A DNA stretch of 11,785 nt. It comes from Promethearchaeota archaeon (lineage in GTDB: Archaea > Asgardarchaeota > Lokiarchaeia > Sigyniarchaeales > SOKP01). Made by a program: the position numbers and the translations under genes. The stretch spans positions 1 through 11,785 of the forward strand of contig JBHLLU010000091.1 in assembly GCA_048938895.1 (NCBI GenBank). Reading direction: 5' to 3'. Shown here piece after piece: positions 1 through 11,785 of the stretch. The first letter of the stretch is position 1. Every line of letters starts with the position of its first letter. The notes under the pieces were generated by a model, which worked only from the letters and a program-made list of their open reading frames with translations, made no database searches and was not told the DNA's origin.

Positions 1-356
1 GCAGGTTGAATTAATTCATCAGAAGTCAGATTATCAAACCGAATTTTTGCTTTTTCTTTAATTTCTGATAAATATTCGAATAGTTGTTCTTGCGTTAATA
101 TTAATTCTGTTGTTTTGCGTAAATCGTTAGGAATTTTTTTTCCAAATTTCCATTTGAAATTTTCTCGTGTTTCCCTTGATTCTGAAAGGTACCAATCTAA
201 GAACCACATTGCGTGATAGGCTACATGCCAAAATGGGGGTCCGCTGGTTCTATCATCCCATAGTTCCTTTGGGCAACTTTTCAAATTTTGTTCCAACATT
301 CCGATGGCAGCTCCATATTGCTCATTTAATGCAATTTTTATGATTTCTAGAGACAT
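1..356 (-). CDS. DinB/YfiT-superfamily protein (four-helix-bundle putative metalloenzyme or thiol S-transferase); 3' end runs off the window
   Basis: Not in the ORF track; translated by hand from ATG at 356: MSLEIIKIALNEQYGAAIGMLEQNLKSCPKELWDDRTSGPPFWHVAYHAMWFLDWYLSESRETRENFKWKFGKKIPNDLRKTTELILTQEQLFEYLSEIKEKAKIRFDNLTSDELIQP... It is open to position 1. The 'CPxELW...FWHVAYH' pattern and the 'L..LT.DEL' helix are typical of DinB-family proteins. Confidence 0.8.
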   Translation of the reverse strand, partial: MSLEIIKIALNEQYGAAIGMLEQNLKSCPKELWDDRTSGPPFWHVAYHAMWFLDWYLSESRETRENFKWKFGKKIPNDLRKTTELILTQEQLFEYLSEIKEKAKIRFDNLTSDELIQP

Positions 357-384
357 AATATAACCCTAATACTTTGTATGAATT

Positions 385-430
385 TGAATAAAAATTTTAA
401 AAAAATATAAATTAAAAATAAAATTAAAAA
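385..430 (-). terminator. Oligo-T-rich tract after the DinB gene 431..892 (archaeal-type terminator), probably overlapping the TATA-like promoter of the next DinB gene
   Basis: Directly after the TAG, the minus strand reads TTTTTAATTTTATTTTTAATTTATATTTTTTTAAAATTTTTATT. The final AAAATTTTTATT lies about 30-40 nt upstream of the ATG at 356. Confidence 0.4.
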
Positions 431-892
431 CTAGACTCTTTGTCTTAGATATACTGCTTGTAGTCTAAGGACTTGATAAACATGACCGATTGTGTGATGG
501 ATAATGAATCCAAACCAATCTTCATACGTCATCTCTCTCCCGAAGGGAGATGTAAATTTATTTTGGAGATCTTCTTCTTTAAATTTAGATCTTGCCTCAG
601 CGTAGGCTTCAATAGCTGTATTAAACAATTCTAATAATTGTTGGGGTAAAGGTTCAGTAGATTCGGGATCTAACTTTATTGCTATCTCCTTATTATCTAC
701 ATCTGGATTAATCGTTTTTCTCGATGCCCAATTAAGTAGGCTGATAGCATGTATAAACAGATCAATAGCCGTCTGTTCCCCTTCAAATAACGGATTTCTC
801 ATGGATTCTTCAAAATGATTATCTTTACGTTTTTCAAACAAACTCTTAACATAATCATATACAAATTTCAATGATTTTATAGATTCTGGCAT
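431..892 (-). CDS. DinB/YfiT-superfamily protein (153 aa)
   Basis: Size, helical pattern, an N-terminal His (LFIHAIS) and the C-terminal 'FGREMTYEDWFGFIIHHTIGHVYQVLRL' with HxxxH match the three-His metal site of DinB/YfiT proteins. Confidence 0.8.
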   Translation of the reverse strand: MPESIKSLKFVYDYVKSLFEKRKDNHFEESMRNPLFEGEQTAIDLFIHAISLLNWASRKTINPDVDNKEIAIKLDPESTEPLPQQLLELFNTAIEAYAEARSKFKEEDLQNKFTSPFGREMTYEDWFGFIIHHTIGHVYQVLRLQAVYLRQRV

Positions 893-915
893 AAGAAAAT
901 ATTAAGTTATCGATG

Positions 916-944
916 TTTAAAAATTTTTAGAAAAGTTTTTTAAA
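916..944. promoter_or_regulatory. Back-to-back (divergent) BRE/TATA-like elements for the DinB gene (-) and the URO-D-like gene (+)
   Basis: TTTAAAAATTTTT-AG-AAAAGTTTTTTAAA is a near-perfect inverted repeat. Each strand reads an A-run followed by TTTTTAAA. The minus-strand box is about 24-31 nt upstream of the ATG at 892. Confidence 0.5.
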
Positions 945-1013
945 GATTCTATTGAGATCATTTACAATGTTAAAGTATCGAGTATTAAGATTGCTAGGAA
1001 AAGAGACAATACA

Positions 1014-1988
1014 ATGGATAAATTCGAACTAATTAAAAAAGCTTTTAAAGTGGAACCCACTGAGAGAATTCCCTATGCTATTTGGAAACACTTCCCTGAG
1101 TTTGATAAAACTCCTGAAGGTCTTTTAAAAGCACAAATGGATTTTCAAAAAAAATTTGACTCTGATATAATTAAAATCTCAGTTTCAGGACGTGCTTTTG
1201 CTTCTGATTTTGGAGCAGAATTAGGAGGTTATGATCCTGTATCTGGATCTCGTATTTGTACAAAATATCCGATTGATAAAATAGAGGATTGGGAGAAAAT
1301 TAAGTATATTGAGGTAGAAGATGGCGAATTTGGAGCTCAAATTAAAGCTATGAAGCTCATTCATGCAGAAATTGACGGGAAAATACCTACTATGATGACT
1401 GTTTTTTCCCCTTTAATGGTAGCATCACAGATTGATCCCAATATACTTTTACACTACAGAAAGGATCCTCAACTAATTAAGGAATATTTAAATATAATTA
1501 TAAGAGCAATGACTGATTTCACAAAAGCATCTTTAGATGTGGGAGCTACGGGTATATTCTTAGCCACACAACATTTCAATAATAGACTAACCGATAAAGA
1601 ACGGGTAGAATTAGCATTCAATCCATTAAAAACTCTGATACAAAAATCAATAAAAAAGAAAAACTTTGTTGTCCTCCATTTGCATGGTGATAATCCCGAT
1701 TATAAATTAGCTACTAAATTACCTATAGACGCCATTAATTGGCATGATCAGCAAACGTCACCAAATCTTTCTGAAGCAAGGGAAATCTTTCAAGGAGGTC
1801 TTCTGGGGGGATTAAACGCAGAATCTTGGAAAGATATATCCGATCCTACGGCACTTGAGCCAAAAATCTCTTCTGTTTATGCAAACTTTAAAGGAGCAGG
1901 ATTAATAATGGCACCTGGTTGTGTCATTCCCCAATTTGTTAGTGATACTGTAATAGAGGTTGTAGTAAAAACCATCAAAAATCTTTAA
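1014..1988 (+). CDS. Uroporphyrinogen decarboxylase (URO-D)/MtaA-like superfamily protein, probably not a canonical HemE
   Basis: 324 aa TIM-barrel pattern: 'ERIP..WKHFP', 'TVFSPL', 'GATGIFLA', 'VLHLHG', 'INWH', 'LLGGLN', 'LIMAPGCVIP'. It lacks the HemE 'RQAGR' and C-terminal 'NLGHG' motifs. Confidence 0.8.
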   Translation: MDKFELIKKAFKVEPTERIPYAIWKHFPEFDKTPEGLLKAQMDFQKKFDSDIIKISVSGRAFASDFGAELGGYDPVSGSRICTKYPIDKIEDWEKIKYIEVEDGEFGAQIKAMKLIHAEIDGKIPTMMTVFSPLMVASQIDPNILLHYRKDPQLIKEYLNIIIRAMTDFTKASLDVGATGIFLATQHFNNRLTDKERVELAFNPLKTLIQKSIKKKNFVVLHLHGDNPDYKLATKLPIDAINWHDQQTSPNLSEAREIFQGGLLGGLNAESWKDISDPTALEPKISSVYANFKGAGLIMAPGCVIPQFVSDTVIEVVVKTIKNL

Positions 1989-2089
1989 TATTCTTTTCAA
2001 AAAATACTTAGGTTAACATTCATACATACATTTAATCACTATTTATAGTTTTTTAGAAAGCTAACTGTAGCCAAGAAAGTGAATAACGA

Positions 2090-3073
2090 GTGCAAAAATA
2101 TATTTCAGAGTATACTGATGAGGAAACATCTCTAAAATCGAAATATTTTGGTCCGAAATTTGACGCCCATGTTCACTTGGGGAGTATTGATGGTATTGAT
2201 AATTTAATTAAGTTTAGAGAAGAGTTTAACATCAAAAGGTCAATTGGTATTATCTGGGGGGACAACTATGACGAATTTGGGGCAAAATTCCCAAATATGT
2301 TTGTTTTAGCTAAATATTTTCGAAGCAGAGAGCTTTTTAAGGTAAAACCAGATCTTAAATTATTATCAGATTTAATCGAAAATATTTATCAACAAGGTTT
2401 TCCTGTTGTTAAATTTTGGTTTGGTCCGAGAGTGAGAGATTTTGTAAGAGATCAATATAAAATGGATCCACCAAAAATTCGCTTATCTGATCCATTGTTT
2501 AAGTCAATATTTGCGAAAATAGAGGAATTAGGCCTTATTTTATTGATACATGTTAGTGATCCGGATCTTTGGTACGAAAGAGTATATCAACCGGTTAGTC
2601 GGTACGGCACTAAAAAAGAACATATTGAGGATTTTGAAGAGATATTACTAAGTTTTCCAAATTTGAAGATCCAACAAGCACATTTCGGGAGTCAGCCAGA
2701 AGATCTTGAAAACCTTTCTAGGTGGTTTGATTCATATCCAAATTATTATATTGATACATCTTCAGCAAGATGGATGGCAAGAGAGCTTGGGAGATATCCA
2801 GAAAAAGCCAGAGAATTTTTTATTAAATATTCAGATAGAATTCTTTTTGGAACGGATATTGTGCAGGATCGAAATAAACCAATTTCAGAATACTATCGAA
2901 CTCGGTATTTTACCTTCCAGGCTATTTTAGAGACTCATTGTAGGGATGTTCCATTACCCTTTCCAGATCCTGAAAATAATAATAACACAAAGATAAATGG
3001 ATTGGATCTTCCTCTTGATGTACTTAAGAAAATCTATTGGGAGAACGCAAAAAAATTTTATAAGGTAAAATAA
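2090..3073 (+). CDS. Metal-dependent TIM-barrel amidohydrolase (amidohydrolase_2 family)
   Basis: GTG start; motifs 'FDAHVH' (HxH), 'LIHVSDP', 'AHFG', 'YIDTSS', 'DRILFGTD', 'KKIYWENAKKFY'. Confidence 0.85.
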   Translation: MQKYISEYTDEETSLKSKYFGPKFDAHVHLGSIDGIDNLIKFREEFNIKRSIGIIWGDNYDEFGAKFPNMFVLAKYFRSRELFKVKPDLKLLSDLIENIYQQGFPVVKFWFGPRVRDFVRDQYKMDPPKIRLSDPLFKSIFAKIEELGLILLIHVSDPDLWYERVYQPVSRYGTKKEHIEDFEEILLSFPNLKIQQAHFGSQPEDLENLSRWFDSYPNYYIDTSSARWMARELGRYPEKAREFFIKYSDRILFGTDIVQDRNKPISEYYRTRYFTFQAILETHCRDVPLPFPDPENNNNTKINGLDLPLDVLKKIYWENAKKFYKVK

Positions 3074-3081
3074 ACTTAGCC

Positions 3082-4791
3082 TTATAGAAAAATTTCCATT
3101 CCTGGAGGAAGCCACGGTTTATAAATTAGAAAGTAGTCGTTGAAAAAATTAGATAAACCATTCTTTAAACATAAATCCAACCAATGAAAGACTGCTTCTT
3201 GACCTTGTTTTTCTTTAGCGATTTTCCCAAACATATTGCTCAAATAACTTGAAACAATATTATTATCTTCTGGAGCCATATGAGTTGATTGGATTTCCAT
3301 CAAACTATACTCGATTTGCTTCATATATAATTGAAAACTATTTAAAATACCTATTAGTTTTTCTCTTTCAGGTTTAAAATCGTAGGGTTTATTGAACAAC
3401 TGATTAAATTTCCCAAGATTTTTCATTAAACCTTTTATATTATGTAAGAAATTTGGTATATTTAGTTTAACAAGGTCTTGTTCCAGCTTCCTTGTGATAA
3501 ATGTATTTATAGTCAATTTATTGTAATAGTAAATAACTGGTAAAGAGATGGTTTTATCAAAACTCTTAATAAGGGGGATTCCCATAGTATAATATCTAGC
3601 CTCTCCTGTACCTGCAATATGTATAGCAGGTTGAATTGTTTTGGATACTAAATATTGACGAGATTCAACCCTAGGAGTAAAATTAGTTACAAATTTAGAA
3701 AGATCAGGATTATCTTTTTCAAGGCTAAAATCTATTAAATCTCCACAATTATTGCATTGACATTTGACATGTATCATCGAAGAATAATCTTGGCAGGACA
3801 ATTCCAATCTTTTACAATTGCACTCATCACTAGTACACTCATAAAAAAAAGGAACAAAATCATCCCGAATCTCTCTTAAAGGAGGTTGAACTTTGTGATT
3901 TAGAAATTGATTTCTTATGTCTAGGTAAGTATTAACATACTTATTCTGATTTTCTAATAAATTTTCGTAAAATGGTCTTAACATCTTTTTATATTCTAAA
4001 TCTGAAGCGGAAATGAAAAGATATCCTTGATCAAAAATGATATTGGTAATAGTCCCAATTATGTTAATAAACCAATCTGTATAGTTCTCTGAATTATTAT
4101 GCGCCATTTTGATTAACCGGAAGGCTTCTTCTAGCCGCTCTTCTAATAGCTTCTTATGCCAATTATCTTCTAAGCAAGAATTAATAGAGTTTTTATATTT
4201 TTTTCTAATTTCTTGAAATTGCTCTAAAAGATAAGGTAGAGACGGTAAAGGAAGATTTTTAATTCTCATATCTAGAAATTCCTTCTCAATTTCCGGCTCT
4301 ACTGATATCGAAAATCCATTAGGTGAATTGCTATGTGAAAATTTAGTTTTTATTAATTCTGAATGAACTTTATCATAATCAGCAACATAGAAAATTGGAA
4401 TTATCTTATTATCGAGATTTGAAAATGCTGCTCCACATGCAATTTTGTTAAAAAGGAATCTTTCTCCCCCTAAGAATTTTGGTTGATGAGAAACTTCTAA
4501 ATTAATACTTTCACTATCACTAAGAAATTTTTCTAAATTGATTTTAGCTTTATCCGTCAGCAGTCTATACTTACTATTTGTGGTTTTGAATATCTTTCCT
4601 AATCCTATTTTTATCTCATTACTAGTGGCATCTTTTTTCATTTCTTTATTTACTTTTTTTGCAAGAAGAACTGCATCATGCATCGACTGAGGTATCAGAT
4701 CTTTCATACCCTCAGAAATCCAAGATTTTTGTCCTTCTAAAGCATATAAAAGATAATATTTTAATGGATCTTCGTATTTATCAGCAGACAT
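3082..4791 (-). CDS. bshC: Divergent BshC-like protein (bacillithiol cysteine-adding enzyme family) with a Cys-rich insertion
   Basis: 569 aa. Segments align by eye with BshC motifs: 'SHQPKFLGGERFLFNKIA' (cf. GQQxGLFxGPLYxxxK), 'IPIFYVADYDKVHSEL' (cf. VPVFWxAxEDHDxxEI) and 'FTPRVESRQYLVSKTIQPAIHIAGTGEARYY' (cf. FSPNVxxRP...LP...GGPGExAY), followed by a C-terminal helical region. It lies directly downstream of a bshB1-like gene. Confidence 0.7.
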   Translation of the reverse strand: MSADKYEDPLKYYLLYALEGQKSWISEGMKDLIPQSMHDAVLLAKKVNKEMKKDATSNEIKIGLGKIFKTTNSKYRLLTDKAKINLEKFLSDSESINLEVSHQPKFLGGERFLFNKIACGAAFSNLDNKIIPIFYVADYDKVHSELIKTKFSHSNSPNGFSISVEPEIEKEFLDMRIKNLPLPSLPYLLEQFQEIRKKYKNSINSCLEDNWHKKLLEERLEEAFRLIKMAHNNSENYTDWFINIIGTITNIIFDQGYLFISASDLEYKKMLRPFYENLLENQNKYVNTYLDIRNQFLNHKVQPPLREIRDDFVPFFYECTSDECNCKRLELSCQDYSSMIHVKCQCNNCGDLIDFSLEKDNPDLSKFVTNFTPRVESRQYLVSKTIQPAIHIAGTGEARYYTMGIPLIKSFDKTISLPVIYYYNKLTINTFITRKLEQDLVKLNIPNFLHNIKGLMKNLGKFNQLFNKPYDFKPEREKLIGILNSFQLYMKQIEYSLMEIQSTHMAPEDNNIVSSYLSNMFGKIAKEKQGQEAVFHWLDLCLKNGLSNFFNDYFLIYKPWLPPGMEIFL

Positions 4792-4802
4792 TTCAAATTT
4801 TC

Positions 4803-5495
4803 CTAATATAAATTGTCAAAATCTATCATTAAATATTCTGGACTTATGAAACCCTCAGCATATTTTACTCCAATTTGATATCCTAGAAATCCTGCCCTTT
4901 CTTTAATATAGTCTAAAATTCTCAGGTGTTTTTTGTTATCTATAAACTGGCTTTTATATGCTTTAAGAGCCCTAATTTTATCTTCAATCGAATCTGAAAT
5001 ATCAATTAAGAAGTCGGTTCTGCGTCTTTTATCTTTTACATGTGAATGATCAAAGTAAAAAACATATTTCGGGTAGTATTCAGGATACTTAGAGTTTGTT
5101 TTTGTAAGTTTTGCTTGAAATTTAGCCGCATTTACAATTTGATGGCAGGCTACATGGTCAGGATGCCAATCATCAGAGGGGTGAGTTATTATTATCTTAG
5201 GTTTATATTTACGAATTACTTCAGAAACCTTTTTTCTATTCTCTATCGAATTTTCAATATACCTATTAGTCATATCTAAAGTTATTCTTACATCTAGAAC
5301 TAATATTTCAGAAGCTGCTTTGGCTTCTCCTAATCTTTTCTCAACAGTACCGAATGGTGTAGGTTCTCCATTTGTTAAATCTAATATACCTATTCTCTTA
5401 CCTTTTTTCTTATAATGAGCAATAGTCCCTCCACATCCAATTTCAGCATCATCTGGATGTGCTCCAATTACTAAAATATCTAATTCAAGGTCCAT
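4803..5495 (-). CDS. bshB1: BshB1-like N-acetylglucosaminyl deacetylase (PIG-L/LmbE family)
   Basis: 'LDILVIGAHPDDAEIGCGGTI', 'GILDLTNGE', 'HPDH', 'KIRALKAYKSQF' and 'GVKYAEGF' are hallmark BshB1/PIG-L zinc deacetylase motifs; 230 aa. Confidence 0.85.
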   Translation of the reverse strand: MDLELDILVIGAHPDDAEIGCGGTIAHYKKKGKRIGILDLTNGEPTPFGTVEKRLGEAKAASEILVLDVRITLDMTNRYIENSIENRKKVSEVIRKYKPKIIITHPSDDWHPDHVACHQIVNAAKFQAKLTKTNSKYPEYYPKYVFYFDHSHVKDKRRRTDFLIDISDSIEDKIRALKAYKSQFIDNKKHLRILDYIKERAGFLGYQIGVKYAEGFISPEYLMIDFDNLY

Positions 5496-5504
5496 TTTAA
5501 TCGT

Positions 5505-6407
5505 TTAACTTTCTAATTCTCTTATATGTGTAAATATCGATTTCTGTACTTTCCTAAAATTATCTTTATCTATATCTTCCACACTATTGAAATAATTCGA
5601 AAAAATTGATTTATAAACCTCAATACTTGTTTTTAAAGGAATATTTAAAAGTGATTCAATCAAATGAATATATTTTTCAATTCTTTCTTCTCCTTTCTGA
5701 AATAAAAAACTATCCTTTGCATTTTTTAAAATTGATTCCCTATCTTTATAAATTAATGGTACGCCTATTTCTACAATTTTATATCCTTTTTTCATTGATT
5801 TAATCCAGATTTCAATGGGTATCTCATAACCACTTACTTCTAATTCCAATTCATTAATTGCATCACATTTATATGCTTTTAATCCACAAAATGCATCTGT
5901 AATCGAAAATCCAATAGTATTTAAGATTCCAGTAATGATCGCATTAACAAGAAATCTATCTTTCCACGGATTTCGCCAGAAGAAATCTGAATTTTTAAAT
6001 CTTGAACCAGAAATGATTTGTTCTGGGGGATTTTCAAGAATATGCTCAATAAATCTATATAAACATTTTGGTTCATGTTGACCATCCATATCAAATGATA
6101 TAATCCAAGAATAACCCATTTCATACGCGTATTTAAAACCAGTTATAAGCGTATAACCGTAACCTTTATTATCCTCAAAATGATAAAGAGTAAATAAGGA
6201 ATCTTTATTATTTTCAGTTAAAATTTGTTTCGTCCTATCAGTAGAACCGTCGTTGATAATAAGGATTTCAAAATGTAATTCTTTTTGTTTCAGTAAATTT
6301 TGCTGTACTTTACGAAGGTGTTCTATAATGTTTTCAATGTTTTCTTCTTCATTAAAACATGGTATTAACAAAAGAATGTCTATCTTTTTTTCAGAAATAT
6401 CGAACAA
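5505..6407 (-). CDS. Glycosyltransferase family 2, DPM1-like (GT-A fold), no evident transmembrane helix
   Basis: TTG start, with an in-frame TGA at 6429-6431 that precludes a longer ORF. Motifs 'IPCFNEE', 'INDGSTD', 'NKGYG', 'FDMDGQH' (DxD), 'SGSRF', 'TDAFCGLKAY'. It is the first gene of the GT2-bshB1-bshC run, with 9 and 11 nt spacers. Confidence 0.9.
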   Translation of the reverse strand: MFDISEKKIDILLLIPCFNEEENIENIIEHLRKVQQNLLKQKELHFEILIINDGSTDRTKQILTENNKDSLFTLYHFEDNKGYGYTLITGFKYAYEMGYSWIISFDMDGQHEPKCLYRFIEHILENPPEQIISGSRFKNSDFFWRNPWKDRFLVNAIITGILNTIGFSITDAFCGLKAYKCDAINELELEVSGYEIPIEIWIKSMKKGYKIVEIGVPLIYKDRESILKNAKDSFLFQKGEERIEKYIHLIESLLNIPLKTSIEVYKSIFSNYFNSVEDIDKDNFRKVQKSIFTHIRELES

Positions 6408-6472
6408 CTCATTATTTTCTAAGATTCTTCATTGAAACAACACATCTAAATTTTTAGAATTGTTGGTTATGA

Positions 6473-6483
6473 TTTATAAAAAA
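6473..6483 (-). promoter_or_regulatory. TATA-like box candidate for the GT2-bshB1-bshC operon
   Basis: The minus strand reads TTTTTTATAAA about 65-75 nt upstream of the TTG at 6407. The AT-rich background makes this weak. Confidence 0.3.
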
Positions 6484-6581
6484 GGCTATTTCGAAATTAA
6501 ATCAAATGTTTTTCCCTTAATAATCAATTCAAAATATTGATTTGCTCTATTTATTAATATAATAATCTTGCACCGATATAG

Positions 6582-6589
6582 TTTTTAAA
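6582..6589 (+). promoter_or_regulatory. TATA-like box for the helicase gene (probable short or leaderless transcript)
   Basis: TTTTTAAA lies 28-35 nt upstream of ATG 6617, the canonical archaeal spacing. Confidence 0.4.
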
Positions 6590-6616
6590 AACAAAGAATA
6601 TATTTTTCTCTATAAT

Positions 6617-8764
6617 ATGCAAATGGACTCAAAGGAGTATTTTAATAATCCTTATCTTAAAAAGAATACCGTTCACTTTCGACACTATCAAAATAATGTT
6701 GCAAACTGTTGTAAGAATAGAAATTCTTTAGTAGTTTTGCCAACTGGATTAGGAAAAACAATTATTGGCATTTTATTGATTGCTCATTCGCTAAAAAAAT
6801 ATCCGAATGCAAAAGTAGTGATACTTGCACCGACTAGACCCTTAGTTTTTCAGCATAAAGCTTCTTGTGAAAAATTCCTTAATTTGGATTCTGAAGATAT
6901 TATGTCATTTACAGGTAAGATCTCTCCTGAAAAAAGAATTAATCTATATAAAAATTCTAAAATTATTATTTCTACACCTCAAGTAATAAATAATGATATT
7001 GCAAGAGGACGTTATGATTTAAGACAGGTTTCTTTAATTATTTTCGATGAGGCTCATAAGACAAAAGGAAATTATGCTTATAATTTAATCTCGAAAGAGT
7101 ATATTGAAACCTGCAGCGATCCTCTTATCTTAGGTTTGACAGCATCCCCAGGAAAAGACTATGAGGGTATCCAATTAATATGTGATAATTTACATATTGA
7201 AAATATTGTATTTAGAAATTATCAAGATGAGGATGTAAAAGATTACATTTATGATATAGACACTTACCTAAATTTTGTAAGTCTACCAGCAAGAATATTA
7301 GAATTAAGCCAGGTATGGTATAGCTTATTTAAAAAGTTTTTAAAATTCTTTATTGACCGTAAATTGATAAATCCTTATAAAAAATATTTTTCAAAATTGG
7401 ATTTTCTTCGAATTTTACACGATCTTACACTATCATACAAGTATGAAAAGGAATACATTTCAGAAGAAGAATATAAAGAATATTTGTTGTATAATGATCC
7501 AAAAATCATTGATATAATTAATGAGAACAATATTGATGTAAATTCAGTTTATTCATATTGCTCTAGTTGTATTTCTTTACTACATGCTAAAGATTTACTA
7601 GAAACCCAAGAGATTTCCCTTTTCCTTTCTTTCATTGAAAAGATTAAATTTAGAGCGGAACAAGGGGAAATGTCCGCAAAAAGAATTGTTGAATCAAAAC
7701 ACTTTAAATTAGTTTTTTCTTCAATTCAAAAAGAAAAGGACACTAATTTAGCCCATCCCAAAGTAGAAAAGATTATATCAATTTTACGTGAAGAAAAAGA
7801 GGAATTTAGTAACAAAAAGATAATTATATTCACACAATTTCGAGAAATGGCAGAATTTTTGAAAATAAAATTACAAACCGAATTTAAAAATCAATTGTCT
7901 ATCGAGAAATTTATAGGGCAATCATCAAAGATTGATGACTCTGGATTTTCTCAAAAATATCAATCAGAGATCCTACAAAAATTCAGAAATGATGAAATTA
8001 ATGTGTTGATTGCAACTAGTGTCGCTGAAGAAGGAATAGATATTCCAAATGTAGATGCTATTATTTTCTATGAACCAGTTCCTTCTGAAATACGATTGAT
8101 TCAAAGACGGGGAAGAACTGGAAGGTTTGCACCCGGAAGATGTTATATCTTAATTACTGAAGATACTGTTGATATTCCTTTTTATATTGTTGCTAAGAGA
8201 AAAGAAGCTACAATGAAATCTGTGTTAAATGATTATTCCGCGATACAATTAACCAATAATTTCGAACGCAAATCAATTACATTTTCTCTACCTGACATAG
8301 AAAGATGTAGTGATTTTGATTTTATTCAAAATTTTAAAGAAAGAAGAGATAGGGAAAAGGAACTATTAGCTAATCGTTCTATTGAAGAAATTTTATGTCA
8401 GCTTGATGAATTTTCTAAAAGTAAGGATTATGAGAAAATTAAGGAATTTGGTGTTACGTTCTATTCAGATTTAATCAATTTAGAGCATTCTGATTTGAAG
8501 AACAAAATATTAAAATTGAAAGGTAAAAAGAGCCTAGCGTCTGTAAAACAGAAGATATATTTAAACAAAAACATGAAAATGCTTATAAATTTAGTAAAAA
8601 CTTACGGAGACGATGGTAAATTGGATTTTGATGAATTAAAAAAACTTGCTATGGAAGAAGAAATTTTAGATAGAAAGTTCTTCACTCACTTTAATCAAGC
8701 ATGTTATCGGGGGTATCTGAGGAAGCAGGAAAACTACGTTCAATATATTATGGATGATGATTAG
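6617..8764 (+). CDS. hef: Hef/Mph1/FANCM-like SF2 DEAH-box DNA helicase without a recognisable ERCC4 nuclease domain
   Basis: 'RHYQ' Q-motif, 'LPTGLGKT' (I), 'LAPTRPLVFQH' (Ia), 'FDEAH' (II), 'GLTASPG' (III), 'HPK', 'IIIFTQFRE' (IV), 'ATSVAEEGIDIP' (V), 'FYEPVPSEIRLIQRRGRTGR' (VI). These are diagnostic of archaeal Hef helicases. Confidence 0.9.
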   Translation: MQMDSKEYFNNPYLKKNTVHFRHYQNNVANCCKNRNSLVVLPTGLGKTIIGILLIAHSLKKYPNAKVVILAPTRPLVFQHKASCEKFLNLDSEDIMSFTGKISPEKRINLYKNSKIIISTPQVINNDIARGRYDLRQVSLIIFDEAHKTKGNYAYNLISKEYIETCSDPLILGLTASPGKDYEGIQLICDNLHIENIVFRNYQDEDVKDYIYDIDTYLNFVSLPARILELSQVWYSLFKKFLKFFIDRKLINPYKKYFSKLDFLRILHDLTLSYKYEKEYISEEEYKEYLLYNDPKIIDIINENNIDVNSVYSYCSSCISLLHAKDLLETQEISLFLSFIEKIKFRAEQGEMSAKRIVESKHFKLVFSSIQKEKDTNLAHPKVEKIISILREEKEEFSNKKIIIFTQFREMAEFLKIKLQTEFKNQLSIEKFIGQSSKIDDSGFSQKYQSEILQKFRNDEINVLIATSVAEEGIDIPNVDAIIFYEPVPSEIRLIQRRGRTGRFAPGRCYILITEDTVDIPFYIVAKRKEATMKSVLNDYSAIQLTNNFERKSITFSLPDIERCSDFDFIQNFKERRDREKELLANRSIEEILCQLDEFSKSKDYEKIKEFGVTFYSDLINLEHSDLKNKILKLKGKKSLASVKQKIYLNKNMKMLINLVKTYGDDGKLDFDELKKLAMEEEILDRKFFTHFNQACYRGYLRKQENYVQYIMDDD

Positions 8765-9611
8765 CTTTCTTCCTTTTTATCTTAGAGAAATAAAGCAGAA
8801 CTGTGTTAAAACTAATTATCCCTAATGTTATTTCAATTTGGTATCCAAAAATTGTTTCTTCTGAAGATTGTAACCGGAATGTAAGAAGAGCTGAACGATC
8901 ATAGCGTAATTCAGCGAATTTAAGCACTCCATGATTATCATAATTAAGTATTATTTCGAATTCTTTAGAACCTGCTTTAATAGCTCCCTCAGGGCACGAA
9001 AATTTAAATCCATTTTCTTGTTGTGCTATTGTCATATTTTCTGAGAGATCCAATAATATTTGAAAATCATCTGCCACTTTACTCCAATTTAGATTATAAG
9101 GAGCAAAAAGACCTACATAATAAAAATCTCCTGGACTGTACGTTATAGCATTATATAAAGCTAAATTAACCAAGTTAATAGTATAATTACCAGTATCCCC
9201 TGACATGATCCAAATAGGTATAGGTCCCGCTGGAACAGGTAAAAACCCGATACCAGGGATTTCTATCGATATTTCGATATTTGCAATCATATAATTGAAA
9301 TCACCCCAGCCTGTATTATTTGTATATTCACCTTCTAAAGATATTATAGTTGCTGCCAAATCGAATTTTTCGTTAAAACCATAAGAGAATAATGTCTCGA
9401 AGTCTGGAAATTGAGTTTTTATGCTATCTAGCTTATCAGAATAATCTTCATTGAATGTATTGAAGGTAGCTTGATTTACAGAGATTTCCCAAGAATATGT
9501 TTCACCTACGTTTACTCCAACATACTCATGAGAGATAGCACGTGAATAGTTAATTAAGGAAAACAAGAGGAAGCTAAACAATAAGAGACTCAATATTACT
9601 GGTTTTTTCAT
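8748..9611 (-). CDS. Secreted or surface protein with N-terminal signal peptide and C-terminal membrane anchor (Loki-CTERM-like)
   Basis: The likely start is ATG 9611 (MKKPVILSLLLFSFLLFSLINYSRA, a signal peptide); the ORF track uses GTG 9620. The mature region begins 'YVGVNVGETYSW'. The C-terminus 'SSEETIFGY-QIEITLGIISFNTVLLYF-SKIKRKK' is motif + hydrophobic helix + basic tail. Its 3' end overlaps the helicase gene by 17 nt. Confidence 0.7.
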   Translation of the reverse strand: MKKPVILSLLLFSFLLFSLINYSRAISHEYVGVNVGETYSWEISVNQATFNTFNEDYSDKLDSIKTQFPDFETLFSYGFNEKFDLAATIISLEGEYTNNTGWGDFNYMIANIEISIEIPGIGFLPVPAGPIPIWIMSGDTGNYTINLVNLALYNAITYSPGDFYYVGLFAPYNLNWSKVADDFQILLDLSENMTIAQQENGFKFSCPEGAIKAGSKEFEIILNYDNHGVLKFAELRYDRSALLTFRLQSSEETIFGYQIEITLGIISFNTVLLYFSKIKRKKANHHP

Positions 9612-9674
9612 ATAACTCACACTCTTGAGGATTTTTGTTTAATGATAATAAGTATCCTCACTAAATCGCTATTA

Positions 9675-9700
9675 AATGAAAAATTTTAAAAAAAAAGGGT
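9675..9700 (-). terminator. Oligo-T terminator-like tract after the large coiled-coil gene
   Basis: The minus strand after the stop reads ACCCTTTTTTTTTAAAATTTTTTCATTT. Confidence 0.45.
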
Positions 9701-9701
9701 A

Positions 9702-11785
9702 TTACTTAATCTTTTCATCTTTCTTTCTTAAAAAATAGAATCCCAAGACAACAAAGATGACCACCACTGGAAAAACAATAGCTGCAGGATTTCCTCCACT
9801 AAAAAGAAACAAATAATATGATATCGTTAAAATTGAGGCAAAGAAAGCAATAATACTTCCATATATACTTGCGAAATTTTTAAGGTGTCGTAAAGCCATA
9901 TTTAATTTAAAATTTGTATTTTTTATGACTTCAAGTTCAGTTTCATCAATCTCATCTAAGATCTCAGGATTTTCAAAATAGATTGCAAAACGAGGATCAA
10001 ACTTTCCCTTTAATTCTTCTGTACTTATGAGATAAAGTAAATGGTCTTGAATATTTTTCTTTTTAATTTTTAATTCATTATTTAAGAAGCTTATAGTTAA
10101 ATACTCATTTGCGACTGCTTTAATAGTCATTTCAATATATGATTTTAAAATTAATCTTTCTAATGATTTCACCTTCTCATTGAGGATTTCTGTGTATTCA
10201 TGTATAAACTTTTCAAAATCCTCCAATACAAATTTCGAGATCTGGTTAAAATTTTTAGATTGTTTGTGAAATTCTCGAATTTTTGCATTAGCATTTCTAT
10301 CAATTTCTTTTATCTCAGATTCGATACTTTTTGCTCTTTTTTGAATTATAATATTAATCCTTTTAAATTCTCTTAGCTCGATATTATCTTCTACTCTTCT
10401 TTCAAGGTTACCTAACAGTTGACTCAATTTTATCTTACAATCATTTATGTAATCTATTAATTTTCCACGAAATGATTCATTTTTCATAATTTCAATTTGA
10501 TCATTAACCTTATCAACCTTATTATTGAAATCTTCCATAAAATCGTTCTTTTTTTTAACATAGAATTCTCTAATCTCCGGTATTAATTTGTTTGAACCCT
10601 CTGTCTCGTTTGCAGCATTTTTTATTTCATTTTCTATTGTATCTTGAGTATCTCTTGACTTTTCCCTAAATTCATGTCTTTTAATTCCAAAATCTGTTTG
10701 TAAATCTAAATAATAATCGCTTTCTTCAGACATTTTTAAAAACATATTAAAATATTCTTTTAATTCTATTTTCAGAGAGGTATAATGCTGTTGAATGAAT
10801 GATTGTAACGAATTAAAAACATTTAAGTTATTTTTTATTTTTTGCATAGCTATTGCATCATTTTCTATTATTGATTCAAAATACTTCTTAGTTTTTAGAA
10901 ACTCTTGCCTCTCTTGATTAATCTGAAGTTCTTTAACTTTTTCATAAAACTTTTTGGGGATTTCCTCCTGAAAAACACTTAAATCATCAATTCTATTCTG
11001 GAGTTCTAACATATTTGTATTTAATGACAAATTTCTAATACTGGAATCATATAAACCTAAAATTTTTCCTACTCTTTCTCTATTTGATTTCAAGAGTTGA
11101 TTGTCAATATAATTTCTTAATTCCCTATTCAAATAATAATAATCTGTATAAACAAGGATGGTTTTTTCCTCTTCATTTAATTCGGCATTTATTAACGAAA
11201 TCTCTATCATATCCTTTAGTCTTTTTATTAAAAGCTTACAGCTTAGATTTACATTATCTTTCAAATCTGCAATTTTAATGTTGTTAGTCTTTTTTTCAAT
11301 CGCCAATATATTTAACTTATTTGAAAGGATATCATTGATATAATCATCTTTTAAATCCGCAACTTCATTTTGGAAAAACTGAGTGAATTTTTCCCATTGT
11401 AACATAGTTAAATTCGACTTTTCATCAAATTCTTCAATATTTTTACGACAATTATTTAATTTCTTAGTATAGAGTTTATTTGATTTATTAAAATTCGATA
11501 GTATTGAATCGAATGTTTTTGTCACTTCTTCAATTTTTATATTATTGGATAAATTGAATTTATTTTTAATATTCGATAATTCAGATTTTAAATTTGTGAT
11601 TTCCTGAGAGACAAAATCATCAAAATCTTTAATTTCTGTTTTACTTCTTTCAACAATTACTTTATCCTTAAATAACTGAGATTGAGATGCTATTGAATCT
11701 ATGATTGCTGATTCTAAGTTTTCAAGATTATCTTGCAAATGCTTATATAATAAATAGAGCTTCTGTTTGCTTTTAATCTCTGTCT
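9702..11785 (-). CDS. Large coiled-coil protein with two PCI/winged-helix-like segments and a C-terminal double transmembrane anchor; 5' end lies beyond the window
   Basis: The frame stays open upstream of the track's TTG 11738 to the window edge (...TEIKSKQKLYLLYKHLQDNLE). It has long K/E/N/L/I-rich heptad helices, the segments 'IKIADLKDNVNLSCKLLIKRLKDMIEISLINAELNEEEKTILV' and 'LTISFLNNELKIKKKNIQDHLLYLISTEELKGKFDPRFAIY', and two hydrophobic helices followed by 'RKKDEKIK' at the C-terminus. Confidence 0.75.
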   Translation of the reverse strand, partial: TEIKSKQKLYLLYKHLQDNLENLESAIIDSIASQSQLFKDKVIVERSKTEIKDFDDFVSQEITNLKSELSNIKNKFNLSNNIKIEEVTKTFDSILSNFNKSNKLYTKKLNNCRKNIEEFDEKSNLTMLQWEKFTQFFQNEVADLKDDYINDILSNKLNILAIEKKTNNIKIADLKDNVNLSCKLLIKRLKDMIEISLINAELNEEEKTILVYTDYYYLNRELRNYIDNQLLKSNRERVGKILGLYDSSIRNLSLNTNMLELQNRIDDLSVFQEEIPKKFYEKVKELQINQERQEFLKTKKYFESIIENDAIAMQKIKNNLNVFNSLQSFIQQHYTSLKIELKEYFNMFLKMSEESDYYLDLQTDFGIKRHEFREKSRDTQDTIENEIKNAANETEGSNKLIPEIREFYVKKKNDFMEDFNNKVDKVNDQIEIMKNESFRGKLIDYINDCKIKLSQLLGNLERRVEDNIELREFKRINIIIQKRAKSIESEIKEIDRNANAKIREFHKQSKNFNQISKFVLEDFEKFIHEYTEILNEKVKSLERLILKSYIEMTIKAVANEYLTISFLNNELKIKKKNIQDHLLYLISTEELKGKFDPRFAIYFENPEILDEIDETELEVIKNTNFKLNMALRHLKNFASIYGSIIAFFASILTISYYLFLFSGGNPAAIVFPVVVIFVVLGFYFLRKKDEKIK

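What the first reader, a model, noticed from the sequence alone, without database searches (positions are those of the whole stretch)
3082..6407. Bacillithiol-like operon in a probable Asgard archaeon, with a GT2 in place of BshA: candidate new low-molecular-weight thiol pathway
Seen: three co-oriented genes with 9 and 11 nt spacers, in pathway order glycosyltransferase -> deacetylase -> BshC-like ligase. Established: bacillithiol is made by BshA (retaining GT4, GT-B fold; alpha-GlcNAc-L-malate), BshB (PIG-L-family deacetylase) and BshC (cysteine addition); mycothiol likewise starts with a GT4 (MshA). Here the glycosyltransferase is an unrelated GT-A-fold GT2, a family that normally inverts configuration, and no bshA is in the window. 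Inference: the operon makes a Cys-hexosamine conjugate with a beta linkage and/or an acceptor other than malate, i.e. a thiol chemically different from bacillithiol and mycothiol, in a lineage whose redox thiol I do not know to be characterised.
Basis: partly seen in the sequence, partly recalled or inferred. Interest (0 to 1): 0.9.

Follow-up and report, generated by a model that had tools for sequence, protein, structure and literature searches.

The report
Variant bacillithiol-like gene cluster in Lokiarchaeia
A subset of Lokiarchaeia-type Asgard archaea carries a conserved gene island that looks like the bacterial bacillithiol pathway but starts with an unrelated sugar-transferring enzyme, so it probably makes a cysteine-sugar thiol that has not yet been described.

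Summary
Three co-oriented genes on the minus strand, separated by 9 and 11 nt, encode a GT2 glycosyltransferase, a BshB1-type deacetylase (over NCBIfam's cut-off) and a 569-aa protein. That protein barely matches BshC models by sequence, but its fold and its family profile match B. subtilis BshC. No BshA is found in the genome.

In the 301 Asgard genomes sampled, the GT2 orthologue occurs in exactly the 10 genomes of the window's order that carry this BshC type. GT2-BshB1-BshC order is kept in every genome and metagenome locus with room. Other Asgard families pair the same BshC type with a true BshA, or carry a complete bacterial-type bshC-bshB1-bshA operon. No genome has both BshA and this GT2 subfamily.

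The unit is larger than reported. An Amidohydro_2 gene is always adjacent, and a URO-D-like gene and a DinB_2 gene usually travel with it.

The GT2 is a membrane-anchor-less relative of polyprenyl-phosphate glycosyltransferases (DPMS, ArnC, GtrB), which invert configuration. This fits a different linkage or aglycone, but it also raises a lipid-acceptor rival.

The product chemistry is untested. Verdict: a new variant of a known pathway type.

The parts
5505..6407 (-). GT2 glycosyltransferase (300 aa, TTG start). It is a DPMS/ArnC/GtrB-like GT-A catalytic domain followed by three C-terminal amphipathic helices, with no transmembrane domain. It is the first gene of the operon.
   Evidence: PF00535, 92.7 bits. 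Best NCBIfam hit is PpgS at 75.8 bits, far under its 370 cut-off. Family profile versus PfDPMS 5MLZ gives E 3e-33. The AF2 model has pLDDT 90, and the best folds are ArnC, GtrB and DPMS. The strongest 19-aa hydropathy window is 1.63 at residues 152-170, and the model's C-terminal part is three helices. Orthologues start with M-F-D-I-S at the same place.
4803..5495 (-). BshB1-type LmbE/PIG-L zinc deacetylase (230 aa).
   Evidence: TIGR04001 scores 209.7 bits, over the 182.5 cut-off. It scores 134 bits to BC1534 (2IXD) and 132 bits to B. subtilis GlcNAc-alpha-malate deacetylase (6P2T), with the H-x-D-D and H-P-D-H motifs aligned.
3082..4791 (-). Asgard-type BshC-like protein (569 aa), a putative cysteine-adding enzyme. 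It carries a Cys-rich beta insertion around residues 312-358.
   Evidence: Profile A1 versus 4WBD gives E 2.6e-22. The AF2 model has pLDDT 93.9. Foldseek ranks 4WBD first (E 9.3e-17), then class I LysRS. C319, C346 and C349 are invariant in 31 sequences.
2090..3073 (+). Amidohydro_2 (PF04909) metal hydrolase/decarboxylase-family protein (327 aa), always adjacent to the BshC-like gene. Its role is unknown. Candidate roles are a fourth pathway step or a thiol-conjugate amidase.
   Evidence: PF04909, 72.8 bits. It is adjacent in 8 of 8 genome loci, co-directional in the three f2 loci, and adjacent in 9 of 9 metagenome loci with room. It occurs in the same 10 genomes of the order as the cluster. 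The H-x-H, H, H and D positions are invariant.
1014..1988 (+). URO-D / MtaA-like family protein (324 aa), usually part of the island in family f1.
   Evidence: PF01208, 81.9 bits. It is linked in 4 of 5 f1 genome loci and in 7 of 8 metagenome loci with room. It was not found in 4 of 4 complete same-genus genomes that lack the cluster.
431..892 (-). DinB_2 superfamily protein (153 aa), a candidate thiol S-transferase.
   Evidence: PF12867, 37.2 bits. It lies next to the cluster in the window, in G276 and in 6 of the 30 metagenome loci, in two different positions. It lies on other contigs in 3 further cluster genomes. It was not found in 4 of 4 complete same-genus genomes without the cluster.
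6408..6616 (.). A+T-rich divergent intergenic region between the GT2 gene and the Hef-like gene. It is the presumed promoter region of the operon.
   Evidence: Sequence only: a TTTTTATAAAT stretch lies about 70 nt upstream of the TTG start. No promoter test was made.

Best explanation
The island encodes a bacillithiol/mycothiol-type pathway for a low-molecular-weight cysteinyl-hexosamine thiol, in which the first enzyme has been replaced. Proposed steps follow. (1) The soluble, DPMS-like GT2 transfers a HexNAc, presumably from UDP-GlcNAc or UDP-GalNAc, to an acceptor. This step is inferred. GT2 enzymes of this subfamily invert configuration, so a beta-linked product is expected, possibly on an anionic (carboxylate or phosphate) acceptor. 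(2) The BshB1-type zinc deacetylase frees the 2-amino group. Family membership is shown; the substrate is inferred. (3) The Asgard-type BshC-like enzyme adds cysteine to that amine. The fold is shown; the chemistry is inferred and has not been reconstituted even for bacterial BshC. The adjacent Amidohydro_2 protein and the co-travelling DinB_2 protein plausibly use or recycle the thiol, for example as conjugate amidase and S-transferase. Alternatively the amidohydrolase supplies a missing step. This last part is speculative. In evolutionary terms the BshC-like gene descends with the other Asgard-type genes. In the window's order, the GT4 BshA and the LmbE deacetylase that accompany it elsewhere were exchanged for a GT2 and a bacterial-type BshB1.
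For: Fold and profile identity of gene 3 with BshC. Gene 2 is over the BshB1 equivalog cut-off, with its catalytic motifs aligned to solved BshB structures. The operon structure has 9- and 11-nt spacers. Linkage in genomes: GT2-BshB1-BshC' in 7 of 7 genome loci of families f1 and f2 that had room, and the eighth locus is cut inside BshB1. Linkage in metagenomes: of 30 loci found with the GT2 alone, BshB1 follows in 26 of 26 with room and BshC' in 17 of 17 with room; two of the 30 look like duplicates. Gene order is kept down to about 40-50% protein identity. Phyletic pattern over 301 Asgard genomes: the GT2 orthologue (E<=1e-75) occurs in the same 10 genomes as BshC' of f1/f2. BshA is over its cut-off in 133 genomes, all in families f7, f9, f14, f16, f20, f26, f27 and f29. 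The GT2 subfamily (E<=1e-25) occurs in 32 genomes, none of them among those 133. In those other families BshA lies next to the same Asgard-type BshC-like gene. This shows that this BshC type normally works with a HexNAc-transferring first enzyme. The BshC tree puts f1+f2 as one clade (SH-aLRT 100) inside the Asgard-type clade. No cryptic BshA was found: the best two GT4 genes are either present in all 5 genomes tested, or present in 2 genomes without the cluster and absent from a cluster-bearing genome. The GT2 is not a housekeeping dolichyl-phosphate sugar synthase: it is found in only 10 of the 76 order genomes sampled, and it shows no hydrophobic segment beyond the helix at 152-170. DinB_2 is linked in two different arrangements and is present only in cluster-bearing genomes among those tested. 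PfDPMS chemistry (inverting; acceptor phosphate held by Arg117, Arg131 and Ser135) is taken from passages of PMC5526996.
Against: There are no biochemical data, and no RNA holder was listed. BshC's own reaction is unknown even in Bacillus (PMC5790435, passages), so 'adds cysteine' is borrowed from genetics in bacteria. Gene 3 is far below the BshC model cut-off (29.6 versus 265.8 bits). The nearest solved relatives of the GT2 all use a lipid phosphate acceptor, and it keeps the equivalents of the phosphate-binding Arg117 (R136) and probably Arg131 (R151). The known bacillithiol redox partners were not found in the genome: YtxJ no match, Brx PF06491 no match, YpdA best 74 bits against a 339.9 cut-off. 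The cluster is patchy, so it cannot be the lineage's general redox buffer (2 of 22 further genomes sampled in the genus). The complementary BshA/GT2 distribution rests on few independent lineages (f1+f2, f24, f30 against the rest). Co-occurrence of adjacent genes largely restates their linkage. In f24 and f30 the related GT2 is not next to the bshB or bshC-like genes.
Confidence: 0.55

Rival explanations
1. Lipid-linked sugar pathway. The GT2 works like its closest relatives (DPMS, ArnC, GtrB, PpgS) and makes polyprenyl- or dolichyl-phosphate-HexNAc at the membrane surface. The PIG-L enzyme then de-N-acetylates the lipid-linked sugar. This is the logic of ArnC followed by ArnD, and of GlcNAc-PI de-N-acetylation (both recalled). 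The BshC-like enzyme acylates the freed amine. The product would be a modified lipid-linked sugar for a surface glycan or a membrane lipid, not a soluble thiol.
For: Profile and fold matches are best to polyprenyl-phosphate glycosyltransferases: 5MLZ E 3e-33, and ArnC and GtrB at the top of Foldseek. The DxDxQ motif and R136/R151 correspond to the DPMS metal and acceptor-phosphate residues. A hydrophobic interface-type helix at 152-170 is kept. According to PMC5526996 (passage), a DPMS variant lacking its TM domain was still targeted; the passage shown breaks off there, so the destination (membrane) is my reading and was not seen.
Against: There is no TM domain. DPMS Ser135 is replaced (V154/N155) and Lys178 is replaced by E195. 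The deacetylase is over the equivalog cut-off for a soluble-substrate enzyme and is closest to GlcNAc-malate deacetylases. Sister Asgard lineages pair the same BshC type with a true BshA, which acts on a soluble acceptor. The co-travelling DinB_2 fits thiol chemistry better.
Confidence: 0.2
2. An aminosugar conjugate that is not a thiol. The cluster makes a HexN-based small molecule, such as a solute, cofactor or secondary metabolite, and the BshC-like ligase attaches an amino acid or acid other than cysteine. The Amidohydro_2 and URO-D-like enzymes (both from families rich in decarboxylases; recalled) tailor it.
For: BshC's substrate and mechanism are unproven. Gene 3 is very divergent from bacterial BshC: 29.6 bits, with a long branch in the tree. 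Bacillithiol-dependent redox partners are missing. Two extra enzymes of unknown role are conserved in the island.
Against: The residues invariant across Asgard-type BshC-like proteins are shared between the GT2-linked and BshA-linked clades, which suggests the same chemistry. The BshA-linked clade sits in gene sets that otherwise look like bacillithiol synthesis. DinB_2 co-occurs with the cluster.
Confidence: 0.15
3. The GT2 is an accessory, not the first step. Some unrecognised enzyme makes the HexNAc-aglycone, possibly ordinary GlcNAc-malate, and the GT2 decorates the thiol or an unrelated molecule. On this reading the end product could be ordinary bacillithiol or a glycosylated form of it.
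For: The genome holds 8 GT4 matches to the BshA model at 37-123 bits, and only the best two were tested for co-distribution.
Against: The GT2 is the first gene of the operon, 9 nt upstream of bshB1. It is never separated from bshB1 in 26 of 26 metagenome loci and 7 of 7 genome loci with room. No genome of the 301 has both BshA and this GT2 subfamily. The two best GT4 candidates do not track the cluster.
Confidence: 0.1

Closest known systems
Bacillithiol biosynthesis BshA-BshB-BshC (Bacillus, Deinococcus and others)
   Same: The logic is the same: HexNAc transfer, then LmbE-type de-N-acetylation, then a BshC-type enzyme. The deacetylase is a BshB1 equivalog by score. The third enzyme has the BshC fold.
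   Different: The first enzyme is a GT-A-fold GT2 of the inverting DPMS type instead of the GT4 BshA. The BshC-like protein is far below the family cut-off and carries a Cys-rich insertion that is absent from the B. subtilis sequence in the alignment. Brx, YtxJ and YpdA partners were not found. An Amidohydro_2 gene is always linked.
Asgard-type BshA + BshC-like clusters (families f7, f9, f14, f16, f20, f26, f27 of the sampled phylum)
   Same: They share the same clade of BshC-like proteins, 25-31% identical to this one, including the Cys-rich insertion. An LmbE deacetylase is often adjacent.
   Different: There the neighbouring glycosyltransferase is a true BshA over the TIGR03999 cut-off. The deacetylase there is a different LmbE subtype: 25-31% identical to this one, lacking an 8-residue segment, and under the BshB1 cut-off.
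Mycothiol biosynthesis MshA-MshB-MshC-MshD
   Same: GlcNAc transfer, LmbE-family deacetylation and cysteine ligation by a class I aminoacyl-tRNA-synthetase-like enzyme. MshC (3C8Z) appears at rank 42 in the fold search.
   Different: MshA is GT4 and the aglycone is inositol. MshB scores only 47 bits on gene 2. There is no acetyltransferase in the island.
Polyprenyl-phosphate glycosyltransferases DPMS, GtrB, ArnC, PpgS
   Same: The GT2 shares their catalytic domain, the DxDxQ metal motif, the Arg at the acceptor-phosphate site and the interface-helix layout.
   Different: It has no transmembrane domain. The Ser135 and Lys178 equivalents are changed. Its distribution is patchy and tied to bshB1 and the bshC-like gene, rather than to glycan assembly genes.

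Membership tests
BshC (TIGR03998 / PF10079) | Score over the curated family cut-off | tested here: not met
   TIGR03998 scores 29.6 bits against a 265.8 cut-off. There is no Pfam hit at E<=0.01. Many homologues carry a precomputed PF10079 label.
BshC (TIGR03998 / PF10079) | BshC fold (Rossmann-type catalytic core plus coiled-coil, as in 4WBD) | tested here: met
   Foldseek ranks 4WBD first (E 9.3e-17, TM 0.66/0.70) using a model with pLDDT 93.9. Profile versus the 4WBD sequence gives E 2.6e-22 over residues 59-493.
BshC (TIGR03998 / PF10079) | Genomic association with bshA and bshB | tested here: inconclusive
   bshB1 is adjacent. bshA is absent here, but it is adjacent to the sister Asgard-type genes.
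BshC (TIGR03998 / PF10079) | Adds cysteine to GlcN-malate | not testable with these tools
   The reaction has not been reconstituted even for bacterial BshC (PMC5790435, passages).
BshB1 (TIGR04001) | Score over the equivalog cut-off | tested here: met
   209.7 bits against 182.5. The same holds in 9 of the 10 cluster genomes, and the tenth copy is cut by a contig end.
BshB1 (TIGR04001) | Zinc ligands His12/Asp15/His113 and catalytic Asp14/His110 of BC1534 | tested here: met
   Aligned as H13/D16/H114 and D15/H111. Residue roles come from PMC4101496 (passages).
BshB1 (TIGR04001) | Substrate-contact residues Arg53 and Arg109 of BC1534 | tested here: inconclusive
   The Arg53 equivalent (R54) is kept. 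The Arg109 equivalent is Trp (W110). It is Trp or Phe in the cluster's copies and Tyr in the deacetylases of BshA-linked Asgard clusters, so it does not discriminate.
BshA (TIGR03999, GT4) | A GT4 protein over the family cut-off in the genome | tested here: not met
   The best hit is 123.4 bits against 273.7. None is over the cut-off in any sampled f1 or f2 genome.
Polyprenyl-phosphate GT2 (DPMS/GtrB/ArnC type) | GT-A catalytic domain with DxDxQ and closest sequence and fold to this group | tested here: met
   D106-x-D108-x-Q110 is present. 5MLZ gives E 3e-33. ArnC, GtrB and DPMS are the top folds.
Polyprenyl-phosphate GT2 (DPMS/GtrB/ArnC type) | Acceptor-phosphate site Arg117/Arg131/Ser135 (PfDPMS) | tested here: inconclusive
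   R136 aligns with Arg117. R151 lies one column from Arg131. Ser135 aligns with V154, and the neighbouring N155 is invariant. Lys178 aligns with E195.
Polyprenyl-phosphate GT2 (DPMS/GtrB/ArnC type) | Membrane anchoring by TM helices | tested here: not met
   The three strongest 19-aa hydropathy windows all lie in the helix at 151-174 (maximum 1.63). The C-terminal 70 residues are modelled as three helices. Only the top three windows were printed, so the C-terminal values themselves were not read.
Bacillithiol redox system | Bacilliredoxins (PF06491), YtxJ (TIGR04019) and YpdA (TIGR04018) in the genome | tested here: not met
   No match, no match, and a best of 74.3 bits against 339.9.

The most novel reading that the evidence does not exclude
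Some Lokiarchaeia make a so far undescribed low-molecular-weight thiol. It would be cysteinyl-hexosamine joined by a beta-glycosidic or sugar-1-phosphate bond to an aglycone other than alpha-linked malate. The pathway would be a mosaic: a soluble descendant of dolichyl-phosphate glycosyltransferases, a bacterial-type BshB1 and an Asgard-type BshC. The always-adjacent Amidohydro_2 protein tracks BshC-bearing families across the phylum. It could be the missing fourth component of BshC-type cysteine addition, or the system's conjugate amidase.
Probability: 0.35. Interest if true: 0.85.

Novelty: new variant of a known kind. Interest (0 to 1): 0.7.

Why it matters
New low-molecular-weight thiols are rare discoveries, and no bacillithiol-type thiol has been detected in any archaeon (PMC7278568, passage). 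A 2025 preprint that searched RefSeq reported no archaeon with the pathway (10.1101/2025.07.06.663066, passages). The survey made here gives a different picture.

- Bacillithiol-type gene sets are widespread in Asgard archaea and come in at least four architectures.
- The window holds the one in which the committed glycosyltransferase has been swapped for an unrelated fold that inverts configuration. That would be a natural experiment in non-orthologous displacement, and probably a new compound.
- Homologues of the BshC-like and BshB1 proteins are named from the cultured Candidatus Lokiarchaeum ossiferum, so the prediction may be directly testable.
- The tight link of an Amidohydro_2 protein to BshC-like genes offers a concrete candidate for a question open since 2010: what BshC needs in order to work (PMC5790435).

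Tried and rejected
Direct family scans of the 569-aa protein were nearly blank: no Pfam hit and 29.6 bits on TIGR03998. I therefore relied on a family profile and a fold search.

I considered a cryptic BshA and rejected it. None of 8 GT4 matches reaches the cut-off. The best candidate is present in 5 of 5 genomes tested, with or without the cluster. The second is present in 2 genomes without the cluster and absent from cluster-bearing G276. The other six GT4 matches were not tested.

I considered a housekeeping dolichyl-phosphate sugar synthase and rejected it, because the orthologue is found in only 10 of the 76 order genomes sampled.

I tried the Arg109 contact residue of BshB as a test for a malate aglycone. 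It was uninformative, because both Asgard deacetylase types lack the Arg.

Neighbourhoods of the Amidohydro_2 gene in 8 genomes of other families showed no conserved neighbour.

PDB sequence searches found nothing useful for the Amidohydro_2 protein, the URO-D-like protein (no hits) or the DinB_2 protein (only E about 0.7). The Atlas gave only generic amidohydrolase clusters.

Expression: no RNA holder was listed for the stretch.

Complex prediction for the BshC-like protein with Amidohydro_2 returned no answer. This counts neither for nor against binding.

The f24/f30 GT2 relatives (28-34% identical to P0003 in alignment A3) are not next to bshB or bshC-like genes. Their role as a BshA substitute stays a lead only.

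Literature searches were as follows.
- 'bacillithiol' with 'Asgard' gave 3 papers.
- 'bacillithiol' with 'Lokiarchaeota' gave 1 paper.
- 'bacillithiol' with 'lokiarchae' gave 1 paper.
- 'BshC' with 'archaea' gave 14 papers.
- 'bacillithiol' with GT2 terms gave nothing relevant in the 15 papers listed out of 132.
- One search was ranked by Asgard terms and is not informative.

None of the papers I read in passages describes a GT2-linked variant. Supplements were closed and were not seen. The supplementary tables of PMC7278568 and of the NmbA preprint could list archaeal hits. A survey of bacterial genomes for GT2-bshB1-bshC adjacency could not be made with the tools at hand.

Full report
WHAT IS IN THE WINDOW.
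The window is the whole of contig C29 (11,785 bp) of a 4.65-Mb, 98.7%-complete assembly. G+C is 25-34% throughout, with no break at the cluster. One search gives ten ORFs. Three consecutive minus-strand ORFs match the finding: 5505-6407 (300 aa, TTG), 4803-5495 (230 aa) and 3082-4791 (569 aa). The sequence shows 9 nt and 11 nt between them. Orthologues of the first gene begin M-F-D-I-S at the position of the TTG, which supports that start.

WHAT THE THREE PROTEINS ARE.
- Gene 1 is a family-2 glycosyltransferase (PF00535, 92.7 bits). Its best NCBIfam hits are PpgS, AglJ, PgaC, PgfS and ArnC, all far below their cut-offs.
- Gene 2 is a PIG-L/LmbE enzyme that passes the BshB1 equivalog cut-off (209.7 against 182.5 bits). 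[quoted passage not shown]
- Gene 3 has no Pfam hit and only 29.6 bits on TIGR03998. A 31-sequence family alignment hits the BshC structure 4WBD at E 2.6e-22. A confident model (pLDDT 93.9, pTM 0.93) has 4WBD as its best PDB match (E 9.3e-17, TM 0.66/0.70), followed by class I lysyl-tRNA synthetase.
- The family is small. An exhaustive HMMER scan of 1.84 billion representatives found 90 proteins at E<=0.001. The named close homologues are nearly all Asgard MAGs, and NCBI already calls some of them BshC.
- The Asgard-type proteins share invariant C319, C346 and C349 in a four-stranded insertion. In the alignment, the B. subtilis sequence has no cysteines there.

NO BshA.
The genome has 8 GT4 matches to TIGR03999. 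The best is 123.4 bits against a cut-off of 273.7. The best candidate is present in all 5 same-genus genomes tested, four of which lack the cluster. The second is present in 2 genomes without the cluster and absent from a cluster-bearing genome. The remaining six were not tested.

COMPARATIVE SURVEY (301 genomes sampled from the phylum, own genome included; families are coded f1 to f30).
- Relatives of gene 3 occur in 160 genomes: f1 5/68, f2 4/7, f7 26/28, f9 70/76, f14 17/19, f16 11/11, f20 1/1, f24 19/21, f26 1/1, f27 3/3 and f30 2/2, and in none of the other families.
- BshA is over its cut-off in 133 genomes, all in f7, f9, f14, f16, f20, f26, f27 and f29.
- In fetched loci of f9, f14, f7, f16 and f27, BshA lies beside or near the BshC-like gene. 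It is adjacent in 5 of 6 loci and 6 kb away in the sixth. An LmbE deacetylase is close by in 5 of the 6.
- f29 genomes and one f22 genome carry a complete bacterial-type operon: bshC at 375-386 bits in 5 of 5 genomes tested, with bshB1 and bshA next to it.
- f24 and f30 have the BshC-like gene without BshA. It lies next to a class I/II aminotransferase in 4 of the 4 f24 loci scanned, and next to a class V aminotransferase in the one f30 locus.

THE WINDOW'S ARCHITECTURE.
- This architecture is confined to its own order (f1+f2). The GT2 orthologue (E<=1e-75) is found in exactly the 10 genomes, own included, that hold the BshC-like gene there, and in none of the other 66.
- BshB1 over its cut-off is found in 9 of these 10, and the tenth copy is cut by a contig end.
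- All 8 fetched loci keep the order GT2-BshB1-BshC'. One is cut inside BshB1, and the GT2 of that genome lies at the end of another contig.
- A metagenome scan seeded only with the GT2 returned 30 loci, two of which look like duplicates. BshB1 follows the GT2 in 26 of 26 loci with room. BshC' follows in 17 of 17 (one further locus is borderline). Three of these loci are only 43-50% identical to the query.
- At E<=1e-25 the wider GT2 subfamily is found in 32 genomes: f1/f2 10, f24 19, f30 1, f11 1 and f17 1. None of these has BshA over its cut-off.
- These patterns rest on few independent lineages, and co-occurrence of adjacent genes mostly restates linkage. What carries weight is that gene order persists over deep divergence and that BshA and the GT2 never coincide.

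EVOLUTION.
- I built a tree of 30 BshC-type sequences, chosen from the loci in hand. It includes 7 of the 70 f9 genomes and the window's own sequence, with the bacterial-type sequences as the distant group.
- The Asgard type forms one clade (SH-aLRT 100), and its families form separate clades. The f1+f2 clade has support 100.
- This fits descent within the phylum, with replacement of the partner enzymes in the ancestor of the f1+f2 genes. The tree is midpoint-rooted only.
- The deacetylase was replaced too. It is 25-31% identical to the LmbE genes of BshA-linked Asgard clusters, which lack an 8-residue segment. It is 43-51% identical to many BshB1 proteins outside the Asgard orthologue set, most of them unnamed, one named from a Limnochordales bacterium.

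THE GT2 IN DETAIL.
- A 17-sequence profile hits P. furiosus dolichyl-phosphate mannose synthase (5MLZ, E 3e-33, residues 3-247), then ArnC and GtrB.
- The model (pLDDT 90.0) is most similar to ArnC, GtrB and DPMS. Soluble GT-A enzymes such as mannosylglycerate synthase come at rank 39.
- PMC5526996 (passages) describes DPMS as follows. It is inverting. Asp91 and Gln93 bind the metal. Arg117, Arg131 and Ser135 hold the acceptor phosphate. Lys178 touches the phosphoester.
- Comparing that with the alignment: D106/D108/Q110 match the DxDxQ motif and R136 matches Arg117. R151 lies one column from Arg131, Ser135 aligns with V154 (next to invariant N155), and Lys178 aligns with E195.
- There is no TM domain. 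The most hydrophobic 19-residue window (1.63) is the interface-type helix at 152-170, and the C-terminal 70 residues are three helices.
- So the enzyme is a soluble or peripheral descendant of lipid-phosphate glycosyltransferases. It keeps a cationic acceptor site, which could bind a phosphate or a carboxylate.
- Inversion from a UDP-alpha-HexNAc donor would give a beta product, unlike the alpha-GlcNAc-malate that BshA makes. The alpha substrate is named in the PDB title seen, and the GT4 class of BshA comes from PMC5790435.

THE ISLAND IS LARGER.
- Amidohydro_2 (2090-3073, PF04909) adjoins the BshC-like gene in 8 of 8 genome loci. It is convergent in f1 and co-directional directly downstream in the three f2 loci, and it is split into two ORFs in one of those. 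It is adjacent in 9 of 9 metagenome loci with room. Its metal-ligand positions are invariant.
- Over the phylum the Amidohydro_2 protein is found in 146 genomes. In f1/f2 these are the same 10 genomes. The other counts are f7 22/28, f9 69/76, f14 17/19, f24 16/21, f26 1/1, f29 9/11 and f30 2/2. None is found in f16, f20 or f27, and none in any family without a BshC-type gene found here. One f22 genome has the bacterial-type operon, and f22 has no hit.
- Outside the order the Amidohydro_2 gene is unlinked and has no conserved neighbours.
- A URO-D/MtaA-like gene (1014-1988) and a DinB_2 gene (431-892) also travel with the island in f1. Neither was found in 4 of 4 complete same-genus genomes without the cluster. 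DinB_2 is present in 5 of the 6 f1 cluster genomes, linked in two and on other contigs in three. It is adjacent in 6 of the 30 metagenome loci, in two different positions. URO-D-like is linked in 4 of 5 f1 genome loci and in 7 of 8 metagenome loci with room.
- The DinB superfamily includes thiol S-transferases of the bacillithiol and mycothiol systems. This is recalled knowledge; BstA is named as the transferase in PMC5790435.
- Flanks beyond these genes differ between loci. Hef and the PCI-like gene are upstream in the window and in some metagenome loci, and other genes are upstream elsewhere. The unit therefore behaves as an accessory island.

AGAINST A BACILLUS-LIKE REDOX ROLE.
The genome shows no bacilliredoxin (PF06491), no YtxJ and no YpdA over its cut-off. 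Only 2 of 22 further genomes sampled in the genus carry the cluster. A specialised role, such as detoxification or a cofactor, is therefore more likely than a general redox buffer.

LITERATURE.
- Rawat and Maupin-Furlow 2020 (PMC7278568, passages) reported 39 InterPro hits each for BshA and BshC in archaea, mostly Asgard. [quoted passage not shown]
- The NmbA preprint (passages) found no archaeon with the pathway in RefSeq.
- Chandrangsu et al. 2018 (PMC5790435, passages) state that the BshC reaction has not been reconstituted, possibly for lack of a cofactor, substrate or protein.
- My searches found no description of a GT2-linked variant. Supplements were closed.

VERDICT.
- The best reading (confidence 0.55) is a bacillithiol/mycothiol-type thiol pathway whose first enzyme, and also whose deacetylase subtype, have been replaced. 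It most likely yields a chemically different cysteinyl-hexosamine compound.
- A lipid-linked sugar pathway (0.2), a non-thiol aminosugar conjugate (0.15) and an accessory role for the GT2 (0.1) remain open.
- It is a new variant of a known kind. It is of clear interest for archaeal redox biochemistry and for the unsolved BshC mechanism, but it is so far supported by comparative genomics and structure prediction only.

Noticed in passing
window 2090-3073 (+); genome hits: The Amidohydro_2 protein next to the BshC-like gene has a distribution across the phylum that follows BshC-bearing families. It is found in 146 of 301 genomes and in none of the families without a BshC-type gene found here, but it is also absent from f16, f20 and f27. 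Outside the window's order it is unlinked. It is a candidate new component of bacillithiol-type systems in Asgard archaea.
   Followed up: partly
L089 (G123:C20), L090 (G042:C95), L091 (G238:C41): Some Asgard genomes (f29 and one f22) carry a complete bacterial-type bshC-bshB1-bshA operon, with all three genes over the NCBIfam cut-offs. This is at odds with a 2025 preprint's statement that no archaeon has the pathway.
   Followed up: partly
L069-L073 (f24), L074 (f30): In f24 and f30 the Asgard-type BshC-like gene lies without BshA next to an aminotransferase: class I/II in f24 and class V in f30. These genomes also hold an unlinked ~298-aa GT2 that is 28-34% identical to the window's and sub-threshold BshB1-like genes at 140-164 bits. 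This may be the same pathway with its genes dispersed.
   Followed up: partly
window 3082-4791 (-), residues about 312-358: Asgard-type BshC-like proteins carry a four-stranded insertion with invariant C319, C346 and C349, resembling a zinc ribbon. In the alignment, the B. subtilis BshC sequence has no cysteines there.
   Followed up: no
L066:4846-5823 and L068:8336-9358: The f2 orthologues of the GT2 have Cys-rich C-terminal tails of about 25-40 residues that are absent in f1.
   Followed up: no
L067:2382-3415: In one f2 genome (G285) the Amidohydro_2 gene is split into two ORFs of 223 and 117 aa. This could be a frameshift or an assembly error.
   Followed up: no
window 8748-9620 (-) and 9702-11738 (-): A 290-aa ORF has no family hit, and its end overlaps the 3' end of the Hef-like gene by 17 nt. 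A 678-aa ORF has only a weak PCI-domain match (20.9 bits, under the cut-off).
   Followed up: no
window 1014-1988 (+): The URO-D/MtaA-like protein of the island has H-L-H-G-D where, from recall, methylcobamide:CoM methyltransferases carry a His/Cys zinc site. It has a single Cys near the C-terminus. Its role beside a putative thiol pathway is unexplained.
   Followed up: no
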